From positions 1-57,778 of the IMG/VR virus record IMGVR_UViG_3300020125_000357: 57,778 nucleotides of DNA, one strand, 5' to 3'. Made by a program: the position numbers and the translations under genes. Positions 1 through 57,778 of the stretch are shown in pieces. The notes beneath the pieces are model-generated. The model saw only the letters and a program-made list of their open reading frames with translations, searched no databases and was not told the DNA's origin. Position 1 is the first letter of the stretch. Each line of letters begins with the position of its first letter. Source of the DNA: a virus (Duplodnaviria; Caudoviricetes).

Positions 1-127
1 ATCATTTCCGACATATGCAAGATCGCATTTTTAATCATTATTCTAAGATCCAATACATTACTGTACCATAAACAGTACCGATGCGTGAATTTATTTTAAT
101 ATTTTTATTGTGCATTGCAGAAAAAGA
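1..127. repeat. Terminal direct repeat (copy 1), most likely circular-assembly overlap
   Basis: Identical to 57652-57778; 127 nt matches a common assembler k-mer. Confidence 0.95.
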
Positions 128-129
128 TA

Positions 130-171
130 CAGGAAAATTTCCTGACAGGAGAAATTCCTGTAGTGTATAAT
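130..171 (+). promoter_or_regulatory. Two tandem palindromic operator-like sites plus -10 box
   Basis: CAGGAAAATTTCCTG (130-144) and CAGGAGAAATTCCTG (146-160), followed by TATAAT (166-171); sits at the divergence point between the leftward and rightward gene blocks. Confidence 0.65.
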
Positions 172-227
172 CTCGCCATGTGCATATTTATCGTATGAGA
201 GAGATATGGAAAGCTATGCACATTACT

Positions 228-277
228 AAACCCCTACTTGCTGATTACTCTCTCTATTCGGCAATAGGGGTTTTTTT
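228..277 (+). terminator. Intrinsic terminator/attenuator in leader of replication genes
   Basis: AAACCCCTA-CTTGCTGA...TCGGCAA-TAGGGG followed by T7. Confidence 0.75.
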
Positions 278-325
278 ATTGTTATTATTTGGTTTTTATT
301 TTTTGGAGAAAGAGAGAAAAATCAA

Positions 326-631
326 ATGAGAGAATTAAAAGAATGGATAAAACCTGAATTTAAAAAATCATTAACAAAAATTGGTAATATTGAATTCGGT
401 CTACTTGATGAAAAAGAAGATTATTGTTACGTGCACAAATCTAATTATATCAATGAGTTACATAAGTTATTTAGTGGTGAAAAATGGCTCGGTTGCCCCA
501 AATGCAGAGAAGAAATGCAAGATAAAATTGATCAACAAAGGCAGCAAAAGGATCATCAATTAAGACTTGAGCAAATAAAAGAAGCTGAATCTACTCAACA
601 ACCAATAATTAAAAAAGCAAAAGGATTTTAG
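326..631 (+). CDS. Small Zn-ribbon protein resembling the N-terminus of phage DnaC-like helicase loaders
   Basis: CxxH...WLGCPKC motif then coiled coil; GGAG upstream; abuts initiator gene. Confidence 0.5.
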   Translation: MRELKEWIKPEFKKSLTKIGNIEFGLLDEKEDYCYVHKSNYINELHKLFSGEKWLGCPKCREEMQDKIDQQRQQKDHQLRLEQIKEAESTQQPIIKKAKGF

Positions 632-1390
632 ATGAATGATAAAAAATCATTTATATTGCACATTGATTCATTGAGAATTATAAAAAAAATGAATGATGAA
701 CAAGTGGCAACTTTTTTGCGGGCAATTTTAGAATATCAAGAAACAGGAAAAATTCCTGAACTAGATTTTGGATTACAGATGGCAATAGACCCTTTCATTC
801 GACAATTTGAAAGTGATAATGAAAAATGGAGAAAAATAGTAGAACGTAATGCTGCCAATGGTTCTAAAGGTGGAAGACCTAAAATCCAAGATATCCCAGA
901 AAACCCAGTGGGTTATTTGGGAAGCCAAAAGAACCCAGAAGAACCCAGAAAAGCCGTTACTGTAACTGATACTGTAACTGATACTGTAACTGATATTATA
1001 TCCCCTATATCCCCTTTACCGATAGAAAACCCAAAACTGGATAAATTAGCAGAAGGCGCTTTTCAAACTTGGCAAATGATCGCAAAAGAACAAGAAGTGG
1101 AATTTACTCAAGATGAATGGATGGGGATAAAAGGTTTTACTAAAACTAAGCCAAGCTTGCCACAACATCAAATAAGAGCAAATATTATCCAGCTTAATGA
1201 TTGGGCACAACAAGGATTAGATATTAGAGCTGCAGCATTATCGGCTGCTAAAATGGAGCCAAGGTATGCAATTATTAAACAGCCATTTATGGCAAAACTT
1301 ACAGATGCCAAGGGCAATCCAATTTATGGACAAGCTATTGTAGAACGAAGACAACAAATTATTGAAAAAGAAAAAGGAGGTACAAAATGA
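632..1390 (+). CDS. Replication initiator (DUF6291-like N-terminus)
   Basis: KKSFILHID...ILEYQETG...RNAANGSKGGRP N-terminal pattern; internal repeat tract like lambda O-type initiators. Confidence 0.75.
   Translation: MNDKKSFILHIDSLRIIKKMNDEQVATFLRAILEYQETGKIPELDFGLQMAIDPFIRQFESDNEKWRKIVERNAANGSKGGRPKIQDIPENPVGYLGSQKNPEEPRKAVTVTDTVTDTVTDIISPISPLPIENPKLDKLAEGAFQTWQMIAKEQEVEFTQDEWMGIKGFTKTKPSLPQHQIRANIIQLNDWAQQGLDIRAAALSAAKMEPRYAIIKQPFMAKLTDAKGNPIYGQAIVERRQQIIEKEKGGTK
893..993. repeat. Iteron-like repeats inside initiator gene (candidate ori)
   Basis: AACCCAG repeats (GAACCCAGAA x2 at 931-950) and TACTGTAACTGA x3 (958-993). Confidence 0.6.
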
Positions 1391-1629
1391 TTAAAGACTG
1401 GCTTGTGGGATTTGCAATCACATTAGGGCTTTTAATAGTCAATTTAGGAATAACCGTTTTGCTTTGTGAGGTGTTGAAGTGAATTTATTGATTAGAATCG
1501 TTACCTTCTTCAGTGTAATTACCGGTTTATTTATTTTAGCGATAGGCGGGATGGCAATAATATGGGCAGTAATGGCAATGGTGTTCAGTAATTTTGCTAA
1601 ATTTTTTGGATTTGATGGAGGATGTTAAA

Positions 1630-1827
1630 ATGAATAAACATTTTGATGATTATACTCTCAAGAAGATTTTTTCTGAGTTAGTTACAAAGATCGAAGATTT
1701 AGAAAATCGGATTGCAGTCTTAGAATCAAAACCGCAGGAAACCCGCCCAGATCGCACCATAATCGATTTTGAGGGTAGTGATGATACCAAAGTACCAACT
1801 GGGGAAAATGAAAGCAGTATAGAGTGA
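1630..1827 (+). CDS. Hypothetical coiled-coil protein
   Basis: ORF with GGAGG RBS before ATG 1630. Confidence 0.6.
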   Translation: MNKHFDDYTLKKIFSELVTKIEDLENRIAVLESKPQETRPDRTIIDFEGSDDTKVPTGENESSIE

Positions 1828-1917
1828 TTAAAGCGGGAAAATGCAGAATTGAAAAATGAAGTTTTGGAATTGAAGAAACAATTAATTGCTGAAGGGCTTT
1901 TGTAGGAAGGAGAAAAA

Positions 1918-2127
1918 ATGGAATTTAATTTAGAGAATATATTAATTTTCAGCTCACATCAATATCAAAAAAGAAAAAATCATAAAAAAAAGAAAGTTAC
2001 CAATGGGATACAAATATACGAAAGCGGTGCTGAAGCATGCAGAAGTCTGGGATTAGAGCGACATGCAATTGCAAATGCAATTTTTCTCAGATGTAGGTGT
2101 GGTGGTTTTTATTGGAAATATGTATGA
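1918..2127 (+). CDS. Stand-alone NUMOD1-like DNA-binding domain protein
   Basis: IYESGAEACRSLG...IANAI...CGGFYWKY, similar to C-terminus of the HNH at 55121-55708. Confidence 0.65.
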   Translation: MEFNLENILIFSSHQYQKRKNHKKKKVTNGIQIYESGAEACRSLGLERHAIANAIFLRCRCGGFYWKYV

Positions 2128-5100
2128 AAACAGTCAAAACAAATGATTCAATAAATCTTACAGAAATAATTGACAACCGTGGATGGCAACCGTTATTAAT
2201 TCCAATTTATTTAGGAGTTAATACAGTTTATCGTAAATCGATAGTAATAAAAGTCGAGAATAAATTAACAAAAATGGGTATTGAATGGAGGGTGAAAAAA
2301 TGACGAATAAAGAGCTACAAGAAAAATTAAGAGAATTGCCAGACGAGGCTTATATTATGTTTGCTAGTCCTGATTCTGACGATGAAGTCGAATCAGTTCA
2401 TTATGGCCGAGACTGTGAAGATATGCCATTTGTGTTGTTGGGGCGATTTAAAAATGAAAATCATTCACAGAAGGACACTGATGTCCCTCTGTCAGAAAAA
2501 CCGGAACAAAATAATATGATGGGAGGGTGAAAGATGAAACTCATAATGTGTATGATATTGGAAATGACGTTATTCATAAGTCTGGTTACTATCGGGATTA
2601 TGGCTTGGGCAATATTTATGAAATGGGAATGGAGGGATGAAAAATGAAAAAACAGTGCTGTGAATGTAAACAAGATGTCTATGAATTAACAAAGGATGAA
2701 CTTTTAATATGGATAAATAATAAATTATTGACATGTGAAAATGAATCTTTTCTTAAAAAGCATGGCAAAATTTTTAAAGATGGATTTAAAAAATTGCTAG
2801 AAGAAATCATTGATGAAATTAGTATTTATATCCATACAGATGAAATTAATATCGATTGTAAATATTTATTAAATTATTTAGAAGATGAATATATGGTTAT
2901 TCAATGTAATATGAATGTTGATCATCAATATCAATATGGTGTAATGGCAGCATGTAAAGAGCTTATGTATTTTATTGAGGATGGAAAATGAAAACTATAA
3001 CAATGCTAAAATGTAACTCAACTAGAATTAGTGTTAAGAAACTGCCCTGGGTTAAAGATATTTATGGAGGATTTATTACACCTACTACCAAAAAATTCTA
3101 TATACGTAAATGCTTAAATATGTTTAAAGTTGAAATAGATGGTGCAGTACACGAAGAGATTTTCACTTTACAGGAAGCTCAAGACTATGTACAACAGCTT
3201 TGGGATAGATCCGTATTGAGTTTGATTAAGGTGGAAAAATGAGAATAATTAAGCCGTTGGAATGGGAAATATCTTTTTATGATGATAGCATTTTATTGGC
3301 AGAATTTTTAAATTTTCCTCGTGGTTTTACTTCATATTTTACTATTTCACCACTTATAAGTGGTGAAGGGTATAATTTATGTTATTTTGTAAATAGCTTG
3401 TTAGACGCACGTTATGTATTTGATACTATACAAGAATGCAAAGATTCAGCACAAGAATATGTTGAAGAACATGCTAGAAATTTTATGGAAAGGTGTGTTG
3501 AATGAGCTACAGAAAAAATTTTCATGATCAGGTCTATAATAAAGGCTGCGACTGGGAAATTGAGGTCCTATTTATTAGGAATTGGGCTGAGATTAAGGAG
3601 TTGCTTTACAAGTATTTGATTGTTAAAGTTGTGAAGGGCAAGAAATAATGTGGTTTTTACCTAAATGTGAGAATGTACAAATTATAAATTCTTTTAATAA
3701 AAAATATACCTTATATTTGCAATCAAGAAAGGAACATGACGAAGAAATGAGAAAACAATATGAATATATAGGTAAAAGTTTACAAAGAAATTTTCAACTT
3801 ATGATGGCTGGGATTTGATTATGAAAATAAATTGGAATAAGCCCGAGTTACATTTAATAATTAGTTTATTATTATTAATTGGAGCTCTTATATTTCTTAT
3901 TTTAGGTCTGGGATTTAAAAATATTTATCTTTTTTTGATGGCTCCTGGCTTAGTGTTTATCCAGATATTTAGAATGAGGGATTATTTAGAATGAAATTAT
4001 CTGAAATTATTATTCAATCTGAGCAGATATTAAAAACACACGGAGACATGGAGATATTTGCTGATGGATATGGTCATTCTTATTTTTCTGTAGAATCAAT
4101 ATATACCGATCCTTTTAACAATTTTTGTTGGTTGGGAACAAAAATAATAAGGAAACTTAGTAAAACTGAAGAGATAAAACTATTAAAGGAAAAATAAAAA
4201 TGATATTTTATGAGGAATCAGTAGATGAAACGTCGTTATAACCACGAAACAAATCAATGGGACATTGTGCTAAGTGAGCGCGAGTATCAGAATATTCAAC
4301 AGGAATTAAATAAGCTTAATTTAATGAGAATGGAGCGATCACAATTACCAATATCATCACCGCAACCGCAATTTAAATGCAGTTATCCATGTAATTGTAG
4401 CGGAGCTTGTCATAAATACAAATTACAAAGCCTCCCCTTATATAATTTAAGTGGAGTTAATTAATGGCAACAAATATACCTAATCCTAAGTTTAATCTTG
4501 GTGGTATAGCAATAATCATCAGTCACTTATATTCTGAAATATTAAAACGATATATTTATATGATAGAGTGTCATGGAGAAATTTCTATTTATACCGAAGA
4601 TAGATTTGTTTAATTGAAGGAAAGAAATAATGGCAACTAATGAGGAATTATTTAATATTCTTAATAATTTAGATTACTTAGAATATAAATGCTACAAAAA
4701 AATTAAACAGGCTGGATTAAAAATATTAACCGCTAGACTTATTCTTGAAGATCGAGGCCATTCATTTGTTATTTATAGGGAACCAGACAGCTATGTAATA
4801 CAGATAAGCCAGTCTTATACACAAATAGAAATAGCTCCCGGGGTTTATATTACAAATGATAACTTATTGAATAAAACAAAAATGCATATTGTTGATTCTC
4901 CAAGATAGAGGGGTATTGTGAAAAAACTATTTAATTCAATTAAAAAAATAATAAATAAGCCTGAGAAACCATATAAAAAGGTTGAGGACTGGACATGTAG
5001 AGAGGTATTGAACTTTTATATAAGTATTGGATATCGTTATAAAACACCTAGAGATTTTAGAAAACCTTTCACATGTGATTGCTGCGATTATGAAACTAAT

Positions 5101-5497
5101 ACACGAATTAAAAGACGATCAATTTATACTGGAGGGTTGTTGTGATGATAGAGCCTTTTGGAATGCTTGGTATGCTATTTGCATACAATCGTTATCAATT
5201 ACAAAAGTCTATATACAATGCGTATATGATTGCATATAATAGATTAAAGGCAGATGATCAGGCTAAACAGGTTGATTATTATTTGAGAAGATGGAATTTG
5301 AAAATATGATTACTGACAAAGAAAATAATAATCATAAATCCCTTGATGATATAGCATTTGAAGGTCAATGCCAAAGAATAGAAGCTTTAGAAAAAGAAAA
5401 TAGGCGCTTATCCATGAACTTATCTACTTTACAAGGTAATATGGATGCGGTTATAACAATACTAAAAGATTTATGTAAGAAAGAGTGGGAAAAATGA
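2124..5497 (+). other. Run of short, tightly coupled hypothetical ORFs (2124-2303, 2300-2530, 2644-2991, 2988-3242, 3239-3505, 3991-4197, 4225-4464, 4630-4908, 4918-5145, 5291-5497 and several <60-aa membrane peptides)
   Basis: Co-oriented ORFs with RBSs and ATGA overlaps; no recognisable catalytic motifs. Confidence 0.7.
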
Positions 5498-5769
5498 TGG
5501 CGTATTGTGTGGGATTTTTATTGGGTCTATTATTTATTATAATTATAGGAAGGTTCGCATCATCTCATATAGAAGAACTTACTGTCGGTGATATTTGTTT
5601 TTGGAAACCAACAAATGTAAAATGTATGATATTTGACGAGTGGTGTAAGTATTTTTATATTAAAGATTTGGATGGTAACCGATTGAATGGGGGTAGGTTG
5701 GTGCATAAAAATATGTTAATAAAAGTTAAAGATGAGCCGCTTGACAAATCACCTCCAACTATGCAATAA
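5485..5769 (+). CDS. Membrane-anchored SH3/KOW-like small protein
   Basis: N-terminal TM helix then LTVGDICF...beta-barrel-like pattern. Confidence 0.5.
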   Translation: MGKMMAYCVGFLLGLLFIIIIGRFASSHIEELTVGDICFWKPTNVKCMIFDEWCKYFYIKDLDGNRLNGGRLVHKNMLIKVKDEPLDKSPPTMQ

Positions 5770-5770
5770 T
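5741..5770 (+). promoter_or_regulatory. Sigma70-like promoter for RNA cluster
   Basis: TTGACA-18 nt-AATAAT. Confidence 0.6.
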
Positions 5771-5775
5771 GCTGA

Positions 5776-5944
5776 ACTTGCAATAGAGAAATTGATTTAT
5801 TCATCTCCAAAGAACTAAATTACTTTTTATCCCTCTCTGTTGCAGGTACTAGAATCAACCATTAAATATGACGGTAAATTTAATGGTTGATTTAATTATC
5901 CACCATACTAGCCCCAAACACTTTACCGTCGCTGGGGCTTTTTT
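5776..5944 (+). ncRNA. Putative ~170-nt structured sRNA ending in a terminator
   Basis: Three hairpins (5776-5847, 5853-5892, 5910-5939) plus U-run; G-U pairs favour the + strand; 9-nt loop-loop complementarity. Confidence 0.55.
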
Positions 5945-5950
5945 ATTTAT

Positions 5951-6044
5951 GTACGTCTAGCTTTGATGGTTCATTCCGATATAGGTAGCGAAAGCAGTCG
6001 AATAGATATACTATATAGCTCCGTTCGATTCGGAGAGGCGTGCA
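5951..6044 (+). ncRNA. tRNA-like RNA 1 (acceptor + T arm, atypical interior)
   Basis: GTACGTCT/AGGCGTGC acceptor, CTCCG-TTCGATT-CGGAG T arm, TA-GCTT...AAGC D stem with enlarged loop, no canonical anticodon arm. Confidence 0.65.
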
Positions 6045-6102
6045 TTTATATGAACTCTCTAAGCCTCTTCATGAATGCAAATATTTGAGAGTTTATTTAT
6101 GT

Positions 6103-6178
6103 ATTCCCGTCGTATAGTGGTGAATACATTCGGTTTTCATCCGGATAACAGCAGTTCAATTCTGCTCGGGAATACCCA
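6103..6178 (+). tRNA. tRNA-Glu(UUC)
   Basis: ATTCCCG/CGGGAAT acceptor, TTCGG-TTTTCAT-CCGGA anticodon arm, AGCAG-TTCAATT-CTGCT T arm. Confidence 0.85.
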
Positions 6179-6180
6179 TG

Positions 6181-6358
6181 CAAGATGTAGCTCAGAAAAT
6201 CATCACCTGAGACGTGAAGAAGGGTCGACTTACTTACTGATAATTATGGAGCTTTATTGTATAAACAGATTATTGGTTAGTGAAGTGAGAGCAATTGGTG
6301 ATGTAGGGAGTCATGACCCGAAACTGATAGGTCGCTGGTTCGAGTCCAGCCATCTTGC
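6181..6358 (+). ncRNA. tRNA-like RNA 2 with 95-nt D loop and 25-nt anticodon loop
   Basis: CAAGATG/CATCTTG acceptor, TA-GCTC-AG...GAGC D stem, ATTGG/CTGAT stem, AGGTC variable loop, GCTGG-TTCGAGT-CCAGC T arm. Confidence 0.75.
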
Positions 6359-6374
6359 ACTTTTTGGAAATATA

Positions 6375-6554
6375 ATGAGATCATACACTAAAGTTAGAAT
6401 TGTAGCTACAGGTGAAACTGGATATTACCGAGACGAAATACAGAATGGTTTGGTATATCCTTTTAAGTATAAAATCATCGTCAATAATGAAATTAGATGG
6501 CTGGAGCAAAAAGAGTTTAGAGCTTTAAGCGATATCAGGAAAAAGGGTAAATGA
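6375..6554 (+). CDS. Small SH3-like hypothetical protein (true start ATG 6375)
   Basis: YTKVRIVATGETG...YKIIVNNEIRWLEQKEF; the upstream part of the listed ORF overlaps tRNAs. Confidence 0.55.
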   Translation: MRSYTKVRIVATGETGYYRDEIQNGLVYPFKYKIIVNNEIRWLEQKEFRALSDIRKKGK

Positions 6555-6739
6555 GTAAAATATCCCAGATTATCATGTTGATAATGTTGAGTATGGCTTT
6601 TTTATTGGCTATGGCTGTGACCATTGGATGTATATATTGGGGGGTTACACATGAACCACCTGCAACTTTGGGTGCAATTCCGGCAATAATAGGAATGGTA
6701 GCTGTCATAGGAGTTATGTTAGATTTAAATAGTAAATAG
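6551..6739 (+). CDS. Two-TM membrane protein
   Basis: Two hydrophobic helices; start overlaps preceding stop. Confidence 0.6.
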   Translation: MSKISQIIMLIMLSMAFLLAMAVTIGCIYWGVTHEPPATLGAIPAIIGMVAVIGVMLDLNSK

Positions 6740-6742
6740 ATT

Positions 6743-6820
6743 ATTTTGTACACAGCTTATGACATTAGTTAAACTTACATGTTTTCATATCTCCATGTAG
6801 TTATGAGCTGTGTGTAAAAT
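6743..6820 (+). ncRNA. Long hairpin between convergent gene blocks (terminator or sRNA)
   Basis: 21-bp stem with four G-U pairs on the + strand; inner TACATG/CATGTA hairpin. Confidence 0.55.
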
Positions 6821-6844
6821 GATGACCTTTCCTCTTTCACCTTT

Positions 6845-7084
6845 TTAATCTAATGGCAATAACTTTAGTGCTGTAAAACTACAATTATTACCCGGTTTCT
6901 TACCCTTTCTTTTAATCAATTCCAATTTCTCTAATGTTGAAATTAATTGACTTCTATAAGATACACTTTGTATATTATATTTTATTTCTAAATAATAATG
7001 CAATTGGCTCGTTGAAATTGGTTGATGTTTCATTATATATTGTACAATTTTATTATATTTTAAGGTGGTAGATTTATAACGCAT
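6845..7084 (-). CDS. Winged-HTH DNA-binding protein
   Basis: KIVQYIMKHQPISTSQL...LISTLEKLELIKRKG wHTH pattern. Confidence 0.6.
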   Translation of the reverse strand: MRYKSTTLKYNKIVQYIMKHQPISTSQLHYYLEIKYNIQSVSYRSQLISTLEKLELIKRKGKKPGNNCSFTALKLLPLD

Positions 7085-10000
7085 TATATTTTTTCCTTAT
7101 ATTTAATACTTTCTATTTCGTTCCATAAGAATCTAATATTTTTATCCTGAATTTCTACATGTTCTAGTATTTTTAACATAGTACCCACTGCCTGACCCAA
7201 TAAAAATAGAAGACCATTCTGCTGCAATTCCGCAGCTAATTGTATCTGTGATCTAGCTTTGGTCGTATCACTGATTAATTTAGTTAGATCTTCATTCATT
7301 AGATTTAATTCTACATTTTGGACACTCGCATTTTTCATCCATTGACACTAAATCAATTACTAAAATCTCTGGCCTAACATTATCTTTTCCCATAGCTCTG
7401 AGAGATTTAATAAAATAGCTTTTTTCATCTACCGAAGCAAATAAAGGTAAATCAGTTGTTGCATTAATTGCTTCTGTTAATGCTGTAATTAGTTCACTTG
7501 CTAACATTATTTTTCCTCTTAAAATTAATTTATTTTTCGTGGAGAATCGGCATGAATAATAACCCCAATTCCTATTTCAGTATAACGAGTTTCAATCCCA
7601 GTCAACATAAGTAGTTCTGCCCCATGTTTTACATAAACAGGTATATTTTCTTCTTGTAATTGTTTGATATCTTGTAATTGTTTGATAATATTTGTTACAT
7701 TTGGTAGCATTTTATTTTCCTATCTCAAAATTACATTCAACAGTTTTACCTTCTTTGGTAAATACTGGGGTTACTGCATGCAGTCCGTCTGTATCTCCAA
7801 TTTCATAATATTGGATATGATTAATACATGCGGGTTCTACTTTATATTGCATCATTTTAAAATCTGTGGATGAAGATTTAAGTGATTTATTAAAATTGAA
7901 TAAAGCAACTCCCACACAAATTCCTGTAATAAAACAACAAATTCCTATATATAAATCTCTCATTTAGTTATCCTTTCTAAAATACCAAATAAATACACCA
8001 ACTATGATGCCAATTAACCAAATTAATATAAAAATGCCGCCTACAATTCCTATCGTCGAACTCACGATACTTAGAATTATTTCTAAAAACATGGTCATAG
8101 ATTTTAAAAAATTCATTTTTTTACCTCATAAAATTTAATTTAATTAAATATATTATCAATTCAAGCACGCAAACAAGAATAATCCCATCCCATCGATATT
8201 TCGGTTTGATATTTCTTGATATCCATATACCAATAAGAAAATTTAATACGCCTAAAATAATTATTAATTTCATCTTGCTCCTTCCAATTTACGCGGAATA
8301 TCCCGTTTCATACGTTTAATTTTGTTTATTTCTTTAAACATAAGCTTCTTACCAATTTCATAGGTAGTATTAGCCCAATTAGCTTTTATGCCATAATTAG
8401 AGGCTAAAGATTTAAGTTTGTCTCTTCCATTAGCCATACCATCAATATAAAAATCTATAAGATTTCGATCTGTAAATTCTTGATAGAGATCTTTTAGCAT
8501 ATCTTTTTCAACTACTGTGAGTTGCATATTTTCTTTTACTGATTGACTTCTAGCGTTTTTCATTTTCTCTCTCCTAAAATTAATTAAATTAAGCTGCTTT
8601 TTTGATTGTTTTGAACTGTGCTAAACTTTCTGCGGGTGCTCCATCAATTGATATTAATTTAAAAAGGCGCCTTTGCTTAAACTCAATAAAATCAAGTTTA
8701 GCGTGTAATGACCATTCTTTAACATTATTATATGCAATATTTCCTGTAAGTTTATTTAAAAATCCTAAGGTTTCCATAATTTTATCTCCATAAAATTTAA
8801 GTTAATTATCCAAGTGCATTAGTGCCGTGCTGTACTAAATCATTTATCTTGAATTGAACTAGAGTTCCAGATCGAGTTTTACCTACTCCAGCAATAGTTA
8901 ATTCACACTTATCCCATAAATTTTTTGTTTGTGTCAAATCAATTAATCTAGCTATTATGGCAAACCATTGATCATCAATGTTCTTAGCGGTTAATATGCG
9001 TTCTCCAAAAATATATACTTCAATCATTTTATTTTCTTGTTGACAGATTTCAAAATATAATTCATTGTATTCTTTATTTCTAAATTTAATTTTATTCACT
9101 TACTGTGCTCGCTAAATCTTTAATTATATTGTAGGCTATGCGAAATTCTGATGAAATCACTTCTCCATCATAAATATTATCATCATTGTAAACCATTGAA
9201 TCTAATAGTGTATTTTTTAAACTATATTCTAATGAAATCTCATATTCAGTTTGATAAATATCGTTTGACTGCTTATCAATTTTTAAAAAAGCAAAAATAT
9301 TGCTACCTTCGGCTCTCCAATTCTTAAAGCAATTGCTATATTTATTCAAATATTCTATAGTTTTGTCGAGTATTTGTTGTTCAGTCATTGTGCTTTTCTC
9401 CTGATATTACTTCAACATCAATAACATCTCCGCTTGTAAGCTTAGACCAATTATCAATTATATATTTGTGAGCAATTCCCATAGTTCTACTATCTTCCCA
9501 GCGATATGGGTCATAAGTACTGCCGCCTTGGCTAAGTTGACAAAGTTGAATACATACTATATCTCGTCCATAACCCGCATAGCGCAATATTGCAGATTCT
9601 ATAGGATTATCAGAAATCATTTCAACTCCCATAGCCTTAATTTCTGTCATTCTATCTAAGATCGTAAATAATTTAATTTCCATGATTTAATCCTTTACCT
9701 TTATATCTCTATTAAAAATTATAGCCAGTGTATAAATTATTATCTTTGAAACTGTTTCCCCAAGTATTAATAAAAATACTATGCTTATAATCCAATGTTC
9801 ATACATTAATTTTATCAGGTCCATAATCTAACCTCCGATCTTCTTGAATCGTTTCTATACAATGTATTTTAAGTTCTTCTTTGCGTTCGATAGCTATATC
9901 TTCTTGTGAATTAAAGCAGTGGCTTAACAATTCAGTTAAACTATCGAACAGGTTTGTATTTGTTGCCATGATTAATCTCCTTTAATTAGCTACTGCATAT

Positions 10001-10442
10001 GCCATTTGTTGGTCATGCATTTGCCAACATCCTTGGCATAACATAGTTTTAACCACAATATCGCCACCTTTTTCAAATACAAAGTCTCGGATTTCCTGAG
10101 CGGATATATTTGCTTCTTCTGAATTTTCTTCGCACCATTCGCAAATGTATTTATTTAAGCGTTCTTCTCTAATTTTATTCATTTTAGGTTTCTCCTTAAT
10201 TCTAATGTACTTCTGATACAAATTTCCAATGTTTTAGCTATACTTAAGGTATCACATGCTATACGGCCATCTATTAGATATTTAAACCCTTCATCATATT
10301 CTTTGCATAGACTTACTTCAAGGTCATACTGATCGTTATATTTATTAATAGTAGCCTGATATAATAATCCAGAAGGATATTGTCTTTTAAACATACGGAT
10401 TCCTTTATCCATATACCATTTATCCCATATTTCTTTTTTCAT
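7084..10442 (-). other. Leftward early block of short hypothetical ORFs (7084-7338, 7292-7507, 7525-7710, 7712-7963, 8270-8563, 8589-8777, 8806-9099, 9092-9388, 9381-9683, 9982-10221, 10179-10442)
   Basis: Co-oriented ORFs with GGAG/AGGA RBSs downstream of the leftward promoter at ~11.5 kb. Confidence 0.7.
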
Positions 10443-10709
10443 TTAACTAATTCCTTGTAATTTATTAAAGGTTAGGCCATTATGTAGTTTCATATATTGT
10501 CCTGCGATATTCTTAATTATAAAGCCATTATTCACAAAATAGTTAATTAAATCAGAGGCTCTGTTGTATCCTATGCCAAACTTTACCTGTACATTAGATA
10601 CGGTAAATGGTTTAGAGGAATCGATATAGGATTTCATTTGTTCCATTAAATAGGTTTGTTGTTCTATAATCTTATTCGGGTTACATAAGTCTGCAAAAAA
10701 TTTTTCCAT
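10443..10709 (-). CDS. Stand-alone FtsK gamma-like winged-helix protein
   Basis: TVSNVQVKFGIGYNRASDLINYFVNNGFI resembles the FtsK-gamma signature SxSxxQRxxxIGYNRAAxxxxxLExxGxV. Confidence 0.75.
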   Translation of the reverse strand: MEKFFADLCNPNKIIEQQTYLMEQMKSYIDSSKPFTVSNVQVKFGIGYNRASDLINYFVNNGFIIKNIAGQYMKLHNGLTFNKLQGIS

Positions 10710-10710
10710 G

Positions 10711-11040
10711 TTATTCCCCTTCAGCTAAGTTATAAGCTATTTTAAATTCGGATATAAATGCTTTGTAATAAAAAATACGTAAATTAAGCAGTTTTTCCTT
10801 TGAATAATAAGAATTAGAGGTATCTGTTCCATCTAGGCAATCTAGCCATTCCATAACTTCTAGTTCTTCCCCTTCATGAAAGAACTTAGCTTTTATCAAC
10901 AAACATTTAAAATAATCAGTTTTATTATTGTTGTCTTCCCATATAAAATGCCATTCATGAAATAGCTTGCTACCAGTTTCCGAGTTTAATATATCCAATG
11001 TGTTTTGTAATTTATTTTCAATTTGTCCTAACATAGTCAT
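10711..11040 (-). CDS. Hypothetical protein
   Basis: ORF with GGGAG RBS. Confidence 0.6.
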   Translation of the reverse strand: MTMLGQIENKLQNTLDILNSETGSKLFHEWHFIWEDNNNKTDYFKCLLIKAKFFHEGEELEVMEWLDCLDGTDTSNSYYSKEKLLNLRIFYYKAFISEFKIAYNLAEGE

Positions 11041-11213
11041 TATATTGCTCCCTCACCAATATTAATCTCGTCTAATGTTTCCTGCACTCTTTTATTACAT
11101 TCATCCATTTGGGCAAAGAATTCTTTAGCTCCACAATATTCTATTTCATCATCTGGTACAACACGAACATTATTGGTTAGGTTTAATTTAAATTTATTCA
11201 TTTTTTAATCTCC

Positions 11214-11432
11214 TTAAAATATCATTATTATGTCTAATTGTTGGCTAAGTTTATTTTTAATTACTTCTTTAATTTTATTTGGCGTAACAGAAAATTCTTG
11301 TATACATTCATTATTCCAACGAATTGAGGGGATTTCTACTATTAAACTAGAGGCATCTAACATCTTTAGTTTAACGTTATGTAACCAAAATTCAGTTTGT
11401 AGTAACGATTTTATTTTAGATAGTTGTTTCAT
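11214..11432 (-). CDS. Hypothetical protein, first gene of leftward block
   Basis: GGAG RBS; downstream of promoter. Confidence 0.6.
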   Translation of the reverse strand: MKQLSKIKSLLQTEFWLHNVKLKMLDASSLIVEIPSIRWNNECIQEFSVTPNKIKEVIKNKLSQQLDIIMIF

Positions 11433-11493
11433 TTTTTTATCTCCAATTTAAAATTTGTTTCTGATTAAGGACCTTTCTTAACCTCACACCGAT

Positions 11494-11538
11494 AGTATAA
11501 TTCATTTAGTAACTGCTTGTCAAACTATTTTAGTAACT
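11494..11538 (-). promoter_or_regulatory. Strong leftward sigma70 promoter with repeated 10-bp boxes
   Basis: TTGACA-18-TATACT on the minus strand; TTTAGTAACT at 11505-11514 and 11529-11538. Confidence 0.7.
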
Positions 11539-11660
11539 ATTTATTGTGCAACGCATTAACTCTAGCAATACCAATAGAACTAATTGATATTTATTTTTAC
11601 ACAAATGTATAAAATGTACATAAATAGCTTTAGATAGATAATTAATGGCTAATAAATATA

Positions 11661-11690
11661 TTGATTAATATATACTGCGTATAGTATAGT
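11661..11690 (+). promoter_or_regulatory. Rightward sigma70-like promoter
   Basis: TTGATT-18-TATAGT upstream of tRNA. Confidence 0.55.
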
Positions 11691-11718
11691 TATGGTTTCA
11701 TATATACATTAATAATTT

Positions 11719-11790
11719 ATTCCTGTCATATAGTGGTTAATATATTCCCCTTTCTAGGGAAGAACAGCAGTTCGAATCTGCTCAGGAATA
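11719..11790 (+). tRNA. tRNA-Glu(UUC)-like paralogue with atypical U37, no encoded CCA
   Basis: ATTCCTG/CAGGAAT acceptor, TTCCC-CTTTCTA-GGGAA anticodon arm, AGCAG-TTCGAAT-CTGCT T arm. Confidence 0.75.
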
Positions 11791-11813
11791 CTATAATAGA
11801 AGGAAAAGAACAG

Positions 11814-12416
11814 ATGGATGCGCAACAACAAGCACAATTGGAACAATCAAATGCAGCTAAACAAGCACAGGCAGCTCCAGCATTAACTGCTGAACAGATG
11901 CAACAAAAGCAGCAGGTAGAAGCTGCATTGAGACAACAGCAAGAGCAATTACAAGCACATATTAATCAACAAGTACAAGCTGGTGTTACTATGTATAACT
12001 TGGATGTACAACGCTTAACCATTGCAGCACAAGGATTGGAGGCGTGTGTTAATGCAGCTAAAGCATTAGGGCTTGACTTGGGTCTTGATACTCAATCAGC
12101 AATTTGTAACGTTGCGCTTAAAATACGTGGTTTATTAGTTGTAGCTGAAGCAGCAGATAGTGTTTCATGTGAAACAGCTCCAAGACAACAAGCTAACACT
12201 CCACATAAATTTAATCAAGACGATATGGTTGTGGTTAAAAAAACACCATATAAGGCATATAAAATTATTAGCGTAGGCGGAGTTTTGAATAGTGAGACTG
12301 GTATTTCTACTAATGAATATAAATTAGAAGGATTAGATGGTGATTTTGATGAATCAGAGCTTGAAATGGCTAATGAATATAAAGAACTTGACGAAGCTCC
12401 GGAAGTTAGTGCATAA
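11814..12416 (+). CDS. Gln/Ala-rich coiled-coil protein with C-terminal SH3-like domain
   Basis: Start reassigned to ATG 11814 after AAGGA; HKFNQDDMVVVK...YKLEG...FDESELE domain. Confidence 0.7.
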   Translation: MDAQQQAQLEQSNAAKQAQAAPALTAEQMQQKQQVEAALRQQQEQLQAHINQQVQAGVTMYNLDVQRLTIAAQGLEACVNAAKALGLDLGLDTQSAICNVALKIRGLLVVAEAADSVSCETAPRQQANTPHKFNQDDMVVVKKTPYKAYKIISVGGVLNSETGISTNEYKLEGLDGDFDESELEMANEYKELDEAPEVSA

Positions 12417-12428
12417 TAACTAATAATT

Positions 12429-12509
12429 GTCAATGTAGTTTAAGTGGTAAAACCTAAGGGAGTATAAAAGCTCTCTTCGTGATGTAAGGTTCGAGACCTA
12501 CCATTGCCA
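12429..12509 (+). ncRNA. tRNA-like RNA 3 (extended anticodon arm) or pseudo-tRNA
   Basis: GTCAATG/CATTGCC acceptor (1 mismatch), TA-GTTT-AAGTGGTA-AAAC D arm, 8-bp stem with ATAAAA loop, bulged GGTTCGA T arm. Confidence 0.6.
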
Positions 12510-12653
12510 ATCTCTTAATCTCCTCCAATAGTGTGCTATATAGTTCTGTTGTATAGCACACATAGGTATCAATATGTTAACTAATGATTTTCAATATTTA
12601 ATCCTATATCTTCAAATAGATAATTGTCTTAGAAATAATAAGGTTATTATTAT

Positions 12654-12971
12654 ATGCTGAATAATAAACAGATTAAGAATAAACAACTTCCTTTGGTTGT
12701 TAAGTCTATAGCATTACGTAATATTAAAAATATGTACAATATAACAGATCAGTCATTAATAGATCAGATTGTTATTAAACGCAATAAAAAGAAACATAAA
12801 CAACTTGATATGTTTATACCATATGACTTAATTCAACAACCAATCATGCCCTCTATATCACTAAGTGCATTACCAGTTTCAAGATATCCAACCACACCAG
12901 AAATGCTGGAAGATCTAGAACAATTTGGAAAACAACTAGAAGCTAATGGATGGAATAGATTACAATCATGA
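12654..12971 (+). CDS. Hypothetical protein
   Basis: ORF only. Confidence 0.55.
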   Translation: MLNNKQIKNKQLPLVVKSIALRNIKNMYNITDQSLIDQIVIKRNKKKHKQLDMFIPYDLIQQPIMPSISLSALPVSRYPTTPEMLEDLEQFGKQLEANGWNRLQS

Positions 12972-13162
12972 AATTAACTTGTAAATTAAAGAATAAGTTT
13001 AAACACAGATTTAAACCAATTGCATTTAAAAATCCAGTACTGTATTTTCTTGCCAAACAGGCACAACAAGCACTTATATATAGCATACGCAGACAGAAAC
13101 GCATTCAGCATGATGTTGATAATGCATTAGGCAGACTATATACAGAAGAATATCAGTTTTAA
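12968..13162 (+). CDS. Hypothetical basic protein
   Basis: ATGA overlap with upstream ORF. Confidence 0.55.
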   Translation: MKLTCKLKNKFKHRFKPIAFKNPVLYFLAKQAQQALIYSIRRQKRIQHDVDNALGRLYTEEYQF

Positions 13163-13173
13163 GGACCATATAA

Positions 13174-13257
13174 ATGGATTTACTTACTATCATTGGTATT
13201 GTTGGCATCTTTGGTGGAATACTTGGTATCATAGCTTTTATTGCATCACTTATGTAA
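13174..13257 (+). CDS. 27-aa single-pass membrane peptide (MDLLTIIGIVGIFGGILGIIAFIASLM)
   Basis: AAGGA RBS; fully hydrophobic; not in the ORF track. Confidence 0.5.
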   Translation: MDLLTIIGIVGIFGGILGIIAFIASLM

Positions 13258-13990
13258 GTTATGGTTATGTTTTCATGTATCCTACATGCAATATAGATTA
13301 AACATATTTCTATATTGCATATCTATATTGCATATCTCATCTAATCTATTTGTCACACATTATCTTATTGTAACACATTAGTATATATACATATGTACAT
13401 ATAATGATATGAACATTTGTTTATATATTGTATAACTCATTGATATACTTATTTATTTTATGTGTTCATGTATACTGGAAATTGATACTGTGGATTTTTG
13501 TATTATAATATAGTTATTTATGTGTTATGTATTATGGTATGTGATATTGTGTTCTGAGACAAGGATTTAGTGCTAGTTACTAAACCACTCAATACTTTCT
13601 ATACCAGTAAAGGGAAAGTGCGTTCTCGCACAAACACTTTCCCTATTACTATTCTAATAGTGAACTCGACCTATTTCTAAAAACCTTTGGGGCGCTTGGT
13701 TCTCAGTCCTCTCCCAATAATATCCCAATTTTCCAGCATATGTACTACTTACGGTACATATATAAAAACAACAATCAAGTGTGAGAATGCTTGACACAAG
13801 TTCTTATTCTCCTTGCAGTACATATTATGATATATAAGTATAGGGGTGCTAAAAATAATGCTTTTATTTCTATACTATCTATGGTATAATCCCTTACTTG
13901 AATTAATGGGAAATTAATTATTTATAACAAGAATAAGCGGGTTAAAGAAGTTTGCGGCATAGTATTAATATATATTGCTAATCGTGAAGG
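13258..13990. other. Long non-coding region with repeats, palindromes and G/C skew inversion (candidate origin or packaging/terminus site)
   Basis: TCTATATTGCAT x3 (one inverted), adjacent palindromes at 13381-13402, hairpin at 13606-13650. Confidence 0.5.
13882..13890 (+). promoter_or_regulatory. Extended -10 promoter
   Basis: TGGTATAAT upstream of the 14-22 kb block. Confidence 0.5.
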
Positions 13991-13994
13991 TACG

Positions 13995-16423
13995 ATGACT
14001 ACTATAGAACAGGTTAAGATGTTAATTAGAAATTCATATGCTAATATTGCTGATGTAATGAATTTACTTATAGAGAAAGATGGGATTGGTTTTTGGGATA
14101 ATGGTGGTAAAGTAGTTTCTATGGATGAAGGTAAGTATATATTTTTAAAGGCTGATATAGATCATAGAAATACTTTAATAAGGAGGAAAAGATGGCTTGA
14201 ATCATTCAATTTAGATATTGATATTAAACAAGTTGATATTTTATATAATTAATTTATTGAAGGAGAAATTAAATAATGAATCTGATATTAAAAGGTAAAG
14301 ATGTAGAGTTGTTATCTCGTAATTGTGAGATTAAGACTAAAGATATGTATATTGATCCTGAGTTATTATATGTAGATGCAAGGTTTATGTTGCTTCCTGA
14401 TATAAATTATAATTATGATGTAGATAATCAGATACAGCATTTAAAAGATAAATTAGATAAGGTTACTGAGATAGGCTTTGATTCAGGTTTTCAGGGTAGT
14501 TACGTTTGTTATAAAGATAATCTAGCTCTTGATTGTATTACCGATGAAACTATCCTTATTCTGGATGGTGTGCCTTATTTATGTATGGATATTGTGTTTG
14601 CTAGAAAGGATCAACAATGACAGTTAAGGGTTATATTGATGGGAGTACGCTCAAGCTCCCGACTAACGATGAATTTATTATAAGAATAGCTAATGAGATA
14701 ATGGTTAGGCTTGGTAAGCGTGAGGAATTGCATTTAAACACTACTTTAGAACAAATGAATGAAGAGATTGAATCTCAAATTGAACGTTTAGTTCCAGAGT
14801 CTATGATTGAGTTAGGTGAAGGACCTGTGATAGAAGAAGTATTAGATTATCTTATTGATAAGGGTATTGAAGTTGTTGAATATGTTAGATCAAGGAGAAT
14901 GTGATTATGGAAAATCCTCTGGGTAAAGGTTTTGAAATAGTTGTCGATGATAATGGAAAAGTTGTTTCATCTTCTGAGGTATCTAAGGATGGTAAGAAGG
15001 TAAAGGATGTAGTTATTGTCGATAGGGCTGAATATGATCAATTAGTTGCTGATAGTAAGAGATTACGTGAATTAGAGATTGCTGGATATAATCCTATGGG
15101 ATTTGATAATATTAAATTATTAAATGAAAATGAACTATGTAAATCTAAAGAAGATATTACGATTAACTTAGGGAATATAGAAAATGACATTAGATGATAT
15201 TATAGTTAAGTTGGTACAGAATACAGCAAAGAGTTATAGTCATAAGTTTACTAAATACCAGAAGGTTAGAGTAATTCAAGATAATTCTATTGGTGTAGTG
15301 GTTGATATTATTCGTAGTGAATTAAATCTAAATACATTTGATTATTCAAAAGTATATCATGTATTGCATATTGTACCAGACCCTATTTGTCATACTAGTG
15401 AATATGTAGTTAAGGTTTATGCTGAACATATGTTGGAAAAGATAGAATGACAATTGAGGAAGCTTGGAATTATTATAATGGTGGTAAGATAGAGAAGATT
15501 ATAATGAATCCTAATGATTATGAGCGTTTTAAACGAATAGAGAATGAAATGTATGGTGATAATAGTAAAGGTATGAAAGATATACCAGAGATGTGTTTGG
15601 AACCCACAGAGGTAACAATTACTAAAGTTTATGCTAATGAAGAAGAAATGAAAGATATTTCAGATACTGTATGTGGATTTGGACCTTTAGAGCCTGATAA
15701 AAAAGAGGAGTATAGTAAGATTGAATTTGAAATTGACTATGAAGAAGGCGTTCGTGAAGATTATCAATATAGCTTCTTAGATGCCTTTAGATTCTTAATG
15801 AAAGGTCATACAATTAGGTTTGCTAATGGCGATAGGATGTTTAAAATAATTAATGGTAAGTTTTATGAGTTAATAGAGCACACGGCAGGTTTTAGTTCTA
15901 AATCTATGTTATATGATAAGTTTTATGTGGAGGATAAGGAATGATAAAGAATGATGTTTTAGTGCAATTGCCAGATTGTACATTCTGGTTTAGTGAGTTC
16001 AAATGGTTATTACTTCAAGAAGAAACCATTAAAATAATGTTAATTGATAATTCTTGGTTTGAATTAGATGCTAATAATAAATCATTAATTGAAGCCTGTA
16101 CAGAGTATCAACAAATTATTCACGATGCCTGGATTGAATATGAGAAGCGTAATAGAGAATATGTCATTGCTATGAATAATGATGGTGTTTTGCCAGCTAC
16201 TAAACCAATAAGCGCTATATTGGGTAAAACGGTTTATTATCAAGATGGCACTTGTCGAGATCAGTTTAAATTTGAAGATAAAGTAATTGTGATAGATCCA
16301 GAAGATGCTAAATATGAAAAAGAAGGAACCGTTCTTATAATTGAACCAGGAGATGCATATATTGTAAAATTCCCAGATGGAGAAGCACGTAAATACGCAG
16401 GAACTGAATTAAAATTAAAATAG
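13995..16423 (+). other. Coupled hypothetical ORFs (13995-14252, 14276-14620, 14617-14904, 14901-15197, 15184-15450, 15447-15944, 15941-16423); two carry SH3-like domains
   Basis: Overlapping start/stop codons; HKFTKYQKVRV and QFKFEDKVIV motifs. Confidence 0.7.
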
Positions 16424-16433
16424 GAGAATTATA

Positions 16434-17852
16434 ATGGAATTTAGAATAGGTGATAAGGTTAAAGTTAAAGAAACTGGTTATCTTGGTATTATTACTAGTT
16501 TTGTTAATCCTGGACCTCATGCATATATACTTGATAATAGTGATACTAAAAAAATATATGCTGCATGTACATTTGATCAACTTGAATTAGTTTCTGAACC
16601 TAAATTCAAGATTGGTGATAAAGTTAGATGCATTGATAAAGATAGTTTTGCATTTAAAGGAGAATATATAATTAAAAGTTTTATTTTTTGTGATATGAGA
16701 AAAGCTTATTTTTATGAAAGTACTGGTGCAGTGGGAAATATGAAAGAAGAATATTTAGAATTGGTTCTTCCACCAAAAATAGAAGCAGTAGCTAAATGTA
16801 TTAAAGATAGTTATCCCTTGCGTTTATATACCGTAAATAAATTTTATCCTATTCTTAAAGAAATAGATAAAGGTTTTGTGATAGAAGATGACGATGGAGA
16901 TAAAGTAGAGGTATCTAATACAAATAGATTCAAAATCTTCAAAGTTGGTGATAGATTTAAATATGAACGATGTGGATTTTTTAGTAAACCACTACAGGCT
17001 AAAATAATTGGATTATATCCCGGCACAAAAAATATATATGTAGAATACCAATATGATGATAATAGCACAGGATATAATTATATGGAATTCTTTGATAAAC
17101 ATTTTACCAAAATAGAAGATGAACCAGAAAAGAAAGAACCTGAATTACAAGTTGGTGACTATGTTGAAATATTAGAAGAATCCCATTCATCATACGGTAA
17201 GCATGGTTATATTATTGAACTGGTTTCGGAAACACAAGCTCTTGTACATGCATTGGCAGCTATAGGTCAAATATTTTTGGGATGTTTTGAATTTAAATAT
17301 CTCAAAAAAGCAGACAGGCCAAAACTGGAACCTGAATTACTTCCGGTAGGAACTAAGGTTAAGATTATATCTTTACCATGGTATGTATCGGCAAATAAAA
17401 TAAATCAAATTGGTAAAATAGTTAAAATTTGTGAGACAAAATCTCGACAATATTTAGTTGAATTGAGTAATAATGATGTGTATCAGTTTGGTAATGAATG
17501 TCTTGTAAAACTAGAAGATCCTGCTCCACAATGGCAGCCTAAGTTTAAAGTCGGTGATTGGGTTATTTATGAGAGCGGATTTAAAAGTTTATATCATATA
17601 AATTCAATTGATTATCAAAATAAGACGTATGGTGTTAATACTTTTGATGGATTCTTTCCAGCTCTAAAAGTTGAAGAACGAAATGTTAAGTTATGGCAAC
17701 CAATGCAAGACCTTAAATTAACTATTGCTGATCTTGAAGATAAGCTTGCTATGGAAAAGAGTAAAGTTCAAGAATTGAAAGGACAATTAGAGCTTCAATT
17801 AAAGGATGTTGAAAAACTCGTGGAAGCACTTGCTCAATTAAAATCAGGGTGA
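16434..17852 (+). CDS. Tandem SH3/KOW-like repeat protein with C-terminal coiled coil
   Basis: Repeats starting FRIGDKV, FKIGDKV, FKVGDRF, LQVGDYV, LPVGTKV, FKVGDWV; leucine-zipper-like C-terminus. Confidence 0.75.
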   Translation: MEFRIGDKVKVKETGYLGIITSFVNPGPHAYILDNSDTKKIYAACTFDQLELVSEPKFKIGDKVRCIDKDSFAFKGEYIIKSFIFCDMRKAYFYESTGAVGNMKEEYLELVLPPKIEAVAKCIKDSYPLRLYTVNKFYPILKEIDKGFVIEDDDGDKVEVSNTNRFKIFKVGDRFKYERCGFFSKPLQAKIIGLYPGTKNIYVEYQYDDNSTGYNYMEFFDKHFTKIEDEPEKKEPELQVGDYVEILEESHSSYGKHGYIIELVSETQALVHALAAIGQIFLGCFEFKYLKKADRPKLEPELLPVGTKVKIISLPWYVSANKINQIGKIVKICETKSRQYLVELSNNDVYQFGNECLVKLEDPAPQWQPKFKVGDWVIYESGFKSLYHINSIDYQNKTYGVNTFDGFFPALKVEERNVKLWQPMQDLKLTIADLEDKLAMEKSKVQELKGQLELQLKDVEKLVEALAQLKSG

Positions 17853-17868
17853 TCAATGGTATAAATAA

Positions 17869-17945
17869 GGGAAAGTAGCTCAATAGGTCAGAGCAAAGGA
17901 CTCATAATCCTTGGGTTATAGGTTCAAGTCCTATCTTTCCCACCA
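17869..17945 (+). tRNA. tRNA with CAU anticodon (Met or Ile2)
   Basis: GGGAAAG/CTTTCCC acceptor, AAGGA-CTCATAA-TCCTT, encoded ACCA. Confidence 0.9.
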
Positions 17946-17958
17946 TAGGAGAAAATAA

Positions 17959-18147
17959 ATGAAAATTAACAAAAAGAAATTACTTGAATGGCTAAATGAA
18001 AAGAGAGAAGATATTCTTAATGATTTAGCAAGTAACACAACATATACGAATCAGGGTAAGCTTGAAATACTTAATGAAACAATAAAATATATTACCTCTA
18101 TTAATAAAATTAATAAAATATGTGTAGAGTGTAATAATAAATTATAG
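17959..18147 (+). CDS. Hypothetical protein between tRNAs
   Basis: AGGAG RBS; resembles the 2644-2991 product (LLxWxNxK). Confidence 0.55.
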   Translation: MKINKKKLLEWLNEKREDILNDLASNTTYTNQGKLEILNETIKYITSINKINKICVECNNKL

Positions 18148-18153
18148 ATTAAT

Positions 18154-18230
18154 TGAGGTGTAGCTCAGTTGGTTAGAGCGACGGACTGTTAATCCGCAGG
18201 TCGCTGGTTCAAATCCAGCCTCCTCAGCCA
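18154..18230 (+). tRNA. tRNA-Asn(GUU)
   Basis: CGGA-CTGTTAA-TCCG anticodon arm, GCTGG-TTCAAAT-CCAGC T arm, GCCA end. Confidence 0.9.
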
Positions 18231-18423
18231 GAAAATAATAATTTTAAAGGAGAAAAAATGAAAACACGAATTGATAAAGTAAAAGATAAATATATTCTTC
18301 AACTTATAATAGATGAGGTTTTTTATCCAGCTTATATTAAAAAAGATAATTTTTATACATTAGGTATATTTAGTACCCAAGAAGAAGCTGAAACTGAAGT
18401 AAAAAGATTTAAGGAATTTAATA

Positions 18424-21084
18424 ATGAAAAAGAATAACGCTATTGCAATAATTGGTTATATTGCCGTCATACTAGCCCCTATAATGGGTCTTACAGGTGT
18501 TATTATGGCAATTGTATTAATATGTAAGGGGTCCCGCTTTAGACAGGCTATAGGAGTCTTAATTACAGGATTAATTTCATGGTTGTTAAGTCTCGCATTT
18601 TATACTCCTGGAGATTTAATATATACCATATTCATGCCAGCATTATTAACTTCTACAGTCAGTGCTATATTTCATGTTCTTACTATGGAGGATAAATGAA
18701 TAGACCTATAACTAATGTGGTTTTTAAAGGTGCTGATTTTTCTATTCATTTAGATAATTATACAAAAATAATTGAAGAAACCGATTTTATAAAAGTTTAC
18801 ACTGAATGTTTTCTATATATGGGTGGCGTAAATGAAGGTGTAATAGATTATAATAAACAATGTTTTAGAGAGATGCTGAAAGATACTATAGAAATTGGAT
18901 TTTCTGATGGAACTACCGAAGGATATTTCCCATATTTTAAAGATTTAAAACATATTTATACTGATGATTTGGAGATTAATTTAGATAAAGATAAATATTT
19001 GAAATTTAAAGTCATGGCAGTTTTTAGGAATAAAGAATAATGGATTTTCCCGAAATTAATGATATTTTATATACACACTGTGAAAAATGTGATATTTCTG
19101 GTACTTTTCGATGTGTAGGATATACGGTAAATCCACTGTATAATAGTCTGCAATATTTAACTAAACCTGAAAAATTTTTAAATAAGGCTGTATATCAATG
19201 TAATAATTGTGCTTTTTTATTAGAAAATCCTATATCTGGATTTGAATTTGCCCAGTTACCTTTTCCAGCTTAAAGCTTTTAAGAATAAAAAATGACTAAT
19301 AAAGAATTACAAGAACGATTAAAAAAATATCCTGATAATATAGAAATTGTATTTTCTCAATGTGGTTATCGATTAGATCAATTTGAACCATTGGAAATTG
19401 AAGATGTGGTAGATGATTTCTTAGATTTAAAATTAGATAATTTACCTAAAAATGTAATTGTTTTAACCCAATATATTTGGGATGATGATTGTAGGAAAGA
19501 GTATGATTTATAAAGTATTTCAAAAACATAAAGATATTTTAGATAAGATGCCATGTGATTTATTTCGCAGAATCTATCTTAGAAATATTTATGAGAAAAA
19601 TGCTAAACACTTTTTAACTGTAATAGATAATAAAGTAGAAAGTTTTCGATTCGAAATGTTGGCATATAAGCTTAATAGGGAAATATGGGCAGGCATTAAT
19701 GGTAATCGTATCCCTTTAGTTATAGAAGTTTATGGATGATTAATGAGATAAAAGAATTTATAGAAGAAGAATACCAAAAAGGTACAATTAAGAATTATAA
19801 ATATGATAGAATATCAAATACACTTAGTGTGCAAATGTTTCCAGAGCTAGAAGACTGTGAAATAAATATTAATTTAACTACAAAGGACCTAGAAAATGGC
19901 TAAAAACAAAGAAATAATAAATGAAGGTAATTCAAGTAATATTGAGGATGATGGCAATACTATTATACAAGGAACTAAAGCTCCAGAACCAAAGACAATA
20001 CAAACTTTTGCAGAAGTTAAAACTCCAAAGATTGAAGAAATTATGTCCGTAACTTCCTTAGATGTAAATAAATCATTACCAACTGATTATAAATTTGCTG
20101 TTGGTGATGATGTTGAGGTGCATGGACTGGAAGAATGTAGACGTGAGCATATAATTGGTAAAGTTAGTAAATTACTTGATAGTTATACTTATGCCTTAGA
20201 AGGTCATTCATATCCATTAAATAAACATTCAATTAATCGTATTGGTAAAGTTGCTAGAACTTATAAAGAAGCTAATTTAAGAAAGATTATACTTAGGCAT
20301 CAATGAAATCTAAATTTGTTAAAATAATTTGTGCTGCCTGCAAGGGATTAGGGCATTTTAAGAAAAAAGATTGTTCAAAATGCCTTGGAAAAGGTTATTT
20401 ATTTGAAAAAGATAATTCATGGATACAATTATAAATGATTAATAAAAACAATAATTTATATGGAAAAATGAAGATACTTTATAATAAATATCCTCTTACT
20501 ACACATAAATTTAGAAAATTATACTATAAATCCTATTTATATAGGAATCTTATTGATTATCTTTATGCAATTATTCTTAATGAACCATTATATCAAGAAT
20601 ATAGATCAATTATACCAACCTTGGAATTAATGGATAGTAGTGCGTTTGAATTACTCTGTCAGCTAGAAAAGATTGATAAATTAGACTCTTTAGTTAATTT
20701 AATTAAAATGTCGTCAAAATAATGCGTATCGAATTAGCTCAATACAAAGGTTATCTAGATGGAAATTTTTTATTTAGAATTGAAAAATTTAAAACAAATG
20801 TTATTCTTAAACCTTATGAAATAACTGTAGTTGATATACCACTTGTTGATTTAATTAAATATATGCAAAAAGATATTGGTAGATCATATAAATTAGCTTT
20901 ATTTTGGGATAGTCATGGTTATTATGTAAATAAAAATAAAGATAATGGATATGATCTTTATGATGCTTTAACTCATATTAATACAGGTACAAGCTATGAA
21001 ACTTTTGAAGCTATTCCAGATAAATATATGTTTAAATCTGTACAAAAATATCAACGTAAACTTTTATTAGCAAAAATTTCCTAA
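18424..21084 (+). other. Hypothetical ORFs (18424-18699 membrane; 18696-19040; 19040-19273 Zn finger; 19292-19513; 19482-19739; 19896-20306 SH3-like; 20303-20434 CxxCxGxG Zn finger; 20435-20722; 20722-21084)
   Basis: Co-oriented coupled ORFs; motifs read from translation. Confidence 0.65.
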
Positions 21085-22382
21085 TGTTCGATTTAAAATT
21101 CCCAATCAAAACAAACGACGATGAACTTACTGAATCTGATATAAATAAATTTGATACACTTATTGATTCAATCGTAATTACTGATACTTATATTCAATAT
21201 GAAGGACACGCTAAACGATTAAATCAAAATGATCCTTATTATACCATTATGAATACTCAAACATGGAATAAGAAGAAAAAAGTTAAATATGAAAAATATA
21301 TCAGAATGAAATTTAAAAATCCTGAATCATTTAATGAATTTTGTTATACCAGAAAACCAATACAAGTATATCAAGGACATCCTAAAAAATTATCTTTTTC
21401 TAATAATTCAGAATTTAATATTATATTCATTCGTAACGGTATTCATATAGATGCTTATGGATATGATGATAAACCAAGATCAAGACAAATAAAATATATT
21501 GCGAGTTCTTCTAATAATAAAAAAACTTTTAATGATAGTATAATTGCCTATTTAAGATATTATAGTCATCTTTCTACCATTGTGGGTATTTCGGATAATT
21601 ATATACTAAAAATTCTTAATACAGAATTAAATAAAGGATATTTAATTTATGACGGTAAAATTAAACAAATATCTAATGATCCTGACACTTTTTGTCTTGC
21701 ATATTTCCCCTTAGATCATTTAACTAAAAATAAACAAAAAACTCCTGCATGGGATTTATTCTTATCCCAATTTGATAACGATCACGATCGTAAATTATTT
21801 AGAGCATGGGTATTTGGAATATTTGTCGAAAATGATTTTAATCGCCAAATTCTATGGGTAGAGGGTGAAGGATACACTGGAAAATCTACTGTTGCTAGTA
21901 CAATTGGTGAAATTTTAGCTAATTATAATCATCATTTATTTAATAGTATTAAAATTGATTCAGAAAATAATAAAATTAATTTAGCTAATTTTGATAAATG
22001 CAGATTTGCTGTATTCTCTAATTTATCAATAAAATCCAATTTATTGCATCGTGAAGAAATTCTTTTACTTACTGGGAATGATTACACAACAGTAAAAAAA
22101 CTGTATCATGACCCAGAAAATAAGAAACTTTTTTCTAAAATTATGATAAATAGTAACTTTCCCCCCATATATAATGATAAAATAATCCATGAAGCAACAC
22201 GAATGATACATTTAAAAATGAATCCCAATAATGTAAAATTAGCTAGAACTCAATGGGGAGAACATAAATTATCATTTAATGAACGTTTAAAAAATGAATT
22301 TGAAGATTTTATGGGAAAAGCCTGCACCGACTATAAAAAATTAATGCAATCAAATGGTTTATTAAAAATAAGCCCTACATAG
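21084..22382 (+). CDS. D5/P4-type SF3 helicase-like ATPase
   Basis: Walker A GEGYTGKST, KIMINSNFPP motif C, LTGND..VKKLY. Confidence 0.75.
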   Translation: MFDLKFPIKTNDDELTESDINKFDTLIDSIVITDTYIQYEGHAKRLNQNDPYYTIMNTQTWNKKKKVKYEKYIRMKFKNPESFNEFCYTRKPIQVYQGHPKKLSFSNNSEFNIIFIRNGIHIDAYGYDDKPRSRQIKYIASSSNNKKTFNDSIIAYLRYYSHLSTIVGISDNYILKILNTELNKGYLIYDGKIKQISNDPDTFCLAYFPLDHLTKNKQKTPAWDLFLSQFDNDHDRKLFRAWVFGIFVENDFNRQILWVEGEGYTGKSTVASTIGEILANYNHHLFNSIKIDSENNKINLANFDKCRFAVFSNLSIKSNLLHREEILLLTGNDYTTVKKLYHDPENKKLFSKIMINSNFPPIYNDKIIHEATRMIHLKMNPNNVKLARTQWGEHKLSFNERLKNEFEDFMGKACTDYKKLMQSNGLLKISPT

Positions 22383-22466
22383 GAAGCAAATACATAGAGC
22401 TTACAATCATCAATTATCCGCGTGAACGAACATTGATAACAGTATTATACAATATGGAAGTTATCA

Positions 22467-22931
22467 ATGGAAACAAATTTAAGTACAACCAATAAACCCA
22501 AAACAAAAATTATTACTGAATATAAGCCAGAGTATTGTGATCTCTATATCGAATACGCTAATACTTATCTTAATCCTAATGGCTTTTGGGGTGAACATAA
22601 TATTGATGAATCTGTAAAAGAAACATGGATTAAGCAATATCCTGAATTTGGTCAAGTCATTAATTTAATTCCAAATATTACTACAAATAAAATAAATCAT
22701 TCCTTAAAAGCATTAATGGAAAATGCCGCAGAAATGCGGGATACTAGATTAATGAGTCAAGTTTTATTAAAAATTGTAGATATGCAATTTAGGAATGATA
22801 AAGAAAGTGGAGAGATAAAAGATCGAGCTAAAACTAATAAAATGGCTAGAGAAAAAGGAGATTTATCTATTGATCCATTTAATGAAGAAATTGTGAGAGA
22901 TGTATTGGCTAAAAAAAATTTATTAGGTTAA
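22467..22931 (+). CDS. terS: Terminase small subunit (putative)
   Basis: TEYKPEYC...TWIKQYPEF pattern typical of P22 gp3-like TerS; upstream of TerL. Confidence 0.65.
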   Translation: METNLSTTNKPKTKIITEYKPEYCDLYIEYANTYLNPNGFWGEHNIDESVKETWIKQYPEFGQVINLIPNITTNKINHSLKALMENAAEMRDTRLMSQVLLKIVDMQFRNDKESGEIKDRAKTNKMAREKGDLSIDPFNEEIVRDVLAKKNLLG

Positions 22932-22934
22932 TAA

Positions 22935-23330
22935 ATGATTTTAACTTTTGATTATCCTAGATATAGGAATAATATTGATGATCGGCGCTTGTGGAGCGAG
23001 ATTAATACTAGTCTTATTTTTGAACAAAAAAAATATGATTTAACTAATACCATAGTTGTAATTACAGTTTTTAAAAGAAAAAATTTAATGTATCCGACAA
23101 GAACATTAAAATATAATTTAGAACATAGAATTGATAATAATAAAAGAAGATATTTTAGTATTAATCAATTAGAAAATATTGTGATTATGATATTAAATCG
23201 ATCTAATATTAAATATAAAATTCATAAATTATTTTATAGAGAAAAACATATTTATGATAAATCTAAAATACAACTAGAATTTTTATTAGGAAAAGATAAT
23301 GCCAGTCCCAGTAATAAAAAAAGAAGCTGA
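22935..23330 (+). CDS. Hypothetical protein
   Basis: ORF only. Confidence 0.55.
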   Translation: MILTFDYPRYRNNIDDRRLWSEINTSLIFEQKKYDLTNTIVVITVFKRKNLMYPTRTLKYNLEHRIDNNKRRYFSINQLENIVIMILNRSNIKYKIHKLFYREKHIYDKSKIQLEFLLGKDNASPSNKKRS

Positions 23331-23466
23331 AAAACACGGAGTTTCAAAAGAGCCGGCTGAATCTAAATGGGAAGAAGCTAAAAAACAGGCTGCTAAAGAG
23401 GGTTTTGCAGAAGATTGGGCATATATTATGTCAATATTTAAAAACATGATGAAAGATAAAAAATGA
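23299..23466 (+). CDS. 55-aa helical phage protein (ChaB-like pattern)
   Basis: MPVPVIKKEAEKHG...KWEEAKKQA...WAYIMSIFK; AGGA RBS; not in the ORF track. Confidence 0.55.
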   Translation: MPVPVIKKEAEKHGVSKEPAESKWEEAKKQAAKEGFAEDWAYIMSIFKNMMKDKK

Positions 23467-23623
23467 AATATGCCGTTTTTAAAATTGAAACAAATGAATT
23501 TATGGGATTTTCAGAATTTATTGATGCTCAACGTGCAATTTATCAAAAATGTATCTTTTATGAAATTGATTATAAACCTACTTTTCTACATAGAATAAAA
23601 TTTTTATTTACAGGAAAATTATA

Positions 23624-23899
23624 ATGCTACCTCCAATGTATACATTACAAGCAGCCCTTATAGGACTCTCAGATCCAACTCCTACAATAAATTTGGCAAA
23701 TGGAGTAATTGCGCAATTAACAAGATATGAATATTATCTTCCATATATTAATGATGTTAACCCCCAATTAAATGTACCAATTTTATATTTTAATATTATA
23801 ACGCAGGCTATAACAATTGGTGATACTTCAGATATTGGAATTACTAATTCTGATATATTTAGTGCTACTGATTGGATTGTTTTAAATGCAGTTTACTAA
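23624..23899 (+). CDS. Hypothetical protein coupled to TerL
   Basis: TAATG overlap with the TerL start. Confidence 0.6.
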   Translation: MLPPMYTLQAALIGLSDPTPTINLANGVIAQLTRYEYYLPYINDVNPQLNVPILYFNIITQAITIGDTSDIGITNSDIFSATDWIVLNAVY

Positions 23900-26658
23900 T
23901 GATTAATTATAATAGATTAGCAGAATTAATTAAAAAAAAAGATAGTGGATCTCCATTAACTCATTTTGAATTACAAGAATTTGCTGATTTAACTCGTGAA
24001 ATAAAAACAAAGGATTATTTATCTTTTTGTAAATCTATGCGGCCTACGTATAAGTGGGCATGGTTTCATGAATATATAATATCTTGTATCGATTCTGCCA
24101 TTGAAAATAAAAGAGGTAGATTCATTGGTAAAATGCCTCAACAGCATGGAAAAGCTCTAAAAAATGGTTCATTGATAAAAGTTATAAATGGCTGGAAAAA
24201 AATTGAAGAATTAGTAATTGGTGATATTGTCGATAATGCGTGCGGTGGTTATACAGAAGTTATTGGCATTTATCCTCAAGGAATTAAACAATTATATAAA
24301 ATTACATTTGAAGATAATAGATCTATTGAATGTTGTAGTGAACATTTATGGCAAATACATAGTAGTAAATGGAGGAGTGAAAAGAAACGGATATTAAATA
24401 CAGAAGAAATTATTAGATTGAGTAAATTAAATAATTATTCAAAAAATTTATATATCCCAAGATATATTCCAGTAAAAGATAAAGATATATCACTTCTCAT
24501 TGAGCCTTATTTATTCGGCGTATTATTGGGTGATGGCAGTTTTAGTAAAAGTATAAAAATAACGTCTGCTGATAAATATATTATTGATAAATGTAATCAA
24601 AGTCTATCTAGTTTAAATATGGATTTAACTCATTATGAAAAATATGATTATGGTGTTAAAAATATCAAACAAAATTTAATTGATTCAAAAGGTCGTCCAA
24701 GAACAAGAATGCATAAAAATATAATTAAAGATAACATAGTTTTAATGGGTTTATTACATAAACAATCCCATGAAAAATTTATTCCAGAAATATATTTTGA
24801 AGGTTCCTATGATCAAAGATTAAAATTAATTCAAGGATTAATGGATACAGATGGAACTATAGGTAAACAAAGTACTATTAATTTTACAACTACAAGTCCA
24901 CAGTTAGCATTAGACATGCAAAAATTAATTAGATCTATTGGGGGATTAGCCCAAATAAAAATCAAACAATCTTTTTTTAAATATAAGGGTGAAAAGAAAA
25001 AGGGAAGACTAGCATACACAGTTAATATAAGAATGGCAGATCAAACATTATTATTTAGTTTACCTAGAAAATTAGAAAGATGTAAAGCTATTCATAGAAG
25101 AAGTAAAGCAAATAAATACATACGTATTAAAAACATAGAACTTAGTGGATTTGATAATGCTACTTGTATTTCTGTAGCTGATCCTAATCATTTATTTGTT
25201 ACGGATGATTATATAGTTACCCATAATACTGAATTGTTTGGCCGTATGCCAGTACCTTATATTTTTGGTAAATACCCTGAATGGAAAATAATATATATTA
25301 CATTTAGTGATGATAGAGCCAAAGAAGTATCTGGAGATATTTTAAATATTATTGCTAGTGATGAATATAATAAATTATTTCCTCAAGTAATATTAAAAGA
25401 TAGAATTGTAGACGATGTTAGAACAGCACAAAAAAGACGTAATAAATTATCAATTAATAATTTTACTAATGTAAATAGTAAACGTGGTGAATTTAAAGCG
25501 GTAGGTATAGAAGGATCAACATCTGGCTATGATGCAAATTTGATTATATTAGATGATTTTTTTAGTGGGCCAGTAGAATATAATAGCCCAACTATTAGAG
25601 AAAAACGTTGGAAAATATTTACAGAAAATATTCTAAAACGTCAACAAAAAGATACCATAATTTTAGTAATGTCTACTCATTGGCATAAAGATGACATTAT
25701 TGGTAGACTTGAGGAATATATAAAAATAAAAGATCCTTTAGCACCAGATTGGCAAGTAATTGAATTTAATGCCCAAAAAGATGAAAGAGATTACCCATAT
25801 GATCCTAGGCAAATAGGTGAATATTTATGGCCAGAAGAAAGATTAGATGTATATCTTGAAGGTAAAATTATTGATCCCATAGGATGGCAAACTACTTATC
25901 AAAATATGCCAATGAGTTCAAGTGGAACTATTTTTGATGCAACATCATTTAGATATTATGATGAGTCTCCTAATGTTGAAAATTTACGCATAATTATTAG
26001 CGTAGATCCTAATTATAAAAAAGCAGCTAAAAAAGGTGATGATTGTGCAATTGTAGTATTAGGATTTGATTCAGATAAAGTTTATTTATTAGATTATTCA
26101 GCAATCAATAAAGTTGATATTATGGATAATATTAATAGGATTAATATTTTTAGACAAAAATATCCTAATTATTATGCCATATTAGTTGAGGATGCAGCAC
26201 AAGGTGAAGATATTGTTACCTTAATGCAATATGAGGGCGTTAGTAAGCTTAATAAGTTTATTCCCCAAGGCTTTAATAAAGGTGAAAATGGTAAATTATT
26301 TCGTGCACAAAATATGATTCCTTATTGCAGAGCAGGACAATTTCATTTACCTTCACCACGAATATATCCATCTATACAACTATATATCAATCAATTTTTG
26401 GAATTTACAGGATTTGATAATGGAAAAGACGATTGTGTGGATGCAACATCACAGGCATTTATTGAATATAAATATTTATTAGAACCTATTAAATTATCAA
26501 GAATTGATTATTCGATTAAAAATGAATTTAATTTAGGTAGAGGATTAACAAAACTTAATAATCCTTTTATAGGAAACAATTATGAGCAAAAAAACACGTT
26601 CCCAACCCAAAGTATCCGTAACACAAAAACCTTTGGTTCAATTAGGCGCATTAGATAA
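23899..26658 (+). CDS. terL: Terminase large subunit (intein-containing)
   Basis: Walker A MPQQHGK|T split by intein, Walker B LIILDD, nuclease SVDP...DD...DDCVDA. Confidence 0.93.
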   Translation: MINYNRLAELIKKKDSGSPLTHFELQEFADLTREIKTKDYLSFCKSMRPTYKWAWFHEYIISCIDSAIENKRGRFIGKMPQQHGKALKNGSLIKVINGWKKIEELVIGDIVDNACGGYTEVIGIYPQGIKQLYKITFEDNRSIECCSEHLWQIHSSKWRSEKKRILNTEEIIRLSKLNNYSKNLYIPRYIPVKDKDISLLIEPYLFGVLLGDGSFSKSIKITSADKYIIDKCNQSLSSLNMDLTHYEKYDYGVKNIKQNLIDSKGRPRTRMHKNIIKDNIVLMGLLHKQSHEKFIPEIYFEGSYDQRLKLIQGLMDTDGTIGKQSTINFTTTSPQLALDMQKLIRSIGGLAQIKIKQSFFKYKGEKKKGRLAYTVNIRMADQTLLFSLPRKLERCKAIHRRSKANKYIRIKNIELSGFDNATCISVADPNHLFVTDDYIVTHNTELFGRMPVPYIFGKYPEWKIIYITFSDDRAKEVSGDILNIIASDEYNKLFPQVILKDRIVDDVRTAQKRRNKLSINNFTNVNSKRGEFKAVGIEGSTSGYDANLIILDDFFSGPVEYNSPTIREKRWKIFTENILKRQQKDTIILVMSTHWHKDDIIGRLEEYIKIKDPLAPDWQVIEFNAQKDERDYPYDPRQIGEYLWPEERLDVYLEGKIIDPIGWQTTYQNMPMSSSGTIFDATSFRYYDESPNVENLRIIISVDPNYKKAAKKGDDCAIVVLGFDSDKVYLLDYSAINKVDIMDNINRINIFRQKYPNYYAILVEDAAQGEDIVTLMQYEGVSKLNKFIPQGFNKGENGKLFRAQNMIPYCRAGQFHLPSPRIYPSIQLYINQFLEFTGFDNGKDDCVDATSQAFIEYKYLLEPIKLSRIDYSIKNEFNLGRGLTKLNNPFIGNNYEQKNTFPTQSIRNTKTFGSIRRIR
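24154..25227 (+). mobile_element. Class 3 intein with LAGLIDADG homing endonuclease (358 aa)
   Basis: Begins Ala after GK; EHLW, TCISV, VTHN|T; LFGVLLGDGS and IQGLMDTDGT motifs. Confidence 0.9.
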
Positions 26659-28276
26659 CAAAACACCAAAAATATCTTTGAATGGAACAATAACAATTCC
26701 TGTAAGAAAAAATGTATCTTTTAGGGAACAAATAAAAAATCTAGTTACAGATGGCGAAAAATTATTAGATCAATCAAACAAAGATGTATTTGAAAATTTC
26801 TTAGGAGTTGGTAATTTAGTAAAAGCAAAAAAAGGTACGTCTATCCCTTTTATTTCTACTATTGCAGGTAATTTTTTAGTCAACCCATGTCCAATTAATC
26901 CATCTACATTTAAAAAAATGGTAGATACAGATGATATTATTGCCAGATGTCAAACGTTAATGATTTCCGATATTGTTAATAGAATTGGTGAATATTACCA
27001 TCCTGATAAAAAAATACAAGAATTTGTACGTTATGCCTTTAATTTTTTAAGGGGTGGCAAAGATGAGCTTATACGCAAGATATGTACAGCAATTCATTTT
27101 GGTCATTGGGTAGGAGTCATTGAAGATATAAAAGATAAAAATGGCTATACCTTAATTGAAAATATAAGACATCTTCCTCAAGTATCTATTCAATATACAG
27201 TTGATTTACAAGGTGATATAGAAAATATATGGCAATATGTTTATAATTATCCATATACAGGTACACAAAATGCATTAAGTCTAGGATGGGGATTTGGCGG
27301 ATTTGCTGGTGGTATAGATGGTTGGAATGGTGGAATTGGATTTGGTTTAGATAATGCTGCTTCATTGGGAAGTATGGATTATCCATTTAGAACCAATTTT
27401 ATTAATACTTTTGGATTAGTTCAATTAGAAAGAGAGAAAACTCTACATTTTTCATATGGCGTCACAAATGGAAAGATTAATCCATATGGAGATCCTATTT
27501 TACAAGCTGCTTATCCAATATGGATTAATAAAAATATAGCAAGAATGTTATATCAATCTGCAATGGGTAGATGTGCTAATCCTATGGTTGTAGTATATGC
27601 TGATGCTAGTAAAGCCGTTCATAACTTAGGAAATGGTGATATTAATGCTGTTGATGCAGCTTATGCCTTCATGCAGAATTATACTGAAGATACTGCTGTA
27701 GTATTACCAGGCAGAAAAGGTGAAATGTATGAGATCCAAGTTGTTGCTAATACTGGCAATTTTGATGTATATGAAAAAGCTGGACTTAAATTTGATGCTG
27801 ATTTGGAAAAATTACATTTAGTTCCAGAAGGAATTTTTAGCACTGCTACAACATTTGCGGGAGCAACAGCACAAAATAGTATTTTTACTAAATTGATGGG
27901 TGGAATTGCTGAAGAAATGGTACAACATGTATTATTAAAACAAGTCGTTAAATTTTATATTAAAGAAAATTTTGGTGATCATATCACAGATTTAGGTAAT
28001 TTTGAATCTGAATTACAAAATATCGATGATAAATTAAAATATCAAAAATTATATGAAGGTATGACCAATGATGGATATTTAGATAATACCAATAAAGATG
28101 ATATTCAAAGGGTACGTAAAACTCTTGGTGAACCTACATTAGATGAAGCAGGAGTGAATGCCTTAATCAAACGTAATTTAGAACGAGAAAAAAAAGATAA
28201 AATGAATAATCAAAATAAGACAAATTCAAAAGAAGTAAATGATCATTATACTAAAAGGAGTATTACTGATGTCTAA
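26582..28276 (+). CDS. Portal protein (DUF935/Mu gp29-like)
   Basis: Follows TerL; NPYGDPIL...WINK...RCANP motif; size. Confidence 0.8.
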   Translation: MSKKTRSQPKVSVTQKPLVQLGALDNKTPKISLNGTITIPVRKNVSFREQIKNLVTDGEKLLDQSNKDVFENFLGVGNLVKAKKGTSIPFISTIAGNFLVNPCPINPSTFKKMVDTDDIIARCQTLMISDIVNRIGEYYHPDKKIQEFVRYAFNFLRGGKDELIRKICTAIHFGHWVGVIEDIKDKNGYTLIENIRHLPQVSIQYTVDLQGDIENIWQYVYNYPYTGTQNALSLGWGFGGFAGGIDGWNGGIGFGLDNAASLGSMDYPFRTNFINTFGLVQLEREKTLHFSYGVTNGKINPYGDPILQAAYPIWINKNIARMLYQSAMGRCANPMVVVYADASKAVHNLGNGDINAVDAAYAFMQNYTEDTAVVLPGRKGEMYEIQVVANTGNFDVYEKAGLKFDADLEKLHLVPEGIFSTATTFAGATAQNSIFTKLMGGIAEEMVQHVLLKQVVKFYIKENFGDHITDLGNFESELQNIDDKLKYQKLYEGMTNDGYLDNTNKDDIQRVRKTLGEPTLDEAGVNALIKRNLEREKKDKMNNQNKTNSKEVNDHYTKRSITDV

Positions 28277-29672
28277 TAATATTAAATTAATGAATTGTGG
28301 GCATACGGTTGCTCTAGGTAAAGGTAAAGATGATAATTCTGAATTAGATGTAAGGATTATGGCATTACGTCCTGGTAATTATACAGATATGAACGGAACC
28401 GAAGTTGAAGTAACTGCCGAAGATATTCATAATTTATGCAATACGTATAATCAAGATACAAAAGAATTATTTGAAAAAGATCAAGAATTAACACCTAAGA
28501 TTACAAAAGACGGATTAGATAATTTTGATAATCGTAATGCTCCCAATCAATTAGATCATGATGATGGTACTGTATTAAAAACTGCAGGTCACGTAATTGG
28601 GTTAATGCAAATCGAAGAAATAAAAGGAGAGCCTTATCTATTTTGTACAGTACGCGTTAAGGGTAAAGAAAATGTTGAGCCTGTGAGAGATGGGAGAAGA
28701 CGTAATGTATCATTAGCTTATCAATTGGGTACATGGAAATTTGGTGAAATATCATGGGTTGTAAAAGGAGCTGCCGTAGAAGCTCGTGCAATTTTTGGTA
28801 AACCACAGGTAAAAAAACAGATTATAAATAATGATTTGTCCACGAGTTTTATAGAAAAATTTGCTACAATTCAACAAACTGAAAAAATTTTGCTTGTAAA
28901 ACAACAAGCATTAGAAAATGAATTGATAATTAAAAAACGTTTAATTGCTTTATGTAGAACTGGAAAAATTAATAGGGCAACTGCTGATTATATTGAACAG
29001 GAAATTAAAGATAAAAAAATTAATAATCCTGATGTAATCAAATTAATGGAAACTATTTTACCTACTAAGAAATTTGAACCTGAATATTTTAATTTATTAA
29101 ATAAAGAGGAAATATCAAAAATGACTAATGAACAAAAAGTAGCTCTAAGCGCAACTGATTTTATAGCTGGTTGCGTTGCTTTAAAAAAAACAAAACTTGA
29201 AGAAGATAAACCAGCAGGTGAAACCAAAGAAGAGGATAAAACTGCCGGAAAACCTGATCAAGATGGAGAAAGAAAATATGGTAAATCTCATGCATTAAAG
29301 CATAAAGAAATATTTTCTAAAATGGCAGAAGCCTATGAAAAAGGCGATATGGAATTAGGTAAAAAATATAAGGATATGGGTTGTAAACTAGCTGAAGATG
29401 CGGCTGAAGATAAATTTAATTTATCAGAATATGACGTAGATGAAAAAAGTGAAAAATCTGATGAAGTAAAAAAACTTTCTCAAGAACTTCAAGATACTAA
29501 AATTAAATTGGCATCTTTGAAAGAAGAACAAACTGTAGCTTTAAATAAATTTAAAGATGAACAAATGGTAATGTTAGGTCAATTTACTGATAAATTGAGT
29601 GAAAATTTTAATAATTCTGATGTTAAAGAATTACTTAATAAAATTAAGGTTCAAGAAGAAGGAGTTAAATAA
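28269..29672 (+). CDS. Prohead protease plus scaffold (Mu I/Z-like)
   Basis: LDH...AGHV, RNVS, EISWV..GA protease motifs; charged coiled-coil C-terminus; AGGAG before ATG 28269. Confidence 0.75.
   Translation: MSNNIKLMNCGHTVALGKGKDDNSELDVRIMALRPGNYTDMNGTEVEVTAEDIHNLCNTYNQDTKELFEKDQELTPKITKDGLDNFDNRNAPNQLDHDDGTVLKTAGHVIGLMQIEEIKGEPYLFCTVRVKGKENVEPVRDGRRRNVSLAYQLGTWKFGEISWVVKGAAVEARAIFGKPQVKKQIINNDLSTSFIEKFATIQQTEKILLVKQQALENELIIKKRLIALCRTGKINRATADYIEQEIKDKKINNPDVIKLMETILPTKKFEPEYFNLLNKEEISKMTNEQKVALSATDFIAGCVALKKTKLEEDKPAGETKEEDKTAGKPDQDGERKYGKSHALKHKEIFSKMAEAYEKGDMELGKKYKDMGCKLAEDAAEDKFNLSEYDVDEKSEKSDEVKKLSQELQDTKIKLASLKEEQTVALNKFKDEQMVMLGQFTDKLSENFNNSDVKELLNKIKVQEEGVK
28835..28872 (+). repeat. 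38-bp exact direct repeat copy 1 (candidate late promoter)
   Basis: Identical to 46982-47019; contains TGnTACAAT. Confidence 0.8.
29121..29672 (+). CDS. Nested in-frame scaffold protein (internal start)
   Basis: GAGG RBS before in-frame ATG 29121 (MTNEQKVALS). Confidence 0.5.
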   Translation: MTNEQKVALSATDFIAGCVALKKTKLEEDKPAGETKEEDKTAGKPDQDGERKYGKSHALKHKEIFSKMAEAYEKGDMELGKKYKDMGCKLAEDAAEDKFNLSEYDVDEKSEKSDEVKKLSQELQDTKIKLASLKEEQTVALNKFKDEQMVMLGQFTDKLSENFNNSDVKELLNKIKVQEEGVK

Positions 29673-30166
29673 TGAAATCATATCCTGTTATAGATAATAA
29701 TTACGGAAATGTAACATTTGGGATTGCAAATTCAATTAAGGGTACTCCTCCACAAAGAATAAATGCATGTAGAATTAATTTGTTAAAACAACCAGATATT
29801 ACTAAATATAATGTTTTAACTTTAATGGCTAAAGCAACAGATTATGATACTACTGGTAATTTACAAATATTTGATCATACTATTTCTGCAACCAATCCGT
29901 TTGCTGGAGTATTTTTTGATGAAGCATTTAGTTCTTCAGCTTTTATTTCTACAATTACTGCAAATATTACTGATGGAACTTTTAGAATAGCACAAGGTGC
30001 AGCACCTGATACTGAATTTTATTATGCAGGATTAACTGGTTTTAATGCTGGTACTGCTGATATTGATGCATTAATTACTGCTGGTATCGCCTCAAAAGTT
30101 GTAATCGTAGAAGGTGACGTGGCTGTGCCGTGGGTTATATTTAATGAAATGGTTGTAGGAGTATAA
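29672..30166 (+). CDS. Head decoration protein (putative)
   Basis: Position between scaffold and capsid; size. Confidence 0.55.
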   Translation: MKSYPVIDNNYGNVTFGIANSIKGTPPQRINACRINLLKQPDITKYNVLTLMAKATDYDTTGNLQIFDHTISATNPFAGVFFDEAFSSSAFISTITANITDGTFRIAQGAAPDTEFYYAGLTGFNAGTADIDALITAGIASKVVIVEGDVAVPWVIFNEMVVGV

Positions 30167-30167
30167 T

Positions 30168-31604
30168 ATGTTAGATAATAATAAAATTTATAATGATCCA
30201 ATGGTAAAGAGTAAAGTTCATAAAGAAATTAATCCTTTATTCAAAGATATAAAATTTAAATCACAATCAGATAAAGAAGATGCAATTGTGGAATTTTATG
30301 AATCACAAGGTATTAAAAAAATTGGTGATATTATTCCAACTCGTTCTTATGATGAAGAAAAAAATGGTCAAATATCATTAAAATTTGCTGTTAATGAAGA
30401 TAGGATATCAAAAAATTTGGGATCAAAAAAATTAATTGAGCAATTACAATTATCAAAAGCAGCAGCACAACAAAATATTAAATTAGGTGTAACTGGTAGT
30501 GATTACCTTGATGGTACTAGCCTAATTACTGGAGTGATTGAACAAGTTACTCCTGTTGTAGAAAATGAAATGATAGCAAAAATGTTCCCAGAAGGTGAAT
30601 ATTCTGCTAATAAATTATTTATGGATGTTTGGCAACCAATTACAGGTATGACGCATGCTGTTGCTATGGATGCTCCTGTTAATGTTGTTCAAAAACGAGG
30701 ATTCCAAACAGAAGAATGGTTACCACCATTCTATAATGAAATGATTCAAATTGATCAAAATGAAGCTTTAAATCTTCGTGATCCGGGTAATCAAAATCTT
30801 GCAATCCGTGGTTTAGCTGCCGCTATATCCAAATGGACAGCGCAATTAACTCATCGTGGTGGTACGAGACGTTTAAATGATATCTATAATGCTATCTTTA
30901 CTGGTTCTTATGTATGGCAAGGTGAAGCATTAAGTTATGGTATCCCTAGTGGGAATAGATTTACTGCTGGTGCATTAAATGGTGTATGGGGTACGATTAC
31001 TGGTACAAATTATGTACCTAATCCATCATCAAATCCAATTCTTGATATGACAGTAATTCATAACTTACTGTTGATCTTGTATCGTGGTTTACCAATGACT
31101 TGGATTATGAATCCAAATACAATGGCTTTATTCTCACAGAATCCTACTGTAATCAATAGAGTGAATACACAATATTCTGATGCTATTATGCAAAAAGCTA
31201 AACAAAACCCTAATAGTATGGAAAGTATTTCCACATTCTATTTAGGTTCTGATATTAATATTGGTGTATTAGTTGATGGTAGTGCATATATAGCTGATGT
31301 AAATGATCCGAATGGTTATACAGCAGGAACTACTAATTATATTCTTCCTGATTATCAAATCTGGATCAAAATTGATACTGATAAATTTGGTGGACCTTAT
31401 GGTGAATATGCATATTGTTTAGCTGCTCAAAATGGTGGTTTACAAAATGCTAGACCTGGTAAATTTTTCCAAATTATAGATAGTATGGCATCAAGTACAG
31501 TAATCGGTATTACACAACCAAATATTACATTAATGAATGGATGGCGTGGTGGTGTTAGATTACCTAGATATTTTGACGTAATTACATTTGATGTGGGTAC
31601 ATAA
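30168..31604 (+). CDS. Major capsid protein (gpE-like HK97 fold) with N-terminal extension
   Basis: Position; MFP...PPFYNE...WIMNPNTM pattern. Confidence 0.8.
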   Translation: MLDNNKIYNDPMVKSKVHKEINPLFKDIKFKSQSDKEDAIVEFYESQGIKKIGDIIPTRSYDEEKNGQISLKFAVNEDRISKNLGSKKLIEQLQLSKAAAQQNIKLGVTGSDYLDGTSLITGVIEQVTPVVENEMIAKMFPEGEYSANKLFMDVWQPITGMTHAVAMDAPVNVVQKRGFQTEEWLPPFYNEMIQIDQNEALNLRDPGNQNLAIRGLAAAISKWTAQLTHRGGTRRLNDIYNAIFTGSYVWQGEALSYGIPSGNRFTAGALNGVWGTITGTNYVPNPSSNPILDMTVIHNLLLILYRGLPMTWIMNPNTMALFSQNPTVINRVNTQYSDAIMQKAKQNPNSMESISTFYLGSDINIGVLVDGSAYIADVNDPNGYTAGTTNYILPDYQIWIKIDTDKFGGPYGEYAYCLAAQNGGLQNARPGKFFQIIDSMASSTVIGITQPNITLMNGWRGGVRLPRYFDVITFDVGT

Positions 31605-31607
31605 AAC

Positions 31608-32087
31608 ATGCAAGAAAAAGTACAAATAAAAAGTAAAAAAGTTATTTTGAAATTTAATCAAATTACTGTAAATAGAAAATATTTAAAAAAAGATGAAAAT
31701 GGTCAATCTCTTTGGGATAAAACTAAAGAGAAATATGTTCAAAGTTTTGCAAAAAAACCTGAATTCAATGGAATCTATAAATATTTACCTAATGAAGATG
31801 CAGTAATTAGAAGTATGTTGGTTGCTGAATATAAAGAACCTTATATCTTTGAAAGAACACTTAAATCTGATAAAACTATTTATTCCATAGATGAAATTAA
31901 TGCAATGTCTGAAAAAGAAAAGGCTGGGCTTCATTTATATGAAATGAACGAAGAAGATGCTGCATTTTATCTTGATAATTCTAATACGAAAATATTAGCA
32001 AGAGATGATGGTGTTCGTAGATATCGGGATAAAAATGATTTTGATCGTGATGTAATTAAAGTTCCTTTAGCAGAAATCGTAGGATGA
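31608..32087 (+). CDS. Hypothetical head-associated protein
   Basis: Position after capsid. Confidence 0.5.
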   Translation: MQEKVQIKSKKVILKFNQITVNRKYLKKDENGQSLWDKTKEKYVQSFAKKPEFNGIYKYLPNEDAVIRSMLVAEYKEPYIFERTLKSDKTIYSIDEINAMSEKEKAGLHLYEMNEEDAAFYLDNSNTKILARDDGVRRYRDKNDFDRDVIKVPLAEIVG

Positions 32088-32088
32088 A

Positions 32089-32709
32089 ATGTCATTTTAT
32101 CAACCTAAATATATCACTTTACAATCCGTCAAACGTGATTTAGATGGTAAAGTACAATTTAGTAATGATAATCCTAAATATGTTTCTGATAATGATGTAT
32201 TAAATAATATCCAGAGTGGAGAAGCTTGGGTAGAACGTATATTGAGTCGTCAATATGTTGTTTCTCCTCAATTAACAGGAGTAGATATAAATGGTAATGA
32301 TATACCATTTAATCAAATTACTCCTACTTCTACAATTTATGATATTCAAAAACTTTGTTTACTTAAAACTTGTATTTTTCTTATGGAAACCGAGTTTGGT
32401 AAAGGTGAAGGTGTAAGAGGTCAATCATACCGCGATAATTATATTGAACGACTTAATAATCTTGAACATGAAATTATTGGTATAGATCAAATAAGTGGTC
32501 AATATTTATATCCTCCACTTCCAGGTTTAAAACTTGACCCTCAATCTTCTTTTTATCAAAAAGGCATTCCATTTCCTAGAGTTTCTGTAATGGGATCACG
32601 TCCCGTATCTCAAATAGGTAGATTAAATCAAAGAGCTGTACAAGGGCAAGTTAATCCATTTAGGAATTGGTTTTTTAATAATCTAGGTAGACGTGGCAAC
32701 TGTAGATGA
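32089..32709 (+). CDS. Head-tail adaptor (gp36-like)
   Basis: YITLQSV...EAWVERILSRQYVV pattern; synteny. Confidence 0.6.
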   Translation: MSFYQPKYITLQSVKRDLDGKVQFSNDNPKYVSDNDVLNNIQSGEAWVERILSRQYVVSPQLTGVDINGNDIPFNQITPTSTIYDIQKLCLLKTCIFLMETEFGKGEGVRGQSYRDNYIERLNNLEHEIIGIDQISGQYLYPPLPGLKLDPQSSFYQKGIPFPRVSVMGSRPVSQIGRLNQRAVQGQVNPFRNWFFNNLGRRGNCR

Positions 32710-33133
32710 GGAATTTAAAAATAGATTAAATAGTGCTATTAATGCCGCTATGCCTATAATAATAGCTGAATTGGTACAAATAAAAAGGTCATATTTTAGT
32801 GAACAAGGTAAGCCTGGATGGAAACCATTAGCAGAAAAAACTATTGCTAAAAAAGCTAGTAACAAACCCAAAAATAAATTAGGTTGGGTGGTTCCTTCTG
32901 AAAATGCCAAAAAATTTAATATTGAATTTGGCTTTTTAAGAAATAGTATAAAAGTAGATTATACCTTACACCAAGATGAATTAAGTATAACAGTTGAAGC
33001 TCATCATAGAGAGGGTGATCAGGCAATAGAACAATTAATAGATGGATATGATAGAGATTTTTTAAGATTTGATACAAATGAAATTGAATTTATAAAAAAA
33101 AGATTAGGTGAATTGCTTGCAGACAGAATCTGA
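32693..33133 (+). CDS. Virion morphogenesis / tail completion protein (gpG/gpS-like)
   Basis: FSEQGKPGWKPLAEKTIAKK...LRNSI motif. Confidence 0.7.
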   Translation: MATVDEEFKNRLNSAINAAMPIIIAELVQIKRSYFSEQGKPGWKPLAEKTIAKKASNKPKNKLGWVVPSENAKKFNIEFGFLRNSIKVDYTLHQDELSITVEAHHREGDQAIEQLIDGYDRDFLRFDTNEIEFIKKRLGELLADRI

Positions 33134-33827
33134 TAACAATAATAATGATAGTAGTCAAGCATTATTAGCGATGGCAGAATATAATTGGATTACCTATTTG
33201 GGTTCCAATAGAATGCCATTAGCAATAAAAACAGCTCTTTTAGCAAATAATTATATACTACAAGCATTTGGTAATGAAAAATCTATTGCAATAGCAAAAC
33301 GTGATGATTTCACTATTACTTCATTACCAGCTCTAAGCATATATGAACCTGAAGAAGATACTCCAAGTAGATTTTATTCAGATAAAGGTACAATAATTTT
33401 TGATATATTTTTACCTGTTAGATTAGAACGTGAAGATAATGCAACTGTTTTAAAAACTTTTACTCAAGCATTTAAAAATATTTTACAGTCTCCTGTAATT
33501 TGGAGAAATTTGAATGATGCATTAATACCGCTTCCACCTACAACAACCTCAAATTATAATGATGTTGTTAGATATAAACAAAGAGATGGAAGCCCATTGG
33601 TAGAATTTGCTAAAAATGTAAAAGCCACTTCTCCTTTAAAATATAATTTAGAATATATTGGGGATTGTTGGAAAATAGAATTAATTACTTATTATTATTA
33701 TGATATGTTAAATCATTATGCAATGCTAGAAGAATTTGGTATTGCGGGTAATATTGATCCAAATTTAATTGTTTATAATATTTTACAAGATTTTAGTGTG
33801 GATGTGAAACCTATTTCAAGTTTTTAG
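33108..33827 (+). CDS. Tail terminator-like protein
   Basis: LPALSIY motif; upstream of sheath. Confidence 0.5.
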   Translation: MNCLQTESDNNNNDSSQALLAMAEYNWITYLGSNRMPLAIKTALLANNYILQAFGNEKSIAIAKRDDFTITSLPALSIYEPEEDTPSRFYSDKGTIIFDIFLPVRLEREDNATVLKTFTQAFKNILQSPVIWRNLNDALIPLPPTTTSNYNDVVRYKQRDGSPLVEFAKNVKATSPLKYNLEYIGDCWKIELITYYYYDMLNHYAMLEEFGIAGNIDPNLIVYNILQDFSVDVKPISSF

Positions 33828-33838
33828 AAAGATATAAT

Positions 33839-35737
33839 ATGGCTTTTATTAAAAATACTCGTATTCCTAGTGTTCAAGGTACACAAAATTTAATTGGTAC
33901 GCCTCCTGTACCTACACCACAAAATAACATTTTTATTTGGGGAAATAGATTAAGTACTGATTTACTTGATGGATTACCTATATTAGAACCTGATGGTGGT
34001 TTTCCATTTTATGAATATTATAATACTTATCCATTGCCATCACAATTTCTTAATGATCCTTTAGGAATGTTATCTTATTTTGTAGAATGTGGATTTACTG
34101 TTGCTACAGGATATAGTGATACTATCCTACTAAATAATGCATCAGCCGTCGATATAGTGACTTTAGCCGCGCAAAATCAAGTTATAGTTTATTATACTAG
34201 TTCAGCGGCATTAATTCAACCATTAGTAGGAGCTGGTATATCAGGTACTTTTGATGATACAACAGCAGTAGTCACAGGAACATTTGTAAGCGCTGTTGTA
34301 GGAACATTTTTAGGATTGTATGATAGTATGATCATTTTACAATCTGTTAGTTTTGCTTCTGTAGCTGCTGGAGATAATATCTCTATATCATTTGTTGATT
34401 CTGATATATTAGTACCTGATCCAAATGGAACAGAACCTTTTATTATGAATTTATATTCAGCAATAGAGGCTAGTTTAATTCCGACTAATGTAAATTCTAC
34501 TGTATCTACACCACAAGTATATTTTTCTTTTTTACCAGATAGCGACCATAGCGGACTTTTTGGACCTATATCAACTCCATTGACACTAAGTATTCCAACA
34601 GCGCAAACTGCAACTACTGTAAGTTTTGCTATTCCTTCATCAAATGTGGCATATATTCCATTATCTGCACTTGGTGCAACTACAATAACACAAGCAACTA
34701 GTTTAGCATCTGGTACAGTGCAAAGTTCTGTTATTAATGGCGGTCAATTGATTGTTACTTTAACTAATGTAACTGGAACATTTGATTTGACTCATACTTG
34801 TACATTGCATTTAGATGCAACCCAAACAGTAATGAAATTCCAACAAAAATTATTTGCTACACAAGATATTTCACTACAACAGTTTGCATTACCTTATGCT
34901 ATAGATTCAAGTAGTGATATTACAACTACTTATAAACCTGCATTTGATTATGTAGCTGCATTAAATTTACCTGCTACCTCGCAGGATGGTCAAGCTATTT
35001 GTTTAATTACATTTGCTAATTTAACTATTCCACAAAATTCAGCACCATTAAGTTTACCAACAAATGTAAATAATTATCAATATGAGCCTATTTATTATTA
35101 TTATCAACCAATAGTTGGAGAATTGCCATTAAGTGCAGGACAAATGGCATCTGCTTTTGCTATGGTGGTGGGTAGTAATATAGCCCCATTAAATCCGCAA
35201 GGTGGTGTAATTATCAATGGATTACCAGTACCAAAAAATCAAAATAAATATATTGATGTAACTATTAATGGTATTGCTGATCAAGTATTAAAATTAGGTT
35301 GGAATGTAATTGCTGTAAATAATAATCAACAAGCATACATTGTTAATCCAATTACGGGTATGACAACATTACCTAATTTAATGATTCCAGATAATGAATT
35401 TTATCCAATTTATGTTTGGCAGACATTAGATTATTTAAGAAAAGGTGTTACAGCAGAATGTAAAGCTATTGGATTAGGACAGGTTCGTCAAACACCAATT
35501 ATATTGAATAAATTAAAAGCTAATATCATAATATTTATGGAAAACATGCAAGATCAAGGAATGTTATTGAATGTTATACAAAATGAAGCTTTAATAACAA
35601 TAATTCAGGACCCTGATAATCCTTTGGGAATAGATGTAACTATTCCAGCACAAATAGTACCAGAATTACAAAATATCTTCTATACTATAAATGTATTTGG
35701 TAGTCAAATTAATTTAATAACTAATACAAATTCATAA
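33839..35737 (+). CDS. Tail sheath protein (Mu gpL-like C-terminus)
   Basis: TLDYLRK...QDPDNPLGIDVTIPAQIVPEL C-terminal sheath domain. Confidence 0.8.
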   Translation: MAFIKNTRIPSVQGTQNLIGTPPVPTPQNNIFIWGNRLSTDLLDGLPILEPDGGFPFYEYYNTYPLPSQFLNDPLGMLSYFVECGFTVATGYSDTILLNNASAVDIVTLAAQNQVIVYYTSSAALIQPLVGAGISGTFDDTTAVVTGTFVSAVVGTFLGLYDSMIILQSVSFASVAAGDNISISFVDSDILVPDPNGTEPFIMNLYSAIEASLIPTNVNSTVSTPQVYFSFLPDSDHSGLFGPISTPLTLSIPTAQTATTVSFAIPSSNVAYIPLSALGATTITQATSLASGTVQSSVINGGQLIVTLTNVTGTFDLTHTCTLHLDATQTVMKFQQKLFATQDISLQQFALPYAIDSSSDITTTYKPAFDYVAALNLPATSQDGQAICLITFANLTIPQNSAPLSLPTNVNNYQYEPIYYYYQPIVGELPLSAGQMASAFAMVVGSNIAPLNPQGGVIINGLPVPKNQNKYIDVTINGIADQVLKLGWNVIAVNNNQQAYIVNPITGMTTLPNLMIPDNEFYPIYVWQTLDYLRKGVTAECKAIGLGQVRQTPIILNKLKANIIIFMENMQDQGMLLNVIQNEALITIIQDPDNPLGIDVTIPAQIVPELQNIFYTINVFGSQINLITNTNS

Positions 35738-35748
35738 GGAAAAAAATC

Positions 35749-36186
35749 ATGGCAGGACAAGGTATTTATTTTGATAGATTTAGAGTACAGATTAATGGTC
35801 AAGATATTGCTGGTAAACCCGGCAATGTAAAATCTTTATCTGTAAGTAAAGACGGTGGAATTAGTTGGGTTGAAGGATTTAGTCAAGACCATACAGTATC
35901 AGGAACAGTATTAGGTAATAAAAAAGTAATTTTCAGAATTACTATTAATTTGCAATCTAATACTTTACCTACTGATTTTAGTGCTATTGATTATGATAGC
36001 AATCAAGTTAATATTTTATTATTTGCAGCAGCAACCAATTATGGTAATGATGTATACGCAAATGGTAATACTTATATTCTTCCTAATGTAGCATGGGCAA
36101 ATGATGATATGCCAGCTTCATTAGGTATAAATGTTACTAATGATTTAGTATTTTATGTTCGTGGTCAAGATCATTGGATAAGTTAA
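35749..36186 (+). CDS. Tail tube protein
   Basis: 145 aa beta-rich protein immediately after sheath. Confidence 0.7.
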   Translation: MAGQGIYFDRFRVQINGQDIAGKPGNVKSLSVSKDGGISWVEGFSQDHTVSGTVLGNKKVIFRITINLQSNTLPTDFSAIDYDSNQVNILLFAAATNYGNDVYANGNTYILPNVAWANDDMPASLGINVTNDLVFYVRGQDHWIS

Positions 36187-36197
36187 GAAAGATATAA

Positions 36198-36866
36198 ATG
36201 TCTGAAATAAGTATGAATGATGATATTCTTAATGAATATATAGAACAAGATCCAAGATTACAAGATGATTTTGTCAAAAAAGAAATTAGAGCTAATAATT
36301 TAGGTTTAAATTTTGATAGACTTATAAAAATTGGTAAGGGTACTCGTGAAATTCATTATACTAAGATATTTGATAGAGAAATTCCTTTGAGGTTGATATC
36401 ACGTGATGAGGAAGATAAGCTTCTTTATGACTGTGTTCTTGAGATGGCTGAAAAATTTCCTCAATTTAAAGGGAAATTATACGATTTAATTTTTAATAAA
36501 TTATATCTTAAAAAACAAATTAGTTTGGCAACAAGTCCTTGTATTGAAGCTTCTAATTATAAGCGCTACTTATCAGAAGAAGAAGTTGGCTCTTTGCCAT
36601 CTTCAACTCTTGCTGCCGTTATAACTGAATATCAGCGTTTAGAAAAAGAATATAATCCAGAAATTAATCAAATTGATGATAAACAAGTTGATTTTTTACT
36701 TATGGAGCTATTAGATCCTGCAAAAAAGTCCCGTACACTGATTGGATTGACTACCAGTCAGATGTACAGCACATTGAACAAATTATTAGACATCGTGATC
36801 GAACTAGAGGACAATACTTCTATTACAGATTCATTAACAGATACATCATTAGACAATCAGAAATAG
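36198..36866 (+). CDS. Tail assembly chaperone; -1 frameshift product extends to 36910
   Basis: Between tube and tape measure; in-phase A-AAA-AAG at 36722-36728. Confidence 0.7.
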   Translation: MSEISMNDDILNEYIEQDPRLQDDFVKKEIRANNLGLNFDRLIKIGKGTREIHYTKIFDREIPLRLISRDEEDKLLYDCVLEMAEKFPQFKGKLYDLIFNKLYLKKQISLATSPCIEASNYKRYLSEEEVGSLPSSTLAAVITEYQRLEKEYNPEINQIDDKQVDFLLMELLDPAKKSRTLIGLTTSQMYSTLNKLLDIVIELEDNTSITDSLTDTSLDNQK

Positions 36867-36934
36867 CACAACGAAATATTTTTTTAGCAAATTTAAATAA
36901 TAAAAGATAAGGTACATTAGTAAAGGTAAAATAA

Positions 36935-38824
36935 GTGAACGATAAAATAACATTTCGTTTAGAAACCGAAACTAATGCTACAGCAGGAACACATGGAGCT
37001 AGTAATATAGATAGTGGATTAGCTTCTGTTATGTCCAATCTTAATGAAAGCGTTAAAGCTTTATCTGGTAACTTAAAATCATTTCAAACTAAATTTAGTA
37101 CGATAAAAGATAATCTTGCAAAAGGTACTGAACCTACCTATGCACAGACTACTTCTCGTATGCGTGCAGAAGCTTATAAGGTTAGATCAGAATACTTAAA
37201 TGATCCTGAAGGCAAACAAATTCAGCAACAACGTGCAGAAGCTAATTTATTAAGAATTCAAACTGAAAAACAGCGTCAAGATTTAAAAAATGATATTTTA
37301 AAAAGAGCAGATCAATATAAACTTGCTGGAGATAATAAATTTGCTCAAAAATTAGAAAGCGATGTATCTGAAAGTTTAAAGAGTGGCGTTAATAAGGGTG
37401 TAACTAATAGTAGATTATCTCAAGTATTTACAGCCATTGGAGGTGCCGGATTAGTTTTAAGTACAGCTAGTAAAGTATTTTCTTCTCAATCTGCTGCTGG
37501 ATTAGCTATGATGCAAAATCCTTATACTAATGGATATGATTATGGCGGACAAGTATCTGGAGTAATGCAGGCAAATACTCAAAAAGAAAATGCTTATGTT
37601 GGATTAGGGGCTGCTGGTGTTGGGGCTATAATTGGTTCTGTAATACCAGTAATTGGAACAGCATTAGGCGGTATTATAGGTGGTCTTGCTGGAGGTGTAT
37701 ATGGCTCTTATGCTTCATCACAAACTAATCTAAAATCTATGGCCGCAAGTTCATTAGTTAATAATACAATGAATGCTCAAGCTCTATCAGCCACTAATCA
37801 AGCTGCTTCAGGTCTTTACAATCAAGGAATGACTGGGAGACGTATTACAGATGTAGAGCAGCCCTTGGTATTAGCAATGTCAAAGGCAGCAGGAGTATAT
37901 AATCGTAATTTCAAGGAAATAGATAAATTAACTGATTATGTCCGCGCGGGAAATATGTCTATTCAACAGGGCGCTGGATTAAGTGGGGCAGTTTCTTTTC
38001 TTACTCAAGGAATGAATCAAAAACAACAAAGTACTTTTATTGACAGTATGAAACAAAGCTTTAGTGCTTATGGTGTTCCTGATCCTGCTGCTGCAACCGC
38101 AAATGCAATGTTATATAAACAAGCAGGTATGTCTCCAACTGATGCTGCTGAATTGGCTGCGCGCGCTACAGGATTAAATCCAGGTGCACAAGGAGCCTTA
38201 TCTAATTATTATACTCAACCTATAACTAGTAGGGGTATGCAGAATTTTATATCTAAAAATATTTATGGTGTAAATCTTCCTAATTTAGTAACAGGAAAGG
38301 GAGATGCTAGAGCTAGTGCATATAGAAAAAATGCACTAAATTTTGAAAAAACTGGTAATTTAGGTGCTTTAGATCCAAGAGCTTTAGGTTTTGAACAATT
38401 ATATAATCTTACTAATCTTCAAACAGTTGATAATCAGAGTGAGTCAAGATCCATTACATCAACTCCTACTCAGAAAAAAATACAGGCTTTGACAAATCAA
38501 ACAATAGCAACTAATGCAGAAGGCATGACTTTGGAAAAAGCTATAGGAACATTAAATGGGGAAATTGATTCTACTTCCAAAGGATTTTCTCAATTAAGTG
38601 ATACAACTAATCAATTAGTTAATGCTTTTAATGGATTAATGACAAAAATAGGTGGCGGTCTTATGGGAGTAACATCTTTTCAAGCTCCTGTAAAAATTCC
38701 AGCAGTAAAACCAATGAGTGGTAATACAGGTGTTCATTATAATCAATTATCTCCTCAACAACAAAAACAAAAAGCAGATGTATTGGGTTCATTATCTGTA
38801 GTTCATCATAGAACGGCTGGATAA
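36935..38824 (+). CDS. Tape measure protein
   Basis: Ala/Gly/Gln-rich helical protein with GAIIGSVIPVIGTALGG segment; synteny. Confidence 0.75.
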   Translation: MNDKITFRLETETNATAGTHGASNIDSGLASVMSNLNESVKALSGNLKSFQTKFSTIKDNLAKGTEPTYAQTTSRMRAEAYKVRSEYLNDPEGKQIQQQRAEANLLRIQTEKQRQDLKNDILKRADQYKLAGDNKFAQKLESDVSESLKSGVNKGVTNSRLSQVFTAIGGAGLVLSTASKVFSSQSAAGLAMMQNPYTNGYDYGGQVSGVMQANTQKENAYVGLGAAGVGAIIGSVIPVIGTALGGIIGGLAGGVYGSYASSQTNLKSMAASSLVNNTMNAQALSATNQAASGLYNQGMTGRRITDVEQPLVLAMSKAAGVYNRNFKEIDKLTDYVRAGNMSIQQGAGLSGAVSFLTQGMNQKQQSTFIDSMKQSFSAYGVPDPAAATANAMLYKQAGMSPTDAAELAARATGLNPGAQGALSNYYTQPITSRGMQNFISKNIYGVNLPNLVTGKGDARASAYRKNALNFEKTGNLGALDPRALGFEQLYNLTNLQTVDNQSESRSITSTPTQKKIQALTNQTIATNAEGMTLEKAIGTLNGEIDSTSKGFSQLSDTTNQLVNAFNGLMTKIGGGLMGVTSFQAPVKIPAVKPMSGNTGVHYNQLSPQQQKQKADVLGSLSVVHHRTAG

Positions 38825-38825
38825 A

Positions 38826-40115
38826 ATGGCGGTAGAAGTTCCAATTTTAAGTGCCTTAGCACAAGCAGAAGCAATTGCCAATGAATTAGGATTAAATGGT
38901 TGGCAGATACAAACTGGTTCATATAATGGAGTTGCTTTTCATGTAGTTCCTTCTATTTTAAATAAATTAAATCAAGATTTAAATCCTGCTGCTGGGGCTA
39001 TCGACTCAACACTCAATTTACTTGGGATTACATCTTTATCACAAGATAATACTAATCTTCCTTATGGAACTAATGCAGTAAGTACATTAATTTCAGATGA
39101 GACTCATCGTAAATTAGTAATTCATAGACCACCTAATAATGCTGATATATTTGAAGATATGGGATGGTTTGGCGATACTTTTTCTATCCAAGGTATTTTA
39201 TTTGGAGCAGCATATTCTCAAGCATTAAATAATATTTTAAATGGATTTTTAAATGATCCAAATTCAACCAATCCTAATCGAAATGTTTTAGTTCATCCTA
39301 TTTTAGGAAGAATTGAAAATGTGATGCTAACTAGTATGCGACGTATTCATGAACCAAAAATGTGGCGTTGTTGTTTATATCAATTTAATTTTACCTGTAC
39401 AAAACCCGTAGCTGTTCTTACTCAAAATATATCAAGTACATTAAATGCTATAAATTCTACTATTACAGGAATTTTAACAATCATTACAGGTTTATTAAAT
39501 ACTTGGGGTGATATTCAAGCTCTTAAACATGTATTTGGATCAGCAGGTAATACAACCACTGTAGAACAAGCATTAAAAAATAGTCAAACCTCTGTAATTA
39601 ATACCTGTAATACAAGCGTTAGTATTACACAATTTATGGTAAATAATTTAAAACCTATTGGTTATAATAATGTTCAATTGTCAAAAACACCAACATTTCC
39701 AATTGCCGGATTAACACAATTATATTATTTTACGAGTAATATGACACCTACTGATGTTAATACATTATTAACTTATAGTAATAATTCTATTAATGCATGT
39801 ATAGCTATTTTAGAGGTAATTAATGTAAATCCAATTTATGATAGTATAACTGCATTGATTAATTTACAATCTCAGATGAATGCTTTGGCATTAGCATTAT
39901 TAAGTAGTTATTATGGTTCAACTAAATTATATACTACTCCATATGATACTAATTTATTTGATGTATGTTTTTTAAATAATCTTAATTATAGTAGTCAATC
40001 TAGTACTATTCTTAAATTGAATCATAATATAATCCCAAGTGCAAATTATATTCCTAAAGATGTAATTTTAACATTACCTATTTCAAATAATCCTAATACG
40101 ATTGGGACGTCATGA
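38826..40115 (+). CDS. Mu gp43/N-like DNA circularisation (tail tube initiator) protein
   Basis: GSYNGVAFHV...RKLVIH...EDMG...LVHPILG motif. Confidence 0.75.
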   Translation: MAVEVPILSALAQAEAIANELGLNGWQIQTGSYNGVAFHVVPSILNKLNQDLNPAAGAIDSTLNLLGITSLSQDNTNLPYGTNAVSTLISDETHRKLVIHRPPNNADIFEDMGWFGDTFSIQGILFGAAYSQALNNILNGFLNDPNSTNPNRNVLVHPILGRIENVMLTSMRRIHEPKMWRCCLYQFNFTCTKPVAVLTQNISSTLNAINSTITGILTIITGLLNTWGDIQALKHVFGSAGNTTTVEQALKNSQTSVINTCNTSVSITQFMVNNLKPIGYNNVQLSKTPTFPIAGLTQLYYFTSNMTPTDVNTLLTYSNNSINACIAILEVINVNPIYDSITALINLQSQMNALALALLSSYYGSTKLYTTPYDTNLFDVCFLNNLNYSSQSSTILKLNHNIIPSANYIPKDVILTLPISNNPNTIGTS

Positions 40116-41740
40116 TCCCAAGTAAAATTATTTATCATATAACGATAGAACCTATTTTAACCAATGGTGATCCAGTCAATGGAAAATATTTAACATTAGG
40201 TGGGACACAACGAGTAGATTCTATAGATTTTGAGATATTTGGAACACAACAAAGAACCTTTTTATATGATAATGGCAATCCTGTATATTATTATCCAAAT
40301 GGTATAAATTCAGATAGTATTATTAATTCTTTAGATAATTATAATCCAATAATATTTACACACTTTCATATATCAGGTAATATATTTAACCCTGTTGGAA
40401 GGGTACAATTTGACCTTATTATAAATTCTGGAAATGGTAAAAATTTATTTGCTAGTCCATTCTGTGATTTATTTAGAGCTGGTGATATAATTAGAGTTTA
40501 TTATTTTACTCCTGAATCTCCAGCACTTCAACCATTATTTGTTGGTGAAATTGAAACCCCTATAATTGATTCTGATGGTAATGGAACAACAATAAGTTTT
40601 ACAGCAGGATATTTAACTAATATACTGCAGCGTAGTCAAATGGTACAAACTCAATCTGATCAAGTAATTAATGGACTATTACTTACAAGTATTGCACCAA
40701 CTAATATACAATTTGGTGATTTATTGGATAAATTATTAAATGAAACTTACATAAGTCAAACTATTACAACAACACAATATTTTGGCGGAATTACAGATGG
40801 AATCTCTGAACAAATAGCATCGGGATTACCAAATGTTCATATTCCACAAACTACTAGAGGTAGTGCAATTAATGCTAATTCTTGGGTATTTGCTATCACT
40901 GTACCTACCGGAACTAAATTAGATTGCATATTACAAGTTCTATATCCTTATCAGCGTGTATTTTATGTTGCTCCAAATGGTGATTTTATAATTACTCCAC
41001 TCACTACATTTTTTGATGAAACAGAAAATTGGACAGTTGATTTATTTGGTAATCCTAATGCGATTCCATTGTTAGGAATAAGAACAGAAAGAAATACTGC
41101 TTTACTACAAAATAGGGCTTACTGTACATTCAATCAGTTATTTACTGAATTCAATACATCAAGTCCTAATTCAACACAATCTAATTCTGCTTTTAGTGTA
41201 GCAACTCCTCCCCAAAATTTATTTCCCCGTGCTTATGATTTTGTGCAAAGTACATTGGGATTACAAACTATATTTGATATTGAAACTATTGACCCTAATG
41301 CAATACTGCAAAATAGTGGTATACTTAATACTGCAATTAATATGACAACTGGTGTAACAGGAATGATTTCTGTATTAAATATCGATAATAAAAACTCGAA
41401 CATTGTTAATCCAAACTCTAATCTTGATTGGATCAAATATCTAATGTCATTATATGCTAGTAGAAAATTAGCGGAAAGTTTATTTGAAGATTTAATAGTT
41501 GATATAAATATGTCAACATTATCAACTTATAATACAGAATTAGGTAGATTTAGACAAATTCCATTGAATCAAATGGTAAAGATGCCATCTGTTAATAATA
41601 ATAATTTTGATGGACAACAAGAATTATTTTGTTATGGATTTAATATTGATTGGGGAAATGCTGGCTCAGTGACAACACTTAATCTTTGTAAACCTTATGT
41701 ATTTACTGCATTATGGTGCGATGAGGTACAATCAATATGA
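40112..41740 (+). CDS. Baseplate hub (Mu gp44-like)
   Basis: Synteny; LFVGEIE...FYVAPNGDFII pattern. Confidence 0.65.
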   Translation: MIPSKIIYHITIEPILTNGDPVNGKYLTLGGTQRVDSIDFEIFGTQQRTFLYDNGNPVYYYPNGINSDSIINSLDNYNPIIFTHFHISGNIFNPVGRVQFDLIINSGNGKNLFASPFCDLFRAGDIIRVYYFTPESPALQPLFVGEIETPIIDSDGNGTTISFTAGYLTNILQRSQMVQTQSDQVINGLLLTSIAPTNIQFGDLLDKLLNETYISQTITTTQYFGGITDGISEQIASGLPNVHIPQTTRGSAINANSWVFAITVPTGTKLDCILQVLYPYQRVFYVAPNGDFIITPLTTFFDETENWTVDLFGNPNAIPLLGIRTERNTALLQNRAYCTFNQLFTEFNTSSPNSTQSNSAFSVATPPQNLFPRAYDFVQSTLGLQTIFDIETIDPNAILQNSGILNTAINMTTGVTGMISVLNIDNKNSNIVNPNSNLDWIKYLMSLYASRKLAESLFEDLIVDINMSTLSTYNTELGRFRQIPLNQMVKMPSVNNNNFDGQQELFCYGFNIDWGNAGSVTTLNLCKPYVFTALWCDEVQSI

Positions 41741-42375
41741 GTGCTATTTATAATGGTAAAACATTTGGAGCAACATTAAATTTTACATCAAATGTTGATA
41801 GTCCATATGGTGCAGTAGTAACAAGTGTGAACTATAATACCATTAATGGTTTTGTAAAACCTAATGTACCAATTTTAACTCCATATGGATTTGTTAGTAT
41901 TCCTCCTGATGATGAAAATTGTGCATATATTGGAACTGGTGCTTTTTTAGCAACTGCTATTGCAGGTTATACAAATGCTTTACCGGGAAATAGCAATATA
42001 TCAGATTTAATAAAAGGTGAGGTTAGTTTAATTAGTGCAGGTAATTTTGCTATTAAAGCTAAATTAACTGCATTACAAAGTACATTTACTAATAATGCTG
42101 ATACAACTATAACTACTACATTAGCAATTAGTGAAAATATAGTTTTAATTTTAATAGACATGATGAATGAAATAATTGCTTTAGAAACAGCGGTAAATGC
42201 TATGGTAACTACTTATAATTTACATACTCATCCTGTTACTGGAAGTACTACTACGCCACCAAATCAACCACAAAGTTCATATACTGCAACTAGTAGATTT
42301 ACAAGTGATTATGCTTTTATTAATACTACTCCATCAAAAATGTATATAAATTCTAATGGAGTAGTATTGACATGA
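41737..42375 (+). CDS. Baseplate spike (Mu gp45-like)
   Basis: PYGFVSIPP motif and HTH (NLHTHP) metal-binding tip. Confidence 0.75.
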   Translation: MSAIYNGKTFGATLNFTSNVDSPYGAVVTSVNYNTINGFVKPNVPILTPYGFVSIPPDDENCAYIGTGAFLATAIAGYTNALPGNSNISDLIKGEVSLISAGNFAIKAKLTALQSTFTNNADTTITTTLAISENIVLILIDMMNEIIALETAVNAMVTTYNLHTHPVTGSTTTPPNQPQSSYTATSRFTSDYAFINTTPSKMYINSNGVVLT

Positions 42376-42758
42376 CATTATTAACTACTTTTATTAATGC
42401 AGAAACACAAGATTATGTTGCTCAAGATGGAATATTAATACAAAAGAATGCATTATTAACAGAAGGATATACAAGATCAAATACGCCATTACGTAGTTAT
42501 CAATTTGATCCATTATTTGGTAGTGAATTAATTTTGAAATTAAATACTAGGGTTAAATTAACATCAACACAAATTACAATTATGCAAAATAATGCATTAC
42601 AACCAATAAAAGATCAAGGCAGAGCATTGGCTATATATACACAAGTTCCTACTATTACAAATAATATGATTTTTTTAGAATCATTTATTACTGATACAAA
42701 TGGGGTCACATATAGATTACCATTAAATTTTATAAGGGGAGGATTAAATGCCACCTAA
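42372..42758 (+). CDS. Baseplate wedge (gp46/gp25-like)
   Basis: DPLFGSEL...ALQPIKDQGRA motif. Confidence 0.7.
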   Translation: MTLLTTFINAETQDYVAQDGILIQKNALLTEGYTRSNTPLRSYQFDPLFGSELILKLNTRVKLTSTQITIMQNNALQPIKDQGRALAIYTQVPTITNNMIFLESFITDTNGVTYRLPLNFIRGGLNAT

Positions 42759-44181
42759 CATAATACCTCAAAGTCAAACGCAGTTAGCATCTTTATTTTA
42801 TAATTCAATAACTTCATTGAATCCAAATTTAGTGCCTTCTATACCTGGAGGAGATTTTTATTTTACTGCTAATGCTACTACTCAAGTGAATGCGGCTGTA
42901 ATTCAAGATATTCAATTAGTTTATAATGATATATTTCCCGCAAGTTCTAGTGGAGTTTCATTAGATAAACATGCCGCTGCATTGGGAATGACACCTAGAA
43001 TGGGAGCTTTACCATCATTAGGAACTGTTACATTAGTTTCATCCGGAAGTTCATCAGCTAGTTATACTATAACAGCAGGTACATTATTACAAAGTAATGT
43101 AACCAATAATCAATATCAAACAACTGAAGATGTGATTATTCCAATATCAACTGTTTTAAATACTGTAACTTTGCCAATAGCTTCAATATTATTGGGCACT
43201 GGCACAGAAAGTCCAGGTGGTGATGTTCTAACATTTGCTACACCATTTACTATACCAACTGCTCATTTAATTAGTGAAGCCACTGTTACAGGTAATATGC
43301 TTGCAGGATCTAATATAGAAGATGATCAACAATTTGCTTTGAGAATATTTAATTTTGCGCAAAATCCTAGAGGAGGCGGTAGTCCGGGTGATTATATTGC
43401 TTGGTGTTTTTTAGGTTCACCTAATGTAACACAGGCTACAATTATTCAAACCAATAGTATTGGTAATAATAATATTTTATTTCCTATAGTACTATCTGGG
43501 AATTCTAATAATAATTATTATGTTGATGGAAATATTAGTAATGGATTTGCACAAACACCTGCACCTATTAATAGAACTACGACAAGTCAAGATATAGCAA
43601 GTGTACAAGCTTACATAGATGGTGTAAAACCAGAAAATGATAATCCCTTTGTACTCACTGTTGCTACATATGAATTTAGTAATAGTATGCCATCAGCTAG
43701 AGTAGTCAATACTACAGTTACTGGAACTTATTTTCATATTAATGTATCATTAAGTCCGGGTTTAACTTTATCTACCCAATTGACTTTACCAGATTTACCG
43801 TCTCCTGGCTATATTACTGTTGAAAATTTAATAAAACGAGAATTTAGACGGGGTATTTTGACTTCTCCACTAGGTGGAACTTCTATTATATTAAATCCTG
43901 ATCCAGCTAACCAATTTTTAGTAATTAGTGATATTGAAGATGTGATGTTGCAAGGATTAGCTAATACACCTAATTTACAGGGTAATTTTGCATCCGTTTT
44001 AATTGCTTTACAAATAACATATTTTCCTGGTGGGTTAACTAATCCAACACCTGGTTATATAGCTGTACCAAGTCTTCAATCATCTACAATATTTAAAATT
44101 GTAAGTAGTACTTGGGAAGCATATTTAGTTTATGATGTAGATTATACAATTTTAACCGTTATAGATAATAGTCAACCATAA
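42748..44181 (+). CDS. Baseplate J-like protein (gp47)
   Basis: FPASSSGVSLDKHA, GSNIEDD..RI..NPRGGGSPGDY motifs. Confidence 0.85.
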   Translation: MPPNIIPQSQTQLASLFYNSITSLNPNLVPSIPGGDFYFTANATTQVNAAVIQDIQLVYNDIFPASSSGVSLDKHAAALGMTPRMGALPSLGTVTLVSSGSSSASYTITAGTLLQSNVTNNQYQTTEDVIIPISTVLNTVTLPIASILLGTGTESPGGDVLTFATPFTIPTAHLISEATVTGNMLAGSNIEDDQQFALRIFNFAQNPRGGGSPGDYIAWCFLGSPNVTQATIIQTNSIGNNNILFPIVLSGNSNNNYYVDGNISNGFAQTPAPINRTTTSQDIASVQAYIDGVKPENDNPFVLTVATYEFSNSMPSARVVNTTVTGTYFHINVSLSPGLTLSTQLTLPDLPSPGYITVENLIKREFRRGILTSPLGGTSIILNPDPANQFLVISDIEDVMLQGLANTPNLQGNFASVLIALQITYFPGGLTNPTPGYIAVPSLQSSTIFKIVSSTWEAYLVYDVDYTILTVIDNSQP

Positions 44182-45653
44182 TGAACAAATTAGTTTTTTA
44201 TTTATTTCCAAACCCTGCTTATATAGGACAATATTCCATATTTCAAATTGGATGGATTGATGGAGATGGAGTTTTAACAAATGTGACATTAGATTGTACA
44301 ATTGAAATTATCTATCCTAAAAGTGGTGCTACAATTTTTACTCCTGATATACCTACTAAAACAGGAGCTTTAACAGTTACAGGAACGGCTCAGAATATAA
44401 CCTTATATCTAAAAGTTACATATAGTACAAATCCATCTCAATACTTTTCATTTTGTTTTGTACAACCATCACCAATAATTGATTATGCAATTTTATATAG
44501 AAATTATAGAAGTTATTTACCTAAAAATGTATATACTGAAAAACAATTTACCTTATTGACAGATGGTACAAAGGTTTATGATATAAATGTTTATCTTAAA
44601 GTAAATGCTATTGTAACTACAACATTACAATTATATGATAATTCACTCTTAAAAGATTTTTTAGCTAATTCAGAAACTCCAGCATTTATAGATTTAAATA
44701 CTACAGCAGCGTCCATTTACCCGTCAAGTGGTAATCCTGCATGGGAACAATTTTTAACTGGAACTAATCAACTATATCTACAAAAGACTGGTGGTTTTGT
44801 TACAGATTATAATAGTTTATTAACTTTAATTTATCAAACAACTATTAATAATAATACAAATGCTTATTTTCAAGCTTTAAATATTTCTAAGTATATTTAT
44901 TTTAGATTAGGGGTTCAAAAATTTGTATTAATTGGGGAAGATAATGTAAATATTCCAGGAGCTTTTGTATTAAATATTAATTCATTAGGACAATCAATTT
45001 TTAATAATGGTAGTAATTTTCCTGGAGTAAATAGTTTTACCATTTCAGTATTTATTTTAGTAGATTTTGTTACATTATCTCCCGAATTTCAATTAGAATT
45101 AAATGATTTTATTAGACGAATAACTAGAGCTAGTATGTTAGTTAATGTTTATTATACATATAGTGCCGCAGATTTAGGATTAACTTATATAGCTGATACT
45201 TATTGGAAAGATCCTAGACAACAAGGAGTTGCTTGTATAGCTTATAATCCAAATATATTAGCACAAGCTTTAGGCTATGCTGGTCCAACAAAAGATTTTA
45301 ATTTGGTAAGTTATACATTAACTGTAACAGATAATTTTGGTAATACTATGGATTTAGTTGCTTCTACTCCTGGATTACCAGTACCCAATAATTTTTTATT
45401 AGCTAATTCGCCATATACAGTTACAGCAATTACTACTGATCCAGTTATACCACTTATAAATTTAGCTGCTTATATGCAATATTATGCTAATAATTATTCA
45501 TTATTATGGAATCAGTATTATCCATTTTCAGATTTATTGACACCATCATATAATGGAACAAATGAAATATTAACTTTAAACAATACTGGTAATTTAATTT
45601 TAAATACTTATTTGGGTAATATTCCCAATAGTTATCTCATAAATATTTCATAA
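44181..45653 (+). CDS. Baseplate wedge gp48-like / structural protein
   Basis: Synteny after J; YLPKNVY motif. Confidence 0.5.
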   Translation: MNKLVFYLFPNPAYIGQYSIFQIGWIDGDGVLTNVTLDCTIEIIYPKSGATIFTPDIPTKTGALTVTGTAQNITLYLKVTYSTNPSQYFSFCFVQPSPIIDYAILYRNYRSYLPKNVYTEKQFTLLTDGTKVYDINVYLKVNAIVTTTLQLYDNSLLKDFLANSETPAFIDLNTTAASIYPSSGNPAWEQFLTGTNQLYLQKTGGFVTDYNSLLTLIYQTTINNNTNAYFQALNISKYIYFRLGVQKFVLIGEDNVNIPGAFVLNINSLGQSIFNNGSNFPGVNSFTISVFILVDFVTLSPEFQLELNDFIRRITRASMLVNVYYTYSAADLGLTYIADTYWKDPRQQGVACIAYNPNILAQALGYAGPTKDFNLVSYTLTVTDNFGNTMDLVASTPGLPVPNNFLLANSPYTVTAITTDPVIPLINLAAYMQYYANNYSLLWNQYYPFSDLLTPSYNGTNEILTLNNTGNLILNTYLGNIPNSYLINIS

Positions 45654-45688
45654 TTTATGAAATATATTTTACTAATAGAAGGAATATA

Positions 45689-46942
45689 ATGAGTAATTTT
45701 GTAATTCAAGGTTATGCTAATCTTGAGAATGTAAATGCTAATAATATGGACTTATTTTATGCAACAATGTCTGCACAATTAAGTACATTTTTTCCAATTT
45801 TATCTCCGGCAGCAGGTTCAATATGTAATGGTATAGGTAATATTGTTAATAGATATGGACAAGTTGGTACAAGTAATGTATTTGATTTTACAAATGGTTC
45901 AATTAGATTTTTAGATCAAGTAACAAATTTAACAACTGATATTTCAATTAAACCATGTTATGCAAATTATACTGCTGCTTCCGTAACAGTTACATGCCCA
46001 ATATCTGTGACTCAATATTACGTAGTAGCTGTGCTAAGTTTTAATACACCTACAGACCCATTTACAACTTCGACTAGTGTAACTATTTCACCAACAGCAA
46101 TGACATTGGCACAAATTGCTGCACAAACTACACCATCATTATATAATCCAATATTTGCAATTACAACAACCGATGGAGTAATTTATACAATTCATCTTGA
46201 TAATAATTGTGCATTTAATTATGGCTATATCCTAGGTAATCCATTTCCTGATATCATAGATGCAGGAGGATTAGTTAGTATCATAGGATCAGCAGGCTTA
46301 TTTGTAGAAAATCATGTAGCATGTAATATTACATTAAATGTAGGTTCTGATACGGATATTGGCGGTACATTAACGGTGGGGGGGACTTTTCTTTTTGATA
46401 GTAGTGGGCAATTTTCGGATGGAATAAAAGTTCTTGGATTAGCTAGTACTTTTTATATAGCAGCAGCCAGAGGCGGACTTGCTATTTTTGCTAACTCTAG
46501 CACTGAAGCATATTTAGGATCAAATAATACAAGTACTGGAGGTTATAATGGTCTTATTTTTGATGATACACTTGGTAGACCACGATTAAGTACCCCGGCT
46601 ACTGCGATTACTAATACTGGTGAACTTGCATGTATCGCTGATATTCCTCTCCCCGGAAGTAATGCGGATGGATATTTTGTTCGATATACAGATGGTTTAA
46701 TAGAGCAGCGGGGAACAGCAACAATAGCAGCAGGAAATGCTACTGTAACGGCAACCCTTCCAATAACAGTAACAAATATACCCAGTAATACAGTTTTAGC
46801 TACAGTCGGTGAATTAACAGGAGGAAATGTATTAACACCAATTGGTAATGCATTTTTATCAAGTTCGTCTACAATACAAATAAGCGTCACTGCAAATTTC
46901 ACCAACTCTCAATCAGTTTTTTGGTCTGTTACTGGATATTAA
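45689..46942 (+). CDS. Tail fibre protein
   Basis: C-terminal GYFVRYTDGLIEQRG...FWSVTGY domain common in tail fibres. Confidence 0.75.
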   Translation: MSNFVIQGYANLENVNANNMDLFYATMSAQLSTFFPILSPAAGSICNGIGNIVNRYGQVGTSNVFDFTNGSIRFLDQVTNLTTDISIKPCYANYTAASVTVTCPISVTQYYVVAVLSFNTPTDPFTTSTSVTISPTAMTLAQIAAQTTPSLYNPIFAITTTDGVIYTIHLDNNCAFNYGYILGNPFPDIIDAGGLVSIIGSAGLFVENHVACNITLNVGSDTDIGGTLTVGGTFLFDSSGQFSDGIKVLGLASTFYIAAARGGLAIFANSSTEAYLGSNNTSTGGYNGLIFDDTLGRPRLSTPATAITNTGELACIADIPLPGSNADGYFVRYTDGLIEQRGTATIAAGNATVTATLPITVTNIPSNTVLATVGELTGGNVLTPIGNAFLSSSSTIQISVTANFTNSQSVFWSVTGY

Positions 46943-46958
46943 TTTCACATCATAAATT

Positions 46959-46984
46959 AAAGCTCAATTTTATATTGAGCTTTT
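46959..46984 (+). terminator. Intrinsic terminator
   Basis: AAAGCTCAA-TTTTATA-TTGAGCTTTT. Confidence 0.7.
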
Positions 46985-47019
46985 GTCCACGAGTTTTATA
47001 GAAAAATTTGCTACAATTC
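46982..47019 (+). repeat. 38-bp exact direct repeat copy 2 (candidate late promoter)
   Basis: Identical to 28835-28872; directly upstream of the RBS for 47047. Confidence 0.8.
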
Positions 47020-47046
47020 CTAAAAATAATTTATTAGGAATATATT

Positions 47047-48285
47047 ATGAATTTTTCTTTAATTCCGAATTATCAAAACACATGGGATAATACTCGCCAA
47101 TATGCAGTTCAATTATTATTTGGAACTGAACCATTAACTTATATAACGCCAGCAGTTGTATATAATGGCAATTTATATATTGCAAATTATACTGATGGTG
47201 AAAATCCTCCAGTAGGTGTGAATCCAGATACAAGTCCATTATGGACTTTATTTTCTACACAAAGTGGAGGAGGGGTTGCATTTGAAGCTATTGCTATAGC
47301 AACAGCAAATATAACTATTGCAAGTCCTGGTGATACTGATTGGGATGGAGTAACACCAACTATTGGAGATTCAGTATTTTTATTACCTGTAGCTTCTGGC
47401 GGTAACCAAACTACTGCTTCAGAAGGTGGATTATATACTTATAATGGTCCTGCAGTTCCATTGACTCGTTATGTTGGTATGGATACATGGCCAGAGGTTG
47501 TGGGAAGTAGAGTCTTTATCAATGCAGGAGGTTCGACTTTTGGAAATACAGCATGGTTAAATACTAATAGTTTAGGCGGAACACTTGATGTTACACCTAT
47601 TACTTATATACAAACACAAAATACATATGTAGCTGGTACAAATATGGTATTAGTTGGTAATGTATTTTCTACATCTTTAGTACCTTCATTTACTAGTGAA
47701 GCTTTAACAGATGATACAAATTTTTTATTAACTGGTACAACTAACACGATGACATGGACAATGGCATCATTAACTAGTCCTCGTACTTTTACATTACCAG
47801 ATGCAAATAGTAACCCAATACGACCTATAACTGCTACTCCAGGAAGTGCGGTCCAATTTATTGATAATACTGGTTTACAAAATCTAATGGTAATAATAAA
47901 TCAAGTTTTAACTGGTTTTACACCTACTGTAGGTACTGTAACTGCTGCAGATACAATTTTACAAGCAATAGAAAAATTAGCTGCTACTACTTCTTCTGGA
48001 TATAGTGTTGTTCATGATACCGTTAATCATCAATTTTTGGCTTCCCAAATTACTGTAATTATGGATTCTGATGCCAAAACTGGTACATTACCAGCGGCAG
48101 ATGGAACTGGTGTTATCCCAGGTGTAACTTATACATTAAAATTAGGAACAGGCGCTACTACAGGTACATTAGCTGTACCCCTTGGACAATCATTGAATGG
48201 CGTACTTAATGGTACATTTGCCATTAGTGGTGCTGATAATTCTGCAAGTGCTCAATCTGATGCAACAGGATGGTATACTGTTTAA
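47047..48285 (+). CDS. Fibre/adhesin protein 1
   Basis: CBM-like N-terminal VVYNGNLY...W, DGVTPTIGDSV...NQTTASEGGLY domain; C-terminal half paralogous to 48305. Confidence 0.7.
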   Translation: MNFSLIPNYQNTWDNTRQYAVQLLFGTEPLTYITPAVVYNGNLYIANYTDGENPPVGVNPDTSPLWTLFSTQSGGGVAFEAIAIATANITIASPGDTDWDGVTPTIGDSVFLLPVASGGNQTTASEGGLYTYNGPAVPLTRYVGMDTWPEVVGSRVFINAGGSTFGNTAWLNTNSLGGTLDVTPITYIQTQNTYVAGTNMVLVGNVFSTSLVPSFTSEALTDDTNFLLTGTTNTMTWTMASLTSPRTFTLPDANSNPIRPITATPGSAVQFIDNTGLQNLMVIINQVLTGFTPTVGTVTAADTILQAIEKLAATTSSGYSVVHDTVNHQFLASQITVIMDSDAKTGTLPAADGTGVIPGVTYTLKLGTGATTGTLAVPLGQSLNGVLNGTFAISGADNSASAQSDATGWYTV

Positions 48286-48304
48286 GAATTTAAAAGGATA
48301 AATC

Positions 48305-50788
48305 ATGGATTACGGAGAAAAATTTGCTCCTGGTGGAGTATTTGGTATTGATAATGATGGTTTTGCTAATCCAATTTATTTAGGACCTGGCACTATTACT
48401 ACAACTGTATTTGGTTACTTAGCTGGTACCACTTCAAATATTCAAGCTCAGATTAATGCGGTTGCATCCGGTAGATCATTTAGAGGTGGATATGATGCAT
48501 CAAGTAATTTATTTCCATCTACTGGGGGCAGTGGAGGAGGAGGTGCAATAAATGCTGGAGATCAATGGATTATTACGGTACAGGGAGTCTTAGGCGGAAT
48601 AACTGCCGTTATAGGTACTACAATTACCGCATTAGTAAATGTTCCTGGTCAAACTGCTGGGAATTGGAATGTCCCTCAAAATCAAGTAACCTCAGTATTT
48701 GGTAGAATGGGGGCTATTATAGCTCAAACAGGAGACTATACTGTATCTCAAGTAACTGGTGCTGCACCAATTGCAAGCCCTACTTTTACAGGAACTGTTA
48801 CCTCTCCAGTATTGAATTTAACTAACAATACAAATCAATTGGTATTAGGTACAACAAATACCATGACCTTTACAATGGCAAGTTTAACAGGTTCTCATAT
48901 CTTTACGTTGCCTAATGCAGACAGTAATTCTATTATTCCTAGTTCGGCCCCAAGTAATCAATTTGCTACGGGGATAAGTTCAGGAGGAGTTGTTAGTTAT
49001 GCACAGCCAGCTTTTAGTAATATAAGCGGAATTGCTGGCATTTCTCAAGGGGGAACTGGACAATCAACGGCTAACACTGCATTTAATGCCCTTGCTCCTT
49101 CCCAAACTGGTAATATTAATTATTTCTTACAAACCGACGGCTCCAATACAAGCTGGCAACCGTTAGGTTCTTTTGGAGTAACGAGTTTTAATACTAGAGT
49201 TGGAGATGTAGTACCACTTACTGATGATTATACAGTTTCACAGGTCACAGGCGCAGCACCTTTAGCTAGTCCAGCTTTTACTGGAACTCCAACAGCCCCA
49301 ACACAAACCCAAGGCGATGGTAGCACTAAATTAGCTACAACTAATTATGTAGATATTGGTTTGGCAACTAAGCAACCAACAATTACAGTATTGCCAATTG
49401 CAAATGGGGGAACAGGACAGAGTACAGCCAATAACGCATTAAATGCATTATTGCCATCTCAAACGGGAAATGCCAATAAAGTGTTTACTACAAATGGTAC
49501 TAACTCTAGCTGGACAAATCTTAGTACTTTAGGAGTAAGTAGTTTTAATACTAGAACAGGCGCAGTAACTTCACAAACGGGAGATTATTCATTTTCACAA
49601 ATTAGTGGTACTGCTTCTGTAACACAGGGTGGAACAGGTATAACTAGTTATAATACGGGTGATTTAATTTATGCGTCTGCAAATACTGTTTTAAGTACAA
49701 TAGCTGCATCTGCGGCAGGGCAAGTATTTGTTTCGAATGGATTAGGAATAGTACCTGGTTTTACTCCTAATCCATCTGTTGGACAAATAACTTTATATAA
49801 CAATACAAGTCAATTAATATTAGGCACAACAAATACAACTACATTTACTATGGCAAGCTTAACGGGCTCTCGTATTGTAACATTACCCGATGCAAATAGT
49901 AATACTGTAGTACCAAGTTCAGGCACAGCAAATCAATTTGCCAAAGGAATAAGTGCAGCGGGGGTTATTACCTATGCGCAACCAGCTTTTAGTAATCTTA
50001 CTGGATTTGCAAGTGTGGCTCAAGGTGGAACTGGTATAACCAGTTATAGTACAGGAGATTTATTAACCGCTTCTAATTCAAGTACTTTAATTGCAATTAG
50101 TTCTACTGCCTCGGGAAAAGTATTAACTTCTAGGGGAGTTGGCGTACCTCCTGCATATTCTTCAAGTCCTACTGTATCATCAATAATCTTAACCAATAAT
50201 ACAAACCAAGTGGTATTAGGTACTACAAATACAACCACTATTACGATGGCATCTTTGGGTGCGTCACGTGTTGTAACACTGCCGGATGCAAATAGTAATA
50301 CTGTACGACCTACAACCTCAAGTGCTGGGCAAGCGGTAGGATATATTGATAGCGATGGTAATCAAAATATGATTACAGTTACTTCTCAAGCATTAACGGG
50401 ATTAAGCCAAGGTGTCGGAACAATAACTGCAAGTGATACTATACTATCTGCAATTGGAAAATTATCAGGTACACAAAATGGTAATTCTACCGCTGTAACA
50501 ACAGCTACTAGTGTGTCTATAACTCAATATCAAAAATTTGTAAGAGTTACCGCTACGGGACAAACTATAACATTACCTAGTGCATCTTCTATATTTTTAA
50601 CACCGGGGGATATTGTTGTGATTATTTTTCCAACAGCCGTAGTCAGTCCTGGAACAATAGCGGTCCATTCTGGTGATTCTTTAAATGGAACCGTTAACGG
50701 TACATTTGCTGTACCTGCTGTTGTAACTGGTAATAGTCCATGTAGAGTTGCATGGCAAGATCCGAGTTCAGGTTGGTTTACGTGCTAA
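48305..50788 (+). CDS. Fibre/adhesin protein 2 with internal repeats
   Basis: Repeated VTSF/V-R-G..DY, QGGTG and LGTTNT...MASL...TLP-A-SN units. Confidence 0.75.
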   Translation: MDYGEKFAPGGVFGIDNDGFANPIYLGPGTITTTVFGYLAGTTSNIQAQINAVASGRSFRGGYDASSNLFPSTGGSGGGGAINAGDQWIITVQGVLGGITAVIGTTITALVNVPGQTAGNWNVPQNQVTSVFGRMGAIIAQTGDYTVSQVTGAAPIASPTFTGTVTSPVLNLTNNTNQLVLGTTNTMTFTMASLTGSHIFTLPNADSNSIIPSSAPSNQFATGISSGGVVSYAQPAFSNISGIAGISQGGTGQSTANTAFNALAPSQTGNINYFLQTDGSNTSWQPLGSFGVTSFNTRVGDVVPLTDDYTVSQVTGAAPLASPAFTGTPTAPTQTQGDGSTKLATTNYVDIGLATKQPTITVLPIANGGTGQSTANNALNALLPSQTGNANKVFTTNGTNSSWTNLSTLGVSSFNTRTGAVTSQTGDYSFSQISGTASVTQGGTGITSYNTGDLIYASANTVLSTIAASAAGQVFVSNGLGIVPGFTPNPSVGQITLYNNTSQLILGTTNTTTFTMASLTGSRIVTLPDANSNTVVPSSGTANQFAKGISAAGVITYAQPAFSNLTGFASVAQGGTGITSYSTGDLLTASNSSTLIAISSTASGKVLTSRGVGVPPAYSSSPTVSSIILTNNTNQVVLGTTNTTTITMASLGASRVVTLPDANSNTVRPTTSSAGQAVGYIDSDGNQNMITVTSQALTGLSQGVGTITASDTILSAIGKLSGTQNGNSTAVTTATSVSITQYQKFVRVTATGQTITLPSASSIFLTPGDIVVIIFPTAVVSPGTIAVHSGDSLNGTVNGTFAVPAVVTGNSPCRVAWQDPSSGWFTC

Positions 50789-51213
50789 AATTTAAATATA
50801 GTAGAGAAGAATTATATAAATTTTTAGGATGGAGTTTATTTATATGGTATGCATGTTTAAGATGGACAATACAGACTAATACATTAGGTTCATTCGTTAC
50901 AGATGAACAAGGTATTACTAGTTTTGTATTGGCCTGGATATTTGCGCCAATAAATTTAGCTACTGCTTTTCTATCGATTTATTTTATTAATAAAGTTCTT
51001 ACTAATTTCAATAAAGCATTTTCTATTCAAATGTTTGGGGTAGCATTATTTTTAAGTTTAAGAAATTGTTATTATACACTTGAAGATTATAGTTATTATA
51101 TAATTGATCCCAGCATGAAACAATTATTTTTTATTGGTATTGATATTGCAATGATAATTTATGTAATGATTTGGGCAATAATTTACTGGAGTAGAAATAA
51201 ATGTCAGAAATAA
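50752..51213 (+). CDS. Multi-TM membrane protein (lysis region)
   Basis: About four hydrophobic helices. Confidence 0.55.
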   Translation: MARSEFRLVYVLKFKYSREELYKFLGWSLFIWYACLRWTIQTNTLGSFVTDEQGITSFVLAWIFAPINLATAFLSIYFINKVLTNFNKAFSIQMFGVALFLSLRNCYYTLEDYSYYIIDPSMKQLFFIGIDIAMIIYVMIWAIIYWSRNKCQK

Positions 51214-51515
51214 ATCAATTTGATCAATTTTTTATTAATCATTTTAATATTATGGCTACTGTAGTTTTATTAATTGTAGGATATGTGAAATTAGTTTTAT
51301 CAAGTAAATCAAATGGGACTAAATTAGATAAAGTACTTGATGAAAATAAAAATATGTCTAATTTACAACATACCATGCAATTAGATATTAGTAAACAAAG
51401 TATAGAGATGTCTAATTTAAAAAGAGAAGTAACTGAAATTAAAAATGATATGCGAGAGCTAAATTCAATAAATGTAAGGTTAGCTGCTGTTGAAAATCAA
51501 TTAAAGGCTAGTTAA
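51201..51515 (+). CDS. TM plus coiled-coil protein (holin/antiholin or i-spanin-like)
   Basis: N-terminal TM, coiled coil; upstream of endolysin. Confidence 0.5.
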   Translation: MSEINQFDQFFINHFNIMATVVLLIVGYVKLVLSSKSNGTKLDKVLDENKNMSNLQHTMQLDISKQSIEMSNLKREVTEIKNDMRELNSINVRLAAVENQLKAS

Positions 51516-51724
51516 TGAATAAAATAATTGAATGGTTTACATATCATTGGCAGACAAGAATATTCAAATTATCTACTGTTTGTGGATTGATTATATTATA
51601 TTTAGAAATTTTCCATCATAGTGAATTAAATTCATTAATTGATAAAATAATTGATAATCCTAATTTTATTACTGCTTTAGTTGGTGCAATAACTGCTTAT
51701 TTGGTTGGAACTAAGAAATTTTGA
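51515..51724 (+). CDS. Putative holin (two TM)
   Basis: Small two-TM protein with basic C-terminus in lysis cassette. Confidence 0.5.
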   Translation: MNKIIEWFTYHWQTRIFKLSTVCGLIILYLEIFHHSELNSLIDKIIDNPNFITALVGAITAYLVGTKKF

Positions 51725-51900
51725 AAAATAAAATATTTATATTAATTTCATTATTTTTAATTTCATGTGGAACTTTGAATTATCCTACTCAAATTAATTC
51801 AGCAATACCAATAATTGCTACAGGGTTATTACAATTCATGAAATATTATCCTTCTGCTGCTTCTTATACAAATTTAATTAATGGATCTTATCAATGGTAA
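51721..51900 (+). CDS. 59-aa lipoprotein (spanin candidate)
   Basis: TTG start overlapping upstream stop; MKNKIFILISLFLISC lipobox; not in the ORF track. Confidence 0.55.
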   Translation: MKNKIFILISLFLISCGTLNYPTQINSAIPIIATGLLQFMKYYPSAASYTNLINGSYQW

Positions 51901-52304
51901 ACTCTCGTGAAATTGCGCAACTTCATCCTCAAGTACAAGAATTATGTAATCAATTCATAGCAAAATGTAAAGAGCAGGGCATTAAAGTTATTATAACTTC
52001 AACTTATCGTGATAATGAAGCACAAACAAAATTATATAATCAAGGTCGTACAACTCCCGGTAAAGTTGTTACAGATGCCAAAGCGGGTCAATCTATGCAT
52101 AACTATAGATTGGCTTTTGACTTTTGCCCCATGATTGAGGGTCAATGCGCATGGACGGATACATTATTGTTTATCAAATGCGCTAATATTGGGAGATCTT
52201 TAGGTTTAGAATCTGGCATGGATTTTTCTAAACCTGATAAACCTCATTTACAATATACCAAAGGTTTAACTTGGCAAGAATTACAAGCTGGTAAAACTAT
52301 TTAA
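51894..52304 (+). CDS. Endolysin, peptidase M15 (L-Ala-D-Glu peptidase type)
   Basis: TYR...Q..LY.QGRT, SMHNYRLAFD, DKPHLQ motifs. Confidence 0.9.
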   Translation: MVNSREIAQLHPQVQELCNQFIAKCKEQGIKVIITSTYRDNEAQTKLYNQGRTTPGKVVTDAKAGQSMHNYRLAFDFCPMIEGQCAWTDTLLFIKCANIGRSLGLESGMDFSKPDKPHLQYTKGLTWQELQAGKTI

Positions 52305-52649
52305 TTACCAATCACTTGACGTTCCCCCTCCACCAAAATCACCACCACCACCAATATCTGAAGATGACGTATCTACAGAACTATAATCAGAACTAATATC
52401 ATTTGCCATATTAGGAGAATCATCAGATGAAAAAACATTGATGGCATAATTTATATTATTTATTTCACCCGCAATATTATCTTGATCATCTTCTGATCGA
52501 ATTGGTTCATTATTCATACAAACATGATTAGGTATTTTATCACTATATCTTGTTACCAATAATTCTCTTTGGAAACATTGTTTACATTCTGGACATTGTA
52601 TTTTTGACATATTATTTCCCTTTTTTAAATTCTTGGTTTTAATTCCCAT
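52305..52649 (-). CDS. Hypothetical protein with GGGGDFGGGG..W tail
   Basis: CPEC motif; Ser/Gly-rich C-terminus. Confidence 0.6.
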   Translation of the reverse strand: MGIKTKNLKKGNNMSKIQCPECKQCFQRELLVTRYSDKIPNHVCMNNEPIRSEDDQDNIAGEINNINYAINVFSSDDSPNMANDISSDYSSVDTSSSDIGGGGDFGGGGTSSDW

Positions 52650-53029
52650 TCTATTCGTGGATTAAGTTTATCACGTCCAGAAGTATCTAGTATAGTTAAC
52701 GTTATTTGTTTATCATTCATACCAAATCTTGCTTGTAAGAGATCAAAAACTCCATCTCGCACGTTCTTGATTGCAGAAAGTAGGTTGTCGTCATCTAAGT
52801 GTTTATTGTTTCTATGAAATACTTTAATATGTAATTGCCAATTACCTTTTATATTAAAAGGTGTATAAGTAGTTTTATATATTGAAAAATGTTTAGTTTC
52901 ATATTCTAAAGCTAATTTAAATCCATCTATACGAGCCTTCTTGCGCATAGCAGCATGTTTACCATAATGCCATCCTTTAGATTTATTAGTGGCTAATTCA
53001 GAATCGGGTATTGGTAAAGTTAGAATCAT
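52625..53029 (-). CDS. rusA: RusA-like Holliday junction resolvase
   Basis: DDDNLLSAIKNVRDG...NDKQI...PRIE motif. Confidence 0.75.
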   Translation of the reverse strand: MILTLPIPDSELATNKSKGWHYGKHAAMRKKARIDGFKLALEYETKHFSIYKTTYTPFNIKGNWQLHIKVFHRNNKHLDDDNLLSAIKNVRDGVFDLLQARFGMNDKQITLTILDTSGRDKLNPRIEWELKPRI

Positions 53030-53283
53030 TTTCCAAGTTCCTCAAAAATAAATCCAAGTCCTTGACCTTTGGCGGTAACTATCCATAAATCTTGATTGCA
53101 TCTTTCATCAAATCCATAAAATCTGATAGTAAAATCCTCAATATTATAAGATAATCTATTTTCTTGAGACCATTCTACAAGATAATAAAATAATTCTTTG
53201 ATAGAGTCAAATTCTCTAGTCGTATCTAAACTGTGTCTTAGAGAACCACGATGCTTCCTATATTTAATCATATCGAATACCAT
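53026..53283 (-). CDS. Hypothetical protein
   Basis: YRKHRGSLRHSL...YGFDER ORF. Confidence 0.6.
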   Translation of the reverse strand: MVFDMIKYRKHRGSLRHSLDTTREFDSIKELFYYLVEWSQENRLSYNIEDFTIRFYGFDERCNQDLWIVTAKGQGLGFIFEELGK

Positions 53284-53714
53284 CCTTCTTTAGTTGGTAT
53301 GAATGAATAAGAATTGTGTTTACCTTCAATTGTAATAATATTTTTTTTATTATTATCAATAATTGAACCTGTTACATTGCCACAAGAAACTTCATTAATT
53401 AATATTACGTCAAAATACTTGCCTAAAATAATAGATTTATTTTTTGGTAATGTTAAAGTTATATTATTAGTGGCTACGAATACTGTAGTTTGAAATGGTA
53501 ATATTTGTCCATCTTCATAGAATGTAGCAGAAATTAGATATTTAAAACTATCTTTATTTTTTAATTTAGATAAATTTTTATCTATTATATAATAAAGTTT
53601 ACCATTGTATGTAATTTTAATATATCTTTTATTTTTATATTCAATTAATGAATTCCAAACTATCATTTCTCCATAATATGTTTGATATTCATAATTACCC
53701 ATTATATGCAGCAT
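53268..53714 (-). CDS. Hypothetical protein with fibre-tip-like C-terminal domain
   Basis: ITLTLP...G...GWYSI resembles C-termini of 47047 and 48305. Confidence 0.5.
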   Translation of the reverse strand: MLHIMGNYEYQTYYGEMIVWNSLIEYKNKRYIKITYNGKLYYIIDKNLSKLKNKDSFKYLISATFYEDGQILPFQTTVFVATNNITLTLPKNKSIILGKYFDVILINEVSCGNVTGSIIDNNKKNIITIEGKHNSYSFIPTKEGWYSI

Positions 53715-53724
53715 TTTCAGACCT

Positions 53725-54123
53725 TTAAAATGGTATATCGTCAGAAGTTAAAGAACCATTATCTATAGAATTATCAACTTCTGGTAAATTATAAACTGGA
53801 TCGGTATTAGCATCATTTTCATCTCTTTTACTCAATAGCTCAATATTCCTACTATAAATCTGAAAACTAGCCATAGGTTGATGATCTTTACTTAAATATG
53901 GTCTTACGCTAGGAAATCCTGAAACCAATACCTTTGAACCTTTCTTAACGCAATTAAGAACAATCTCAATTTGTTTGGGATTGCTAACTGATACATCACA
54001 CCAATCTGTTTTATCTTTACTTACATATACACCTACAGAGAATGTCATAAATTGTTTACCATCTTTACTCGTCCTAAGCTGTGGTGTATGTCCTACGAAG
54101 CCTGTTATTGTTACGTCTTTTAT
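53725..54123 (-). CDS. ssb: Single-stranded DNA-binding protein (start extended to ATA 54123)
   Basis: VTITGFVGHTPQLR, TDW, VKKGSKVLVSG, C-terminal DDIPF. Confidence 0.88.
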   Translation of the reverse strand: MKDVTITGFVGHTPQLRTSKDGKQFMTFSVGVYVSKDKTDWCDVSVSNPKQIEIVLNCVKKGSKVLVSGFPSVRPYLSKDHQPMASFQIYSRNIELLSKRDENDANTDPVYNLPEVDNSIDNGSLTSDDIPF

Positions 54124-54431
54124 GATAATTCTCCTTCTTTTAAAAATTGAGTATTTTTAACTCTTTCGATCATCCATTTATGTCCAGCTTCAGCTTCTTC
54201 CCAAGTAGTATAACGATCCATTTCTTGATCTAATTCGCCACCAAATACCATTGTTTCAAATAAAATAGGAATTTCACCACCAAAGCTATGATCTATTCCC
54301 AGAAATACCGTTGAAATACTAATATCATTAATATCTGTTTTAGCCACAATTCTATCTGATTGACGAAAGAATCCAAATGGTAATCTATCTACAGCAACAG
54401 GTTTTTTATCAACTAATATATAATAGTTCAT
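54120..54431 (-). CDS. Conserved phage hypothetical protein
   Basis: ISTVFLGIDHSFG...FETMVFGG...RYTTWEEAEAGH motif seen in many phages. Confidence 0.7.
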   Translation of the reverse strand: MNYYILVDKKPVAVDRLPFGFFRQSDRIVAKTDINDISISTVFLGIDHSFGGEIPILFETMVFGGELDQEMDRYTTWEEAEAGHKWMIERVKNTQFLKEGELS

Positions 54432-55134
54432 TAGATAATCCTTTAATAATAATATTATTTTTGTGTGCTGTTTCAATAATTAATGGTTTTAGTTTATCTA
54501 ATATTTCCCAGTAATAAGTATAGAAGTCTTCAACTTCCTTATCCATTCCAGCATAGCGTTCAAATGTAACTGTTTCAAATTTATTAATTTGTATATGATT
54601 CATTGCTGGCTCTACAGTAGGAGGCAATATTTTACCCTGAAATAGATTATATTTAAAAGTATTTAAATCTGTCATCCAAAGATATATTTTTCCTTGCCAA
54701 GAATTCATGTATTTTTCAAGTCTAATCTGTTTGGTAAATTTATGATCCCAAATAGTTGTAGCATTAATAGCATCCACAACGCCATTGATATTCATATTAC
54801 TAAATTGTGTAGATATTTTTATTTCTCGTAATTTTGGCAGTTTTATTTCTATATCTGAAGATATTTGATAATCAAATTTGTACATTTCTCCATCAATACC
54901 AATCATATTAAGAAATTCTTCATCATATTGACTCAATTCCAATATTTTATGTAATGCTGTACCAGCTTTCATTTCTGGAGTTTTTTCAAATTTTTTCAAT
55001 AACTCATCTACAAATAATTGATCAGTAAATTCAATCAGCTCCCCATCTTCATCTTTACGTCCCCAATATTCATTAGTTAGATACATGGCAAACGTATCCA
55101 TTCTTGATGGTTGCATAAATCTATTTCGCCACAT
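54409..55134 (-). CDS. PD-(D/E)xK exonuclease
   Basis: GTALHKILE, GVVD...WDHK, Q..IY motifs; next to Sak4. Confidence 0.75.
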   Translation of the reverse strand: MWRNRFMQPSRMDTFAMYLTNEYWGRKDEDGELIEFTDQLFVDELLKKFEKTPEMKAGTALHKILELSQYDEEFLNMIGIDGEMYKFDYQISSDIEIKLPKLREIKISTQFSNMNINGVVDAINATTIWDHKFTKQIRLEKYMNSWQGKIYLWMTDLNTFKYNLFQGKILPPTVEPAMNHIQINKFETVTFERYAGMDKEVEDFYTYYWEILDKLKPLIIETAHKNNIIIKGLSNELLYIS

Positions 55135-55708
55135 TTATTTTTTCCCAAGTATAACCTTTAGCTTTTTTATTACGAGTTTTTTCATTTAAACATTTAGAGA
55201 TAAGATGTATAGAACACTCTATATCTTTAGCTGCCATTGTTAAGGTATCATATATTATACCAGTTTCTATACATTTAACAGATTTTGCTATAGGATTATT
55301 TTTTCCATATCGAATTTTTTGTAAACCAGTCTTGAATGCATGTTGTTGGTTTTCTGAAGATGTACACCATTCTAAATTCTCTACTCTATTATCTATTTTA
55401 TTTCCATTGATATGATTTATTTCTGTTTTATTAGTAGGTTTTTTCATATATGTATACGCCACCAATCTATGAACAAAATATGTTTTGATTTTTCCATTTA
55501 TGGATAGATGAAGTCTATAATATTTATTATGTGAAATAGAGGGCTTTAACCATTTACCATTATGATTAACACCTATAACATTTTTTAATGGATAACTCCA
55601 AATCCTACCATGATTTGTAATAGCATATTTTCCTTCATATCCAGGTATATCTTTTATTATTTCATTAAATGTTAATTCCGGCAATTCATTATTTCGCCAA
55701 TCAGACAT
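55121..55708 (-). CDS. NUMOD4-HNH-NUMOD1 homing endonuclease
   Basis: IPGYEGKYAITNHGRI, VHRLVA, INHINGNKIDNRVENLEW. Confidence 0.9.
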   Translation of the reverse strand: MSDWRNNELPELTFNEIIKDIPGYEGKYAITNHGRIWSYPLKNVIGVNHNGKWLKPSISHNKYYRLHLSINGKIKTYFVHRLVAYTYMKKPTNKTEINHINGNKIDNRVENLEWCTSSENQQHAFKTGLQKIRYGKNNPIAKSVKCIETGIIYDTLTMAAKDIECSIHLISKCLNEKTRNKKAKGYTWEKINVAK

Positions 55709-56627
55709 TTGTAGTTTCCTCAGGTGCTTTTTCAATTAATATAAAACATTTGTTTTCAATATTAAATTCAAATCCATTGGCTTTAGCTTCATCAATCAAT
55801 TTAGTTTTTAATATTTTATGTCCTGTTTTACCAGCAATTAATTTATGTGTAAGAAGTTTATTAAAATCTTCTGCAGTTTCAGCTAAACAAATGAGATTTA
55901 AAACTTCATCAAATTCAATCTCATCTTGAACCATCTCCTCACTTTTAGCATTCATTTTATCTTTAGTAAATGCAATTAAATCAGCTAAAAAGGTCTTATG
56001 ATCTTCTTTGACTTCTTGTGATGGAATATTGCCACGATTTTTGCCTATTTTAAAATCAGTGGGATTAAAATCAATTATACGCCTATCTCCATCTGTGCAC
56101 ATATAACCAATCATATCTACATCAGCGCGAATATCGTCTTTGGCACTTCCTTCCATCTTAAATCGTTTAATAATATTATCACCATTTTTTTCTTCTACTA
56201 CATGAGCCAACATAATAATATCTTTGCCAGATTTTAGCAACATATTTTTCCAAGAGGTAATTTGTTGTTTTAGTTCTCCCCATCCTTTTTGATTTGGTGT
56301 TCCATTTTTACCATAAGTTGGATATTTATTTAACACATAAGGTTTTAGAGTATCTGACATTTTACCAATTGTATCTACAATAATAGTATCGTATGGAGCT
56401 AATATATCTAGTGTAAGATCTTCTACATCTTGCCATTTTTTAATTTGTATAATATCATTACCATTTCTCATTGCAATATGTTTTACACCACCATCAAAAT
56501 CCAAAATAAGAGCTTTATTTGAAGTAAAGGCTAATGTTGTTTTACCAACTCCAGATTCACCATAGATTAGCATACTAATATTGGTAACTGGTATAGCCTC
56601 ATCGCTTTTTACTATTTTAATTGCCAT
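55701..56627 (-). CDS. Sak4-like AAA ATPase recombinase
   Basis: LIYGESGVGKTT, LDFDGG, IIVDT, LAH; with exonuclease and SSB. Confidence 0.82.
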   Translation of the reverse strand: MAIKIVKSDEAIPVTNISMLIYGESGVGKTTLAFTSNKALILDFDGGVKHIAMRNGNDIIQIKKWQDVEDLTLDILAPYDTIIVDTIGKMSDTLKPYVLNKYPTYGKNGTPNQKGWGELKQQITSWKNMLLKSGKDIIMLAHVVEEKNGDNIIKRFKMEGSAKDDIRADVDMIGYMCTDGDRRIIDFNPTDFKIGKNRGNIPSQEVKEDHKTFLADLIAFTKDKMNAKSEEMVQDEIEFDEVLNLICLAETAEDFNKLLTHKLIAGKTGHKILKTKLIDEAKANGFEFNIENKCFILIEKAPEETTNV

Positions 56628-56802
56628 TATAATTTCCCTCTCAACCATAAACCTAATTTAGCCCAAAAGCCAAGCTCCTGATCTCTATACCATTGGAAAT
56701 CTGGACTATTTTTTTTAAGTATAGCCATACCAATAGCATTGCCCCAATTTGTAGCATTTCTTACATCTTCGTACTGTGTCATTTTATATCTCCTTTGATA
56801 TA

Positions 56803-57590
56803 TTAATTAATAATTTCTATTTCATAAAAGGGTTTTTTAAATTTACGATCAGGGGATGAAGTTTTTGAATATTTATTCGGCTCTTTAATGTAAAAAATTT
56901 CTCTTACATCCCTGTAGCAATTTTGTCCAAAATAATATCGAACTTCGCCATCTCCATAGGCACCAATTAATTCTTCCGCTCTTTTAATAAATTGGCTAAG
57001 TTTCATCTTCAAGCTTCCCTAAAATAGTTTCTTCATAATGCTTTTGGCAAGCTTCTTGGGCTTGACTTACATAATCAAATAAACCTAAATAATTTGTTTC
57101 TCCATCATAGCGAGAATAAGCACTTACATAACCATCAATGTCATCCCAATAATATTTTCCACATAAAGAAGTACTGTTAGAAGACGTCCATTCCAATTTT
57201 TTTACTCTTGGCTTAAGGTCTTTGATCATTTGGATCGCTGTTTCTACAGCGATAATTGCATCATCACCACCTGTTAAATTGTCTTCGATATAATCAATAA
57301 TTTCTTGTTTAGTTATCATTTTGCATAATCCTGTTAATACAGCGACATAATCTACGCTCAAATGAATTATGATCAATAAGTTTATTATTGACATCAGGAC
57401 AAAAATGTGTACTACGTTCTATTAAATATTCCACTAGGGCATCTTTATTGTATTCATCAAAACCATCTAGATAACCCTTCCATTTATTTGTCATTATTTT
57501 GTAAAAGCGTCCTTTAGCTTGTTGAGTCGCAAATTGTTTTTGAGCCGCACTATACATATAAATTCTCCAAAAACTGCATATTTTACTCAA
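56803..57590 (-). other. Short hypothetical ORFs (56803-57012, 56996-57394, 57309-57590)
   Basis: Co-oriented coupled ORFs; paralogous to early + strand ORFs. Confidence 0.6.
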
Positions 57591-57651
57591 AATGATTATT
57601 TATAAAGTGGAGACCTGCAATGATAACAGGTAAAATTAACCCTATTTTTTC

Positions 57652-57778
57652 ATCATTTCCGACATATGCAAGATCGCATTTTTAATCATTATTCTAAGAT
57701 CCAATACATTACTGTACCATAAACAGTACCGATGCGTGAATTTATTTTAATATTTTTATTGTGCATTGCAGAAAAAGA
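57652..57778. repeat. Terminal direct repeat (copy 2)
   Basis: Identical to 1-127. Confidence 0.95.

What the first reader, a model, noticed from the sequence alone, without database searches (positions are those of the whole stretch)
6181..6358. tRNA frame carrying two large, mutually complementary inserts (natural tRNA scaffold RNA)
Seen: most tRNA framework elements are intact (7-bp acceptor extendable to 9, U8-A9, GCUC/GAGC D stem, A14-G15, 5-bp anticodon stem, AGGUC variable loop, perfect GGUUCGA T arm). The D loop is 95 nt (6194-6288) and contains its own long hairpin (~6228-6286). The anticodon loop is 25 nt (6299-6323). The two inserts can pair with each other: CATCACC 6201-6207 with GGTGATG 6297-6303, and GGGTCG 6222-6227 with TGACCC 6314-6319. 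Established: tmRNA, YrlA/Y RNAs and group I intron-containing tRNAs do not have this topology. Inference: a non-decoding RNA that uses tRNA processing and stability to present a folded cargo or switch, for example a decoy for tRNA-targeting defences. Paired, structured inserts look selected rather than decayed.
Basis: partly seen in the sequence, partly recalled or inferred. Interest (0 to 1): 0.82.

Follow-up and report, generated by a model that had tools for sequence, protein, structure and literature searches.

The report
Phage tRNA-like gene, oversized middle
Next to a normal tRNA gene, a soil phage carries a tRNA-derived gene whose top half is intact and conserved while its decoding half is replaced by about 137 unrelated bases, much like the long-unexplained small stable RNAs of phage T4.

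Summary
The tRNA frame is real. It has a 9-bp acceptor helix (6179-6187/6351-6359), U8-A9, GCTCA and a canonical T arm (6334-6350). It lies 5 nt after tRNA-Glu in a complete 57.8-kb phage genome. The same 17-nt 5' core and 28-nt 3' core occur in the only close sister phage found (G001). There they frame an 84-nt and a 107-nt tRNA-like gene, both of which pass the Rfam tRNA threshold. The window's 181-nt copy does not pass it.

The 137-nt middle (6196-6332) is unique. It folds no better than shuffles (z -0.24).

So the frame looks selected, not the cargo. My best reading is a non-decoding top-half tRNA mimic, made with tRNA-Glu and matured by tRNA enzymes. Phage T4 species 1 RNA (rnaC) shows the same kind of frame in the same position, and its function is still unknown.

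A dead tRNA relic remains a serious rival. I found no covariation, no RNA data and no known host. Interest is moderate: a new variant of a known kind.

The parts
6103..6174 (+). Canonical tRNA-Glu(UUC), 5 nt upstream of the element. It is the likely partner in a dimeric precursor.
   Evidence: ARAGORN and Rfam RF00005 at 59.8 bits. It is 91% identical to the G001 copy.
6179..6187 (+). 5' strand of the acceptor helix, TGCAAGATG. The 7 canonical pairs run 6181-6187. G6180 and T6179 add an 8th and a 9th pair.
   Evidence: Perfect 9-nt inverted repeat with 6351-6359. Pair probability 0.98-1.0. Identical in G001 copies A and B.
6188..6195 (+). U8-A9 and GCTCAG, the 5' strand of the D stem plus A14-G15.
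   Evidence: Direct reading. ATGCAAGATGTAGCTCA is identical in W, A and B.
6191..6211 (+). Local D-like hairpin, CTCAG / CTGAG with an 11-nt loop.
   Evidence: Pair probability 0.39-0.71. Copies A and B also have local D arms.
6196..6332 (+). Lineage-specific middle of 137 nt that replaces the D loop, anticodon arm and most of the variable loop.
   Evidence: No match in W, G001 or G002 beyond 10-13-mers or in the phage collection. z -0.24. GC 38.7% against a genome mean of 30.3%, which puts it in the top 8% of windows.
6222..6319 (+). Long imperfect hairpin. The arms 6222-6237 and 6303-6319 give 15 bp in three blocks.
   Evidence: Present in the MFE. Pair probability 0.57-0.75. The stretch 6212-6329 has z -1.02, with 32 of 200 shuffles as good.
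6201..6303 (+). Alternative 7-bp helix, CATCACC 6201-6207 with GGTGATG 6297-6303.
   Evidence: Pair probability 0.21. At chance level, since 27.8% of shuffles have one.
6334..6350 (+). T arm, GCTGG TTCGAGT CCAGC.
   Evidence: Pair probability 0.95-0.96. Identical in copy A, with one loop change in copy B. 91% identical over 23 nt to the phage's own tRNA-Asn at 18198-18220.
6351..6359 (+). 3' strand of the acceptor helix, CATCTTGCA. No CCA is encoded; CTT follows.
6360..6377 (+). CTTTTTGGAAATATAATG: a U run, a GGA ribosome-binding site and the start codon of the next ORF. CTTTTTGGAG/A follows the frame in all three alleles, although the downstream genes differ.
6375..6554 (+). Downstream orphan ORF of 59 aa. 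Its frame stays open upstream to 6075, through both RNA genes.
   Evidence: No family found. No homologue of the 6246-6554 product.

Best explanation
The element (6179-6360, + strand) is a tRNA-derived gene that has kept only the top half of a tRNA. That half consists of an 8-9-bp acceptor helix, U8-A9, the start of the D stem and a canonical T arm. About 137 nt of unrelated, unremarkable sequence sit where the D loop, anticodon arm and variable loop should be.

It belongs to a small, fast-changing islet of tRNA-like genes in two sister soil myoviruses. Within that islet the frame is the conserved unit and the middle is free to vary (84, 107 and 181 nt in total).

Inferred mechanism:
- It is transcribed together with tRNA-Glu, which ends 5 nt upstream.
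- It is cut by RNase P at the 5' end and by RNase Z or exonucleases at the 3' end.
- It is given CCA and accumulates as a stable RNA of about 180 nt that cannot decode.
- Its activity lies in what reads the acceptor, T arm and tail, that is tRNA-maturation enzymes or tRNA-tail-targeting host factors.

This places it with T4 species 1 RNA (rnaC) in kind.

Shown: the frame, its conservation, the lack of a canonical anticodon arm and the lack of structure or conservation in the middle. Inferred: transcription, processing, stability and any role.
For: 1. The frame is present and significant.
2. G001 is the only close sister phage found; its portal is 81% identical. It carries the identical 17-nt 5' core. 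Its 28-nt 3' core matches 28/28 in copy A and 26/28 in copy B (over the 28-nt core). The main aligned genome block is 78.6% identical and tRNA-Glu is 91% identical.
3. Copies A and B score 32.4 and 43.5 bits on RF00005, whose cut-off is 29. For B, Infernal skips the whole anticodon arm. The family is therefore tRNA-derived and its anticodon arm is non-canonical in all 3 of 3 members.
4. The frame occurs in all three alleles seen (W, G001 v1 and G001 v2). In v2, tRNA-Glu is absent between the shared upstream repeat and copy B.
5. All stems of the top half are fully paired in W, A and B. They are also fully paired in two further non-canonical neighbours of G001, copies C and D.
6. T4 rnaC, annotated as a small stable RNA, lies directly after tRNA-Arg. 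By the same script it contains a 7-bp acceptor, U8 and a T-arm frame spanning 91 nt. It has no RF00005 hit with E-value up to 1.
7. The element's sequence shows no differing letters in contigs of three further soil runs from three studies.
8. [quoted passage not shown]
Against: - No transcript evidence of any kind is available.
- With only three homologous frames that have identical stems, there is no covariation. Conservation could reflect recent recombination rather than selection.
- The islet is mosaic. Alleles v1 and v2 differ wholesale next to an identical 124-bp repeat.
- The local D loop of the window's copy lacks the GG that normally contacts the T loop, so an L-shape is not assured.
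- No CCA is encoded.
- The whole element's fold is only z -1.79.
- No promoter was identified between the upstream terminator-like hairpin and tRNA-Glu.
- The more distant relatives G002, G003 and G004 have no such element and no tRNA match above Rfam's cut-off.
Confidence: 0.45

Rival explanations
1. It is a dead tRNA gene. A former tRNA, possibly an Asn-like paralogue, was wrecked by insertions and recombination in a hyperplastic region. The frame survives only because the damage is recent or because short patches were exchanged between phages. It has no function.
For: - The middle is indistinguishable from random sequence in stability and pairing and is unique.
- The locus is mosaic, with wholesale allele replacement.
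- G001 has several other degenerate tRNA-like neighbours, C and D, and a duplicated 12-bp tail, CCATCTTGCACC, that looks like a recombination scar.
- The T arm and variable loop resemble the phage's own tRNA-Asn.
- There are faint remnants of a GTT anticodon arm, but the local alignments have p values of only 0.03-0.45.
- More distant relatives do without it.
Against: - There are 45 identical core positions between W and copy A, while the main aligned genome block is 78.6% identical.
- No stem mismatch occurs in any of 5 top halves.
- The frame is retained in all 3 alleles, whereas a canonical tRNA is not.
- The sequence is the same in 3 further soil runs.
Confidence: 0.3
2. It is a cis-acting punctuation and cassette-junction element. 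The tRNA-like fold serves as an RNase P/Z cutting signal that frees the downstream mRNA just before its ribosome-binding site. Its conserved ends also act as microhomology for swapping gene cassettes.
For: - In all three alleles the frame is followed within 2-3 nt by CTTTTTGGAG/A and a start codon, while the three downstream genes differ.
- The CCATCTTGCACC tail is duplicated after copy C.
- RNase P is known to cut mRNAs and phage regulatory RNAs (PMC4919922, passage read).
- Microhomology-driven rearrangement at the T6 tRNA locus is documented (PMC13096335, passages read).
Against: - It does not explain why the middle is retained or enlarged.
- Only three junctions were seen.
- Nothing was tested experimentally.
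Confidence: 0.12
3. This is the reader's version: a tRNA scaffold that presents a selected, folded cargo or switch made of two mutually complementary inserts.
For: - The complementary segments exist.
- The ensemble has two competing conformers, at about 0.7 and about 0.21.
- The GC content of the middle is 38.7% against 30.3% for the genome.
Against: - The pairings are at chance level.
- The middle has z -0.24.
- The cargo is not conserved in A or B.
- No antisense target longer than chance 11-12-mers exists in the phage genome.
Confidence: 0.05
4. It is an intron-bearing functional tRNA. The middle would be removed to give a decoding tRNA, for example Phe(GAA) or Leu(GAG).
For: - ARAGORN -i at a lowered threshold proposes tRNA-Phe(GAA) with a 110-nt intron.
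- 583 of 1587 single-deletion products pass ARAGORN at default settings, and 412 of them are called Leu(GAG).
Against: - ARAGORN with introns allowed and a similarly lowered threshold (-ps85) gives 50, 55 and 37 calls in the three genomes.
- Shuffled-interior controls give 0-794 passing products, and 2 of 30 exceed the real count.
- The proposed products lack a D stem.
- No group I intron or ribozyme family appears with E-value up to 10.
- From general knowledge, 110-137 nt is below the size of known self-splicing tRNA introns, and bacteria lack a tRNA splicing endonuclease.
Confidence: 0.04
5. It is protein-coding, as part of the 159-codon open frame 6075-6554.
For: The frame is open through tRNA-Glu and the element.
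Against: - No family match.
- No homologue among 5.8 billion proteins in the near-length search.
- From reading the sequence, the frame is closed in G001 copy A.
- The region is plainly tRNA-derived.
Confidence: 0.02

Closest known systems
Phage T4 species 1 RNA (rnaC), and with it species 2 RNA (rnaD)
   Same: - A small RNA gene placed head-to-tail directly after a canonical tRNA in a phage tRNA islet.
- Longer than a tRNA, at 139 nt.
- Contains a fully paired 7-bp acceptor, U8 and a canonical T arm that span an oversized middle of 91 nt, found by the same script.
- Not recognised by RF00005.
- Function still unknown (PMC9697503, passage read).
   Different: - No sequence similarity beyond 7-9-mers.
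- T4 rnaC has a 46-nt 5' extension outside the frame, and its fold is far more stable than shuffles (z -4.57). The element here has z -1.79.
- rnaC is a demonstrated stable RNA. This element has no expression data.
Canonical tRNA (Rfam RF00005), including tRNA-His and bacterial tRNA-Sec with their 13-bp acceptor/T stack
   Same: - Acceptor, U8-A9, GCTC, T arm and AGGTC variable loop.
- An 8th acceptor pair gives an 8+5 stack. That this is typical of tRNA-His (G-1:C73) and bacterial tRNA-Sec is recalled, not tested.
- Relatives A and B pass the RF00005 cut-off.
   Different: - No RF00005 hit for the window's copy with E-value up to 10.
- No canonical anticodon arm.
- 137 nt where about 35 are expected.
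- No GG in the local D loop.
- The phage's tRNA-Glu genes also pair -1 with 73, so the 8th pair is not specific evidence for His identity.
tmRNA tRNA-like domain
   Same: An acceptor and T arm enclose a long non-tRNA middle. It is processed by RNase P (PMC4919922).
   Different: - The Rfam tmRNA score is 7.9 bits against a cut-off of 47, and it comes from the T arm alone.
- ARAGORN's tmRNA mode finds nothing on this strand.
- There is no G3:U70; positions 3 and 70 are A-U.
- No tag reading frame or pseudoknots were identified.
C4 antisense RNA of phages P1/P7
   Same: A phage regulatory RNA that uses a tRNA-like fold to be matured by RNase P. I saw only the citation of Hartmann et al. 1995.
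   Different: - No Rfam hit.
- No antisense target above chance in the phage genome.

Membership tests
tRNA (RF00005) | Score at or above the 29-bit gathering threshold | tested here: not met
   There is no tRNA hit at 6180-6360, even with E-value up to 10. Relatives A and B do meet the threshold, at 32.4 and 43.5 bits.
tRNA (RF00005) | Seven-bp acceptor, U8 and a 5-bp T stem with a TTCRANN loop | tested here: met
tRNA (RF00005) | Five-bp anticodon stem with a 7-nt loop at the canonical distance from the D and T arms | tested here: not met
- An ASL-like hairpin at 6202-6218 (anticodon GAG) has probability 0.02 and leaves no room for a D arm.
Intron-containing tRNA | Removal of one segment gives a canonical tRNA more often than expected by chance | tested here: not met
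   583 of 1587 products pass ARAGORN. Shuffled-interior controls give 0-794, and 2 of 30 exceed the real count.
Intron-containing tRNA | Group I intron core or another self-cleaving or self-splicing ribozyme | tested here: not met
   No such Rfam family with E-value up to 10 in 5900-6600.
tmRNA (RF00023) | Gathering score of 47 bits, a tag ORF and G3:U70 | tested here: not met
   7.9 bits. No tmRNA was called on this strand. Positions 3 and 70 are A-U.
T4 species 1 RNA-like (phage tRNA-islet small stable RNA) | Lies directly downstream of a canonical tRNA on the same strand | tested here: met
   There is a 5-nt spacer after tRNA-Glu. T4 shows the same layout: tRNA-Arg, rnaD, rnaC.
T4 species 1 RNA-like (phage tRNA-islet small stable RNA) | An acceptor plus T-arm frame around an oversized, non-canonical middle | tested here: met
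   The same script finds both.
T4 species 1 RNA-like (phage tRNA-islet small stable RNA) | Sequence homology to rnaC or rnaD | tested here: not met
   Only 7-9-mers match.
T4 species 1 RNA-like (phage tRNA-islet small stable RNA) | Accumulates as a discrete stable RNA during infection | not testable with these tools
   No RNA holder is listed among the public runs, and the host is unknown.

The most novel reading that the evidence does not exclude
These phages encode a class of 'top-half-only' tRNA mimics. Selection keeps the acceptor stem, T arm and tail but lets the bottom half drift or be swapped. The RNA is matured and CCA-tailed like a tRNA yet is invisible to the ribosome and to anticodon-reading enzymes. 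It would work as a sponge or decoy for host factors that read tRNA ends, such as tail- or acceptor-cleaving defence nucleases or tail-modifying toxins. The same logic could explain T4 RNAs C and D, whose function has been unknown for about fifty years.
Probability: 0.18. Interest if true: 0.8.

Novelty: new variant of a known kind. Interest (0 to 1): 0.45.

Why it matters
Standard tRNA finders and Rfam miss this gene, so elements of this kind are probably under-counted in phage genomes.

If the conserved top half is functional, the element gives a second, independent example of the T4 rnaC type of RNA. It would also come with natural variants (84, 107 and 181 nt) that show which parts are dispensable. 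That makes the old question of what such RNAs do more approachable.

The question is timely, because host defences that cleave or modify tRNA tails, acceptor stems and loops are now known. If the element is only a relic, it still documents how fast tRNA islets are rebuilt between closely related soil phages.

Tried and rejected
Searches that found nothing:
- blastn of 5950-6560 against 50,697 phage records gave no match.
- IMG/VR pattern scans. A frame pattern with gaps gave 0 hits. The 3' 22-mer hit only G001. The 5' 15-mer gave 58 stretches; 56 lie outside G001 and none of those has the 3' acceptor strand within 320 nt, so they are chance coding matches.
- Genome contigs gave 0 hits for the 3' 22-mer and 0 for a gapped whole-frame pattern. 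No host tRNA with this frame was found, so there is no support for an attP-type origin. No integrase was found among the large ORFs either.
- The metagenome scan gave two contigs, both identical to G001 allele v1.
- Neighbouring proteins (632-1390 and 6375-6554) have no IMG/VR relatives.
- A portal-profile search added two distant relatives, G003 and G004. They have no tRNA match with E-value up to 1 and no top-half frame.

Structural and comparative tests that did not hold up:
- ARAGORN with introns was rejected as evidence, because it gives 37-55 calls per genome at that setting.
- The single-deletion scan did not exceed controls.
- A homology-guided model (D stem 6190-93/6249-52, anticodon remnant 6266-68/6324-26) gives -41.6 and -36.8 kcal/mol with probability 0.00, so I rejected it.
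- Local alignments of the middles gave p 0.068 for W against A, 0.45 for W against B and 0.031 for A against B. This is suggestive of a shared Asn-like remnant at most.
- Antisense targets in the phage genome are only 11-12-mers, no longer than same-strand chance matches.

Other blanks:
- The promoter and terminator scan found nothing above shuffles.
- Public runs: no RNA holder is listed. All laid runs were contigs, so transcript starts, ends and levels could not be read. Parts without contig cover in X3-X5 carry no meaning.
- I did not ask for any paper supplements. The supplementary figures of PMC9697503 (northern blot of RNAC) may bear on the T4 comparison.
- I found no paper describing this element or an rnaC function in searches.

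Full report
**Context**

The window is a complete IMG/VR phage genome of 57,778 bp with a 127-bp direct terminal repeat. GC content is 30.3%. It has myovirus-type late genes: terminase, portal, sheath, tape measure and baseplate J. No integrase was found among the large ORFs. ARAGORN and Rfam find four tRNAs: Glu(UUC) twice, Met and Asn. The finding lies 5 nt downstream of the first tRNA-Glu (6103-6174), on the same strand.

**The observation**

- A 7-bp acceptor, 6181-6187/6351-6357. It extends to 9 bp with G6180:C6358 and T6179:A6359.
- U8-A9, GCTC-AG, GAGC at 6289-6292, ATTGG/CTGAT, AGGTC and a canonical T arm at 6334-6350.
- The two complementary pairs of segments.

The frame is more than chance. 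A simple scan for a T arm, a 7-bp acceptor and U8 returns three of the four tRNAs plus this element in the window. It returns 2 hits in 20 shuffled genomes.

The proposed interior structure is not more than chance:
- The interior alone folds no better than dinucleotide shuffles (z -0.24, 78 of 200 as good).
- A perfect inverted repeat of 7 nt or more appears in 27.8% of shuffles.
Their constrained fold is -44.5 against -49.3 kcal/mol for the MFE.
- A local D-like hairpin (6191-6195/6207-6211) and a 15-bp arm (6222-6237/6303-6319) hold about 0.7. The 7-bp helix holds about 0.21 as a competing conformer.
- The whole element has z -1.79.

**Known families**

No Rfam family reaches its gathering score. 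With E-value up to 10, only a 7.9-bit tmRNA hit on the T arm and noise appear. ARAGORN at default settings does not call it.

With introns allowed and a lowered threshold, ARAGORN proposes tRNA-Phe(GAA) with a 110-nt intron. A comparable lowered-threshold run with introns allowed gives 37-55 calls per genome.

I tested the intron idea more generally. Of 1587 single-deletion products, 583 pass ARAGORN at default settings. Versions with a shuffled interior give 0-794 passing products, and 2 of 30 exceed the real count. The frame alone therefore carries the score, and a spliced tRNA is not supported.

**Relatives**

A portal search found two relatives in IMG/VR: G001 (81% identity) and G002 (69%). 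A profile search added two distant ones at 37%.

Only G001 has the element. G001 is syntenic with the window; its main aligned genome block is 78.6% identical and tRNA-Glu is 91% identical.

The G001 contig breaks exactly at this locus. Its two ends share an identical 124-bp stretch and then diverge. An independent 48.7-kb metagenome contig runs from the upstream gene into one of the two versions. I read these as two alleles of the islet:
- Allele v1 carries tRNA-Glu, then three non-canonical tRNA-like genes: D (69 nt), A (107 nt) and C (110 nt).
- Allele v2 carries copy B (84 nt) and no tRNA-Glu between the shared stretch and B.

Copies A and B share with the window the core ATGCAAGATGTAGCTCA (17 of 17). 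They also share CGCTGGTTCGAGTCCAGCCATCTTGCAC: 28 of 28 for A, and two changes for B, both at unpaired positions.

B has a normal D arm, and Infernal aligns it to tRNA while skipping the whole anticodon arm (43.5 bits). A scores 32.4 bits. A folds into a five-armed cloverleaf (z -2.61) and B has z -3.50.

The middles of W, A and B are not significantly alignable (p 0.068, 0.45 and 0.031). The window's middle has no match in the three genomes, the phage collection or IMG/VR.

The T arm and variable loop resemble the phage's own tRNA-Asn. An Asn-like ancestor is therefore a reasonable but unproven origin.

**What this means**

Across three alleles, the only conserved islands in a mosaic region are the two halves of the tRNA top half. 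What lies between them ranges from 41 to 138 nt between the shared cores and is unrelated. All acceptor and T stems are fully paired in W, A and B, and also in C and D. In contigs from three further soil runs (three studies, leaving out the possible source), the window's version shows no differing letters where covered.

This pattern is the opposite of a scaffold that displays a selected cargo. It points to selection on the frame, with a tolerated filler in the middle. It could also be produced by recent patchy recombination in a decaying locus. With identical stems in only three sequences there is no covariation to decide between these.

**Mechanism (inferred)**

- Co-transcription with tRNA-Glu as a dimeric precursor. 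Such precursors are classical for T4 tRNAs (PMC11143913, passage read).
- 5' cutting by RNase P.
- 3' trimming and CCA addition. CCA is not encoded here. In copy A the acceptor is followed by ACCA, which favours the register with an extra pair at the base of the acceptor and A73.
- Accumulation as a non-decoding RNA.

The 8+5 stack recalls tRNA-His and bacterial tRNA-Sec (recalled, not tested). The phage's tRNA-Glu genes also pair -1 with 73, so I do not claim His identity.

The frame is always followed by CTTTTTGGAG/A and a start codon, while the downstream genes differ. A role in mRNA punctuation or as a cassette junction is therefore a live rival.

**Closest known**

In the T4 record, rnaD and rnaC ('small, stable RNA; species 2/species 1') follow tRNA-Arg head-to-tail. 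My frame scan finds in rnaC a 7-bp acceptor, U8 and a canonical T arm spanning 91 nt. RF00005 does not hit it. Its function is still described as unknown (PMC9697503, passage read).

There is no sequence similarity to the element here. T4 rnaC is also much more stably folded (z -4.57).

Defences that read only the tRNA tail, acceptor and T arm (Cas12a3; PMC12851939, passages read), or loops (Septu and retron-Eco7; PMC13096335, passages read), make a decoy role conceivable. Nothing here tests it.

**Verdict**

The frame is real and very likely maintained. The 'two mutually complementary structured inserts' are not supported. The element is best filed as a new variant of the phage tRNA-islet small-RNA kind, with the dead-tRNA relic as the main rival.

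Confidence that it is tRNA-derived and non-decoding is high, at about 0.85. Confidence that it is an expressed, functional top-half mimic is about 0.45.

Noticed in passing
window 23872-26658 (about aa 68-460, i.e. 24077-25251): The large terminase ORF (928 aa) carries a LAGLIDADG homing-endonuclease domain (PF14528, E 7e-12). About 1.2 kb of it is missing from the otherwise collinear G001 genome. This is probably an intein in TerL.
   Followed up: partly
G001 (L011 = G001:54158-56415 and L006 = G001:1-1578): The sister phage's contig breaks at the tRNA islet. Both ends share an identical 124-bp stretch and then carry different versions: v1 has tRNA-Glu plus D, A and C, and v2 has copy B alone. 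Two independent metagenome contigs match v1. This looks like coexisting alleles of a hypervariable islet.
   Followed up: partly
L011 minus strand, about 1635-1525 (copy C) and 1820-1752 (copy D): There are two further non-canonical tRNA-like genes with intact acceptor and T arms but one extra nucleotide between them. Copy C ends in ACCA and contains TTCTAGA, a possible CUA anticodon loop. A 12-bp CCATCTTGCACC tail is duplicated after copy C.
   Followed up: no
window 6043-6100 and L011 minus strand about 1990-1905: Just upstream of tRNA-Glu, a hairpin with a conserved stem (AAACTCTC / GAGAGTTT) encloses a loop of about 29 nt in the window and about 55 nt in G001. This is another conserved stem around a variable middle.
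   Followed up: no
window 5912-5950: A terminator-like hairpin (GCCCCA ... TGGGGC, then a T run) has a long loop that contains CTTTACCGTC. That loop motif recurs in both G001 alleles. The terminator scan missed the hairpin because of the loop length.
   Followed up: no
window 6075-6554: A 159-codon open frame runs through tRNA-Glu, the element and the 59-aa downstream ORF. It has no family match and no homologue, and the frame is closed in G001 copy A. It is probably a chance extension of the short ORF.
   Followed up: yes
window 6103-6174 and 11719-11790: There are two tRNA-Glu(UUC) genes 5.6 kb apart. In both, position -1 pairs with position 73 (U:A).
   Followed up: no
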